64,000 bases of DNA from Carcharhinus longimanus (lineage: Eukaryota): the NCBI GenBank assembly GCA_030264375.1, contig JASCQW010000001.1, forward strand, positions 126,162,734 through 126,226,733, read 5' to 3'. Positions 1 through 64,000 of this stretch are shown in pieces. Below the pieces are notes generated by a model, which saw only the letters and a program-made list of their open reading frames with translations, did no database searches and was not told the origin of the DNA. Within the stretch, counting starts at the first letter, position 1. Each line of letters starts with the position of its first letter. A program made the translations under genes and the position numbers.

Positions 1-107
1 ATGGAAAGGGTTTGGTTTAGGTTAGAGGGTCATTGCTTTTTAACTGGTCGGTGCAACATCGTGGGCCGAAGGGCCTGCTCTGCACTGTAATATTCTATGT
101 TCTATGT
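1..107 (+). mobile_element. CR1/HER1 LINE 3' end
   Basis: gtgggccgaagggcctg...ctgta...ttctatgttctatgt, the typical elasmobranch CR1 3' terminus. Confidence 0.85.
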
Positions 108-1224
108 TAGTAGATGTTGATGTTGAAGAATAGTGCATGAGCCTAAAAATCTGTTTCGCACCCAGTGCCAAGCTTCCAGCCTCTTTTTAATAGCGCGGAC
201 TGGTTTGTAGCCAGAAAGAGCACAAGGCTGATTAGCATGAGTTTGATTGCATTTCAATCTCATTAATGTGTTCAGCAAGCCATCCACCCCTTTCTCAGAA
301 TGCACCCACCTCTCCGGGGTGACATCACATGGGAATGAATCACAGCTAGTCCTTAAAGAGTGGTTTAGGTGCAGCAGTTATGAAGGCGAAGAGGTGAATT
401 CTATTTAGCACCAACCTCCAGAGTGCAAGAGGATAGGTCAGCTGCTGCCATAGTGTGGGGTTGGGCAGGGGGCCCCCATGGGCACAGAGGCTTGTGGGGG
501 GCTTGGGTTGGCCGGGGGCCCTCAGGTTAGGGGTTGCTGCTGGGTTGGGGTCCTGTGGTGAGCATTCTTCCTGCCTGCTGAAAGACTCCCAACTTGTACG
601 CTCCACCCTGCCATCTCGCAGTTGGAAAGGTTCTGTGATTTAGTGCAGACATCCCATCCTAGACCCTACTAACAGTCACAAAGACCTGGCAGCTGTCATC
701 CCAAATCGAGGGAGCTCGGCAGGTGTTAACAAAGCTCTGCACCCTACCTGAACTCAAAGGTACTCCCTACAATGGCCACCAGTCATTTGGAAGTTAGGAG
801 GGCGCTTCCCTACCATTTGTGTGAACTGCATACCATGTTTGGAAGCCACTTTGCACTAAAAGTCCAGGTAGGTACACACAGGCTTATACTGCAAGGGTTC
901 TTCAATGAGGACCTTCTCATAGCTACCCTTATGCTTAATATGAACGCCAATGCACTGAGCTCCAGTCAGCCTCATGCTGTTACCAATGGGCTGTGGTATC
1001 AGGGGACCACATCCGGGGGAGGGTGGGGGGCAGTTCTGCGTTGCACACCAGCTAGCACGCAACTGAAGTGGAGGTGCAGAAGGCATCATGCCACATCAGT
1101 GAAGAGAGGGTACAGCCGTGTGGGATGCCATTAACGACCATGAAGGGCAGTATCCATAGCCGGTGAGGTGATGATGTGGTAATGGTCGGCAGCCGATCAA
1201 AGTAGCATATGGCACCACTAGTAT

Positions 1225-1926
1225 GGCAGCAGTGAAGGTGACACTGCCTTCAACCTGTACTTCACTGGGTCAATCCAGGGTTAGAGTGGGGACCTATATG
1301 GCATCTTCTCACTGTCATAGGCCCACAGGTGCATCTAGGAGGTAATGAGCGCCCTGCATACCCAGGCAGGCCACCATTTTGATCCAGGCCTGGCCCAACA
1401 AGGTGCCTGGGCTGCAGGCTTCGCTGCCATTGCCAGTATTCTGTGGGTGCAGGAGATGATTCCAGGCCCCGTGGAATGAGGGAATGGCATTTTTGAAGGG
1501 GTTCCATTCCCTGAACGTGCAGATCGTGAGCAACCACTTCAATAACATCCTGGTGGTGTGTGTACACTTCCTGAGGAGTGTGTGCACGATAGCTACATCC
1601 TGGGGCACTCAAATATCCTTGGGGTCTTTGAGGACCATAGTTGGCTACTGGGATGTCTCCTGGGGAACAAAGGCTACCCACTAAGGTCTTGGCTGATGAC
1701 ACCAGTGAACAGGCCAGAGATGAAGGCAGAAACCCAATACAACAAGGACCACACTGGCACCCTGTCTGTAAAGGTTCCTCTACCTGGACCATTCTGGTGG
1801 TACTCTGCAGTACAGTCCCCAGAGGGTGGCCTGCACAACATTGTACAGCAGCAGGGCGACATCCTGGAGGAGGGCCAGGCGGATGCTCTTGTGGAGGAGG
1901 CAGACCAGGAGGATGTGGAGGAATAG
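1225..1926 (+). pseudogene. Harbinger DDE transposase (HARBI1-like), frameshifted
   Basis: Motifs across frames: VKVT..FNLYFTGSIQ..GDLYGI, KGFHSLNVQIV, VHDSYIL, LLGNKGYPLRSWLMTPV..YNKDH; stops and frameshifts. Confidence 0.9.
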
Positions 1927-2054
1927 GCCAAGGAAAACCTGGAGGCTGGGGAACTGGCAGTGGCAAGGATCCAGCAAGCCAGGAGGACCAGGGAGGCCCT
2001 CATACCCACAAGGTTCACCAATTAGGAGGCATGATGTTCAGCAGCCATGGTCCC

Positions 2055-3446
2055 CTAAGTCTGGACCACGCTCTGGAATTCCTCCGCAATCAGCCATTGC
2101 GTCTTGAGCATCATCCCAGGGCCCTTAGGCAAGGTCCTCAGCGACTTGGTCATGTCCTGGACCCTGCCACCAATGGTTAACATTTCCTGTCCCACCCTTT
2201 CCAGCACGCTTGTCACCCTTGTAGTGTTGGCCTGGGTACCACACAATGCCAACATTATCTTCTGCTTTTGGGACTCCTTCAAACAGTCTCGCAGATGCTG
2301 GAATGTCTCTGACACACTCTTCACGCAGTCCCCTGTTCTGCTTCTGCATCCTCAGCAACTCTGAGAACTTTTCTAGCAGCCTAACATTTAGCTGGGAGCT
2401 TGCTGTGTCCTTGGATCTGGTAGGCCTCCGCCTGCCTGATCACTCAGATGTTCCTGCCTCCATCTGATATCTTTCGGCAGCTGTGTGGTGCTCACCAGAA
2501 AGTGATCCTGAAGGCTGTCTGCTAATTCCACACACCAAGGTGTGTGTCTCTGTGCTGGTACGTGGTGTGGGTGATGGCTTTGATGCCTGGTCATTGGCTT
2601 TGTCAGAACTTTCCTCCAAAGTGCTGGCGGGGTGGAGGGGGTTCTGCAGAGATGCGGTTTGGGGGGGGAGGTGGGGGTTGGTCAACTCTTGAGGGCCCAG
2701 CCACATCTAGTGTTGCTCCTGCAATAGAAGACACATACATAATGTGCTAGGGAGGGATGAGTATCTGGGCAAGTCGGCACTTACTTGGAGAAAGGTCGAA
2801 ATGTTTGAAGTTTTTGTAGATGCTCACTTCTGTGGCACACATTGACATCACAGTTTCTCACAGACGTCTCAGGATTCCCTATACGATCCATCACTCGCTC
2901 CTCAAAGGGAGCCAAGAGCCACAATTTGTGGGTTGCACTGCCTGTTTTTTCCTGTTCCTTTTGGTTATGTATCATCTTCTCCTGCGGAGACATAAGGAGA
3001 TGATTGAGAATTTGTTGGCTGGCAGGCCTGGGGGAATGGATGGCATGGCTCATCACTGTGCTTTAGGTTGGGGTTGTGATGCCGAGGGATTTGAGGAGGA
3101 TGTTAGATGGTCGAGAGCTGGACATTCGCAGAGCGTCAGGGAATGGATTATGTGGACATTCCAGGTGTGACAGACAGGACTACTGACATGACGAGACGGA
3201 CGGACAGTCACTATTGCAGCCCAAATATGGTTGTTCGTTTTCTTCCTTCATTGGGAGCCAGTCCTGCATGTCGGGCTGTGGGCACTGACTGCTGCAGCCA
3301 CCGCATGCCAGACCACAATGGACTCCTTGCTCTAGGGTCATCTTTCCCTCCCCAGGATACAGGATTGCCGGGCTCTCCTCCATGTCTTCCAGCAGCTGTC
3401 TGAGCTGTTCACCTGTAAACCATGGGGCTGGGCTGCATGCTGACAT
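2055..3446 (-). pseudogene. Harbinger Myb/SANT-like DNA-binding gene, 3 exons, decayed
   Basis: Exon 1 PAPWFTGEQLRQLLEDMEE..ILYP; exon 2 2981-2785 (ccgcag|EKMIHNQKEQEKTG..LAPFEER|gtaagt); exon 3 from 2718 (ttgcag|). Confidence 0.8.
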
Positions 3447-3743
3447 CTTTCTGGCATCACTGGCTATGAGTACAGGTGGAGCATTTAAAAGCAGCTGTCC
3501 CTTGTTAACGGAGCACAGCTGCGGCCACCTTGGGCAAGTCAGAGGCTTGGAGACTCCTTTACAGAGTTGTTCACATGACGGTTCTTTCTGTGCACTACAT
3601 GTCGGTGGATTGTGGTGTGGAGTGTGTCAAAGAGACTGGCAGGGACCACTCAATTATTCTCGCCATTATGATATTTCAATCATTTTTGGGAGAATTCCAC
3701 CCTATATATTTCAAAAATGAATGGGCAGATTTAAAACAAAAAC

Positions 3744-3985
3744 CTGGTACACAGATAAGGTATGTTCCAAGAAAGAACTGGTTAAGTTCTGGCCAGTATG
3801 GGAATCCAGACCCTGGAATTTTTGAAAGAATCCAGTAACATTGAGCGACAGGATGAATTGATTCTTTAGAATGATGCAAATTGTTTTGAACTGTTGAGAT
3901 GTTGAGAACTCTTTTGTTGGTATCCACCAGTTTGTAATGATAAGATCTGGTTTTATAAGTTCATTGAAGTGGTTAAGGATAGAAC
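3744..3985 (-). other. Candidate coding exon, unidentified gene
   Basis: ttttttgttaag| acceptor, 80 open codons (SILNHFNELIKPDLIITNWWIP...LEHTLSVYQ), weak CAG|gttttt donor. Confidence 0.35.
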
Positions 3986-4127
3986 CTTAACAAAAAAATC
4001 AGGACTTTTACATTCTTCACAGCTTTGCTTTAGCATCAGCAGAAGAAAACAAAAACAATGTTATAATTAAAGTGGCTGCTCATGCGTGACACAAATTTGA
4101 AAGTTCAGTAAAATTTGCCAGCTTTAC

Positions 4128-4253
4128 TTGATGACTGTAGAAAAAGAATTTCCTTATCATTCGAGAAGTAGCGCAAATGACTGCACATAATTTCTTTCGG
4201 ACCATAGTGAGTTGTTGAATCAGGGACTTTCTGTTTCTGGTATCCTAGACTTT
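4128..4253 (-). other. Candidate coding exon, unidentified gene
   Basis: Polypyrimidine acceptor tcttttcctttctcactag|, 126 nt open phase 1-1, |gtaaag donor; in frame with 3744-3985. Confidence 0.35.
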
Positions 4254-4627
4254 CTAGTGAGAAAGGAAAAGAGTGATGTCTATTCCTCATTACCCTGAGT
4301 AGACTGTTTGTAATCTCATTCTTTCACATCATTACTCAGACAATAAAACTGACTCCAGTGGTAATCAACCTTGCAGCACATTCACAATAAATTTAGAATT
4401 AGTTGCCCATTTTTTTTAAAGAGAACCATTAAGTTCGTAATACTTATTTTTTTTAATAAAGCCCACACAAGCTATCAAAGGGGATATTGTCAAAGTAACT
4501 TTTCAATGGTGACTAACTTAATAGCACATAACAGTGCATTTTGCTTAGTCTGTTTTTTGAATGAGGAGTAGTATTCAAATTTTAGAAGTTCATAAAACCA
4601 GCAAACTCTGCTTAGTGCACAGATCAC

Positions 4628-4947
4628 CATAGAATCCCTACAGTGCAGAAGTAGGCCACTTGGCCCACAAGCCCTGAACGGTAACGATCCCACCCAGGAC
4701 CTATCTCCGTAACCCTACATATTTATCCTGCGAATCCCACGACACTAAGGGGCAATTTAGAATGGCCAATCCACCTAACCTGCATATTTTTGTATTGTAA
4801 GAGGAAATAGGGGTACCCTCAGGAAACCCACACAGGCATGGGAAAAATATGCAAACTCCACACAGACAGCCTCCTAAGACTAGAATTGAACCCAGGTCCT
4901 TGGTGCTGTGAGGCAGCAGTGCTAACCATTGTGCCACCAGGCCACCC
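4628..4947 (-). mobile_element. HE1-type SINE
   Basis: tRNA-like head ggtggcacaatggttagcactgctgcctcacag with B box, CR1-like tail gggattctatg. Confidence 0.9.
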
Positions 4948-5744
4948 TAAAGTTAAAAAAAAATATTCTATTTCATAAGAATGTTCTTCCTTTTGGCTAA
5001 ATTAATCTATCTATCTATCTGTATAATTAAAAGTCAATGTCCAGAAGTTGTTCATCTCATCTTAAGTTTAAAGACATCACACTTGAAAATGTTATACCCT
5101 CTAAGGACAAAAATTAGTTACGTACTGAAATCAAGAATTATCTACTAAATTACCACTGGAACATCCAATTCACTGAACTCAAATGAATCAAAGGAAGTTC
5201 AATTAAGTTAATATCTACCAGAAGCGAATGAACAAGAAGCAAATCACTGAGTAATGTAATTGTTCAATTTGCTTTTATCGCTACCAATATAAAATTGGCA
5301 CCTAGCAGGAACTAGGCAATCAAATTGATAAAATAATTTCTTGAATTGCTTTGAGGCACCATTTAGAAATTAACACTTTCAACTGCAATACGAGCAGCCT
5401 CCATTTGTAGAAAATAACTAGCACTGACCTGACCTAAAATGTCAGTGATCTGACTTGTTTCAAGCTTCCATGCTCTTTCCAGTATTAAGGAATACAAATT
5501 AAATACTCAGCAAGTATATATAACTTCTGTCACAGTTTATTTCATTATAGCTAGCACATTGATTATTTTTCTTGGTGTTCTTTTTGAAGTCCTTTCGGGA
5601 CCCTCCTTCATCCTCATTTATCATTTCTAAAAACATGACATTCTTTGAAATCCTTGCACTTTTACATGTATTCTTCCACTCTCCTTCAATGCTGTTCATT
5701 TTCATAAAGTTGCAGTAACTAGGACAATCCTAACCTTTTTGAAT

Positions 5745-5935
5745 CCTGAAATAAAAATCGAAACTGCTGGGAGAACGGGTCTAAAAGCATCTATGGAGAC
5801 AGAAACAAAGTTAATGTTTCAAGTCATATTGGGATCAAAATGATAACTCTGTTACTCTCGGCACCTGAGCTTTTCCAGCACTTTTTGCTTTTATTTCTGA
5901 TCTCTAGCATCCACAATATTTTAGTTTTTTTTTTC
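5745..5935. mobile_element. Short inverted-repeat element, Penelope-terminus-like
   Basis: Arms ctgaaataaaaatcgaaactgctgg / ccagcactttttgcttttatttctg; related pieces at 25200-25285 and 26340-26425. Confidence 0.55.
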
Positions 5936-6214
5936 TGAATACTGTTAAATTTGGCAGAAGCCAGCAGGTTTTTATTTTCCATTTTACTTTCTTCAGTTTT
6001 GAACTCAGGGACTCTTAAGGAAACCCAGAAAATACTTCTCATCTCATTTTCCATCCTGTTGTGTCCCCTCGTGCTATGTTAAATGATTCCATATCAAACA
6101 ATTTAACTCTGCTTTCTTTGTCCTCTGTATTTTACATATTATATTCCTACCAATGGCATTTTCATAGTTTTCACAACATTGAACATTTAATGTAATGCAC
6201 ACAGTGATACACAC

Positions 6215-6500
6215 AGATGCAGTTCAAAGCAGTGTTATCAAACACAATCTAACACTGAGTCACATCAGCAGATATTAGGAACAGGTGACCAAAAGCTTGG
6301 CCATAGTGGAAGCTTTAAGTCAAATTGTAAAGGAGGAGAGGAAGATGGAGATATTTAGGGAATGAATTCCAAAGCTCAGGAATTTGGGAGCTAAATGTGA
6401 AACAATTGAAATCAGATATGGGAAAGAGGCTGGAATTAGAGGAACACATATCTCTGAGAGCTGCAGAAGTGGAAGAAATGTTAGAGAGGGATGAGATCAT
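6215..6500 (-). mobile_element. L2 LINE 3' fragment
   Basis: Similar to the L2 copy at 35065-35830 (gatattagg..gaccaaaagcttgg, gaattccaaagct, gaattagagga). Confidence 0.6.
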
Positions 6501-6599
6501 TTCCCAGGGAATCCCAAGACCCTTAGTGAATCCAAGTCAAATTTACTGAGATAGCACAGGACTCACAAGTTTACAACCCTACATGTGGCCATTCGGCAC

Positions 6600-6877
6600 A
6601 CCCTACAGATTTGTAGTAAATCTGAGGCGATTCGTTGTACCTTTAAGCAACCATTGGTTTATTAACAAGAATATCTATATATCTCCAATCAAGGGTCTGA
6701 CAGAACTTCAATACACATCCAATCTCTTCTCCTCACTGATTCCACTGAGGATCCTCCCCATCCCAGAATGCATGCCCTTGCTCCTGATTTGCTTAGTGCT
6801 GTATGGCCTCTCCATAGGTTCAAACCTGATCACATGGCACTCAGAAATCGTCCCCTTAAAAGCAGCCACGCAACTAC
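6600..6877 (-). mobile_element. Solo LTR-like fragment
   Basis: Minus strand starts tgtagt..gcttttaagggg with a downstream aataaa; resembles 12990-13239. Confidence 0.4.
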
Positions 6878-7602
6878 ACCAGCTGTTTGAAATGAGCTGA
6901 CCTATTATTCCCAATCCCCTCCAAGGTTATGCTCTGCGTCCTTCAGTTTCCTCCAGATTCTCCAGTAAGGCAAAAGGTTTGGGAAAGGAAGAGTAAGCTG
7001 TTGAACAGATACCTTTGTGAGATGGTGGTACCATTTGTATTTTTCATTCAGAACCAGAGATTCTTTTTGGAAACTAACAATTTGAGGGATGTATTCTCTA
7101 TGGCCTGGTGTGGGGTCTAGTGTGCTTGGAGGGATCAGCTGACAGGGAACTTTGGAACTGTGGTTTCAAACGCTGTCTGCCACTGGGGGTTTTCCTCAAC
7201 TATTCTTTGGGTTTGCTGTTATTTTTATGATTCATTCTCAGGATGATGTGTTGCTGGCTAGCCAGCATTTAGTTGCTGTTTGATAGAAGTGAGTGCTTTG
7301 TCAGGAAAGATGGCTACTTACCAAAAGGCCACTGGGGCTGTGTCTCAGAGGGAGGTGGGTCTGGGAGCACAGTGTGTGTGCAATGCTGGGAAGGGCAGCA
7401 TGAGAAAATCAATTAAAAAATAAATGTTACAGCAAGAGAGGGAACTCTCTTCATGTTACTGTTCATGATCCACACAAGCCTCCAGCCACCCCAACTTCAT
7501 CTCCATGTGGAAAGTCCCACATTCTCAGCATTCTCTAGATGAAGAGGTTTCTCCTGCCTTCCCCATTGAGTTTGTTGGGGATTGTCTTACATTTAAGGTT
7601 GC

Positions 7603-7873
7603 CTAGTTCTGATCTTCCCCACAACTGGGAACAACTTTGTTACTTCTACCTTTTGAACAACTTGAATCATTTGAGCGCATTACATTGCCCCCACACCCTG
7701 TTAACTCTCCTGTGGTGTCAGAACAGTGAGGATATCTCATCTTCCATCTCATTCTGTTCAACGTTACTCCATTCCAGTCCTGCATCACAACAGCCTCCTG
7801 AAAGAAGTAACTCATTGTCTGTCCTTTGGGAAACCCTGAAAGGGTGATAGGTTCTCTGGAAATGAAAATCCAT
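7603..7873 (-). pseudogene. Short intronless orphan ORF remnant (acidic middle, basic tail ending SNKVVP)
   Basis: Kozak gacaATGG at 7873; MDFHFQRTYHPFRV..EQNEMEDEISSLF* continuing ..FKLFKR, and RSNKVVPSCGEDQN* in an adjacent frame. Confidence 0.35.
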
Positions 7874-7972
7874 TGTCTTTTCTCTTTTGCGCTGTAATAA
7901 CACAGAGCCCCTGTTATCACTTTGGTCTTTGTTTCCTGACTTGTGTCTCTAAATTGGGAAATTCTGGAAGCT

Positions 7973-8087
7973 GGTGACATCACACTGTTGGGGATGAGGC
8001 TATTGTGACATAGTCCTGTGATGTCACAGTACCACCGTGTTTGTGACATCATCCTGCTTACCCGTTTCCATAGTGGCCAAGTTTAAA
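7973..8087. promoter_or_regulatory. Candidate bidirectional promoter: CRE-like sites, X-box-like site, TATA-like site
   Basis: TGACATCA 7975-7982 and 8044-8051, TGATGTCA 8019-8026, TGACA 8006-8010, GTTTCCATAGTGGC 8064-8077, TTTAAA 8082-8087. Confidence 0.5.
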
Positions 8088-8100
8088 TGCCGTTGACAGA

Positions 8101-9146
8101 ATGTTTACCATTGATTTGGTGTTCTACCTGCCAACTGTTGTTATGCAAAACAGAGTCAACATGATCATCACAACGTGGATCATTTATTGTTGGGGATTTG
8201 AAAGATTACATGGACCAATGCGTTCCATTCTCACCACAACAATGGTGAATGAAGTGGAAATGCTGATTAATAATGAAAATTATCAAGGAGGAAAGCAGCT
8301 GCAATTTATCACCACAGATTCCTCAGATGTCATTGTGTTGGCTCAACCAGCCCTAAATAATGAGAAGATTGAAGATCTCACTGAAGAATCTGGACTTGGA
8401 GAAGAAGAGGAGCTGAGTCTACACAATCTGTTGATGGACATTAAAAAATCAGCTGCCTTGGAGGATGGAGAGCCTGGAAGATTTCATTCAGTGTGGCAAA
8501 AAGAACCGAGAACGCCAACCAGAAAACACGGAAGGTGTGAGGCACGATAGGATGCTGGGGTGGTTGCCCATAGCAGCTCAATCACCACTGGAGACTCTGG
8601 ATGCGATTATGAGTCTGACTGATGCTGAAGGTCGATTAGAAATGGATGACCTCAGTCTGTGGAATAAAAACATCCATTGGGGAAATCTCCTCCATTGACC
8701 AGAAACCAGATCTAATGGAGGAACACGGTTCATGGATGAGTGACGTTGAGGCATTCTCAATCAACAGTGACATCACAGAGAATGTAAACGGACGTTTCCT
8801 CGATGACACAGATTGGGAAAGCATCAATCTGGAAAGTGACTTGGATACAGACAGCAGTGGTTCCATCTGGATTGCATTGAGGCCTTACATGTGTCCCAGT
8901 GAGAATGAGCAGCCAATCACAGTCTCTCCATCAGCAAGGACATCATTTATAAAGAAATCTATACAACGACTCAAATCCTGGATGGATAGAAGATCATCAT
9001 ATCAGAGAGAACAAGGACAGGGGAAGAGACAGGTCCCTGCAACAACTGTGCACTTCCTGCAGTGCTCCACTGTGCACCTGAAAAACTGGAAGTCAAGGAT
9101 TGAAGACAAGTTACCCAGATGCCTGGGAAAACTTCCACCCGTTTAA
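8101..9146 (+). pseudogene. Intronless orphan ORF split by two frameshifts (acidic protein, basic C-terminus)
   Basis: Overlapping ORFs 8101-8550, 8465-8698 and 8646-9146 tile 1 kb with consistent D/E/S-rich composition; Kozak acaacaATGG at 8242; no TE similarity recognised. Confidence 0.5.
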
Positions 9147-9369
9147 AGAAACACCGGCCCAGACTGGAAAGGCTGAAAGTCCAACAGACGAAGTTAGCAT
9201 TATATTTCATTTTCAATGTTTCTGCTTTGCTATAAACAATGTATTGTGCTTGTGCAAGGACAATTCACCTCGTGCCAATATGCTGCTTTGCCCTGTAGCC
9301 TTGCACATTCTTGCTCTTCAGATGATCATCCAATTCTCATTCGAAAGCCACAAGTGATTCTGTCCCCAC

Positions 9370-9660
9370 CACCATTCAGACGCAGTATTCCAGCTCCTAA
9401 CTACTGGCTGTGAAAAAGATTTTCCTAATGTTCCAGATGCATCTTTTATCAATCACCTTAAATCAGCGTCCTCTGGTTCACAATCACTTCACTAACAGGA
9501 ACAGCTTCTCCCTATCAGCTCCTTCCTATTTCCTTCATGATTAAATCACCTCTCAACTTTATCTTTGACAAGGAAGAGCAACACAAATTCTCCAATCTAC
9601 CAACGTAACTGAACGTCCTCATCCTTGGACCCTGGGTCCCTGCCTCCACCACCCTTTCAG
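9370..9660 (-). mobile_element. CR1 LINE 3' fragments
   Basis: Reverse frame YVGRLENLCCSSLSKIKLRGDLI, ELPERVVEAG. Confidence 0.7.
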
Positions 9661-9665
9661 GCAAT

Positions 9666-9880
9666 TCAAGATGGCGCTGGAATGCAGTGGCTGTTTGCGA
9701 GCTGTCCCCAGCATACCACAAATTCTATCTTTTACTCTTGTCCTATTTAAAACTGTATTCTACTACATTCTGTACCCTCTCCTTTCCTTCTCCATAAACT
9801 GTATGCTATGAACAGCACGCAAGAAACAATGCTTTTCCCTTCTTCTAATATATGCGACTATAATAAACCAAATCAAATCC
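9666..9880 (+). mobile_element. Short Rex1/Babar-derived element
   Basis: Starts caagatggcg; second half matches the 3' UTR and aatcaaatc tail of the Rex1 copy at 34515-35060. Confidence 0.6.
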
Positions 9881-9920
9881 TCTCAGTTCCAGACTCAAAC
9901 CAACCTTTGGGTGAAAATGT

Positions 9921-10382
9921 TGGGGGTGATTCTCCCAATCTGCTGCGCTTTTTTAGCTCAACGGGCCAGGGGATTCTGGCTGTGGCCGATTTGCACAATC
10001 CGCATTGGGCGTGCAGGCCTCTGCGTGTCTGCCATTCTGACACCATCAGCTCTGCATTGGAAATCAGTGTGGAGCTGCCTAATACATGCATCCTCTCATT
10101 TAAATGTTATTTGAATATCATTAGCAGGCCTGGGATAAAAGTCTCTGAGCCTGCGAGCCTCTTCTCTGTCCCTCGCCAGGAGTGGTTCACCCCAGCAGGG
10201 TTTACCCAGCTGTGAGGAGCTGGTGGCCCAATCCGGCTGCAGTGAAGGACAGGCAATCAAGGCCTCCCTGGAGGGTCGGGTGCTGGGGATTGCCCTCTTG
10301 ACATTGGCACCTTGGCGGTGCCAGCCTGTGCCCCTTGGCACTGCCCAAGGGGCAAAGTGGCAATGCCTGGGGAACGCTACCC
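9921..10382. mobile_element. Harbinger-type MITE fragment
   Basis: Starts gggggtgattctccc (TIR-like); internal motifs shared with 52044-53273. Confidence 0.55.
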
Positions 10383-11197
10383 AAAATACTTCACCTTGAA
10401 AGAGGATTCAGTATTCTGTTACAGTTTTTCTGCCAATCCTTGATTTCAATTTATTCATGATGGATTTTTTCCTCAAACCCTAAAATTGACGCAGCTCCTG
10501 TTAAATGTTTTTAATCTAGATTGTTTCTTGTTCTTTTCCAGTGCTTACCTAACTCTTATACATTCTAATTTTTATTGTTCCCTAAATGTTATCGAGACCA
10601 GCAGGAAGGATAAAAGAACAGTGACAGCGGTGACTGTGAGAGCAGCAGTGAGGATAAAGGAGCGGTGAGAGCAGCGGTGAGGATAAACTGGTGATGACAG
10701 CAGTGAAATGGAGAAGAAAATCATCAGGGAGCTGGTGCAGTGTTTCAGAGCCCACAAACCACAATGAGATAAACAAATCCTGATGTCGCCTCGGACTTCA
10801 CAATAAACAACCAGTAAAGACAGTCACTTGAGCTGCCCAGTAACAGCCTCAGAGTTCCTCATCTCCCTGTGTGAATCATCACATGGAAGAGCAGCCGGCA
10901 TCATTTGCTGAGAGTAGCAATCCAGAGAATGCACTCAGCAGCTTCACCTGTGGAGGAAGCTAAACATTAAAACCAATTTTTCTATCAAGTCAAAGATACA
11001 CTTGGACTAACTGGAATGTTTTACTGACATAATATATACACTGTGTAAAATAAGAAATGTGAAGTTTATGTCGTTCTTTCAGAGAGCAATCTTATCGGTC
11101 GATCAGCATGGTGAGCCGGTAAAATAGCAGCGCAGCAAAAAACCGGCTTTGCGTCCATTTCCGGCCTGCATGCTGAGTTATTGGCACTATTCTATTG

Positions 11198-11390
11198 GTG
11201 GGTTTGCACATTCTCCTCACGTCCGCATGGGTTTCCTTTGGGTGCTTTGGTTTCTTCCCTCAGTTTGAATGAGGTGCTCGTTGGGAGCATTGACCTGAAC
11301 AGGCACCGGAGTGTAGCGACTACAGAAACTTCATTGCAGTGTTAATGTAAGCCTTGCTTGTGACTAATCAATAAATTTTACTTTACTTTA
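11198..11390 (+). mobile_element. HE1-related SINE, alternative tail, 5'-truncated
   Basis: HE1 core followed by ttcattgcagtgttaatgtaagcc..tgtgac..aataaa tail. Confidence 0.75.
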
Positions 11391-11807
11391 CATTGGCACT
11401 CCAAGCAATCTGCAGCTGGCTTCAGCGGCACGCTTAGGGCTCGGCCTCCCACCAAATGACACTCGTTCCTTCCCACAATAAACCTTAGTTGACTTAACGC
11501 TTTAAGATTTATCCACTTGTTTAATCTTTCATAGTCATTTGGGAGAAAAGAACTTGAGTTTTGACAAAAAATGGACACTTCAAAGCTTTTCATTTTGCAC
11601 TCATCGGGCACTTTATGAGAAGACCAATGTAAGGGGAAAACAACAATTTATACCGTACACGAAGAGAGTGATGACTGATTGGCAAGTATACACTGATTGG
11701 TAGAGGTGTTGGCATGAGAAAAGCACCTGTTGATTCTGACTGACAGTTAACTGCCAAGCATGCTTCTATTTATTTTACTCTGATTTCCATTTTAAAAAAA
11801 ATCTTCA

Positions 11808-12750
11808 AAGCATTAACAATTCTTTGTTTTTTTTTAAACTCTGTAGGCTTTTCTTATTTTTTCTCACTGTGCACTGCAGGTTTCTGTACTTAACGCTGTC
11901 AGTCTTTTTTAAAACTGTCTTCCAGCTATCCACTGTATGCTGAGGCTTGGGACTGTGGCCTATTCTAAAGTGTAAGTATAGCCTCTTTTGGTATTTTTGC
12001 TCATTCATCTTGTGATCTCTCACTCAGGAACTTTGCAATTTTTCTTCTTAGGTGCTTGTCTCTCTCGTTAGGTTTCAACTGTTTTTGGTCTTTCATACCT
12101 TGGAAATCTGCTCTGGGTTGTGTATTTAACTGCCACCTTTCATGGCGACATGGTAGCACAGTGGTTAGCACTGCTGTCCCACAGTTCCAGGGACCCAGGT
12201 TCAATTCTGGCATTGGGTGACTATGTGGAGTTTTCACATTTTCTTCCCAACTGTGTAGGTTTCCTCCAGGCGTTCTGGTTTCCTCCCATAGTCCAAAGAT
12301 GTGCAGTTTAGATGAAATGGGCATGCAAAGTTGCCTCATGCTGTCCAAAAATGTGCAGGTTAGATGGGATTAACTATGGTAAATGTATGGGATTACGGGA
12401 ATAGGAGGAGGAGTGGCATGGATAAACTACTCTCTCTGTCAGCGAGTTAGTGCAGACTCGATTGGCTGAATGGTCCCTTCTGCACTGCAAGGATTCTATG
12501 ATCTAATCATTCTGTACCACCATTGATTATCCTGTCAGATTATAATGCTATCTCTGATGTAATATAAACTGTACTCAAGCTGTAGAATAGGTGGCAGTCC
12601 CAAGGTTCAGCATTCAGATGGCAGCTGAAAGACAGCTACAGTAGACGTAAAATAAAAAGGCTGACAGAGTTAAAGATAGAAATCTGCAGCACACAAGTGA
12701 GAAAAAAAATAACAAAAGCCTGCAGATTTTAAATAAAAAACAATTGCTGT
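11808..12750. repeat. Diverged inverted repeat, arms 11808-11967 and 12583-12750
   Basis: Reverse complement of the left arm aligns by eye with the right arm over about 160 bp. Confidence 0.8.
12142..12503 (+). mobile_element. HE1-type SINE
   Basis: Full head, core and ggattctatga tail. Confidence 0.9.
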
Positions 12751-12989
12751 AGCTCTTTACGGAGTTCCCACCACTGCCAACCATGTTATATTATGGTGTT
12801 TCATTGCTGTGGAGATGTCTCAGTGAGAAGATCTTGAGACTTTTGTCTGCACGCAATACCACAACTATCTTGAGAAACTCTTGCAATGAGGTCTTTTGAC
12901 TGAGATGATTGACCTCAAACAACCACACCATATGTGCTAGGTATGACTCCAAACAGTGGAGAGTTTTCCCTCTGGCTACAGGTTGTCCT

Positions 12990-13239
12990 TGTTGCCGGTA
13001 TAGTAACTTGATGTGGCAAATTACAAACTAAAAGATTTATTGACTGAGAAGAACTAAGGGTCTAACAACAAAACTACACAGATCTACTCCTGACAACACT
13101 CTGATTCTAATGAAGCCTTCCAGCCCCAGGAATGAGTGTCCACGTTCCCAATTGACCTAGGTTCACATGCTGGTATCATTGACTCCAGCCCGGTCATGTG
13201 GCCTACAAAGGATCACCCGTTAAAGGGCCATGCTATCAC
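12990..13239 (-). mobile_element. Solo LTR-like element
   Basis: Minus strand tgtgatagcatggccctttaa...aataaaa...aca. Confidence 0.45.
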
Positions 13240-14399
13240 AACCTGCTTTACAAAATTCTTAGGCTCTAATTGTTCATGAGACACCTAATTGTAAGCCAAA
13301 CCATTTTTAATTGTGTGTGACTTTTAACACTTTCTCCACTAATTTCCTCTCTTCCCCTCATTTTCTCAAGGTACATCCTCCTATCAAGATATTACTTTTA
13401 TAAATGTTCTCTTCTTCATGTGTAAGCCTTGGCAGTTAGTGCTGATTGGGTTTAACTGAGATGCCCCCTATCTGATCCTCAACAGATATCCATACATGCA
13501 CACAGACAACAGGGGCCATATGATGTAGTCATGAGCAGAAATCATGGCCTAATTTCGTCTTCCTAACAAGAGGGTACAGAGGTCAACTGCTTCACCTCTA
13601 TTGCTGTCCTAGTTGAGATTTTTACTTCTAGGAGGAAAATGGCCAAATGTGTGAGCAGGCCATCTGATGACACGGTGGCTTTGCCGAGTCTAATTAACAG
13701 GCTTCATTAACATTCCACTTGTCAACTTCGGCAGGAAGAGATTGACCTGACTGTTAAAACTCCATGGCAAGACCCCTGTGGGGGACTACAGGAAATATCT
13801 TTAGTACGAAGTAAGTGACTAGATGGGCAGGACTTGTGGAATTGTAGTTGAGAGAAGGTGAATCCCACTTACTCCTGCTAGCCCACAAGGAACCTTTTAA
13901 CATTTATTTAAAGGTTATCAACTAGGCCTCTTCTGGCCTACTCTTCAGATTAGCTTCCTGCAGCTTTGGCCAGGTGGTTAAAGCCACCACTGCTCCTGCA
14001 GACAGGTTTCAGGCAAAAATAATGGTTGCATATTTTTAGTAACATTGTCGGGCCCTGATATGTATATTTAAAGAAGCATCCCATATGTCTTCCAGTGAGT
14101 GTCTTCTTGTCTACAATTTAAAATTGCAGTGGTCAGATGGAAAGGGGGTAGGGGAATGGAATGGGTTTCTATCATTCTTGGCAATTATAATCAACCCCGA
14201 TAACTTTGTCCAGATTGCTTATTAACCCCAAGGTTTTCCTAGTTTGAAAGTTCATGTGTAAACTTAGTAAACCTTGGTAAAAAGCAACCTTAGCTTTTAA
14301 GTAAGTGTTGTGACAGGATAATTCAGTACTCATTACATATTCATTCCTGAAGTAATACAATGCTATTTGTATTTCCTGACACCTTAATGTAAAGTTGGT

Positions 14400-14640
14400 G
14401 GAGGTCTTATGGTGCAGTGGATAGCTTCTCTACCTCTGTGGCAGAAGCTCCTGATTCAAATCCCACTCCAGACTTAATGGCCATGGAAGGTACATAATCT
14501 TAATTATCCAACAGTAACTTCAGAAAATACACCTGGCACGTGGTAAGAATGGGAGAGCATCCTGGTCAGACATGCTTGATGCAGTATTATCCCTCAAGCT
14601 ATAGTATCAGGCAACAGAGCAATCTGTTCCAGCATTAGCT
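14400..14640 (+). mobile_element. Old tRNA-derived SINE
   Basis: A box tggtgcagtgg and B box gattcaaatcc at tRNA-like spacing. Confidence 0.55.
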
Positions 14641-14655
14641 AGCTGTAGAAACACT

Positions 14656-15517
14656 GGCCAGAATTTTTAAGCGCAACACGAATGGATTGGAAGCAGCTGC
14701 ATTTTCCAGGCCCGTTTAGATCAATGACCAAATGTAATATTACACAGGCTGTCCACTTAAGTGGCAGCCAGATTGAAATGCATCTGGATAGGATAGCGGT
14801 GATGGAGGGGATGGGAGAGGGGAGGGCGCCAGGTCCAGTGCCGACAAGCGTGAAGTTTATAGAAGGCTGCCAGAGGCTGCCACAGACAATGGAGGATGCA
14901 AAGGGAGATGTGCAGTATGGCAGCGGCAGCACCAGGAAGACACACCAAGCAGGAGGGAATCTCAGATGGGCAGCAAGCCCACCATTTCTCTGATGGGTGC
15001 CTGTGTGGAAATGGTGAGTGCCAAGAGAGACATTCTCATGCCATAGAATGGAAGGAGGAAGCCTCCCACCTCACCAAGAAGGCCTGGGTCGAGGTGGCAG
15101 CTGAGGTNNNNNNNNNNNNNNNNNNNNNNNNNNNNNNNNNNNNNNNNNNNNNNNNNNNNNNNNNNNNNNNNNNNNNNNNNNNNNNNNNNNNNNNNNNNNN
15201 NNNNNNNCACTTCCTCACCTGGCATTAAAGAAAGAATAAGGAACAAAGAAACGTACATCACAGGAACAGGCTGGTCGACCCTCCAAGCCTACACTGAGCA
15301 TGATGCCTGCCTAAACTAAAACCATCTGCACTTACGGAGTCTGAATCATTCCATTCCCATCCTATTCATATATTCATCTAGTTGCCCTTTAAATACTGCA
15401 AACCTACTAGCTCCCATCAAACTCCGCTCTCATTCTGGGGTCCCTGAGGGAACGCCACAACCCCAGAACGAAGTTGGGATCATGGAACCAGGAATTCTCC
15501 ACACAAAAATCTAGGCC
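14656..15517 (+). mobile_element. Internally deleted Harbinger with SANT exon 1 (contains a gap and a CR1 tail)
   Basis: TIRs ggccagaattttt / aaaaatctaggcc; LTKKAWVEVAAEV; colinear with 18997-19510. Confidence 0.75.
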
Positions 15518-16774
15518 TTTAACTTCTTCTGTTAACTCCTCACCAAGGATTCAACTGGGTTTTACCTCCCTCTGCAGATCTAGTGCTGATTGATTTTGTC
15601 TTGGTTCATTAAACCATCTGACACTGGACAGTGATCAACGTGAGATTAATTTTTTGAACCTTGATTAGGTTAGCCTCAAATTGTTGAATTAGTGAATTGA
15701 TTCTTTCTTGCGAAATAACCAAGGAAGAAGCCAGGCAACAATACATATTCCATAGTTAAAAATAATCACTTAAAGATAAAGTTGAGTATGTCAACAGTTA
15801 ATAGTCACGCAAAAATATAATCAATGTTACTGGGCAGATGCAAATCACGGAAAGGCAGATTTTCACTAAAGCAGCAGGTTATATTTGGCAAAATTATTTT
15901 AAAAATAATTCTTTAGATAGCTGACATGTTAATAGCTTTTAATGGCCAGATTATCAAGATCACATGGGTGATTCACACAACCTTTTTTTCACTTGTGGCA
16001 TATTTGGATTGATGTCCTGCCTTGTGACTTAGATGTTGGCCTTTAGAGTGCCGAGTCAATCAATCTCTTCAGACAGTGTTATCTCTTGTTTAGGTTTTTG
16101 ATTCCAATTGAACCCACCTTGCAAACAATTAGAGCTGGCTTCCCACCTTTCTCAATTTTTGATATCTCACAACTGAGTGAAGCTTGATTTTGCCTAAATG
16201 GTTTGCATAGACTCAGTTTAGCTTCTGACACTCTGTTCTTCACATTACTTTGTTTTATTAAAGGTATCTTTCACACATGCTAGATAAGAATTCTTCCAAA
16301 ATAGAGGAAAAAATACCACTTCTAGTTAACACACATCCCAAAACTGATTGCTATTTCAGCAAATACAAAGAAAAACTCTACTTTGAGGCAACCCACATGT
16401 CAGAAGGGCCCACCTTTTAATGTCATTTAGCTCCAAGAAGTCAGTACTGATGTATGGATTTTCAGACAAGTCAGCAGAACTTTTGCAATACTTTGCTACC
16501 CACCAATCTTGCTTTGAAGAAAGGGACCCAATAAATATGAAAGGTAATTACCTCACTGAAACTAATAAAGTAGTTCTTCCCTGGATCTGAGCCAACAAGT
16601 ATGAATTATTTAATTTCTTAAATATATGCAGTACTTGTTTACTTAATTTTCAGGTCAGCAGCTGAATTCCATATTGGATGAGCTTTTTCAGGCATTTTAG
16701 AGAGCATTTCCTTCACAGAAATCAAATGCAATTCTTCAGACAATTTAATGGAGCACAGTTCCCACTAAGTACAG

Positions 16775-17155
16775 TGGGGTGATGTTACTGTCACTGGATC
16801 TGTAATCCAGAGACCCAGGTCAATATCCTGCTTCTGTAGGTTTAAATCCCATCACAACAGCTGGTGGAATTTAAATTCAATCAATCAATCTAGAATTATT
16901 AAGCTACTCAGTAATGGTGACCATGAAACTAGTTTTGGTTGTTATATGCCCATCTGTTTCATTAATGCCTTTTAGGGGAGGAAATCTGCTGTACTTACAT
17001 GGTCTGACCTACATGTGACTTCAAACCCACAACTAGTATGACTGACTCTCGACTGCCCTCTGAAATGACCTCGCAAGCCTCAGTTGTGGTAATCAGGGAT
17101 GGACAACAAATGCTGGCCTGGCCAGAGGCACACATATCCCATGAAAGAATAAAGT
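16775..17155 (+). mobile_element. tRNA-derived SINE, second family
   Basis: Head cactggatctgtaatccagag, core ggaaatctgc..cctacatgtgact, tail aaatgctggcc..cccatgaaagaataaa. Confidence 0.75.
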
Positions 17156-17576
17156 AAAATATACAGAGGAGAAATAATGATTCAGACAGCAGTAGCATTC
17201 AAATGGATCCTCAAAATTGTGAGAACACCAAAATTTGTCCTGGGAAAATTTGGTTTAAACGAGTCCAGACTGTTTAAGCTTTCTAAACTCATTGAATAAT
17301 ATAGAGTTAATCTGAATCATTGCCAAGTTTTTTATGGCATCAAACAACTACAACCAATCATTAGCTCGTATCTGTGTCATAGGTCTAAGCGATTCTGCAA
17401 ATCAAATGCATTTCATCTGCCAAACTCAGCTGGTTTCGTTCTTGGATTGTTCCTAGATAACATGACTAATGTATTTAAGATCTTTTAAAGAAGTTTGAGC
17501 AAAAGTAAAGCATAAACTGTAAAAAATTAAATTTTATACAATACTGTCACTTCCCAGGATTCAAACACAGAAAGCA

Positions 17577-17622
17577 ACACAGCACGGGAAACACGGGAAA
17601 CGGGAAACTGTCCCTTCGGCCC
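17577..17622 (-). mobile_element. 46-bp CR1 3' tip with 6-bp TSD
   Basis: gggccgaaggg.. tail flanked by aaagca at 17571-17576 and 17623-17628. Confidence 0.7.
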
Positions 17623-18015
17623 AAAGCATTCTTGCAATAATCCTAGAATCTTCAGTGATTGAGAAGTTTCAAAAGGGAAGGCTTGTCCATTTAAACAATG
17701 AACACGGTAAACACCCTATTGCCTACCAATTAAATAGATGCATTATTATTAATCTACGGGTATATTTCCTTTCCTGGCATTAAAGTTAAACATGTTAACA
17801 TCTCATTGAATTCGGGTGTCACTATTGACTCCACCCAGTTTTGTATTGCGTCAATTTCTTGCTGGGCATGTTGTCGGCCATGGTAAGTGTCCAAATATTT
17901 AAAATAATGGACAATTCTTTCTGTTTCATATTACTTTCCATTGATATAAATGAGAGCTCTAGGAACAAATATTCCTTATTGTCAAAATACACTAATAAAA
18001 GCAAAAGTGAATATA

Positions 18016-18350
18016 TAGAATCACTACAGTACTGAAGGAGGCCATTTAGCCCATCAAGTCTGCACCAAGTCTCCAAAAGAGTATCTTATCCAGGCTCTTT
18101 CCCGTGTCCTATCCCTCTAATCCCATGCATTTACCATGGCTAATCCCCCTGACTTCGGGACACTAAGGGATGATGTAGTGTGGCCCATCTACCTAATCAG
18201 CACATCTTTGATCTGTGGGAGGAAACCAGAATACCTGGAGGTAACCCATGCAGACACAAGGAGAATGCGCAAACTCCACGCAGCAGTCACCCAAGGCCAG
18301 AATGTAACCTGGATCCCTAGTGCTGTGGGGCAACAGTGCTAACTGCAGTG
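18016..18350 (-). mobile_element. HE1-type SINE
   Basis: Head, core and tail as in other copies. Confidence 0.9.
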
Positions 18351-18996
18351 CTAATACAGATTGTGAAATCCTTTGCAAGACTACAGCCAAGCCTCTGCTG
18401 CTGTTCATTTTTCCTTCATTCTCCTTTTTTTCATCCAGCTGAGTGTTTGATTCGACTAATCCAGCTCTGAGTCTTCCAAATGAAAAATAGTTGCCTAAAC
18501 AAAGGGTTTTCGGAGGTTAGCCCCTTAAAGACACCTGAATCAAGTTATCTTTCTTGAAATTGCATTGCTTTGGACCTGGACATAATAAACAGCAGGTGGC
18601 TAAAATTATGTTTTTTAAAAAATACTTTCAGGTGGAGTCAGAAGGGTGAAGGTTGCTCCTCTTGGCTTTACAACTGTACTGATGGTCACTGATAGTTGGA
18701 ACTATTCTCCCTTTCCAGGGTTAATCTGAAGTCTGCAGCTTGGAAGACAAAAAATGATTTGTGAAGTGGCAAACCATTTCTAAAGGCAGGTCAGCTATTG
18801 GCCACAAAAGCCTCAAAAATGCTGGCATGTTTTCTACCCATTGTGAATTGTATGCCTTGCACACAATAATCAGGGAAATGATGCACATTTCCCTTTCCCT
18901 AACTTAATGGCATTAAGACCAATAGAAATATTCCTACTGCCATTCCAGCTGGGATCAAATAAGTCAGCACAGAGCAACGATTGGAAGCTGAGACTT

Positions 18997-21385
18997 TTCT
19001 GAATTTTATGTGTGATGTGCAGGACATGAAGCAGCACAGTTTCCCAGTTCTGCCTGAGAACAATTAGCAGTATCGATTTTACACTGGCTGCTTATTTAAT
19101 TGGCAGCCAGTGAAATCATCCGGATAGGATCAGCGGGGCTGGAGGGAGTGGCAGTGGCTGGGCACCGGGACCAATGGTGGCCTGGCGTGAAGTTTAAAGG
19201 AGGCTGCCAGAGGCTGCTACAGACAATGGAGGAGGCACAGTGAGGTGTGCACCATGGCAGCGGCAGCACCAGGAAGACTCAGGTGGGCAGCAAGCCCCCC
19301 ATCTCTTTAACACGTATCTGTGTGCCCATGTGGAAGTGGTGAGTGCCAAGAGGGACATTCTCATGCCATGGGATGGAAGGAGGAAGCCTCCCACCTCACC
19401 AAGAAGGCCTGGGCAGAGGTGGCAGCTGAGGTCAGCAAGCACAACCTGATCCACTGCATGTGGATCCAGTGCTGGAAAAGGTTCAATGATCTTCTGTGCT
19501 TAGTAAGGGTGAGTTCTGAGTGGGCATTTTCCAGTGTGGGCAACTGAGGAAGAATGCCCGTCCATAGTTCCATAGACAAAGGTGTAGAATTCACGGTACA
19601 CACTTTTGCCTGTATGTGGTAAAGCCAGAGAGAAGGTCTGGAGGCCCGGATTCATCAGAGAATCAGATGTGAAAAGGGCTGGGAATATCCACATGTCTCT
19701 TGGGGCAGGGACCAGCATAGTCTGGTGCTGAAGGTGGAGGGTTATGTACTGATTGGCGCTCTGCATGTATTTACAGGAGAAACATCGCCATGGCAAGTCT
19801 GAGAGATCTATCACTGGCGATGGGGTGACTAACCTGGAAATATTCACCAGCCATGAGCAGGGAGGAAGATCATCAGGTCACAGAGAGGCTGGCGCCTCTG
19901 AGATAAGAGCCCAGTAGGATGAAGTGTGACAGGCTGAGAGTGAAGAGAATTTATGAGTGTGTTATCCCTCATAAGGACTTCAGGTGATGCACTGATCACT
20001 GAGCCACTGTGATGCCATTGAATCCACTGGCACTGGGCAGTAAAACATGGAAATTGACTCTGTGATACTGACCCATTCTTTTCATCCTTCAGCTGAGCCA
20101 TTCACCAAAAACAAGCCAGGAGGTCAATGATCCTCCATTGACACCAGAACGGGGAACATTGGAAGATGCATCTGCCACATACCCCTCTCAGTACCAAGCA
20201 CCAGGACAGATATTGTCATGTGGGTGGGCAATAGTGAATTGGCTCAGTTGGTAGTGCAAAGTGGTGAGAGCATATCACACTTGCTTGAGCAGATGGTGGA
20301 GGCAGGGCATGCCCAGGGCACAGGCAGTTGAGGAGTACTGGAGACCAGGACCATGCTGAGACTGAGACAGATTATGAGATCCATGGGCATTGGATGTCCA
20401 CCCACACAACTACAGGCTACTTCGGGCCCAATCATCTGGTAGATGACCATGACGGCTTCCCTTGAAAGCTGTATCCTTGGTCCTGTCAAAGTAGTTGGAT
20501 TGTTGCCTGTACACCCTGGCAGCTGTGTGGTGGCGTCTTCTATGGGTGCAGACTCCGTGTTCTCTTTACTGGTCCTGAATCTGGGTGGCACGGTGTCACA
20601 GTGGTTAGCACTGCTGCCTCAGTGCCAGGGATCTGGATTCGACTCCGAGCCTCGGGTTACTGTCTGTTTGGAGTCTACATGTTCTTGCTGTGTCTGCATG
20701 GGTTTCCTCTGGGTGCTCTGGTTTCCTCCCACATTCCAAAGATGAGCAGGTTAAGTGGATTGGCCATGCTAAATTGCCCCTTAGTGTCAGGGGGACTAGC
20801 TAGGGTAAGTGCATAGGGATTTTGGGAAGAGGGCCTGGGTAGGATTGTGGTTGGTGCAGATTCACTAGGCTGAATGGCCTCCTACTGCACTGTCGGAATT
20901 CTATGAAATCAAATCAAATATAAACACCCTGTGTCTGAGCCTCTGCTCTAAGGTGATGCCTTCGACCACCTGGCCCCTTACGCCCATCATCAGACGTGGC
21001 GCTTCCTGCTGAGTACATTATATCCATTCTTCAGAGATGCAAATAGGGCTGACCCATGCACAGAGGGTGCCAGAGGGACACAAATCTCAGATGTCACAGG
21101 ACTGCAATGTCCTGAAAGCTCCAGATGAGATGCTAAAACCTCCAAAAGAAGAAAGAAGAACATTCAGAATGCTCCAAACCAAACCCTCACCAACCTCCCA
21201 AAAATTCCTACCAACTCAGCTTGCCTTTGCTGCACGTGCTTTATCCCACTCTCGTGGATTTTGGCACCTATTCCACACTGGAAACTATGGGCTCCAAGAA
21301 CTGCACAAGGATCTGTGTCAATCTGAAGCTGATATCCCCATGCTCCTTGACAGTGACAGCAGGTTTTCTGGCAGAACTTCCAATT
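18997..21385. mobile_element. Internally deleted Harbinger: SANT 5' part (+) joined to transposase 5' part (-)
   Basis: SANT: AWAEVAAEVS..WIQCWKRFNDLL|gtgagt (19508), exon 2 from 19777. Transposase N-terminus LSREAV..GGHPMP on minus strand ending about 20380. Right boundary approximate. Confidence 0.75.
20583..20906 (+). mobile_element. HE1-type SINE inserted in the transposase remnant
   Basis: Full head, core and tail. Confidence 0.9.
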
Positions 21386-21409
21386 ACCAAGCATTTTATT
21401 TATACAAAC

Positions 21410-22035
21410 ATATGAACAAGGGGCAGAAGTAGGCCATTTAGCCCCTCAAGCCCACTCCGCCATTTAATAAGATCATGGCTAATCAGATAGTAACCTTAAA
21501 ATGCATCTTGCTTACTCCTGATATCATTGATTGCCAAGAATCTATCCACCTCTGCCTTAAAATTATTCAACAAATCTGCTTCCACAAGTGAAAGAATTTC
21601 TCCTCATCTCTGTTTTAAATGAGTGACATCTTATTTTTAAACAGTGATGCCGAGTTCTAGATTCTCCCACAAGAAAACCCTTTCCACATTCACCTTATCA
21701 AGACCCTTCAGGATCTTATATGTTTCAATCAAGTCACCTCTCGCTCTTCTAAACTCCAGCAGATACAAGCATAGCCTGACCAAATTTTCCTAATAGGCAA
21801 CCTTCCCAATACAACTATTAGTCCGGTAAACTTTCTCTAAACTGCTTCCAACACATTTACGTCCTTCCTTAAATAAGGAGAGCAATACTGAACACAATAC
21901 TCCAGATGTGGTCTCACCAATAACTGAAGCATAACCTTCCTTCTTTTGTTTTTAATTCTACTTGCAATAAATGGTAACATTCAATTAGCTTTCCTATTTA
22001 CTTGATGTAACTGTATACTCGTCTTTTGTGATTCA
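21410..22035 (-). mobile_element. CR1 LINE 3' region
   Basis: ggccatttagcccctcaagcc tail, tccagatgtggtctcacca RT C-terminal motif. Confidence 0.85.
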
Positions 22036-23009
22036 TTGGTAGGACATCCACTAAGCTCACCAATACGTGCGTGCACCTTGTCTGCAAAGTGCCCACAAGG
22101 CTATTGTCAAAAATGCAGCGCTGGCCAGTTCATTCTACTTAGTCTCCCATCCGGCAAACACTCAATAAGCTCAGTGATGGCACATCCACTTGCTAATGGT
22201 CTGTGGTCAATGGAACCACTGAGCATTGTTTCGATGCTCATATGTTAGTTAGATGGGAAGAAAATGCTGAGGGTAGAAATGGGGTAGCTGCTGATGAGTG
22301 TTCTTTACTATCAAAAAGTGGAACATTGAGGGCCTCATGGTGTGCCTGCATTTATGGAGTCACAAGGGGCAGGGCTGGCCATTATGGGAAATGAATGGTG
22401 TTGAAAAGCTGGCTTTTTTGTGTCTGTCATCATAAGGTGATCTATGTTCATTGAAAGGTCAGGCTTACTGGAGTCCCACATCCTTCACTGAAAGGACAGC
22501 ATCTCAATGTAATGGGGATTAAGGTAATGCTGAAGGCTGGGCACTTTGAACAAACATTAATATCTATTGAACATCCTCCTTCAGTTAGCCCAAGTCTAGC
22601 TTCACAGTATCACCAAAGTGACACAAAGTATTTTCCCATTGTTGGAGGTGGACCTCATTGAGGCACCTTTTCTGAAGCTATGCTGCCAGGACTCCACTGA
22701 GGACTGCAGTGCAACTCCTGCTTCTTGTGGGCTTCCCTTGTGCCTGAGATGCTGGAGAGACTTGATAAGGCAGCACCTTCTGCCACATGATGCCGGAACA
22801 AATGCCTGCAGCTGGTATCTCATTTCAGCAAAGACACATGCCTCAGAGGCTTCATCATCTTTCACAGGATGAGGACATGGTGAGCACAATGTATAAATAT
22901 TCAGAGTAAAGAGGATTGTTGAGAAGAATAGCCACATTGGTGGTGATGTGGATCCATCACAGAGGGCATTTGCCCTACAGGGTAAACACAACTGCTCGTC
23001 ATTATCCTC

Positions 23010-23960
23010 CGAGAATCCAGAGGCTATGAGCACCTCACGTGAACACGTGCCTCGTCTGGCCCAAGCTATGCCTTCTTCCTTGCAGACATGTAGCTCCTCC
23101 ATCTTGGCATCTGACAAGAATACCTGCCTTTGCAGCACCAGGTTGAGTAGGCACAGCAAAGACTCCACAATGATCTATGAGACCCTCTGAGGGTCACTAG
23201 TACACTCCTCAGAGTGCTCAGTCAGATCTGTCGAGGCATCGGACCACATTTTCAAGATGCAAATAGTCTGTTCTACCTTCTCTCAACTGAAGTTTGTGGT
23301 CATAGGATGGGTGTCATTAGCCGTGTGTTTTGTGGATAGCGTTTGTTACAGAAGAGCCAACCCTGGATGTTGTATGGTCAGTCAAAGTCGTCTGGGATCT
23401 GTAATCTGCTCAAAATGTAGGCATCGTTGCAACTTCCCAGATATCTTACACAACATATACGATGTGTTTCTGGTTGTTGCATACCAGCTGCACATCGAGC
23501 GAGTGGAAGCCTTTCCTGTTGATGTATTGCATTGCCTGTTGCCATTGATCTCTTATAGCCACATAAGTGCCATCGATGGCACTTGTGGGAATCTGGAAAC
23601 AGCAGCACTCCCAGTGCTCTAGCTGTCAGGCTAGCTTGATTTCTAGTGAAGTGCAGATAATTGTCAGCCTTAGTAAACCAGGCATTCGTCACCTCCTTTG
23701 TGAACTTGTGGGTGGAAGCTTGAGAGGTCCCGCAGAGGTCCCCAGTGAAGCACTGGAAAGAGCTATTCACATAGAAGTTAAGGGCGGTGATGACTTTCAA
23801 ATAGGAAGGACCTGGTTTCTGCAGCATCAACTTATGGAGAATGTCTCAGATGTGAACCACCAGATCCCTGGACATGTGGAGACGTTGATGACATTGGTTC
23901 TCAATGCACTTCTGTATAAGAAGTGCACTCTCCACCATCCTGAATGTTTCCCCTCTGCAG
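23010..23960 (-). pseudogene. Harbinger DDE transposase, decayed
   Basis: QCHQRLHMSRDLV, LKVITALNFY..SFQ..GDLCGTSQ, AIDGTYV, NRKGFHSLDVQLVC, GSCNDAYIL, VEQTICILKM. Confidence 0.9.
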
Positions 23961-23964
23961 GAAC

Positions 23965-24265
23965 ATTGAGAAACATAGAAAAACTACAGCACAATACAGG
24001 CCCTTCAGCCCATAAAGTTGTGCTGAACATGTCCCTACCTTAGAGATTACTAGACTTACCTATAAGCCTCTATCTTACTAAGTTCCATGTACTTACCTAA
24101 AAGTCTCTTAAAAGACCCTATTGAATCCACCCCCATCACCATTGCCGGTAGCCCATTCCATGCACCCACCACTCTGAGTGAAAGATTTACCCCTGACATC
24201 TCCTCTGTACCTACTCCCCACCTTAGACCGGTGTCCTCCTGTGGCAACCACTTCAGCCCTGGGAA
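23965..24265 (-). mobile_element. CR1 LINE 3' end
   Basis: RVVGAWNGLP..SIGSFKRLL, tail tttctatgttt. Confidence 0.9.
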
Positions 24266-25682
24266 AAGAAAGATATAATTGGGCATCAGCCTCCAAAGGT
24301 TCTTTTTCTCTCACTGACTCCTGAGTGATGGTGGATTCAAGGGCTTGATTACAATCTATTAGCCAATACAATCCTGGGCATTGCAGTGATCACTCTGTGT
24401 CACAGTATGCTGCTCCCCTACTCCTCAGCACTATTTAAGTTACCTATATTTATGTAATGGATTTGGCTAAGTGCTTGGATGTTCTGCGTTTATTTGAGGC
24501 AGTAAATTACTTATCACTGGGCTCTATGACTACACCCTTTGGGGTACACATGGGGGGACTTGGGAGTTCTCATCTCTGAACCTAGCAGTTGCAAGGTTCT
24601 GAGTGAGGTTTCCAAGTGGCTTCCCCTGTTTGTCTAGGTGTGCACTTGCTTTTAAAATTATTATCTCATTGGGGAATTACCATGATTGGTAGAATGAGCC
24701 ATTGTAGATAAACGATGATTGGTATGTACTGGAATTATTCTTGCATGAACGCATTATTACGCTCTAAATTACCTCAATAGTTATTGAGATGCTTCTAACA
24801 TGATTCAGCTAGGCATTCTTCCTCATGTGGTAATGCAGATTCCAAATGCGTGCACCTTTAATCAGCCTCCCAATGGGCATAACCTCCCTCCCCAGTAATG
24901 TTTTTTCTCAGTTTCATTTTCTGCTACGCCATTGCTTGAGGTTCTAAGTTGGTGGTCCTCAGGTTTTATTTCCAGGCTGGCTTCAAACCTTCCTGTGTGA
25001 CTGGAAATTCCTCTCATCATCCTGATTAACATTCAGTTTTCCCTCCCTTCTATCCCTCAGTTCTCCCACTATAATTGTGATTGATATCACTGTGTTACCC
25101 CTGAGGTATTTGAGGTGGATGGGCCTATGTCCCATGTAGACCTCCCCAGCTTGAAGCCTACTGTATCCATCAGCTATATCATCAAAGCACTGTCGAACTG
25201 TCATCTAGACTCGAAATGTTGGCTTTATTCTTGCCCCACAGATGCCATCAGACCTGCTGAGATTTTCCAGCATTTTCTGTTTTCAAAGTGTTATTTTATT
25301 CCCAATAATAATGGTGTCAATGCAGCCCTTTATTAATGTTCTCTGAAGGGGTAGTCTGAGGTAGATGCATCACTCTATTGAATCGAGATAAACGGGTGAA
25401 CAAGAAAGGTTTGTGCCTTGGCCTGTGCTGATTAGTTAATCTCAGCAAAGGGTGTGATCACGATGCTATAATTGGATTTGGCAACCCTTGGCTAAGCAAT
25501 GAGAAACACAGCTGGGGCACTGATCTTCATTGCTATCTATCGTTGTGTGTTGAAAAGAATGCATATTAGATGAGAATAGGTTTTGACAGGAATGTAATGC
25601 TCCACTCTTGAGCAACCAACATAGAGTGGTCACTGGAATAAGCCTCTGGAATTGTACCTCAGCATTAGAAAAAGATGATATG

Positions 25683-25813
25683 TGGCCAGAATTCTCCAGC
25701 TGTTCACTTCCTGCTGCCAGCAAGGGCAGAGAATTTGGCGCTCAGCCAAGTCTCTGTTCACTTCAGTGGAACAGGAGAATCCCAGCTGCAAGTGAAGTCA
25801 GAGAATTTGGCCA
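25683..25813. mobile_element. 131-bp Harbinger-type MITE
   Basis: TIRs tggccagaattctc / gagaatttggcca, 3-bp TSD atg (25680-25682, 25814-25816). Confidence 0.75.
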
Positions 25814-25864
25814 ATGTAGTCAACCTAATTTGAATTATATGATTATGAAATTATTTTACGTTTT

Positions 25865-26138
25865 AAAGTTTACTCATTTATTAGTCACAAGTAGGCTTAC
25901 ATCAACAATGCAATGAAGTTACTGTGAAATCCGGTAGTTGCCACACTCCGGCGCTTGTTTGGGTGAATGCACCTAACCAGCACGTTTTTCAGACTGTGGG
26001 AGGAAACCAGAGCACCCAGAGGAAGCCTATGCACGCACGGGGAGAATGTGTAAACTCCACATTGACAATGACCCAAGCCAGGAATCAAACCTGGATCCCT
26101 GGTGCTGTGTGGCAGCAGTGCTAACCACTGTGCCACCC
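25865..26138 (-). mobile_element. HE1-related SINE, alternative tail
   Basis: HE1 head and core with gtaagcctacttgtgactaataaa tail. Confidence 0.85.
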
Positions 26139-26909
26139 AATATAATCTATTCCCAGGCCAAAGACAAAACAAAGATGAAAGAAGAAATCAAATTAACATC
26201 ACTTATGACCATAATTACACAATCTTTAAAAAATAGAAAATGTAGAAATACATTCTACATACAACTGGACCATAAAATTTTGGAATAAATGGAAAGCAGA
26301 AGTTAACCTTTTACATGGAGATAGTTTTGGCAGAACCAATCTGGTCATCCCCACAACATTAATCTTTCTTCAGATGATAATCAACCTGCTTGGTATTATT
26401 TCAGTTTTCCAGCATTTGCAGTTTTAAAAATTCTGTGCAGAGTTCCAGTGGTTCATCAGCACCACAAGGAGGCATTCAGTGGTAGTACAGTTTTTAGAAT
26501 TAAGTTTCCAAAGTGTATCAAATTCTCAAAGCCACAATGCGTCTGAATTAATGTTTGCAAAACGTCAAAGATTTACACAATGACTGAAAACAAAGGGTGG
26601 CAAAGTGGCTAATTTGATTACATGGCCACTCCGATTCTCCATAATAATAGTAGTTTGTGGGCTACATAAACTACTGATTGGAGACAAAAAGGAGTCAATA
26701 AAAAGCTAAAGTTCATCCAAACATTCAATTAAGGTCCTTTTTTTGGATAAAACAAAATCTCCTGAATAAATTATCACAATTATGCACTTTAACCATAAAG
26801 CTTGTCACTAATATAGGCTGAATCCAAAGTAGCAATCTGAATGTTCTATTCTTGAAATATGTAAATCATTGTTTTCCTTTTCTGTGTTTTGCTATGGACA
26901 ACTAAATAA

Positions 26910-27277
26910 TCATAGAATAGAATCATCAAATCCCTACAGTGCAGAAACAGATCATTCAGCCCACTGAGTTTTCACCGACTCTATGCAATAGACCTTCTTA
27001 CCCAGGCCCTATCCCCGGAACCCCATATACCTATACCACTAATTCCCCCTAACCTAAGGGCTCGAAGGGACAATTTAGTTGGGCCAATCACCCTAACCTG
27101 CATATCTTTGGACTATGGGAGGATACCGGAACACCAATAGGAAATCCGCGCAGACACGGGGAAAATGTACAAGCTCAACACAGGAAGAATGTGCAAACTC
27201 AACCCAAAGCCGGAATTGAAATTGAGTCCCCTGTGCTGTGAGGTAGCAGTGCTAATCACTGTGCCACCATGCCACCC
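26910..27277 (-). mobile_element. HE1-type SINE
   Basis: Head, core and tail; internal duplication near 27150-27200. Confidence 0.9.
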
Positions 27278-27354
27278 TAGAGAGATAAGGAACTGCACTA
27301 AAATTAAAAGAAAGGGCTTACAAAAATGCAAAAAACAGCAGAGATCCTACCAAT

Positions 27355-27590
27355 TTAGAACGGATTAGAACGGAGTTGAGGAGGAACTTCTTCACTCAAA
27401 GGGTGGTGAATCTCTGGAATTCTCTGCCCGTTGAGGTGGTGNNNNNNNNNNNNNNNNNNNNNNNNNNNNNNNNNNNNNNNNNNNNNNNNNNNNNNNNNNN
27501 NNNNNNNNNNNNNNNNNNNNNNNNNNNNNNNNNNNNNNNNNAAGGGCTAGATGGCCTACTCCTGCTCCTATTTCTTATGTTCTTATGTTC
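27355..27590 (+). mobile_element. CR1 LINE 3' end (gapped)
   Basis: RRNFFTQRVVNLWNSLP, tail ttcttatgttcttatgttc. Confidence 0.9.
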
Positions 27591-27639
27591 AAAAGATACC
27601 GAGGCTAGCAAAGGGCCACAAAGAGGCTTAAAAGAGCCA

Positions 27640-29470
27640 CTAAAAGGAATTGTTAAAGGAGACTTGCATGGGACATCAAGATCAATATGAATAATTTTAT
27701 ACCTATACAAAAGGGAAATAGGGTGGTTAGGAACAATGTGGCACAACAAAGACTGAAAGTGGGGATTGTAAGATTATGGGAGAATGGCAGACATGTTAAA
27801 TAACTACTTTGTCTCCGTATTTAGAGTAGAAAAGGAGGAGAGCTTGCCCAAAGTCCTGAGGAAATTAATAGTGGATTGGGACAGGGCCTAAATAAAATTA
27901 ATGTGCGTAAAACATTGATAATGAAGAAATGAATGGAACTAAAGAGTGACAAATTCCCAGGACTGATGGCTTCCATCCAAAGATATTAGAGGAAGTAGGG
28001 GAACACTTTGTAGATGCCCCAACTTTAATCTTTCAGAGTTCCCTAGATTCATTGAATCATAGAATTCCTACAGTGCAGAAGAAGATCATTTGGCCTATTG
28101 AGTCTGCACTGACTCTGACAGAGAATCTTATCTAGGCCTTCTCCCCCATCCTATCCCCACAGCCCACATATTTACTATGGCTAATCCATCTAACCTACAT
28201 GCCTTGGGACTATGGGAAGAAACCGGAGCACCCAAAGGAAACCTATGCAGACACAGGGAGAACATGCAAACTCCACACATACAGTTATCCAAGGCTTGAA
28301 TTTTACTCGGGTTCCTGGTGCTGTGAGACAGCAGTACTAGCCATTGGAGTTGTCTCCCTGGATTGGAAAATTGCTCATGTCACTACACTTTTAAGAAGGG
28401 TGAAAGAGGATCTCTAGGGAATTACAGACCAGTTAGCTTAATATCTGTGGTGGGGAAATTGTTGCAGTCGATAATCAAGGATAGTATAACTGAGCACCTT
28501 GAAAATGTTCCGTTAATCAGAGACAGCCACCATGGATTAATGACAGGTAGATCATGCCTAACAAACCTCAGTGAATTTATTAAAGACATGAATAAGATGA
28601 CAGGGAAATGCTTATAGATGTTCTTTATATTCACTGCTGGAAGACCTTCAATAAAGTCCTACATAACATGCCGTTAACTAGATAGAAGCCAATGGAGTTG
28701 AGGGAAAGTACTGACATGGTTGGGAAACTGATTGAGCAGCAGGTGACTGAAGGTAGGGATAATGGGTAGGTACTCATACTGGTGGGATGTGACCAGTAGT
28801 GTCCCACAGAGATCTGTGTTAGGACCTCAATTGTTCACATTATTTATTAAGGACTTCGATAATGGCATAGGAAGTCATATATCTAAATTTGCTGATGACA
28901 TAAAGTTAGGTGGCATTGCAGATAATGTAGGTAGCATAAAATTACAAAAGGATATTAGTAGATGAGGCAAATGGGAAAAACTGTGACAAGAGAATTTCAA
29001 ACTAAGCAGGTGTGAGATTATCCATTTTGGACTGAAAAAGGCTAGATCAGGGTACTTTCTAGATGGTATGAAATTAAATATAGTGGCTTTCCAAAGAGAC
29101 TTGGCAGTTCAGGAGATCATTAAAATGCCACAAATGGTGCAGAGAATAATCAAGAAGGCTAATAGAATGCAGGCCTTTATACCTAGAGGACTGGAGTATA
29201 AGGGCACAAGAGGTTAAGCTGCAGCTACACAAAATCCTGGATAGACTCTACTTGGATCTGTGAGCAGATCTGGGCACCTCACCTAAGGTGGATATATTGG
29301 CCTTGGAGGGAGTACAGTGTAGGTTTACAAGGATGATCCCTGGACTTCAGGGGTTAAGTTATGAGGAGAGAATATACATATTAGACCTGTTTTCTCTAGA
29401 ATTTAGAAGGTTAAGGGGTGATCTGATTGAAGCCTTCAAGATACTAACAGGAAAAGACAGGGTAGATAAC
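27640..29470 (+). mobile_element. CR1 LINE ORF2 (RT), decayed, interrupted by HE1
   Basis: NYRPVSLISVVGKLL, GRSCLTNL, VPQRSVLGPQLF, KFADDIKL, RRLRGDLIE. Confidence 0.95.
28053..28343 (-). mobile_element. HE1-type SINE nested in CR1
   Basis: HE1 core and tail. Confidence 0.9.
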
Positions 29471-29589
29471 AATAAAAACAGCAATCTTGCCAAAAGAATT
29501 CTAAGTGTCGAATGAGCGTGAAAATGGGAGAATTTCAGATCCATTTCTTTGGCAAGGCCATAAAGAATCTTAAGGCACTTAGAACTTGG

Positions 29590-29810
29590 AACATAGAACA
29601 CTACAGCACAAACAGGCTCTTCGGCCCATAAGTTGCACCAATCATATCCATACCTACCAGGCCATAGAACTATCTGTAACTCTCAATCCCATTAAATCCC
29701 ATGTACTCACCCAGAAGTCTTTTAAAAGACCCCAGCGAGTTTGCCTCTACCACCACTGACGGCAGCTGATTCCACTCACTCACCACCCTCTGGGTGAAAA
29801 ACTTACCCCT
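29590..29810 (-). mobile_element. CR1 LINE 3' end
   Basis: aacatagaacactacagcac..ttcggccc. Confidence 0.85.
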
Positions 29811-30149
29811 ATGTAGGAACATGTTGAGCTGCTTTTTCTATCTTTTTCTTTTGACAATTACTTGCTCAGCTTTGGGGTACAGATAACAGTAAAATGGGGA
29901 AAAACAGCTGACACTACTACAAAACTGCCCTAAATGGATTGTGCCAAATCTATCCTCTCTAATACCTGCCAGTCCATCAGATTCTGTGCCACCACGTGTA
30001 AATGAGGGAGGATGTGGTCCAGGTCTCAGTCAACTTATCACAGTTACCATCCCAAAACCTGATCTCTGAAACACTGTCACTATATACATGGGTGGCAGCA
30101 TGTACATTATCCTCAAATACATCATGTGCTTTTGAAAAAATTGTGTGCA

Positions 30150-30475
30150 GGTTCTGAACGTTGTTGGAAAACCAGCACTTATTTCCCATCCCCTTCATTA
30201 CAATTGAGTGGCTTTCTAGGCCATTTCTGTTAGAAATCAATCATGTGTGTCTGGAGTCATATGTAAATCAGACTGGGTAAAGTCAACGAATTTCCTATCT
30301 TAAAGGATATTAATGCACCAGAAGGATTTTTGCAAACAATCCAACATTTCATGGTCACCATTACTGAAACTAGCCTTTATTTTGGTTCCTGATTGTGTAA
30401 TTAATTAAATTTAAGTTCTCCATTGCCGTTAGGACATTAATTCAGTTCTCTGGATTACTAGTCCAGTCATATAAC
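30150..30475 (-). mobile_element. SINE of the 16775 family, old
   Basis: ctggattactagtccagt head and ggagtcatatgta core on the reverse strand. Confidence 0.65.
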
Positions 30476-30559
30476 CCCGGTGTTCTCAAGCTTTTTATTG
30501 ACATTCGGGTTGTGATATCTGAAGCTTTGTGAAACTTTGCAGATCAGGTTTCCCTGACT

Positions 30560-30745
30560 TAGAACCATAGAACACTACAGCACAGAAACAGGCCTTCTGG
30601 CCCTTCTTGGCTGTGCCGAACCATTTTTCTGCCTAGAAACTGACCTGCACCTGGACCGTATCCCTCCACACACCTCTCATCCATGTACCTGTCCAAGTTT
30701 TTCTTAAATGTTAAAAGTGAGCCCGCTTTCACCACTTCATCTGGC
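30560..30745 (-). mobile_element. CR1 LINE 3' end
   Basis: PDEVVKAGSLLTFKKNLDRYMD. Confidence 0.9.
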
Positions 30746-31559
30746 NNNNNNNNNNNNNNNNNNNNNNNNNNNNNNNNNNNNNNNNNNNNNNNNNNNNNNN
30801 NNNNNNNNNNNNNNNNNNNNNNNNNNNNNNNNNNNNNNNNNNNNNGCCCCACCCCCCCCCCCCCCCCCCCCCCATTACAGCGCAGTAACAAAAGGCCTGC
30901 AGCATGTACATAAACAATGTGACAGTGGTGAAGTTGCAGAACATAACCAGGCACAAGGAGTCACAAAAACAAATCAGCAATTCGCATGACAACTTGCAGC
31001 AGCGTGTTCGAGTCAAGTTCTAAATATGGGAATTCCTGCATGAGTTGTTTACATAATGATTATTCCCAAATCCTGGCAGCATCAGGAATGCAATGCCTAA
31101 TACCATGCTGTGACACCGGGGAACATTTTCTTTATCCAAAAAAATACACAGCTACAATTATTCTTAAAAATACACCTTCATTTAAAGCTGCACTCATTCA
31201 AGAAAAGCCCTTGAAGGTTGTTGTTTTTTATCTATTTGAGTTGATTTGATAAATATGACTAAATTTTTATAACAAAATCTCAAAAAACCATCAGCTCGCT
31301 TGGACATTTTCAGCTTCAAGTTTGTGTGTAAGCAAGGACAGGAGAGAAGATTTGGTTGCAATGACTCTCAGTCCCAGACTCCAAACTGCGAATGGTTGGT
31401 TTCTCTATTAACTGGTTCTATTTGCTTCACATTAACATACACATATGTATGATTTAGGAACAAGAGGAGGCCATTTGGCCCCTCAAGCCTTCTCTGTCAT
31501 TTAATTAGACCATGGCTGATCATGATTGTGGCCCCTACTTCCCTGTCTATCCCATTATA

Positions 31560-31862
31560 GGCAACATGGTGGCACAGTGGTTAGCACTGCTGCCTCACAG
31601 CACCAAGGACCCGGGTTCGATTCCTGGCTTGGGGTCACTGTCTGTGCGGAGTCTGCACGTTTTCCCTGTGTCTGCACGGGTTTCCTCCAGGGGTGCTCCG
31701 GTTTCCTCCCACAGTCCGAAAAACGTGCTGGTTAGGTGGATTTTCCATGCTAAATTCTCCCTCAGTGTGCCCGAACAGGAGTACAGCGAGTAGGGGATTT
31801 TCACAGTAACGTCATTGCAGCGTTAATATGGGCCTACTTGTGACACTAAATAAATAAACCAA
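31560..31862 (+). mobile_element. HE1-related SINE, alternative tail
   Basis: A and B boxes tggcacagtgg / ggttcgattcc, tail cctacttgtgacactaaataaataaa. Confidence 0.9.
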
Positions 31863-32261
31863 ACTCATAGCCTTCAACAACCTCTGAACTAAGGAGACAG
31901 TGACAGCTATCAGCTGTCAAGCTTTGCTAAGATGACACATGAGTTGAAAACTGCCTCTCGCTTATAAAGAAAATAATAATCAGTACATAGAAAAAGCAGA
32001 GAGAAATTATCTGTAGAAGAATAAAGTCACTATATTTTGGGAATAAAGGGCAGATTTTCTTCCACAAAGGGTTGTTGGGTTTCAGTGCATGCTGGAATTA
32101 AATCCCCTTAAAGTTTAAAGATCTGGATGAACAGAGTCACAGGACTGCAATTAACATTTAATGAATGAACAAAACATTTTATTAAGCAAGAAAATATAAA
32201 CCACAATCCACTACTCCTTCCCCTCCGCCAAACCTTTACACATATACACAGATTAATAAGT

Positions 32262-32505
32262 CATAGAGTCCCTACAATGCAGAAGGAAGCCATTCAGCCC
32301 ATTGCGCCTACACCAACCACAATCCCACCCAGGCCCCCTCCCCTTAAACCTACTAGTCGCCCAGATGCTAAGGGACAATTTAGCATGGCCAATCAACCTA
32401 GCCTGCACATTTTTGGAGTGTGGGAGGAAACCGGAGCATCTGGAGGAAACCCAACGCAGACACGGGGAGAACATGAAGAGTTTGCACAGACAATGACCAG
32501 AGGCC
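32262..32505 (-). mobile_element. HE1-type SINE, 5'-truncated
   Basis: HE1 core and tail. Confidence 0.9.
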
Positions 32506-33029
32506 AGAAGTACAACACAAGTTACAAAATCCTCTAATGTTCTCAGTAAATATACAATCTATGTAAACCAAAGGGACAAACTGTACTCTGAAACCCAAGT
32601 GGCAGATGCCAGATTGACATCTTATCCGGCCGTCTGATTTCTACCAAAGTCATCAATCCACCTGCCAATCCCTCTTGGACAGGCTTCCTGGATGAAAGCA
32701 AAATACTGTGGATGCTGGAATCTGCTTTCTCTGAAGACTAAGGGAATTTGGCACGTCAGCTACGAATCTCGGCAACTTTTATAGATGCACCACTTCAGTG
32801 GATTTCTCAACAGACTTCCCCCAGATGCTTGTTACATTATGGGTCAGCTTGTCTCCTTAGAACTTTGATTTTCACACGGGGGTTTCCAAACTCCACTCTT
32901 TTAAGGTTTCACCAAGCTGGGATGTCTCGCATCTCAATAGCCAATATCACCATGTCTGCACTATGCAGCCCTCTATCAACTGTTAGCCTCTCTATGCCCA
33001 CTTTTAACTTAAGTAAACAGGATGTTTTA

Positions 33030-33315
33030 TGGCAGATGGTGAAATTTGAATTCAATAAAAATATCCGGAATTAAGAATTTACTGATGACCATGAAACCAT
33101 TGTCAATTGTCGGAAAAACCCCATCAGGTTCGCTAATGGCCTTTCCTGAGAGAAATCTGCCGTCCTTGCCCGGTCTGGCCTACATGTGACTCCACAGCCA
33201 CAGCAATGTGGTTGACTCTTAACTGCCTTTTGAAATGACCTCGCAATCCATTCAGTTCAAAGGCAACTCAGGATGGACAATAAGTGCTGGCCAGCCAGTG
33301 ATGTCCATGAATAAA
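33030..33315 (+). mobile_element. SINE of the 16775 family
   Basis: gaaatctgccgtcct..cctacatgtgactcc..gctggccagccagtgatgtccatgaataaaa. Confidence 0.8.
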
Positions 33316-34514
33316 AGCATAGACCGCGATTAGATCTCTTCTTGTTCTTCTAAACTCTGGAGAATATAGGCCTAAACTGCTCAATCTCGCTTTGTAAGAA
33401 AAACCCCACGGGAATCGTAGTGAGCGGGACAGGACTGTGCAAAGGCCCAATGACCTTGGGCAGGGTTTTCTGGCGTTGGGGTGAGCGTGGCCACAAAATC
33501 CTGCCCCTCATCTCTGGAATCAATCTAACGAACCTCCAATGCAACTCTGTCCCTCCTCAAGTAACGGGGACCAAAACTGTGCGCTGTACTCCAGCTGAGA
33601 TGACAGACGCAGGCCTCTGGAGAGGGGCTTGAACCCACAACTTTCTGATTCAGAGTTAATGATGGATAGCTAAAGCAGAGGCTGTGAAGCTGTCTTATTT
33701 CCAGCCTGTCATTGCCGTGTGGCCTCAGAGCAACATTGGCCTGTGTATCCTTTGCCAAGATTAGAAAATCAATAGTTAATTTTTGGTGGTCTGATGGACA
33801 ATAATACGGAGGGAAATATTATTAAGTTTGTGGATTCAGCCATTTATCACAGCATCCTTATATTTTTTTTAAGAAAAGCCCACGGGAGAGATAAATAGAA
33901 GAATGAGAGAGAGAATGTGAATCATTTTGGAAATGTCTCATCATTCTGGGTTGATTTCTTGACTTCCAGGATTGACAGCCTCATGAGAGCAGGTTGAAAA
34001 CTTTAACATGAACCATTTCATACCCATCAGTTTGCGATGAAGGCTCCACGTTCTGTACTCCTGAATGGTTTACACTTCGTTTCACTTAGTGCTTCAATGT
34101 GGCTCAAAGATAAATATTCATTATTTTGATGCATATTGAAGCAGTCAAGTCACACAGTTGGTCAATTTTACGCCCGCATTACCTCACAAAATGTCATAAC
34201 ATCACTGTTCATCAAAGTCAACATGTTCAAGTATTATTCACAGTGGAGGCTTTGCTACCTGGGAAATCAAAAATGCTATCAAGCGCTGACATCTTTGCAT
34301 TTATGCTGATATGAGAATGGGTTTCATGTTCAGTGGTTGAGATTGTTGGTCACCTGCCTGTCTCGGCAGCACTGATCTTTCCCCGTGGGATTGCCGGATT
34401 GACATCTTATCCGGCCCTCTGATTTCCCCCAAAGTCGTCAATCCACCTGCCATCAATCCCTCCTTGGACAGGCTTCCTGGATGAAAACAAAATACTGAGA
34501 TGCTGGAATCTGCT

Positions 34515-35060
34515 TTCTCTGAAGACTAAGGAAATTTGGCATGTCAGCTACAAATCTCATCAACTTTTACAGATGCACCATAGAAAGCATTTCTTTCTGG
34601 TTGTATCACAGCTTGGTATGGCTCCTGCTCTGCCCAACAACGCAGGGAACTACAAAACTTTGTGAATGTTGCCCAATCCATCACACAAACCAGCCTCCCA
34701 TCCATTGACTCTGTCTACACTTCCTGCTGCTTCAGCAAAGCAGCCAGCATAATTAAGGACCCCATGCAACTCGGACATTCTCTCTTTCACCTTCTTCCTT
34801 CGGAAAAAAGACACAAAAGTCTGAGGTCACGTACCAACTGACTCAAGATCAGTTTCTTCCCTGCTGCTGTCAGACTTTTGAATGAACTTACCTTGCATTA
34901 AGTCAATCTTTCTCTCCACCCTAACTATGAGTGTAACACTACACTCTGCACTCTCTTGTTTCCTTCTCTATGAACTGTATGTTTTGTCTGTATAGCACAC
35001 AAAAACAATACTTTTCACTGCATATTAATATATGTAACAATAATAAATCAAATCAAATCC
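34515..35060 (+). mobile_element. Rex1/Babar LINE 3' end
   Basis: LRRLRKFGMS..NFYRCTIES..GCITAWYGSCS; tail aataaatcaaatcaaatc. Confidence 0.85.
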
Positions 35061-35064
35061 CAAG

Positions 35065-35830
35065 TCACTTCATAAACAAAGTATGATATCAAGCCAGAAA
35101 AGGTGATATTAGGTTAGATGATCAAAGGCTTTGTCAAAGAAGTGGGTTTTAAGGGCATCTTAAAAGTGAAAAGCAAGGTAGAGAGGGACAGAGAGGTGTA
35201 GATGGAGAATTCCAGAACTTGGGGTCTAGGTAACAAGAGGCAAAGCTAACACTGGTGAAGCAGTTATAATTCCGAATGCACTGGAGGCCAGAATTAGAGG
35301 AGTGCAGAATTCTTGGAAGATTATGGGCTGGGGGAGTTCACAGAGACAGTGAGGAATAAAACCCTCGAAAGAATTGAAAACAAGGCTAAGAATTTTAAAT
35401 CAAAACATTGCTTGATGGGGAACCAAAGTAGTCCAATGGACACAAAGGTGATAGGGGAAGTTAAGACACAGTTCTGAATGACCTCAAGTTCACAGAGTGT
35501 AGAATGTAGTAGGCCAGCCAGAAATGCATTGGAATAGTTGAGTCTCAATGTAACAAAGGGACATACAAGGGTTTCAGCAACAGATGAGCTGAGACAGGAA
35601 CAAAGTTAAGCAATGTTACTGGAGGATATAGGCAGTGTTAGTGATGGCACAAGTATGACGTTGGGAGCTCATCTCAGGATCAATTGAACACACAAGTTGC
35701 AAACAAATTGACTTAATCTCAGATTGTTGCCAAGGGGAGGGATGGAACCAATAGCTAGGGAATGGAGTTTGGAGCGGTGACCAAAAACAATGGCTTCACT
35801 CTTCCCAATAATTAATTGGGGGAATAAAAA
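35065..35830 (-). mobile_element. L2 LINE ORF2 C-terminal fragment
   Basis: RLNYSNAFLAGL..LEVIQN..ITFV..LLWFPIKQ; KSEAIVFG. Confidence 0.85.
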
Positions 35831-36984
35831 TAGATAACTTTTAGAATTTGAATGCTGGAATGAAAACACAAACCAAGAATTCAGCAGTAAGTATGAAACA
35901 CTTATACTATATATGGCTGATTGCTGATAACTATAGTATTGCAAAATAAATAGCTGAAGCATAGAATCATACAGAGAAGCCTTTTTGTCCATTGTCCCTG
36001 TGTCAGCTGTCAAAGCTCTCCATATTGCCAAAAAAATTCTCTTTTTCAGATATATATCCAATTCCTTTTTGAAAGTTGCTATTCAATATGCTTCTACTGT
36101 CTTTTATAATTGTAAGAGTTATATACCCTTACGTTATCTTACTAAAAACTAATAATTCCACAGAGTTAAAATGTAAAAAAGAATAGCTTAAAACATTCAA
36201 GGTAATAGGTCAATGTAATATTATATTTGTATTAGGTACCATTTAAATTGACAATTTAAAGGTATTCACCTGAATAATATTATGTTGGCCATCCCTGCCA
36301 ACATATCTTTAACAACATCATTTTACAGACTGATGCCTGCCATGCATAATGAGTTTAATCAGTTTATAGCCAACAAAGGACACAGGGACTCCACCTTCCA
36401 CTGTACACGTTTCAAGTCAGTTAGTCATAAAGTGACATTCTAGGCTACCTTTGGCAGAAATGCAGCAGTTAACAAATAGCTTTGGACTTCAAAATACTCT
36501 TCCAGCAACATTATCTGAAATGACCTTTACTTGTACTTGTAGGAAATCTTTGAAGGTAAGAAAAATGTCTGTGTAGGAAGTCCCTTGTGTGCAGATATGC
36601 AGTTCATTGAGCATGTATTCCAATCAGATTATGTTTTATGGTCTACTGGCGCAGTCACTTGCATGGGCCCATTGTTAAATCAGACTGACAGGCTAGGATA
36701 GTTTTAAGCCATGAAATTAATGTTGAAATCATGAAGAAATCCACAGCCTTTTCACCTTTTTCATCCGAAGCAGACAATCTCAGAATAATAAATAATATTT
36801 GCATTTATATAGTGCCTCATTGCTTTAAAACTACTGAAAATTCTGATTTTGAGTATGATGGTTATTGTTAGGCAAGATGAATGTCCTTTGAAAACAAGGG
36901 TAATGATAAAATATAGAGAAATGTAAATATTAGATGCAATTGGATTGGGAATGGCAATTGAAATTGAATAAAGGAACTATTAGT

Positions 36985-37535
36985 GACCAGAGAGATGCTG
37001 GCAAAATAATAATATCACCAGACTAATAATCGAGAGACCTAAGCTATTAAGACATAGATTCAAGTCCAGCCATGACAGTTGGTGGAATTTGATTTGATTA
37101 ATAAAAAATATGAGGTTCAGGTAGGGGGGAGGGTTTGGAAAATTTGGTCAAACATTAAGAAGGATGTCTCACAGAAGTAATTCACTGGGGTGAGCTTTAA
37201 TGCGGGAAGTGTTATCTTCTGCTCCCCCCTGCACCCCACGGAAAAGAAGTCCTGTACTCTGGAGTTGCTGTCCAATCAGCCAGCAAATCTGATGGTTGGG
37301 GAGCAGCATAAAATTCACCCTCTTGTCTCAGTAGTGTTGACAATGAGACAATCATTGATTATCATAAAAATCCATCTGGTTCATCAATATACAATAGAGA
37401 AGTAAATGTGCCATCTTACCTGATTTGGCTTCTCTATGACTCCAGATCCACAGCAATGAGGTTGACTTCTAACTGCCATTTAAATGCTGACCTTACTAGT
37501 GATGCCGACTGACATCCCATGAAGGATTAAAAAAA
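36985..37535 (+). mobile_element. SINE of the 16775 family with a nested 133-bp MITE (37188-37320)
   Basis: SINE halves flank TIRs gggtgagctttaatgc / gcataaaattcaccc. Confidence 0.6.
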
Positions 37536-38576
37536 TCTATGCCATTATGCATATAACATTCACCCCATATTCATGACCACTGATAGAAACTGGTTTTATT
37601 TATATATTTTTTGTGAATTTAAGACTATTCAAAATAAAGGATGTAAGGTAACAATACTCTTTTTGTGCACTGAATCAAAGTCACAGATCTGGTACAATAC
37701 ATATCCCTTTCTCGACTTTGTTCCAAAAGTGACTCTCAGTTTCAAAGTCCTGAAAGTGCTGCCCTCTCCTGCCATGGCATGATATTTTGCTGTTCCCCAC
37801 CTCATACATTCCTCTGGAAGATTCTGTTAATACGCATTAAATTAGGTGTGGCACTTTGAGGTGAAAGTTATGAAGAGCTGGATTGAGTGTGTGCAAATGA
37901 ATTTCATGCTAAACCTTTAAAATCATCAGACAGAGAAGTATTTCATCTGAACAGTTTGAACTCAAGCCTTGACTCAGCCCCTTATGGAATCAACTGTTAC
38001 AGGGAAAATCCTAAAAACCTGTAACTATTTTACAACTTGCAGATGGAAGGTAAAATGTTTCCTTCTTCCTTCAGTTTATACCTAATGTTCAGCTTCAGTT
38101 TATACCTAATGTTCCTTTGTTTCACCAATACTAAAGATTAAAGCAACATTTTTTGAAATTAAGTAGAAATGTTCCTACAACAAGATCTATATGAAAGTAA
38201 ATGCAGGATTAAAATGAATCAAAAATGCTGTTTATGTCTTCTTGGGTTCTTTTGTTCAGTATTAATGAAAAATTATTACCTGACTGTCAATTATGATCAT
38301 TTTTAGGTCTATATGCTTACCATTGCAATTTAAATCACTGTTCTAACATAAATCTATGTCTAAACATTTTAATGAATGGCCCAAGTAGCAGCCACTTCAG
38401 TGGTTCCCCCAGGAACATTCAGGTACGCTGACCCAATTTTTCAGAAAGTGGAACAGTGAAAGGGACTGAAAAATTGAATTTTTAGATACAATAGCTCCCC
38501 CTAGAGCATGAATGAATCTCTGACTTTCTATGTTTCTGAGACACATCACAAGTTCTTGCCTTTTCCCATTTACCTT

Positions 38577-41473
38577 GGAAGTGATTTTGATTCACACTCT
38601 CCTTCAGTGGGAATGGCAGTGCATGCCCAAAATCTGGAGAGTGCAATTCGCACTAGTGATTTTCCAAGTTCCGATCTTTCCAGCTCCTGACCAGTGGCGT
38701 GACCAGAAACCTGCTACATGACTGCAGAAAGCTCATTTTAATACATTAGCATGTTATTGGCGAGCACTCTCTCTGGGACATCGCTCCTCATCCGATACTC
38801 AGCTGGTGTGATGTCACACTAATGCCATTTACAACAGCTCTACATAAGCATGAACCTGGTGACTTCACCTTCAACGGAGATTTCGGGGGTGAGCACTTAG
38901 GATGGCAGCACTGCTCAGGGGGCACAAGAGAGGACTCGAAGGATATGATATGTTCAACTTGGAGTGGGGGTAGTGGGTCCCAGAATTGCCATTTCGATGA
39001 GAGGGGTCAGTAGGTGTCACTTGCAGGCCTTGTGTTCTCTTTATGTTGGGCACCCTTTGCTTTAAAGGGGCTGTAAAGATTGGTATGCAGATAATGCCCG
39101 TCATGTCCTCCTTCCTGGGTTCCTGTCCATATCGCAGCTGAGGGAGTGCCCTTCCCTTTCGGTTACGTTCACCTTAGTGATGGAAAGGGATAGGCATGAA
39201 CCTCGGGTCAGTAGTTTTAGCTGGGGGAAGGGTANNNNNNNNNNNNNNNNNNNNNNNNNNNNNNNNNNNNNNNNNNNNNNNNNNNNNNNNNNNNNNNNNN
39301 NNNNNNNNNNNNNNNNNNNNNNNNNNNNNNNNNNTAAAAAATAAGACTGGTCGGCGCAACATTGTGGGCCGAAGGGCCTGTTCCGTGCTGTATGTTCTAT
39401 GTTCTATGTTCCTTAATGGGGACTGGCCAGATGGGAGGGACATACCACTGCCATTCACACACACCATAGGGATGTGCAATACTTCCTCAAGCTTGATGGC
39501 ATGAGCAGATGGGGTAAAAGAAGTGAAATTTATTGATAAACATACAAAATAAAATGGTGACCTCTCTACATAAGTGCCTATATTCACCTGTGCCCACTAA
39601 GCGCCCATGGTTTCTTAATCTTCCTGACCCTCCTACTATGTCTAGGTGAATCCCCAGGATCCACAGCTGAGGTTGAGGCAGCCCTGCTGTGGATCCTTTT
39701 GCCTGAGATGACTTTGGTGGGCATTCCCAAGAGGGCTGGCACTTGAGGGTCCAGGCTTGCATTTGGGCAGCATGGATGTTTGACTGCTGCTGTCCTCAGT
39801 ATCAGGGACTGGAAGTGTACCCTCAGATATGGAGGTTATGAGCTTAGCCATAGTGTAGACATCTGCCATAGACTGCATGTCCTGCATCAAGGTCTCCACT
39901 GTGAATGCCAACCTCGCAATGTTGACCTGGATGCTCTGCATCTCCTCGCATAGAAGGTGATGATACTACTCCAGCTGGCCTTGCAACCCAAGGAGAGTTG
40001 CTGTCATCCCTTCCTGATATTCACAACTCCACCATTGCAACTGTAGCAGCTGTATGACGATTGAGCCTAGGAGCACATCATCGGCCTGGGGGTAAGCAGA
40101 GTGCTGGTTTCTGGCATTCCTCCGTGTGTTGGTTCCCTGGGACATCCCTGTCTCTGTCTGCTGTACCAATGAGTGATCCAGAAGCCTGCCTAGTTATTGG
40201 ACCCAGCGATGTGCGAGTATCTGTGCTGGTGTCAGGCTTGGGTGACAGTTGTGATGCATGTTCTATAGTGGGTTTGGAGAGTGCCCCCTTTGAACTGGTG
40301 GAATACAGAGGTTCCAGGGGCCGCAACAATGGTCTGGCCTGTTTTATGGTTGGCCTGTGAGAGAAGGGACATAGCATCAGTGCACTAGAGGGGATATGAA
40401 GAGGACACTGATTATTCACTTGAGATTTGAGGAATGACAGCATTCATGGAGGATTCTTACGTTTCTCTGCTGCCTGCATTTCACTAGCAGTGCAGACACA
40501 GTCTTCCTCTCCCTGGCCAGCTGAAGCCTCACTCTTCAAAACATTTAAGGGTCCACAGCTGGGGCATTACTGTATTTGGCTGTATTTGCTGATGCCTATT
40601 ATGCTCGAGTTTGCCCTGCAATGACACAATGAGGAAAACTGTAAGTGGGAGTGTTGATATTTAAAATGGTGATGAGGTGTGGCAGGCATGGGGCTTGGCT
40701 GAGAACTGAGTGTGAGGAGCTTACCAGCTAATGGGGAACATGGTGATTGTGGATGGGGCTGGGGTGGGNNNNNNNNNNNNNNNNNNNNNNNNNNNNNNNN
40801 NNNNNNNNNNNNNNNNNNNNNNNNNNNNNNNNNNNNNNNNNNNNNNNNNNNNNNNNNNNNNNNNNNNNGGGGGGGGTGGGGGCGGTGGACCTGGTGCCTG
40901 GTGTTGGTAAAGGCCAAAGTGGCTGAGTGAGAGAAAGGGTTGAGGGGCATATAAGGGGGCAGTGGGAGATGGAGGGTGATTCACTTACCTGTCTGAGCAA
41001 AGAAGATCATTCATCTTCTTCCAACACTATTGCCCCATCCTCTTTCAGTGCAAATGCACTCCAGGGTTGCCATTGAATCCCGGGTGGGGGGATGGTGACC
41101 CTGATGACAGCCATCGCCTGGAACATGGGTACAGCTGTTACCCTCCTCTGTGCCACTCCATTGGGCAGTCTGCTGAGGGTCCTCCCCATGGAGCACGGTA
41201 TTGGTTCTTTGGCTGCCATCCCCTGCAGTTGTTGTGAAACAAGTGCTGGGAGCCATTTATATGGAGCTTCTCAGTGCTAACAGCAGTTAAGTCCTTAGGG
41301 TGGGCGAATCAGAGGGAATGTGCCACTGGAGTGGCATGAAACTTGGGGGAATAGAAACTAATACTAATGAGCTATAACATTCGGCCTGAAAACATGTTGG
41401 TGCCCTCAACAGTCAACACTTCATTTTTCTTGGCAAAACCAACACTGCCATTTTTTTGGTCAGATTTCACCGC
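38577..41473 (-). mobile_element. Harbinger derivative keeping the 3-exon SANT gene, no transposase seen
   Basis: Exon 1 41219-40989 (MAAKEP..KMNDLLCSDR|gtaagt), exon 2 40615-40461 (GKLEHNR..TLKCFEE), exon 3 from 40354; ends resemble those of 108-3702. Confidence 0.75.
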
Positions 41474-42562
41474 TTGTGAATCATCCAATCACTCTGGCAG
41501 AATTACTGGAGCAGTCTTGTCAGAAACGTAGCAAATTCAACAGCACAGAAGTGGTAAAGAGGATTTATTCACCAATCAGCACATGAGAAATTTAGGAAAG
41601 TAGGATGGGTTTGGATAGCAAAGTAGATTACTGCTTAAAAGTCCAAATGCAAAGAATGAAGAAAGACTTCATCCCTAGGGAGTATCAAATAATAACTAAT
41701 TGACAAATGAACATTTATCATTAATTTCCACAGCAAATTGAAAGAAAGAAACATCACGTTTATTTATTTCAAATCCCTCATCCTGCCCATCACTGAGACA
41801 TTTGAATTGCATCCAGATAATATTAGCTGTCTTCATGCCCAAAGTTACAGAGACATTCAGTCTCAACGCTCTCAATGGTATCCTTGTCAGCTTCATAATC
41901 TCCACCCTATTCATTCAGGCCACCTCCACAAGCATTCTTCCAGCTCTAGATTCTGATTATTTGTTATCCCTGTTCTTTCTGACCTTCCGTGATACTTACC
42001 CCTTTAGTATATTGATTTAAAACTCCTCATTGTACTTGCGTTCTTATTGTACCCTACCATCTGCAATCTCCTCCAGCCTTACATTCCACTAACTAACCCT
42101 CACTTATCTGAATCTGCTCTACTGTTACCTGTTGTCCAGCTGTCAGGTAAAGTCCATGATGAAAGCTGAGTTAGCTGGAATGCCAGCTCTGTTGTTAACA
42201 ATCCATCCTTAAACAAAGGAATGTGTGAATTTCCTGGCAGACAATGAAAGTCAATATTTAATCAGGTATTTGCTTGAGACTCAGAACTGTCTGGAACTCA
42301 AAAATGACAATGTGACATGACTTGGAGTGATCATTTTCACAGACTGTTCAACAGGCCTCCATCAAATGGGAGAAAAAAATTGGAATCCCTGATTTTTTTT
42401 TGTCTTCCTTGGAAAGCAAAAGTAAAATGTACACATTCATTTCATCATACTCTGGCTTTCAGATTTATTAATCTGATATGGCTCCAGTCCTCTGTTGCAT
42501 TCATTTTTCTTAGAAATCCTCAGTTACATGTCATCTGGTGAATATTTGTCACAGAAAAATCA

Positions 42563-42879
42563 TCATAGAAACCCTACAATACAGAAAAAGGCCATTCGGC
42601 CCATCAAGTCTGCACTGACCACAATCCCACCCAGGCCTTACCCCCATATCCATACATGTTTTACCTACGAATCCTCTAACCTATGCATCTACAGTCAATT
42701 TATCATGGCCAATTAACCTAACCCACAAATCTTTGGACTGTGGTAGGAAACCAGAGCACCCGGAGGAAACCCACACAGACATGAGGAGAATGTGCAAGCT
42801 CCACACTGACAGTGACCCAAGCTGGGAATCGTTGGAGCTGTGAAGCAGCAGTGCTAACCACTGTGCTACCGTGCCGCCC
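42563..42879 (-). mobile_element. HE1-type SINE
   Basis: gggcggcacggtagcacagtggttagcactgctgc head. Confidence 0.92.
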
Positions 42880-43671
42880 GGTATTAATTTATTAATATCA
42901 GTGCACGTGGATTCGGGAACAGTAATTCTCCAGACATATGATTCTCAAGACAGTAGGAAAGTTCAAAATCCGTTTTGGTTCTGAGGGATGGTTCAAGTAT
43001 CATAATGTTGAATTCTGTTTAGAAACTTGTAAAATATAAATTATTCAACAGATTTATTGTGGTGACCGCAATGCTTTTAATCCTTTCGCACAACCCAGGA
43101 GTCTGCTAATTTAGATTCTGGTCCACTGATTCGTATCTCTAAGGTGATGGTGTGGTGTGTATTGATTTTAGCCTCCTTGAGGATTCTGGATTTTACACCT
43201 GCTTTCCTGTCAGTGACCTTGGAAATTGACCTGTTGGGTTCAGATGAATTTATGTTTTGAATCTGATCCTGTGTAGGCTCTTTGGTCAATTCTGCNNNNN
43301 NNNNNNNNNNNNNNNNNNNNNNNNNNNNNNNNNNNNNNNNNNNNNNNNNNNNNNNNNNNNNNNNNNNNNNNNNNNNNNNNNNNNNNNNNNNNNNNNNNNN
43401 NNNNNNNNNNNNNNNNNNNNNNNNNNNNNNNNNNNNNNNNNNNNNNNNNNNNNNNNNNNNNNNNNNNNNNNNNNNNNNNNNNNNNNNNNNNNNNNNNNNN
43501 NNNNNNNNNNNNNNNNNNNNNNNNNNNNNNNNNNNNNNNNNNNNNNNNNNNNNNNNNNNNNNNNNNNNNNNNNNNNNNNNNNNNNNNNNNNNNNNNNNNN
43601 NNNNNNNNNNNNNNNNNNNNNNNNNNNNNNNNNNNNNNNNNNNNNNNNNNNNNNNNNNNNNNNNNNNNNNN

Positions 43672-43955
43672 CCCTCTACCGTGGCTGCATTCGCAGCCAG
43701 GTGTCCCTGGAGAGGGAGCATGTGGTGTCCGCGGGCACAGTTAATGCCTTCTGCACCATCTGGGCACCGCAGGGTCTGGGGCGTATTATAGGCCCCGACA
43801 ATCACATTTTGATTTAATGTTTTAGTTTCTTTTGGGCTTTGTTTTTTGTTTGGGCCGTTCCCCCCCCCCCCCCACCTTTTTGGGGGGCTGCCCCTCTTAA
43901 TTTGTCCCTAAGTTAATTTGAGTTGGTTTTACTCATTTGGCACGTGAAAAGAACT
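43672..43955 (+). mobile_element. Tx1/L1-clade LINE ORF2 C-terminus and 3' UTR
   Basis: LYRGCIRSQVSLEREH..AFCTIWAPQG..* followed by a T-rich UTR. Confidence 0.7.
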
Positions 43956-44454
43956 ACCTGATGGGTCTTAATTGATGATTAAATCAGGAAGCCTCACGCT
44001 CCCTACTTAAAGCAGGTGTGTCAGACTCCAAGTCTGCATTCAGCAGGGAGCAATTGGAGAGCTGTGTACAGATGTATGGTGTAAATAAAGTAACCTGGTG
44101 ACAGGACTTTCGCGTCTGTGGAGTTATTACAGTGAGGTGTCTCCCACACTTCCTGGTTTGGGAAATTTCTCTGTCTCCATTTAAACCTGAAAAGATATCT
44201 ATTAACTAGACCTCTGGTTCAGCACCTTTGTTCATTTCAAATTCCATGGTCCAATCCTTGGCCTCTGGAAAGGCCTCTGGTTTTATTTCCATTTCTCTAT
44301 TATTTATTGGGCCTATTGCCACCAAACCCCCCAGCCCCCTGTAAGATGTTAAGGACCCCTTCAGCTCTGCAGTGGAACAGGATTTTTCTGATTCCTTTTT
44401 GTTTCCCCAGCCCTCATGGATTGTATTTGACTCCCTGACACAGTATCTTTCGTT

Positions 44455-44668
44455 GATGGCAGCTGCCTAGGCACCAAATTCTAAAATTCTCTCTCTACAT
44501 ATTCCTGCCATTTTAACACTCTCTGCCTATTTAAATATTCCTTACAGCCTACCTTCTTGACTCAATATCTTGTTTTACAATCTCCTCAGACAGCTTTTGT
44601 TTGAAAGTGCTCCTGTGAAGCACTATGCTACCTCAAAGGAGCTAAAGAAAGGCAAACTGTTGTTGCAT
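44455..44668 (+). mobile_element. L2 3' end, old
   Basis: gctcctgtgaagcac..aaaggagctaa..tgttgttg tail. Confidence 0.55.
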
Positions 44669-45649
44669 TCAGGAATTGTCTTTTAAATTCCTCACTGAAT
44701 GTCTCCAATCTTCAAAATGCTCCTGAAATCCTATCTCTTCAAGCATGCCTCTGACCGCCTTCCTGTTGTGTCTGATTGCCCAAGTTATGGAATGTAGGAT
44801 AGGAGTGTCAACAATGGTTAGATGATTTCCTGAAAGTTTCAACACATGATTTCAAACGTTGAAGCAGTCAAACACACCTTTTTCATCTTCAATATTTTAT
44901 AACTAATAAATTGAATTATTTAAAGAAATTGAAAAGATGTTATCTTTAATGCCCACTTTGGTTTTTCTCTTTGATTGATGTCAGCAGTGTTAAGGAGATT
45001 AATATTTAATTTCCAAAGCCTCCAGGAGCATCCTGATTTTGGACATTTTACTCTGCAATATTGGTGCAAGTTGCTGTAACTGTATCCCTCTTGTAATAAC
45101 TTTGTTTCTGGTCAAGTTCAGGAAGTTCTCTAACTGCTCCCTCTGTACTGGAGATATTTATATGATTCACAGCTGCATGTGGTTAGTTAAAATAGCCAAA
45201 AAGAAATGAGGAGCACATGTTTTTTGTGCTCTGAAATCTTTTCCAGTGACTGGCTTTTATAACAAACCTCTGTAATGTTAGTCATATTTATTGGCATATG
45301 TCATTCTGGGGTTTTATGTGGAATATTAATTAAATTGATTTATTTACTGTTCACTGTCATTTTAATGTTGTATTATACCTAAAATTTTACTTATTCATAC
45401 TGGATTTAGTATTTGCAGGTCCATTTATCACAAATTACTAGAGGTCAATGTATCCCTCCAAATTGAGCAATTTGGCTGTGGCTCAAGCTTTCAGCAGTTG
45501 GCAAAGATTTCAGTCTCAGGTTGGAAGGTCTGGTTTGGACATTTTGTGTAATATATAGCAAGATCTGTATTTTGTTATAGCACTTTCTCTGTGGGGCAGG
45601 TGTAAATAAACTTTTCAATAATGCTGCCTGCAGTCAAAGTTTTGTTAGT

Positions 45650-46545
45650 GTCCATGTCCAGATGCAGCAGACCTGGACAATATCCAGGCTTTAGCTGACA
45701 AGTGGCAAATAACATTTGCATCACACAAATGTCAGGGAATGACTATTTCCGACAGGAGAGAATCTAACCATCAGCCCTTGACATTCAATGGCATTACCAT
45801 CGCTGAATCCCCCACAATCATAATGTCCTGGGGGTTGCCATTGACTAGAAACTGAACTAGCCATATAAATACTGTAGCTACCAGAACAGGTCAGAGGCTA
45901 GGGATCCAGCAGTGAGTACTTCACTTCCTGACTCCTTAAAACCTGTCCACAATTTACCAGGCACAAGGCAGGAATGTAATGGAATACTCTCCCCTTGCCT
46001 GATGATTGCAGCTCCAATAACACTCAAGAAGCTCAACATCACCCAAGACAAAGCAGCCTGCTTGCTTGATATCCCATCCACAAATATTCACGACACACAG
46101 TGGCAGCAGTGTGTATCATCTGCAAGACACACTGCAGGAACTCAGCAAGGCTTCTTAGAAAGCAGCTTCCAAATCCATGACCACTACCATCTTGAAGGGC
46201 AATGGCAGCAGATACATGGAAACACCATCACCTTGAAGTTCCCCTGCAAGCTGGCCACTATCCTGACTTGAAAATATATTGCTGCTCTTTCAGTGTGACT
46301 AGGTCAAAATCCTGGAACTCCCTCCCTAACAGCACTGTGGGTATACCTGCAGTGATGTGGAGATGCTGGCGTTGGACTGGGGTAAACACAGTAAGAAGTC
46401 TCACCACACCAGGTTTAAGTCCAACAGTCCTGTAAAGTCCTATTGGACTTAAACCTGGTGTTGTGAGACTTCTTACCGGGTATACCTGCAACACATGGAT
46501 TGCAGCAGTTTAAGAAGGCAACCCATCATCACCCTTCGGGATGAG
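45650..46545 (+). mobile_element. CR1-group LINE 3' region; tail displaced to 48133-48198
   Basis: DLDNIQA.ADKWQITF..KCQGMTIS; TLKKLNITQDKAACL; KSWNSLP. Confidence 0.85.
46352..46477. mobile_element. Penelope-like terminal fragment forming a hairpin, 13-bp TSD
   Basis: TSD gggtatacctgca at 46339-46351 and 46478-46490; 37-bp inverted arms. Confidence 0.75.
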
Positions 46546-46549
46546 CAGC

Positions 46550-48132
46550 CATAACATGATAGAATTTTTTATCAAGTTGGAGAGTGTAGTTGATTCAGAG
46601 ACTAGGGTGTGAATTTTAGTAAAGGAAACTATGAAGATATGAGGTTGGGAGAATTACTTAAAGGGACGACAATGGATAGGCAATGGCCTATCGAGGAACA
46701 TTCAATGGGGGAACTGCAGCAACTGTTTATTCCTGCCTGGCACACAAGCAAGATGGGTGAGACTGTCAATCCATGGCTTACAAAGAAAATTAGAGAGAGT
46801 ATCCAATCCAAGGAAGAAGCATACAGATTGGCCAAGAAAAATAAGAGGTCTAAGGATTGGGAGCAGTTTAAAATTCACCAAAGAAGTACCAAAGGAATTA
46901 ATATGAAGGGAAAAATACAGTATGAAAATAAGCTTGCAGGGAACATGAAGATTGACACTAAGGGCCCGAATTTATCATGAAGTTGCGCCCGTTTTTGGGT
47001 GCAAAAACTTGGTAAAGTTGGCGTTGAGGTGAGTAGCGCCATTTCCCCCTTTACCGAGGCCTGAAATTGGCTACGATCGGGACCTTACCCGAAATGGCGC
47101 AATGGCCATTTATGATAAAGACTGACATTAAGGGCCTGAATTTATGTTCCCTGGCTAGGTTAGGATTGTTTTTGCTGTCGTTGATTCACCCACTCGCCCA
47201 ACCTGTCAAGATCATACTGAAGGATCTCTGCATCTTTGTCACAGTTCACTCTCCCACCCAACTTGGTATCATCTGCAAACTTTGAGATGTTACATCATGT
47301 TCCCTCATCCAAATCACAAATATATACTGTGAACAGTTGGGGTTCGAGCACAGATCCCTGTGGCACCCCACGAGTTACTGCCTGTCAATTTGAAAAGGAT
47401 CCATTGATTCTTACTCTTTATTTCAAAGAACAAAGAAAATTACAGCACAGGACCAGGCCCTTCGGCCCTCCAAGCCTCCACCGACCATGTTGCCCAATTT
47501 AACTAAAACCCCCTACCCTTCCAGGGACCACATCCCTCTATTCCCATCCTATTCATGTACTTGTCAAGATGCCCCTTAAAAGTCACTACTGTATCCACTT
47601 CCACTACCTCCCCCAGCAAGGAGTTCCAGGCACCCACTACTCTGTGTAAAAAATCTGCCTTGTACATCTCCTTTAAACCTTGTCCCTCACACCTTAAACC
47701 TATGCCCTTCCACCCTGGGAAAAAGCTGGAGTTCAGACGAATGAGGGAAGCCTTATAGAGGCTTATNNNNNNNNNNNNNNNNNNNNNNNNNNNNNNNNNN
47801 NNNNNNNNNNNNNNNNNNNNNNNNNNNNNNNNNNNNNNNNNNNNNNNNNNGTCTGAGGATTTGGGGTAGACCATTTAAGACAGAGCTGAGGAGACATTTA
47901 TTCACCCAAAGAGTGGGGAGCCTGTGGAATTCATTACACAGGAATTGATGATGCCAAAACATTGAATGTATTCAAGAGGTGACTAGAAATACCACTTGGG
48001 GCAAATGGGATCAAAGATTATTGAGAGGAAGCAGGATTAGGCTATTGGGTTGGATGATCAGCCATGCTCGTAATGAATGGCGGAGCAGGCTTGAAGGGCC
48101 AAATGGCCTCCTCCTGTTGCTATCTCCTATGT
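46550..48132. mobile_element. Rearranged or nested CR1 fragments (+ 46550-46960, - 47150-47425, - 47425-47720, + 47725-48132)
   Basis: NFSKGNYEDMR..PWLTKKIR on +; GVPQGSVL and KFADDTKLG on -; two CR1 3' ends. Confidence 0.85.
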
Positions 48133-49299
48133 TAACTGGGGATGGGCAATAATTGCTGGCCTAGCCAGTGAAGCCACACCCCACGAATGAATTAAAAAAC
48201 CCTTAGTCATGAAAGAAATCACAGAATGTTAAGTCAAACATTACCTTTTTCATTTTTAAAAAATGGACTTTGCTGAGCCAAAAGTTGGATGCTGCAAGTC
48301 ACAAAATTCACAACTTGGCTACAGTTTCTGGAAATTTCCAACAGCCGTTACAGGACAAAAAAGTAACTCTCATCCTCGTCGATTCTCATATGCCGCATTG
48401 TGAGGACACATTATAATTACCTCCGTATGGGCAATAAATGCTGACCTCACCAGTGACACCACTTTCTGTAAAATGAATTTAAAAGTGGAACCAGCAGATG
48501 ATCCATTCCCCTGCTCCAAAGGGGAGCCATCAAAACTCGTTATATTTGTAGAGTGCTAAAAGCACCAATTGTCTCCTAAGATGAATAATGGATCTTGATC
48601 AAAAACTGCTCATTAATGGGCAACATCACATGACCTAAGCTTCTAAGCCTTTGAAAAGTTATAATATTACAATTTCAGGCTCACAACTCAGTCTGCTATT
48701 TACACTCCAGCCTGCAAACATAAAAGCAGGACTCCAGACTGACAACAATCTGCATCAAATCTAAGCCTTCTCAACCTTGTTTCTCTGAAAGATTGCTGCC
48801 AGTGACTGCTGAGCAGACCAAGTGTCTGCATACCAATCTCATCTTGCTGCATTATCGTCAGCTCTTAAAGAAACCCTGCTTCAGCTAGGGGAACACTGTG
48901 AAGGAACTCTCTCTGGATTCTGACTTTCTGGATGCTAGCAATTACGTGAACTGATATCCACATCTGTGGTGCTTTTTCTTTAAAGTTATTTACTGTTGTA
49001 AAATAACTCCTCTTTCTGATCTGGTTATTGTGTGCTTATGGTGTGTATGCAGGTACAATCATTTTCCAGGTTTGAATGTATGAATAAACTTTACTTCTGA
49101 TTTAACCCTAAAGAGAGTTTGCTGCAGGTCACTTTAAGAATTTACTCACAATCAGAAGTTTTGGAGAAATATGCCCCAGCCTATTGCAAAAATTAAAACA
49201 CCTCTGCTTACGGACAGGTGGCAAGAAAATAACAAAATTCAGTTTTGTCTTACACCCCTGTCTGTAATAGTTAGTCTTTCTAAATATAATACATAACAA

Positions 49300-49590
49300 C
49301 AGAAAGATGACGACCTACCACTGATCAAGTGCTGAGTGGACTTTGAGCAAGGAGAAACAAATAACAGTAGATATCATAAGTCATAAGTCAGCAGATCATA
49401 CAATGTGGACATCCTTTCGAGATTTCTCGTGAAAACTGTTCTACTTCTAGCCACTGAGTTACCAATAAATTACTTTACATCTTTAACTGACATGTCAGTA
49501 CTTCACAGAGAAATTAGTGAAGAAATTCACAAGAATATGATGCCCAAAGTGCTCAATTATATCATGAATGGCCAGCCAAAAGAGTGGGGG
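49300..49590 (+). mobile_element. Gypsy/Ty3 pol fragment (RNase H-integrase linker)
   Basis: SADH..NVDILSRF..INYF..PKVLNYIMNG.PKE resembles NADALSRLP..VL.YI..GWP. Confidence 0.55.
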
Positions 49591-50291
49591 TGTACACGGG
49601 GCAGAGCAGGGGATGGTATGGTGGNNNNNNNNNNNNNNNNNNNNNNNNNNNNNNNNNNNNNNNNNNNNNNNNNNNNNNNNNNNNNNNNNNNNNNNNNNNN
49701 NNNNNNNNNNNNNNNNNNNNNNNNNNNNNNNNNNNNNNNNNNNNNNNNNNNNNNNNNNNNNNNNNNNNNNNNNNNNNNNNNNNNNNNNNNNNNNNNNNNN
49801 NNNNNNNNNNNNNNNNNNNNNNNNNNNNNNNNNNNNNNNNNNNNNNNNNNNNNNNNNNNNNNNNNNNNNNNNNNNNNNNNNNNNNNNNNNNNNNNNNNNN
49901 NNNNNNNNNNNNNNNNNNNNNNNNNNNNNNNNNNNNNNNNNNNNNNNNNNNNNNNNNNNNNNNNNNNNNNNNNNNNNNNNNNNNNNNNNNNNNNNNNNNN
50001 NNNNNNNNNNNNNNNNNNNNNNNNNNNNNNNNNNNNNNNNNNNNNNNNNNNNNNNNNNNNNNNNNNNNNNNNNNNNNNNNNNNNNNNNNNNNNNNNNNNN
50101 NNNNNNNNNNNNNNNNNNNNNNNNNNNNNNNNNNNNNNNNNNNNNNNNNNNNNNNNNNNNNNNNNNNNNNNNNNNNNNNNNNNNNNNNNNNNNNNNNNNN
50201 NNNNNNNNNNNNNNNNNNNNNNNNNNNNNNNNNNNNNNNNNNNNNNNNNNNNNNNNNNNNNNNNNNNNNNNNNNNNNNNNNNNNNNNNNNN

Positions 50292-50678
50292 TCTTATAGA
50301 GACATATAAGATAATGAAGGGGCTAGATAGGGTAGAGATAGAGAGATTCTTTCCACTTAGAAAGGAAACCAGAACTAGAGGGCACAGCCTCAAAATAAGG
50401 GGGGGGGACAGTTCAGAACAGAATTGAGGAGGAACTTCTTCTCTCAGAGGGTGGTGAGTCTCTGGAATTCTCTGCCCATTGAAGTGGTGGGGACTACTTC
50501 GTTGAAAATGTTTAACTCATGGGTAGATAGATTTCTGATCGATAAGGGAATTAAGGGCTATGGGGCCAGGCGGGTAAGTGGAACTGATCCACTTCAGATC
50601 AGGCATGATCTTGTTGAATGGCAGGGCTGGCTCGAGGGGCTAGATGGCCTACTCCTGCTCCTATTTCTTATGTTCTTA
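50292..50678 (+). mobile_element. CR1 LINE 3' end
   Basis: LIETYKIMKGLDRV..TRGHSLK..RRNFFSQRVVSLWNSLP. Confidence 0.95.
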
Positions 50679-50684
50679 AGATTC

Positions 50685-51475
50685 CCAGTGGTTAACACCC
50701 ATAAAAGGTTACACCAGTACATAGGTTTACCCTTTGGAGTCCCATCAGCCTGTCCCATTCACCAGCATATGATGGAAAGTTTTTTTTGCTGGGCCTTCCT
50801 AACATAGTGGTGTATCTTAATGACCTCTGAATTATGGGAGCCTCACCTGAGGAACACAGGACAAATTTAGAGGAGGTTCTAAGAAGGTTTAAAGAAATGG
50901 ACATCCGTTTAAAATGAGAGAAATACACTTTCCAGCTGGATGAGGTTACATTCCTAGGATTCAGTGTAGATGCTGAAGGCCTATTGCCTTTGGAAGACAA
51001 CATTAAAGCCATTAAGGAAGTACCACAACCTAAAAATGTGTTTGAGTTAAAATCATTCCTAGGAATGGTGAATTACGACGGCAGGTTCTTACTACAATTT
51101 TAGTCCCACTTCACTGGCTTTTGAAGAAACATCAGTGATGGAAATGGCAAGAAGCACAAAAAGAGTGGTTTGTAAAAGTAAAGCAAGCCTTCCAGTCATC
51201 AGCACTGTTTGCAAATTTTGATCCAATCAAACTTTTGGTAGTTACCTGTGATGCATCGCCATATGGAGTGGGAGTAGTCTTGTCCCATAAGATGTCAGAT
51301 GGAGTGGTGGGGCCAATTGCATTGCCGTCAGATGTTGAGGAAAAGTATTCTCAGGTTGACAAAGTCTGGAGGTAATTTGTGCGGTGAAGATGCTTCATCA
51401 ATATATGTGGTAGACATGTCACCATTGTATCAGATCACAAACCATTGCTGGGTTTATTCTGAGAGGATAAGAGTG
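50685..51475 (+). mobile_element. Gypsy/Ty3 pol fragment (RT-RNase H), decayed
   Basis: LPFGV.SA, VYLNDL, VTFLG, LKSFLGMVNY, VTCDASPYGVGVVLSH, SDHKPLLGLF. Confidence 0.92.
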
Positions 51476-51789
51476 TGCAAAGGTGGGTCTATTGCTAGCT
51501 GCGCAAAGCTACAGTATCCAGCATGGGCCAGGAATGGAAATATTGAATGTGGATGCGCTCAACTGCTCACTCACCTCACTCACCGCCCCTTTGCTGACTC
51601 TTGTTATGCACTCTTCACAACTGAATTTCTACCTATATTTGTGTCAACAGCAAAATGTAGCAACCATACATCTGGTCCCTTCATCTAGGGGGTATATATT
51701 GGATTGATACGGATTGTAAGTTTTCGAGGCCACAGCACTGATACCTGTGGTACTCCACCATCAGATCCAGATGGACCTAATCCTAAGGT

Positions 51790-53435
51790 CTGAAAAAATG
51801 TGATTGGTGAGATAGTTGAGAAAGACACATTGGTTTTAATTTTCTCAAATTCCCTAGATTCTGAAAAGGTCCCATCAGATTGGAAAATAATGAGTCCTGT
51901 ATTTGAGAAAGGAAGGAGATGGAATGCAGGAAACTACAGGCCAGTTAGATCAATGACTGTCTTAGAGAAATTGCTGGAATCTATTATTAAGGTGTTCATA
52001 GTGAGAAACTTAGAAAATTTCAATGCAATCAGGCAGTGTCAACGGCCAGAATTCTCCCAAAAAAATCGAAGTGTTGCATGCGCATCAAAACTGGAGTAAC
52101 TCGCTCCGTGTTTTTTGAAGTGGGAGTTCAGAGAAGAATCTCCTACACTCTGTACACTGTAGAGGCCACCAGCGTGAATATCATTAAATTTTAGGGGGCG
52201 GGTTCTATCCCCACTGGCGAGGCTGAAATCAGTGTGCTGAGTGGGCCACTGACCACCACCACCACCGCCCCCCCCGCCAAGCGCTGATTGCTGGCCTCTC
52301 TCGTTCCCCCACCGATCCCAAGAACAACAAAAAGAACAAACAAAGAACAGTACAGCACAGGAAACAGGCCCTTCGGCCCTCCAAGCCTGTGCCGCTCATT
52401 GGCCCAACTAGACCANNNNNNNNNNNNNNNNNNNNNNNNNNNNNNNNNNNNNNNNNNNNNNNNNNNNNNNNNNNNNNNNNNNNNNNNNNNNNNNNNNNNN
52501 NNNNNNNNNNNNNNNNNNNNNNNNNNNNNNNNNNNNNNNNNNNNNNNNNNNNNNNNNNNNNNNNNNNNNNNNNNNNNNNNNNNNNNNNNNNNNNNNNNNN
52601 NNNNNNNNNNNNNNNNNNNNNNNNNNNNNNNNNNNNNNNNNNNNNNNNNNNNNNNNNNNNNNNNNNNNNNNNNNNNNNNNNNNNNNNNNNNNNNNNNNNN
52701 NNNNNNNNNNNNNNNNNNNNNNNNNNNNNNNNNNNNNNNNNNNNNNNNNNNNNNNNNNNNNNNNNNNNNNNNNNNNNNNNNNNNNNNNNNNNNNNNNNNN
52801 NNNNNNNNNNNNNNNNNNNNNNNNNNNNNNNNNNNNNNNNNNNNNNNNNNNNNNNNNNNNNNNNNNNNNNNNNNNNNNNNNNNNNNNNNNNNNNNNNNNN
52901 NNNNNNNNNNNNNNNNNNNNNNNNNNNNNNNNNNNNNNNNNNNNNNNNNNNNNNNNNNNNNNNNNNNNNNNNNNNNNNNNNNNNNGGGCCATTAGCTCCC
53001 TGTTAGTGGGGAGTTACCCCGAGTGGGGGAAAGTTTAGCGGACCTGGAGACTTCAGTCGGGCCTGATAATCATATTTAAATCGCATTTATAGTAATATTT
53101 AAATAACTTCTGCACTCCTCACCGATTTCTGGCACAGAATAGTGCTGGAAATCTGGCACTGGGAGACACTATTGGAGTGGAATGCATGCATGAATCCCGC
53201 CATCGTCCACCGCAAGATTCTCCTGGCCCGATGCACTAAAAAACTAGCACGACGGAATAGAGGCATCGCGGGCAACATGGTTTTGTGCAAGAAAATCATG
53301 TTTGACTAATCTGCTGGAGTTCTTTGAAGTGCAAGCAACATGGATGAAGGGGAACCTATCGATGTGCTGAAGGCATTTGACAAAGTACCACATCAAAAGT
53401 TAATACACAAAATAAGAGCTCATGGTGTAGGGATT
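51790..53435 (+). mobile_element. CR1 RT fragment split by a MITE
   Basis: GNYRPV..KLLESII..IRQ-Q | HGFV..SCLTNLLEFFE..KAFDKVPH. Confidence 0.9.
52044..53273. mobile_element. Harbinger-type MITE (contains a CR1 3' end and a gap)
   Basis: Starts ggccagaattctccc; 3-bp TSD aac (52041-52043, 53274-53276) interrupts the CR1 QHGF motif. Confidence 0.7.
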
Positions 53436-54679
53436 GGCATATGGAGTGGGACATGAACTCGCTATCTTTGATTCAGAGATGATAGTAATACCAACTGAGG
53501 CATGACTCTCCCTACAAGGTTATTGAGTGCAGAGCGGAAGAGGACAACAGCAGGTGTGAAAGTTCATTGTCATCTGGTGAACAAGAGGCCCGATGTGTGA
53601 GCTAAGGTCTCAACTCTGAGAGCGGCTGGGGTAAAGGTGAGCTGCTAAAAGTTCTACTTTTCCTGAAGCACTTGCATTGGCAGTTGCAGTCTGAAAGGAG
53701 GGAGCGAGAGAGTAAGTACGCTAGATAGGGTTCTGAAGGGCATTAATCCAGGCTATTGTCTGGGATCACTCTGACTCTACAGATGCCAACTGTCCCTGTT
53801 CCAAAGTAACAGATTCCAGAATCAGGACATTCCTTCCCCGAAGGATGCTAGGATGGTAATAATACTCGAGACCTAATGAAAAGAAACAGAATTTAATTCA
53901 CATACTGCTGGCAAGTCTCCAGAATTAGACAATTCCAGGTGAGGATAGAAAAAAATGAAGAAGGATTGCATGAAATACAACCAATCCTGGGATATTTGAT
54001 TCATTTGGTTTACTATACATACCATGACTATCCCAGCTGATGCAATGCCTCAAAATGTCCCTAATTTTCTAGATTCAGTTTGTGTTGGAATGTGTGTTAC
54101 TTCTCATGAAAACTAAATTAATGCCAAAAAAACCCAAATCTTTTTAACCGTTTTAGCCTTTTCTGTAAACAGTATTTTAGTTTGAAGTGGTATTAACATA
54201 TTGGGGGTTGCATTGGAATGAGGCAGAGCCAGACGCTCTGGGAGAAGCTTTATTCATATGATGCTGAAGCATTCTTGTTCCACACTGGGTTGAGTAACTT
54301 CCTCTGATTTCAACAATCACTAATTAAATACAAACGTTAAATGTCATAAAGGGATGGAATCAAATAAATAAATATTCAAATTATTCATTCTTATGTGATT
54401 TACCTTGAGAAAGGGTGAGATCCCTTTCTAAAAACGAATGCTTCAGTTTCTGTCATTATTTAGCTAAAGGTGGAATGAATGACACCAGTTGTTTTAACAG
54501 CATCTTTTTATCTCTGCACTAAGTTGAGTCTAATACAGCAAAATGAGATGACAGGTGTCACAACAACCATCAGAGAAAAGAGGCTAATTGAAAGGAATGC
54601 CAGCTCTGGTTCCTGTTACAATCTCCGTTGAGACCGATTACGTTTAAGCACTTTGACAGGATGAATAGAAAAACATTTA

Positions 54680-55395
54680 AAATGAAGAGAGAATGTTGAA
54701 TGCTATGGTGCAGAGGAACCTGGATATCCTTATACATGAATCACAAAATATCAGTGTGTAAGTACAGCAATTGGGAAAGCAAATGAATATTGGTCTTAAT
54801 TGCAAGGAGGATGGAGCACAGGAGGTTTTGCTACAACTGGACAGTTTAGGTAAGACAGCACTGTGTGTAGTTTTGGTAACCTTACTTAAGGAGGGACACA
54901 CTTGCATGGAAGGCAGTTCAAAGAAGGTTTGCCATGCCGATTCCTGGGATGAAGAGGTTTATTTTATGAGGCGAGGTTGGGAAGCTGAGCCAATATTTAG
55001 TGGAGTTTAGAAAAATGAGAGATGATCTTATTGACACACAAAGGATTCTGAGGGAGCTGGACAGGGTAAATGCTGAGAGGATATTCCTCTTGTAGGGAAA
55101 TGTAGATCAAGAGGGCATGATTTCAAAATAAGGAGCCTCCTATTTAAGATGGAAAATAGCAGGAATTTCCCCTTTTGAGAGTTGTTAGTGTTTGGAGTTC
55201 TCCTCAGAGATCAATAAAGGCTGGATCATTGGATACATTGGAAACTGAGTTGCTTAGTGCTTTTGATTGCTAAGTTAAAGATTGCGGTGGATAGACCAAG
55301 AAAGTTGAGTTTGCACCACAATTAGATCAGTAATAATTTACTTGAATGATGGAATAGGCTCCTGAAGCTCAAAATGACCTATTCTTGATCCTGTT
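54680..55395 (+). mobile_element. CR1 LINE 3' region, old
   Basis: VQRNLD.., EFRKMRDDLI.., RGHDFKIR. Confidence 0.85.
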
Positions 55396-56937
55396 GAAAT
55401 TTCAGTTAATAGCTGGAAGAATGACATGGCTAGATTGCATGTTTTAAAACTTCTATTGTAACAAATGACCCCTACTGACTAAACATTACTTTCTTTTTGT
55501 AGGCAACTTACACTGTAACTGCAGAAAATAATATTTCCCTTGTATGCTTAGCATCCATTGCGCTCCCCACAAAGTTACAGTCCTCTTAGCAAACAGTCCA
55601 CAGCTGCTCCCAGATTTCAAGGGGTTCCAGTTTCACCACTTCACTGAGCAGTAACTTTGAGTGCTCATTTCCAGGCACTTTCCTCAGTTCTTGGGACTTC
55701 CTTAAATCTACCACCAGCAGTAAAGTTTATTCGGATTATTATTCTTGTGTCCCATGCCCTCCCACACCTGAACGTAACTCCCGGAAGGCTGAAGGATGCA
55801 TTTCTTTGGCCAAAGACCATCTGCCTCCTACATCCGACTGCAGCAGCTCACCAAACCAAAGCAGTATTTTCTCTGCACAGAACTTCTGTAGTCTGTGAAA
55901 GTCATTGGTTCATAGGCAACCTTGATTGCAAATTGGCTCTCTCTCCTATGGCAATGTGCATTGAGGTAGCAACACTAATTAACTATCTCTAACTCCAAAT
56001 CCCTTTAATCTTGAAAGTAAATGGATGATTGTTTGCAGCCCTATAACACCTTACTGGGTCTTTGGGAAGCTCAAAGTTTACACATTGTAAACTCTGAGAT
56101 TGCTGTCATTGCCTCCAGCAGTAAATATCTGTGCCTTCTTCTCAGAAAACAATATAAACCTTCCTTTAATCTCTAACAATCAAACCACCCAGGTTCACTG
56201 TCAGGCAGTCTACAGAAGAGGTTATTTGACCTCTTATTTAGCCTGGATTTAAAGCTACAATCCCAAAGTATAATAATCTTGTAAATTGTTACATTTCATT
56301 GGACATAAACATTCCGTACACAACTTTCCTGTGTATTTATCATTAATTTTTTTAATCTGACTCAATTTGTAAGTTTGAGAAGTACAAAAAATAGGATATG
56401 TATGTTGTTTTTCAGAAGCTGGTCACTTACTTGGGCACATTGATATAATGTAGGTTACGTACAGTGTTACATTAAGCTAGTTCCTATAAATCTGTTCTGG
56501 AAGAGTTTGAAACTTTAGATTGCATCTGGTCAGTACAAATCTATCACTGGTACTGCTTAATGTTGGTTCTAGAAATGAAATCGTCTCATATGTCTGAAGT
56601 TATTGATTGTTTCTTTATGAACATAATTACAAAAAAAAAGCAATAATTCTAGCGAGTGAACAAAAAATGCGTATTTGATACTCTAGAATAGGATTAAAGG
56701 TTATTTCTGCCTTTCAGCATGAACAGAAATATGACTGCAACCGATATGAAATTAAAAGCCCTACTAAAGTCGAAGGTAAGAAATGAATGCCCTGCAGTTC
56801 CTTTTATATCAGGTTAAAATGTTTTTGTTGTCGGCTATTGCCTTCATGTTATGATAGAATAATACAACATGGCAAGAAACTATTTAAACCATCGAGTTTC
56901 CACTGGATCTTTCAAAGAGCATTTAACTTTTTCATTT

Positions 56938-57310
56938 AGAGTCATAGAGGTTTACAGCATGGAAACAGGCCCTTCAGCCCAACTTGTCCATGCTGCCCTT
57001 TTTTTTAAAACCCCTAAGCTAAGCCCAATTGCCCGCATTTGGCCAATATCCCTCTATACCCATTGTACCCATGTAACTAACTAAATGCTTTTTAAAAGAA
57101 AAAATTATACCCATCTCTACTACTATCTCTGGCAGCTTGTTCCAGACACTCACCAGCCTCTGTGTGAAAAAATTACCCCTCTGGACACTTTTGTATTTCT
57201 CTCCTCTCATCTTAAACCTATGCCCTCTAATTTTTGACTCTCCTATCTTTGGGAAAAGATATTGACTATCTAGCTGATCGGTGCCCCTCATTATTTTATA
57301 AACCTCTATA
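56938..57310 (-). mobile_element. CR1 LINE 3' end, abutting an HE1 head (57312-57370, +)
   Basis: IEVYKIMRG..RGHRFK..FFTQRLVSVWNKLP. Confidence 0.92.
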
Positions 57311-57489
57311 AGCACAGTGGTTAGCACTGCTGCTTCACAGCTTCAGGGTCCTGTGATCGATTCCTGGCTCAGTTAGGTGCCTGAATTGGAAATTAACCAG
57401 CGATCCAGTTTTCACAAGGATCTACAGTCTCTACCACACCTCTATCCCCTGTCCCCAGCATCTCCTCACTGTGGTCTTGGTCTCTAGCT

Positions 57490-58548
57490 CCAATACCAAG
57501 CCTCCACCATGCCCGAATCCAAGAGCCCAGTCTTCACCATGCCCCAACCCCAATGTCCAGTCTCCACCATGCCCCAATCCCAATGTCCAGTCTCCACCAT
57601 GCCCCAATCCCAATGACCAGCCCCCAATGTGTCCCAACACCAATGTCCATATTCCACTATGCCCCAATCCCAATGTCCAGACTCCACCATGTTCCAATCT
57701 CAATGTCCAACCTCCATCATGTTCCAATCACAATGTCCAGCCTCCAATATGTCCCAAACCCAATGTCCAGATTCCACTCTGCTCCAACCCCAATGTCCAG
57801 TCTCCACCATGCCGCAACCCCAATGTCCAGCCCACAATGTGTCCCAACCCCAATGTCCATATTCCACTATGCCACAATCCCAATGTCCAGCATCCACCAT
57901 GTTCCAACCCCAATATCCAGCCTCCAACATGTCCCAAACCCAATGTCCAGATTCCACTATGCTCCAACCCCAATGTCCAGCCTCCACCATGCTCCAACCC
58001 CATTGTCCAGCCTCCACCATGCCCCAACCCCAATGTCCAGATTCCACCATGCCCTAAGCCCAATCTCCTGCCTCCATCAAGTTCCAAATCTAATGTCCAG
58101 CCTCCACTGTGTTCCAACCCCAATGTCCTGCCTCCACCATGTTCCAACCCCAATGTCCTGCCTTCACCATGTTCCAACTGCAATGTCCTGCCTCCACCAT
58201 GTTCCAACCCCAATGACCAACCTCCACCATGTTCCAACCTCAATGTCCAGGCTCCATCATGTTCCAATCCCGATGTCCAGCCTCCACCATGCTCCAACCC
58301 CATTGTCCTGCCTGCACCATGCCCCAACCCCAATGTCCAGATTCCACCATGCCCCAACCCAAATCTCTAGCCTCCAACAAGCTCCAAACCTAATGTCCAG
58401 CCTCCATCGTGTTCCAACTCCAATGTCCAGCCTCCACCATCTCCAATCCCATTGTCCAGCCTCCACCATGTCCCAACCCCAATGTCCAGATTCCACCATG
58501 CCCCAACCCAAATCTCTAGCCTCCAACAAGCTCCAAACCTAATGTCCA
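57490..58548. repeat. 30-bp minisatellite, about 35 units, running into a gap
   Basis: Consensus about ccaatgtccagcctccaccatgttccaacc; units stay in register on the 60-nt lines. Confidence 0.97.
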
Positions 58549-58871
58549 NNNNNNNNNNNNNNNNNNNNNNNNNNNNNNNNNNNNNNNNNNNNNNNNNNNN
58601 NNNNNNNNNNNNNNNNNNNNNNNNNNNNNNNNNNNNNNNNNNNNNNNNNNNNNNNNNNNNNNNNNNNNNNNNNNNNNNNNNNNNNNNNNNNNNNNNNNNN
58701 NNNNNNNNNNNNNNNNNNNNNNNNNNNNNNNNNNNNNNNNNNNNNNNNNNNNNNNNNNNNNNNNNNNNNNNNNNNNNNNNNNNNNNNNNNNNNNNNNNNN
58801 NNNNNNNNNNNNNNNNNNNNNNNNNNNNNNNNNNNNNNNNNNNNNNNNNNNNNNNNNNNNNNNNNNNNNNN

Positions 58872-59090
58872 AACAGTGGGCCCAGCACTGATCCCTGAGG
58901 CACACCGCTGGTCACAGGCCTCCAGTTTGAAAAACAATTCTCTACAACAACCTTCTGGCTTCTGTCAAGAAGCCAATTTTGTATCCATTTAGATACCTCA
59001 CCCTGGATCCCGTGAGATTTAATCTTATGCAAAAACCTACCATACGGTACCTTGTGAAAGGCTTTGCCAAAGCCTATGTAGACAACATCA
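58872..59090 (-). mobile_element. CR1 RT fragment
   Basis: DVVYIGFGKAFHKVPY..WIQNWL..VTSGVPQGSVLGPL. Confidence 0.95.
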
Positions 59091-59524
59091 ATTGCATTTA
59101 GCCCTGCTCCTGTACTCATTCCCCATATCACTGCAGTTTCTTCTCCTTCAAGCATTTGTCCAATTTATTTTTGAAAGCTGCACTTGAATCAGTTTCCAAT
59201 ACCACAATATCAGTGAATTCCAAATTTGCTATTTAACGATTTGCTATGTAAAAAAAAAAGATTCCCCTAATGTTCCCTGCCTCGGGTCCTATTTCCAGTC
59301 TCCTTAAATTTGTTCCTGTTGGTTATTTGCGGCCAGCCATTAGAAAGTTTCTCTTTATTTACTCCAGCTAAACTTGTCATGATTTTCAACATCTCGATCA
59401 AATCTCCTCTTGGCCTTTACTGCTTTAAAGAGAAACAAACCCAGCTTTGTGGTGCAGTCCCCAGTATACTGGGGAGAGCAAACTCAGATGGGGTGATTGC
59501 TTTGTGGAAAACTTTGGTTCAGTT

Positions 59525-60830
59525 TTCAAGTGTTGCCATTTTAATTCTCCACCCCACTACTATTCTGACCTTCCTGACCTTGGCCTCCTACACTATTCTA
59601 ATGAAACTTAACAGAAGCTTGTGGAACATAACTTCACCTTTTATTATGTAATTTTCAGCCTTCTGGACTCACTGACTAATGGGCCAGAACTTCCAAAGAG
59701 TGGCAATTGCAGTTGGAATGCTACTTGGCTACTTCTACTTTTACCCAACCTTAGTCAAGCAGGTTCAGGGAGGGTGTAATCTAGTGGGGTGAGAGGTGGG
59801 TGGTGGTTGGGATGTAGTATGGGCTAGTTGGAGGATCAGAGTCAGCAAGGTATTAACGGGTGGGGGCAGTCCGGGTGGCTGGTGGTAGTTGGGGGTTAGT
59901 CAAGGGGGAGCATGGGTGAGAAGTGTTTGGGAGGGTAGTCGAGGAGATTGGAGCAGGGTAATTTGACGGGTCAGTGTAGATAGGGGCGAGGGGGTTCATC
60001 GGGGGAATGGAGTGTTGGCTGGTGAGGATGGAGTGTGTGGCTGGGTGGGTGGTTTGGAGGGAGTTAGGAGGGTAGTCAGGAGGCTGGGAGGTTGGCGGAA
60101 TGAGGACATTAGTCAAGGGTGGGGTGATAGCTGAGAGAGATGGATGCTGCATTGCGGCTAGAGAGATTGGTTGGTTGGGGTTATGATGGTGGTCAAAGGG
60201 TCCATTGGGGGTGTTGTTTGTGTTTGGGATGGGTGAGAGTCAATACTATAGTTAGCCAGGCGCTGGGAATGGTTTTAATCTTTGTAGTTATTTCTGCTCA
60301 GAGAATCAGAACTGTTCGAAGTCTTTGATCTGTATCAGAAAATAGGATGGTTCCCAGTGGAGGTAATTGTCTATCAAAAGTTTGAACTTTCAGAGTAACT
60401 TGCCCAGGGATGTTTGGAGTCCCAGTGCATCTTCTGGGGTATTTTCTGGGTACAACCTGCAGGATGTCGGATATTCTAGGCTATTATTAAACTCAAATCC
60501 TACTCTGCAATTTTTCCAGTCAGCAGATGTTGATTGTGATGCTGATATTGATATCCACACCTCCCCGGTCTTATCTTTTGTTTCATTGCTTGTCCCACCA
60601 GCACCCCATTTTGCCTGCATCTTCATTTCTTTTATCATTTAATTTCTCCTCACTTCCACCCTGTCACAGACCATCCTTTTTATTTTTAATTCCCTTTGCC
60701 TCCCTCTGTACTTGCATAAAACCTGTTGTGTCCCTCCAGTTCTGGAAAATTGACCTGTAACATTAATTTTGTTTCTTATGTTATAGCTGATGCCTGACAT
60801 GTTGAATATTTCCTGTTTTTATTTGAGTAG
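59525..60830 (+). mobile_element. Penelope-like element 3' part (GIY-YIG C-terminus 59525-59675; terminus 60525-60830) split by a G-rich MITE-like insert (59680-60520)
   Basis: CHFNSPPHYYSDL..LGLLHYSNE..KLVEHNF..QPSGL. Confidence 0.7.
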
Positions 60831-61619
60831 TGTGCTACGTTTTGTTTGACCTTGTATCTGTCATGTGATATATAGTTTAGTACATTTGCTCTATTGCAGC
60901 AACAGATGAATTGCTGTATCATTTAAGTTGCAGTAGGTCTATGAAAAGTGACCGCATTCGCACTCCAAATCTTGGACTTGTATGACAATACCACTGACCG
61001 GAGAAAATGTTTTTTTATTTATTCGTGGGACATGGGCATTGCTGGCAGGCAGTATTTATTGCCTATCCCTAATTGTCTTTGAGAAGGTGGTGATGAGTTC
61101 CCTTCTTAAAATGGTGCAGTCCACATGTTGACAGTTGACCCACAATATCTTGGATCATATGAGAGTTTGAATCAGTGCTCACACCATTAATTGCTTTTAA
61201 AAATATACATTTATATTGAAAAAATTAAAGATCAAAAATCAAGAGAAATGATAATACAACATGATATTCACAAGGGAGTGGTAGTTTTTAATAATATAAG
61301 GAAAGTAGCGTTATGGTATCTGATAACCATCTCCATCTGTTAGCTGATGAAATGGCTGGAATTTCGCAACCTTGTTATCAAAGTAGACAACTTTTTCAAC
61401 GATCACAAACTGTGTGAACTAATGAAGAGAAAATATAGCAGGTACACATATCCTGATTAGTTTCTGTTCTCGCCTATTCAAATTAAATTCCTTATAATGT
61501 GGAATCATTTCAATTGAAAGATGGTATATTTTCTTTTGTGATAATAAATGAGATTTCTTCGTATCTACATTGGTAGCTTTCATTTTTGCTGTGAAGGTAG
61601 TAGCCACCCAGAACTCTAA

Positions 61620-61810
61620 CTGCTGGATCAGGAATTGCAATTGTGAGGTTGACTACTTTTCCCTGAGAAGAATGGGACCAGGCTGCTTGATGCCCTCTGT
61701 TGCGTTGACATTGCAGTGGCAGCAAGTAGCCTGGAAGGTCAGCTCCTGGGCTCTGGTCCCAGGATCTAGCAGCAGTGTTGGAATAAGTTTACTGACATTA
61801 TGTGGGTGTC
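61620..61810 (+). mobile_element. Harbinger SANT exon remnant
   Basis: QWQQVAWKVS..VPRI.QQCWNKFTDIM across a frameshift. Confidence 0.6.
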
Positions 61811-62209
61811 AAGGTCAGTGAATGTATTGTCAAAGGACATCTACTCAGTGCACCACCAGCCTCACATGCTGTGCAATACATGACATCCTGATCACTCATT
61901 GATGGGCCAAATGGTTACAGTGTTCCTTGACTATGCACAGCATGTGTCAACCTGACAAACCTTTCTCTTTCTTGATACTCCATTTTCCTTCTCTCCAGTT
62001 GTAGCACTGGAAGCAACAGTTTCTTTTCATCCCTTTAAGAGGGACAGACTCACTTTAAATACTGGAGGCTAGCTAGAGTGTACTCCACAGCCCGCTCCTG
62101 AACATGCAGCTGCCAACCGCGTAGGCTGAGCTCAGCTGCATGTTGAAGAGTTGCTGTCAAATGAGAATCAGTGGCTAAATATTTGAAGGGAAGAAGCTGG
62201 AATTGTACC

Positions 62210-63917
62210 TTGATAAATTTGATTTGTCAATTATTTTCACATTGATTAGTGCAGCAACAATTGTGTACAGATTCTCAAATATAAGTGAGTCTCTATTTGC
62301 TATTAGATTGCTCCCAAGGAAGTTCAGAATTTTGATGTTTTTGGCTGAAGTTGGTGCCATATATGCTGAGTGGATTGCCTGATAAATTTGTGAGATCTAT
62401 CTTTGTTGTGTCAGCTATTTAATGTGTAAGTTATAAATTATGTTGACCATGATTTTCATGTTGATTCTGGTTTGATTAAGTTAAAGTTATAGAAGTTGAA
62501 ATCTTGCCCATTGCTTTTTCATTGGGATCATTTAGTATCTTTGGTTCTTCTAATTTGTTACTAGCCCAATTAGTTTAAAAATACAGAAGCAGTGTCAAGG
62601 GTTCTATTCTAAAGCTCCTCTGTTCTTTGTTACCTTCAATAAAAGATTTTAATTTATTTTTCCTTCTTATTATGTTGACCTTTAACTTGCCAAGTTGGAA
62701 TATGGTGAGGTAATCCAACAGCAAACAGAGAACCACTTATAATTGAGAATCTGTACACAGTTCCAGCCAATGTGAAAGTAATTGACATATCAAATTTATC
62801 AAATTGCTCTCTGTAAATCTGGATATAGTCCTGAAGTAAAAATATCATTCATTTTTCCTGTAATTATTTTTCTATGGTTAACTTTCATAACTTAACCAAT
62901 CTGTTATATAATCTTATGGATAACAGGCGGACTGGCTGGCTGGCATTGAAATTCAGCAGTGGTAGTTAAAGTACATTCCCCTAATTAGATTTGTAACAAG
63001 AACATAGATATGTGCACATAAGTACATAGTTCACAGGAAATTACCTCCCAAAAGAGCAATTATAATTGATGGAAGTGCTTATTTAAAAAAAAGACTTTAG
63101 TGGAGGCAGTGTGACTTTCTCACTTCTAATGATTGTCCAAATGGGACTGTACGCTGTTCCTGAACCCTCAACTGAGCGCCTCTAATGGAGGAAGCACATT
63201 TCTATAATCCTTTCTAAATTGGCTGCTTTGATTTCTTTTTCAGTAGTGATAGTATTCTGAGCATTTGACAACTTAAACTTGTTCATGTAATTTGAAATGT
63301 ATCTGTACTCATTCTGGGAATTGTTTTCCAGTATTAGTCAGTTGTTCACTAAAGTAAAATCATTTTTATAAACACAAAATTCCAGAGGCCTCATTGCCTT
63401 TGCTATATGTTTTCCATTTGTGCTTTGTCAGTCCTAAAGTATGTTGCCCATATTGAATGTAAATGGAACAGATGATTCTGAGTACACCTTGTCCTTTGAA
63501 AGTCTGCATGATAGGAAGTTAATCTGATGGGCATCAGTGCTCTGCTATTTGGTCAATGCAGAGTTTCTAGTTTGCACTTCCACTAAAGGAGAAAAATGAT
63601 TAAAATATGTTTTAAAATTATTCAAGGGAAAATGTGCAAGCACAAGCAATAATTAAATATTTTTCTGATATGTTTGTGTGGAAGCTTGTATTAATCCATC
63701 TGTACATGCTGAATCATTGGTCTGTTTGTGTACCACTAGGTAACTGTAAGAATAAGCTATCAAAATAGCAGAAATAGTGTCAATATACAGTAAAAGGCTG
63801 GTCTCTGTCATATTCCAATGTGGCAAGTTCAAAATCAAAATAATGAATGAAAAGGAAAATTTAATCAAAATCTTTTATTGAAGGTGACAAAGGAATAGAG
63901 GGGATTTAGATTAAAAC
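62210..63917. repeat. Nested inverted duplications (62210-62309 vs 62712-62802; 62601-62704 vs 63809-63917)
   Basis: Both pairs align by eye as reverse complements over about 100 bp. Confidence 0.85.
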
Positions 63918-64000
63918 TTTTTCACACTCCCTCCATCTTGTTGAGCTGCTTGAATGACAAAGCTCTGAATGAGCAGAAATCTCCTCCAATCAAACATCAG

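What the first reader, a model, noticed from the sequence alone, without database searches (positions are those of the whole stretch)
7603..9146. Divergent pair of intronless orphan (pseudo)genes sharing a compact CRE-like / X-box / TATA promoter
Seen: within about 115 bp there are three TGACATCA/TGATGTCA sites, a TGACA half site, GTTTCCATAGTGGC and TTTAAA. A strong-Kozak acaATGG points away on each side (7873 minus, 8242 plus). Both reading regions are non-TE, acidic in the middle and basic near the C-terminus (KKSIQRLKSWMDRR; FKLFKR..RSNKVVP), and both are broken by frameshifts or stops. Established: CRE variants (CREM) and X-boxes (RFX2) typify vertebrate spermatid promoters. Inference: this is a lineage-specific, probably testis-expressed bidirectional gene cassette, dead here or mis-assembled.
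Basis: partly seen in the sequence, partly recalled or inferred. Interest (0 to 1): 0.7.

Follow-up and report, generated by a model that had tools for sequence, protein, structure and literature searches.

The report
Broken copy of shark orphan gene
This is one broken copy of an unnamed shark gene family, intact elsewhere in the same genome and in the catshark, that has been copied about twenty times together with its likely promoter and is likely active in sperm-forming cells; the supposed second gene on the other strand is leftover jumping-gene DNA.

Summary
The motifs and both ATGs are there as described, but there is one gene, not two. The plus-strand region (8161-9146) is a broken copy of a single-exon, about 330-aa gene. 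One paralogue in this genome is intact, and catshark LOC119963236 has the same start and C-terminus. The start is 8161, not 8242. Both frameshifts appear in contigs of a public run, so they are probably real. The minus-strand 'gene' fails: its ATG is in 2 of 10 copies and its 'basic tail' is a decayed LINE 3' end. The cassette lies at about 22 places, spread by DNA-level duplication and shuffled by recombination between copies. Selection on the reading frame is weak (omega 0.80, p=0.002). A block of about 170 bp upstream differs 1.6-4.5 times less between copies than flanking DNA, while the ORF differs more than the flanks in 3 of 4 pairs. The motif bases are no better kept than the spacers, which favours gene conversion over motif-specific selection. 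Testis expression is inferred only; no RNA could be laid.

The parts
8161..9146 (+). Broken copy of a single-exon orphan gene (family protein about 330 aa; starts MIxTTWII, ends with TAA at 9144-9146)
   Evidence: Intact paralogue L004/L028 = G000:C190:78099050-78100039; the catshark protein matches 8161-8343, 8444-8647 and 8724-9137 by tblastn
8443..8448 (+). Frameshift 1: A6 where the other aligned copies have five bases (A5 in most)
   Evidence: An 87-nt contig of run X1 is identical across it; near-identical contigs of X2, X4 and X6 lack the extra A
8650..8660 (+). Frameshift 2: 14-nt deletion between two short GTCTG-type direct repeats
   Evidence: An 86-nt X1 contig is identical across it but has only 24 letters on one side, under the tool's bridging bar
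7920..8088 (+). Likely promoter block, near-identical among five copies
   Evidence: 3.4-7.1% divergence against 8.1-18.7% in flanks in 4 pairs; motif sites no better kept than spacers
7975..8051 (.). Three TGACATCA-type CRE-like sites (7975, 8019 on the minus strand, 8044) and a half site (8006)
   Evidence: all three in 4 of 16 promoter pieces scanned, several of them partial
8064..8077 (+). X-box-like 14-mer; the window copy is one base further from consensus than its four closest paralogues
8082..8087 (+). TTTAAA, TATA-like, about 75 nt before the ATG; none lies on the left side of the motif block
8089..8160 (+). Likely 5' UTR; lacks a 29-nt piece present in paralogues
   Evidence: not an intron, because the GT end is not kept in most copies
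7713..7919 (.). Non-coding left arm with the chance ATG at 7873
   Evidence: ATG in 2 of 10 copies and frame shifted in 8 of 10; divergence like flanks, 8-18%
7501..7664 (-). Decayed 3' end of a CR1-type LINE (the supposed basic C-terminus of the minus gene)
   Evidence: Dispersed hits on many chromosomes; profile of LINE tails E=1.8e-7; in L052 the matching tail lies downstream of an RT frame on the same strand
9147..9630 (+). 3' UTR and downstream flank, shared with the old C81 copies and so part of the duplicated block
   Evidence: L021, L022

Best explanation
The region is one broken copy of a real single-exon gene that is intact at another locus and in the catshark, that was copied by DNA duplication together with its likely promoter, and that is likely transcribed in male germ cells to make a predicted mostly disordered, acidic adaptor protein. 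Shown: the copies, the intact frame, the catshark homologue, the two breaks, and the LINE origin of the left 'gene'. Inferred: (1) the family lives by birth and death, new copies arising from intact ones and then decaying; (2) recombination or gene conversion between copies has spread one promoter type over reading frames of different ages; (3) transcription runs one way, towards the ORF, driven by bZIP factors of the CREB/CREM/ATF type and perhaps RFX; (4) the protein binds partners through short amphipathic helices (residues 85-122 with an LxxLL-like core, and the basic pair 267-286 and 296-323), spaced by an acidic repeat region of variable length, most likely during spermatid differentiation. 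My odds: real gene 0.9; window copy dead 0.85; no second gene 0.9; testis-enriched 0.55; adaptor role about 0.25.
For: Intact 330-aa frame. Profile search of 1.84 billion proteins: 9 hits, 8 of this family, the best being catshark XP_038647965 at E=2.4e-54. Same start and end; 27% identity over 296 columns and 34% over 138. Codon model on 12 copies: omega 0.80, p=0.002; shifted and reverse frames 1.01, 1.01, 1.12, not significant. Indels shared by two or more copies are in frame in 5 of 7 cases, private ones in 9 of 36 (hand count). Copies share promoter, LINE tail and kilobases of flank with variable ends. Trees of the 5' and 3' halves conflict: L028 groups with L029 (support 100) in one and with L031 (86) in the other. 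AlphaFold: helices at 85-122, 267-286 and 296-323, the rest low confidence. Net charge negative over residues 31-240 and positive after.
Against: No expression data were obtained. The selection signal is weak: omega 0.82, p=0.014 without the repeat segment; none of five sub-regions is significant alone, and one control frame gave omega 2.08, p=0.0008. Only 1 of 12 aligned copies is intact. Motif bases vary as much as spacer bases (2.0% against 2.8%, p=0.53). The full motif set is confined to the youngest promoter type and is absent from the C81 copies. The catshark promoter was not available. The two Mustelus entries are chimeric models with repeat-derived N-termini, so they show the sequence, not an intact gene. 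RFX2 and CREM targets overlap little in mouse (PMC4498915, passages).
Confidence: 0.6

Rival explanations
1. The promoter, not the protein, is what is kept in most copies: it drives germ-line non-coding or piRNA-precursor transcripts, possibly in both directions, so it stays conserved in copies whose reading frame died long ago.
For: L031 has 2 stops and several frameshifts, yet its promoter block is 95-97% identical to four other copies while its flanks differ by 14-19%. The left arm reads into TE remnants.
Against: Conservation is uniform across motifs and spacers, as a conversion tract would be. The left arm diverges like flank. No small-RNA data.
Confidence: 0.15
2. One reading: two divergent protein-coding genes share the promoter.
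For: ATG at 7873 and a 159-codon stop-free minus frame at 7603-8082 in the window.
Against: ATG in 2 of 10 copies and frame shifted in 8 of 10; the 3' half is LINE and is replaced by another repeat in four copies; no Pfam match.
Confidence: 0.04
3. The cassette is a low-copy non-autonomous mobile element or viral remnant carrying an accessory ORF.
For: Dispersed, intronless, mostly dead copies, with several ends near 7713 and 9250.
Against: About 22 places only; no terminal repeats at its ends; shared flanks run on for kilobases and differ by subfamily, and the 7713 'end' is where another repeat interrupts the LINE tail; no relative in viral contigs; full-length catshark homologue.
Confidence: 0.08
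4. The window copy is intact in the animal and the breaks are assembly errors.
For: One break is in a homopolymer; near-identical contigs from two other organism labels lack it; the copy has no in-frame stop.
Against: X1 contigs match the window exactly over both breaks (X1 may be the assembly's own source); a 14-nt deletion between short repeats is not a typical consensus error; further private lesions in the 5' UTR and the X-box-like site.
Confidence: 0.1

Closest known systems
Scyliorhinus canicula LOC119963236 (XP_038647965.1, 'uncharacterized', 539 aa); S. torazame XP_072354011.1 and GCB76612.1; Mustelus asterias XP_078060350.1 and XP_078057640.1
   Same: Same family: in the catshark the same first residues, helix region, acidic repeat and basic C-terminal helices.
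   Different: The catshark protein has an expanded acidic repeat region; the Mustelus models are partial and fused to repeat-derived sequence; the window copy is broken. None of these identifiers occurs in the searched library.
Primate core-duplicon gene families (NPIP/Morpheus, SPATA31, GOLGA8, TBC1D3; PMC6920530, first of six parts read)
   Same: A shared gene core inside mosaic duplication blocks, partly tandem and partly dispersed, concentrated on one chromosome; variable internal repeat; coding part diverging faster than flanks in 3 of 4 pairs.
   Different: No homology. Overall omega is below 1, copies also lie on four other chromosomes, most are dead, blocks are a few kb, and expression and copy-number variation are untested. 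It works like one; it is not filed as one.
CREM-tau and RFX2 target promoters of mouse spermatids (PMC4498915, passages read)
   Same: Compact CRE-like sites and a 14-bp X-box-like element close to a likely start site.
   Different: The sites are variants, not the canonical CRE; the X-box match is imperfect; the two factors control largely separate gene sets in mouse; binding is untested.
CR1-clade LINE ORF2 3' end (clade label recalled)
   Same: 7501-7664 (minus strand) matches dispersed tails, one of them downstream of an RT frame.
   Different: A short, decayed, 5'-truncated relic that was carried along with the cassette.

Membership tests
Bidirectional gene pair | A conserved reading frame on each side | tested here: not met
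   Left ATG in 2 of 10 copies, frame shifted in 8 of 10; left tail is LINE
Bidirectional gene pair | Divergent transcription | not testable with these tools
   No run on record as RNA was offered
Protein-coding gene family (plus strand) | Start, end and order of blocks kept in a distant species | tested here: met
   Catshark XP_038647965
Protein-coding gene family (plus strand) | Purifying selection in the true frame only | tested here: met
   Omega 0.80, p=0.002 against 1.01, 1.01, 1.12; weak, sub-regions not significant
Protein-coding gene family (plus strand) | Transcript or protein observed | not testable with these tools
   No RNA run; catshark atlas supplements unreadable
Core-duplicon gene family | Shared core within mosaic duplication blocks | tested here: met
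Core-duplicon gene family | Copies generally on one chromosome | tested here: inconclusive
   9 of 16 chromosomal places on C1 (77-126 Mb), 7 on C190, C98, C81 and C105, plus 6 short scaffolds
Core-duplicon gene family | Positive selection (reported for at least half of them) | tested here: not met
   Overall omega 0.80; site models not run
Core-duplicon gene family | Copy-number variation in the population, and expression | not testable with these tools
   One assembly; contigs only
Transposable element (non-autonomous) | Terminal repeats or fixed ends, high copy number | tested here: not met
   about 22 places, variable ends, no terminal repeats
Transposable element (non-autonomous) | Target-site duplications and empty sites | not tested
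   No orthologous empty site available
Retrocopy | Promoter and flanks missing, poly(A) tail | tested here: not met
   Copies keep upstream and downstream flanks
CREM/RFX2 target promoter | Canonical CRE | tested here: not met
   0 TGACGTCA; variants only
CREM/RFX2 target promoter | X-box | tested here: inconclusive
   2 mismatches in the window (chance level), 1 in four paralogues; consensus recalled
CREM/RFX2 target promoter | Motif bases better conserved than spacers | tested here: not met
   6/305 against 22/792, p=0.53 (5 copies); 30/545 against 68/1374, p=0.65 (13 pieces)
CREM/RFX2 target promoter | Factor binding and spermatid expression | not testable with these tools
   Needs ChIP, reporter or RNA data
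CR1 LINE (7501-7664) | Dispersed repeat downstream of an RT domain | tested here: met
   RVT_1 E=1.9e-5 in L052, under Pfam's cut-off; seen in 1 of 12 fetched hits, with a 100-base gap and a second insert between RT and tail
CR1 LINE (7501-7664) | Clade by RT phylogeny | not tested
   The label CR1 is recalled from motif resemblance

The most novel reading that the evidence does not exclude
Ground sharks have their own core-duplicon-like germ-line gene family, with no homologue found outside them, in which one promoter type with added CRE-like and X-box-like sites has swept across paralogues by gene conversion while the protein-coding part diverges faster than neighbouring junk DNA: a shark counterpart of the fast-turnover testis amplicons of mammals.
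Probability: 0.3. Interest if true: 0.6.

Novelty: new member of a known kind. Interest (0 to 1): 0.35.

Why it matters
Lineage-restricted, amplified germ-line genes are well known in mammals and flies (own knowledge), but my searches found no paper on this family in sharks. It gives a concrete candidate: one intact copy, a catshark homologue that is already in a public tissue atlas, and a dated series of dead copies in which promoter and reading frame have different histories. If testis-specific, it would be a handle on shark-specific spermiogenesis. The window locus itself is an ordinary pseudogene.

Tried and rejected
Word-index protein search with the intact paralogue: no hit among 538 candidates; with alignment A3 only 3 already known proteins. 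Pfam: no family for the intact protein, for two of three window frames or for the 8 family homologues; one window frame gave a weak YABBY match at E=0.1. P0010, the ninth profile hit, is a bacterial Ig/cadherin repeat protein and was dropped as chance. ESM Atlas with the catshark protein: pLDDT 0.33, no usable hit. Foldseek against PDB: 0 matches. Viral contigs and two metagenome scans: nothing. Sequencing runs: no RNA holder listed, so nothing on expression either way. Branch-wise counting of substitutions was not obtained, so selection on internal against terminal branches is open. The 29-nt GT..AG piece as an intron: rejected (too short, GT not conserved). MYB-like hexamers: one CAACTG in 6 of 9 copies, too short to weigh. 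The sigma-70 scan is irrelevant to a vertebrate. Literature: six identifiers gave 0 papers; catshark spermatid transcriptome terms gave 0; searches gave nothing on this family (listings and abstract starts only). Supplements of PMC11979771 (TPM and Z-score tables for catshark tissues, testis included) could not be read and bear directly on the testis claim; main-text passages were read. PMC3906575: abstract only.

Full report
Observation. Three of the window's eight TGACATCA-type sites fall within 80 bp, about 1e-4 by chance. No canonical CRE is present, and the X-box-like site has two mismatches to a recalled consensus, a level that 20 sites in the window reach against 21.7 expected. Both ATGs exist.

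The cassette is multi-copy. A DNA search of the window's own 2.68-Gb genome gave 58 matches (40 of 105 candidates scored), and a protein search gave 46. By my count they fall at about 22 places: 9 on C1 between 77 and 126 Mb, 2 on C190, 1 on C98, 3 on C81 (one a tandem array of at least four), 1 on C105 and 6 short scaffolds, some of which may be alleles. Identity to the window is 65-89%. Copies share different lengths of flank: window and L002 about 4.5 kb, L028 and L033 3.5 kb, the window and the old C81 copies about 7500-9630. There are no terminal repeats. This is DNA-level duplication, not retroposition and not an obvious transposon.

The plus strand is a real gene. The copy at C190:78099050-78100039 holds an unbroken 330-aa frame (P0001). 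A profile of 14 family pieces searched against 1.84 billion proteins gave 9 hits. Five carry names: Scyliorhinus canicula LOC119963236 (539 aa, E=2.4e-54), two S. torazame proteins and two Mustelus asterias models, all uncharacterized or hypothetical. Three are unnamed JGI records of the same family, and one is an unrelated bacterial repeat protein. The catshark protein begins with the same residues, ends with the same basic helices and differs mainly by more acidic repeats (27% identity over 296 columns, 34% over 138). The start is therefore 8161 (ATG in 8 of 9 copies covering it), not 8242 (3 of 11). All named hits are ground sharks; how well the library covers other cartilaginous fishes is unknown. 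The Mustelus models have repeat-derived N-termini and show only that the sequence is present.

Selection is detectable but weak, as expected when 11 of 12 aligned copies are broken. Omega is 0.80 (p=0.002) in the true frame and 1.01, 1.01 and 1.12 in two shifted frames and one reverse frame. Without the repeat segment it is 0.82 (p=0.014). None of five sub-regions is significant alone, and one control frame gave 2.08. By hand, 5 of 7 indels shared by two or more copies keep the frame, against 9 of 36 private ones (two edge artefacts left out, and one site with different sizes in two copies not counted). This fits birth from intact copies followed by decay.

The window copy is dead. It has one extra A at 8443-8448 and lacks 14 nt near 8654, has no in-frame stop, and lacks 29 nt of 5' UTR. 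An 87-nt contig of run X1 is identical across the first break. An 86-nt contig is identical across the second, with only 24 letters on one side. X1 may be the assembly's own source. Contigs of two other organism labels, 2 differences in 271 nt (depth 2.1) and 6 in 252 nt, lack the extra A, so that lesion looks recent.

The minus strand is not a gene. The ATG at 7873 is in 2 of 10 copies (the window and L002), and the frame is shifted in the other 8. The 'basic C-terminus' lies in 7501-7664, which hits dispersed repeats on many chromosomes (40 of 80 candidates scored) and matches a profile of two LINE tails at E=1.8e-7. In 1 of 12 fetched hits (L052) the matching tail lies downstream of an RT frame on the same strand (RVT_1 E=1.9e-5, under the curated cut-off; a gap and a second insert intervene). 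The label CR1 is recalled. In four copies another repeat interrupts this tail.

The promoter block. Over 7920-8088, four pairs with shared flanks differ by 3.4, 7.1, 4.7 and 4.1%, against 8.1, 11.4, 13.8 and 18.7% in flanks (p=0.04, 0.10, 0.0005, 2e-6; pairs not independent). The ORF differs by 13.0, 19.7, 22.5 and 19.2%, more than the flanks in three of four pairs. Synonymous distances are raised too, so this is not simply positive selection. Motif bases are no better kept than spacers, and trees of the two ORF halves conflict. The simplest reading is recombination between copies, with one promoter type spread over frames of different ages. All three CRE-like sites occur in 4 of 16 promoter pieces scanned (several partial) and the X-box-like site in 5; the C81 copies lack both. 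Gain or loss cannot be decided without the catshark promoter. The TATA-like site lies only on the ORF side of the block.

Protein. AlphaFold gives mean pLDDT 55 and pTM 0.28, with fair-confidence helices at 85-122, 267-286 and 296-323 and low confidence elsewhere. The pI is 4.7 (catshark 4.2), acidic over 31-240 and basic after, with no transmembrane stretch. No Pfam, PDB or Atlas match. I infer a disordered adaptor that binds through short amphipathic helices. Germ-cell expression is inferred from the motif types (PMC4498915, passages) and from the general pattern of amplified, fast-evolving, intronless orphan genes (own knowledge). It is not shown, and the same paper reports little overlap between CREM and RFX2 targets.

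Comparison and verdict. It works like a primate core-duplicon family (PMC6920530, first part read) in its shared core and mosaic flanks, but it lacks overall positive selection and is unrelated in sequence. The family is in databases only as uncharacterized models, and none of six identifiers occurs in the searched library. New member of a known kind; interest 0.35.

Noticed in passing
L022:2-1090 (minus) and L039:7628-8260 (plus), G000:C81 82.74 and 83.13 Mb: C2H2 zinc-finger arrays lie head to head with the old copies of the cassette, about 2.9 and 6.5 kb from the promoter block. If any copy is truly bidirectional, this is where to look.
   Followed up: partly
L028:4057-4450, also L030, L031, L033: A repeat that resembles a Harbinger-type Myb/SANT fragment (recalled; no Pfam match) interrupts the LINE tail in one subfamily.
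   Followed up: partly
L022:4336-4413: A 93-nt insertion inside the ORF resembles the cassette's own downstream flank (window 9376-9452, 76%).
   Followed up: no
window 8745-8915; L031, L010, L032: The acidic repeat comes in two types; some copies hold both in tandem, the intact copy one type and the window the other; the catshark protein has several more units.
   Followed up: partly
window 7808-8139, run X2: One contig is nearly identical to the window up to 8139 and then continues like the intact C190 copy, a further hint of recombination between copies.
   Followed up: no
L029:4960-5946 (G000:C190:78112959-78113936): A second copy 14 kb from the intact one has a single stop and two compensating indels, but a gap and other sequence where the promoter should be.
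   Followed up: partly
window 57357-58540: Long tandem array that reads as Pro/Asn/Cys-rich repeats in open frames of 337 and 381 codons, with strong C skew.
   Followed up: no
window 1546-1926: Frame resembling a Harbinger-type transposase remnant (recalled motif).
   Followed up: no
window 9689-9900: Very high-copy repeat end, summed contig depth over 100,000 in three runs.
   Followed up: no
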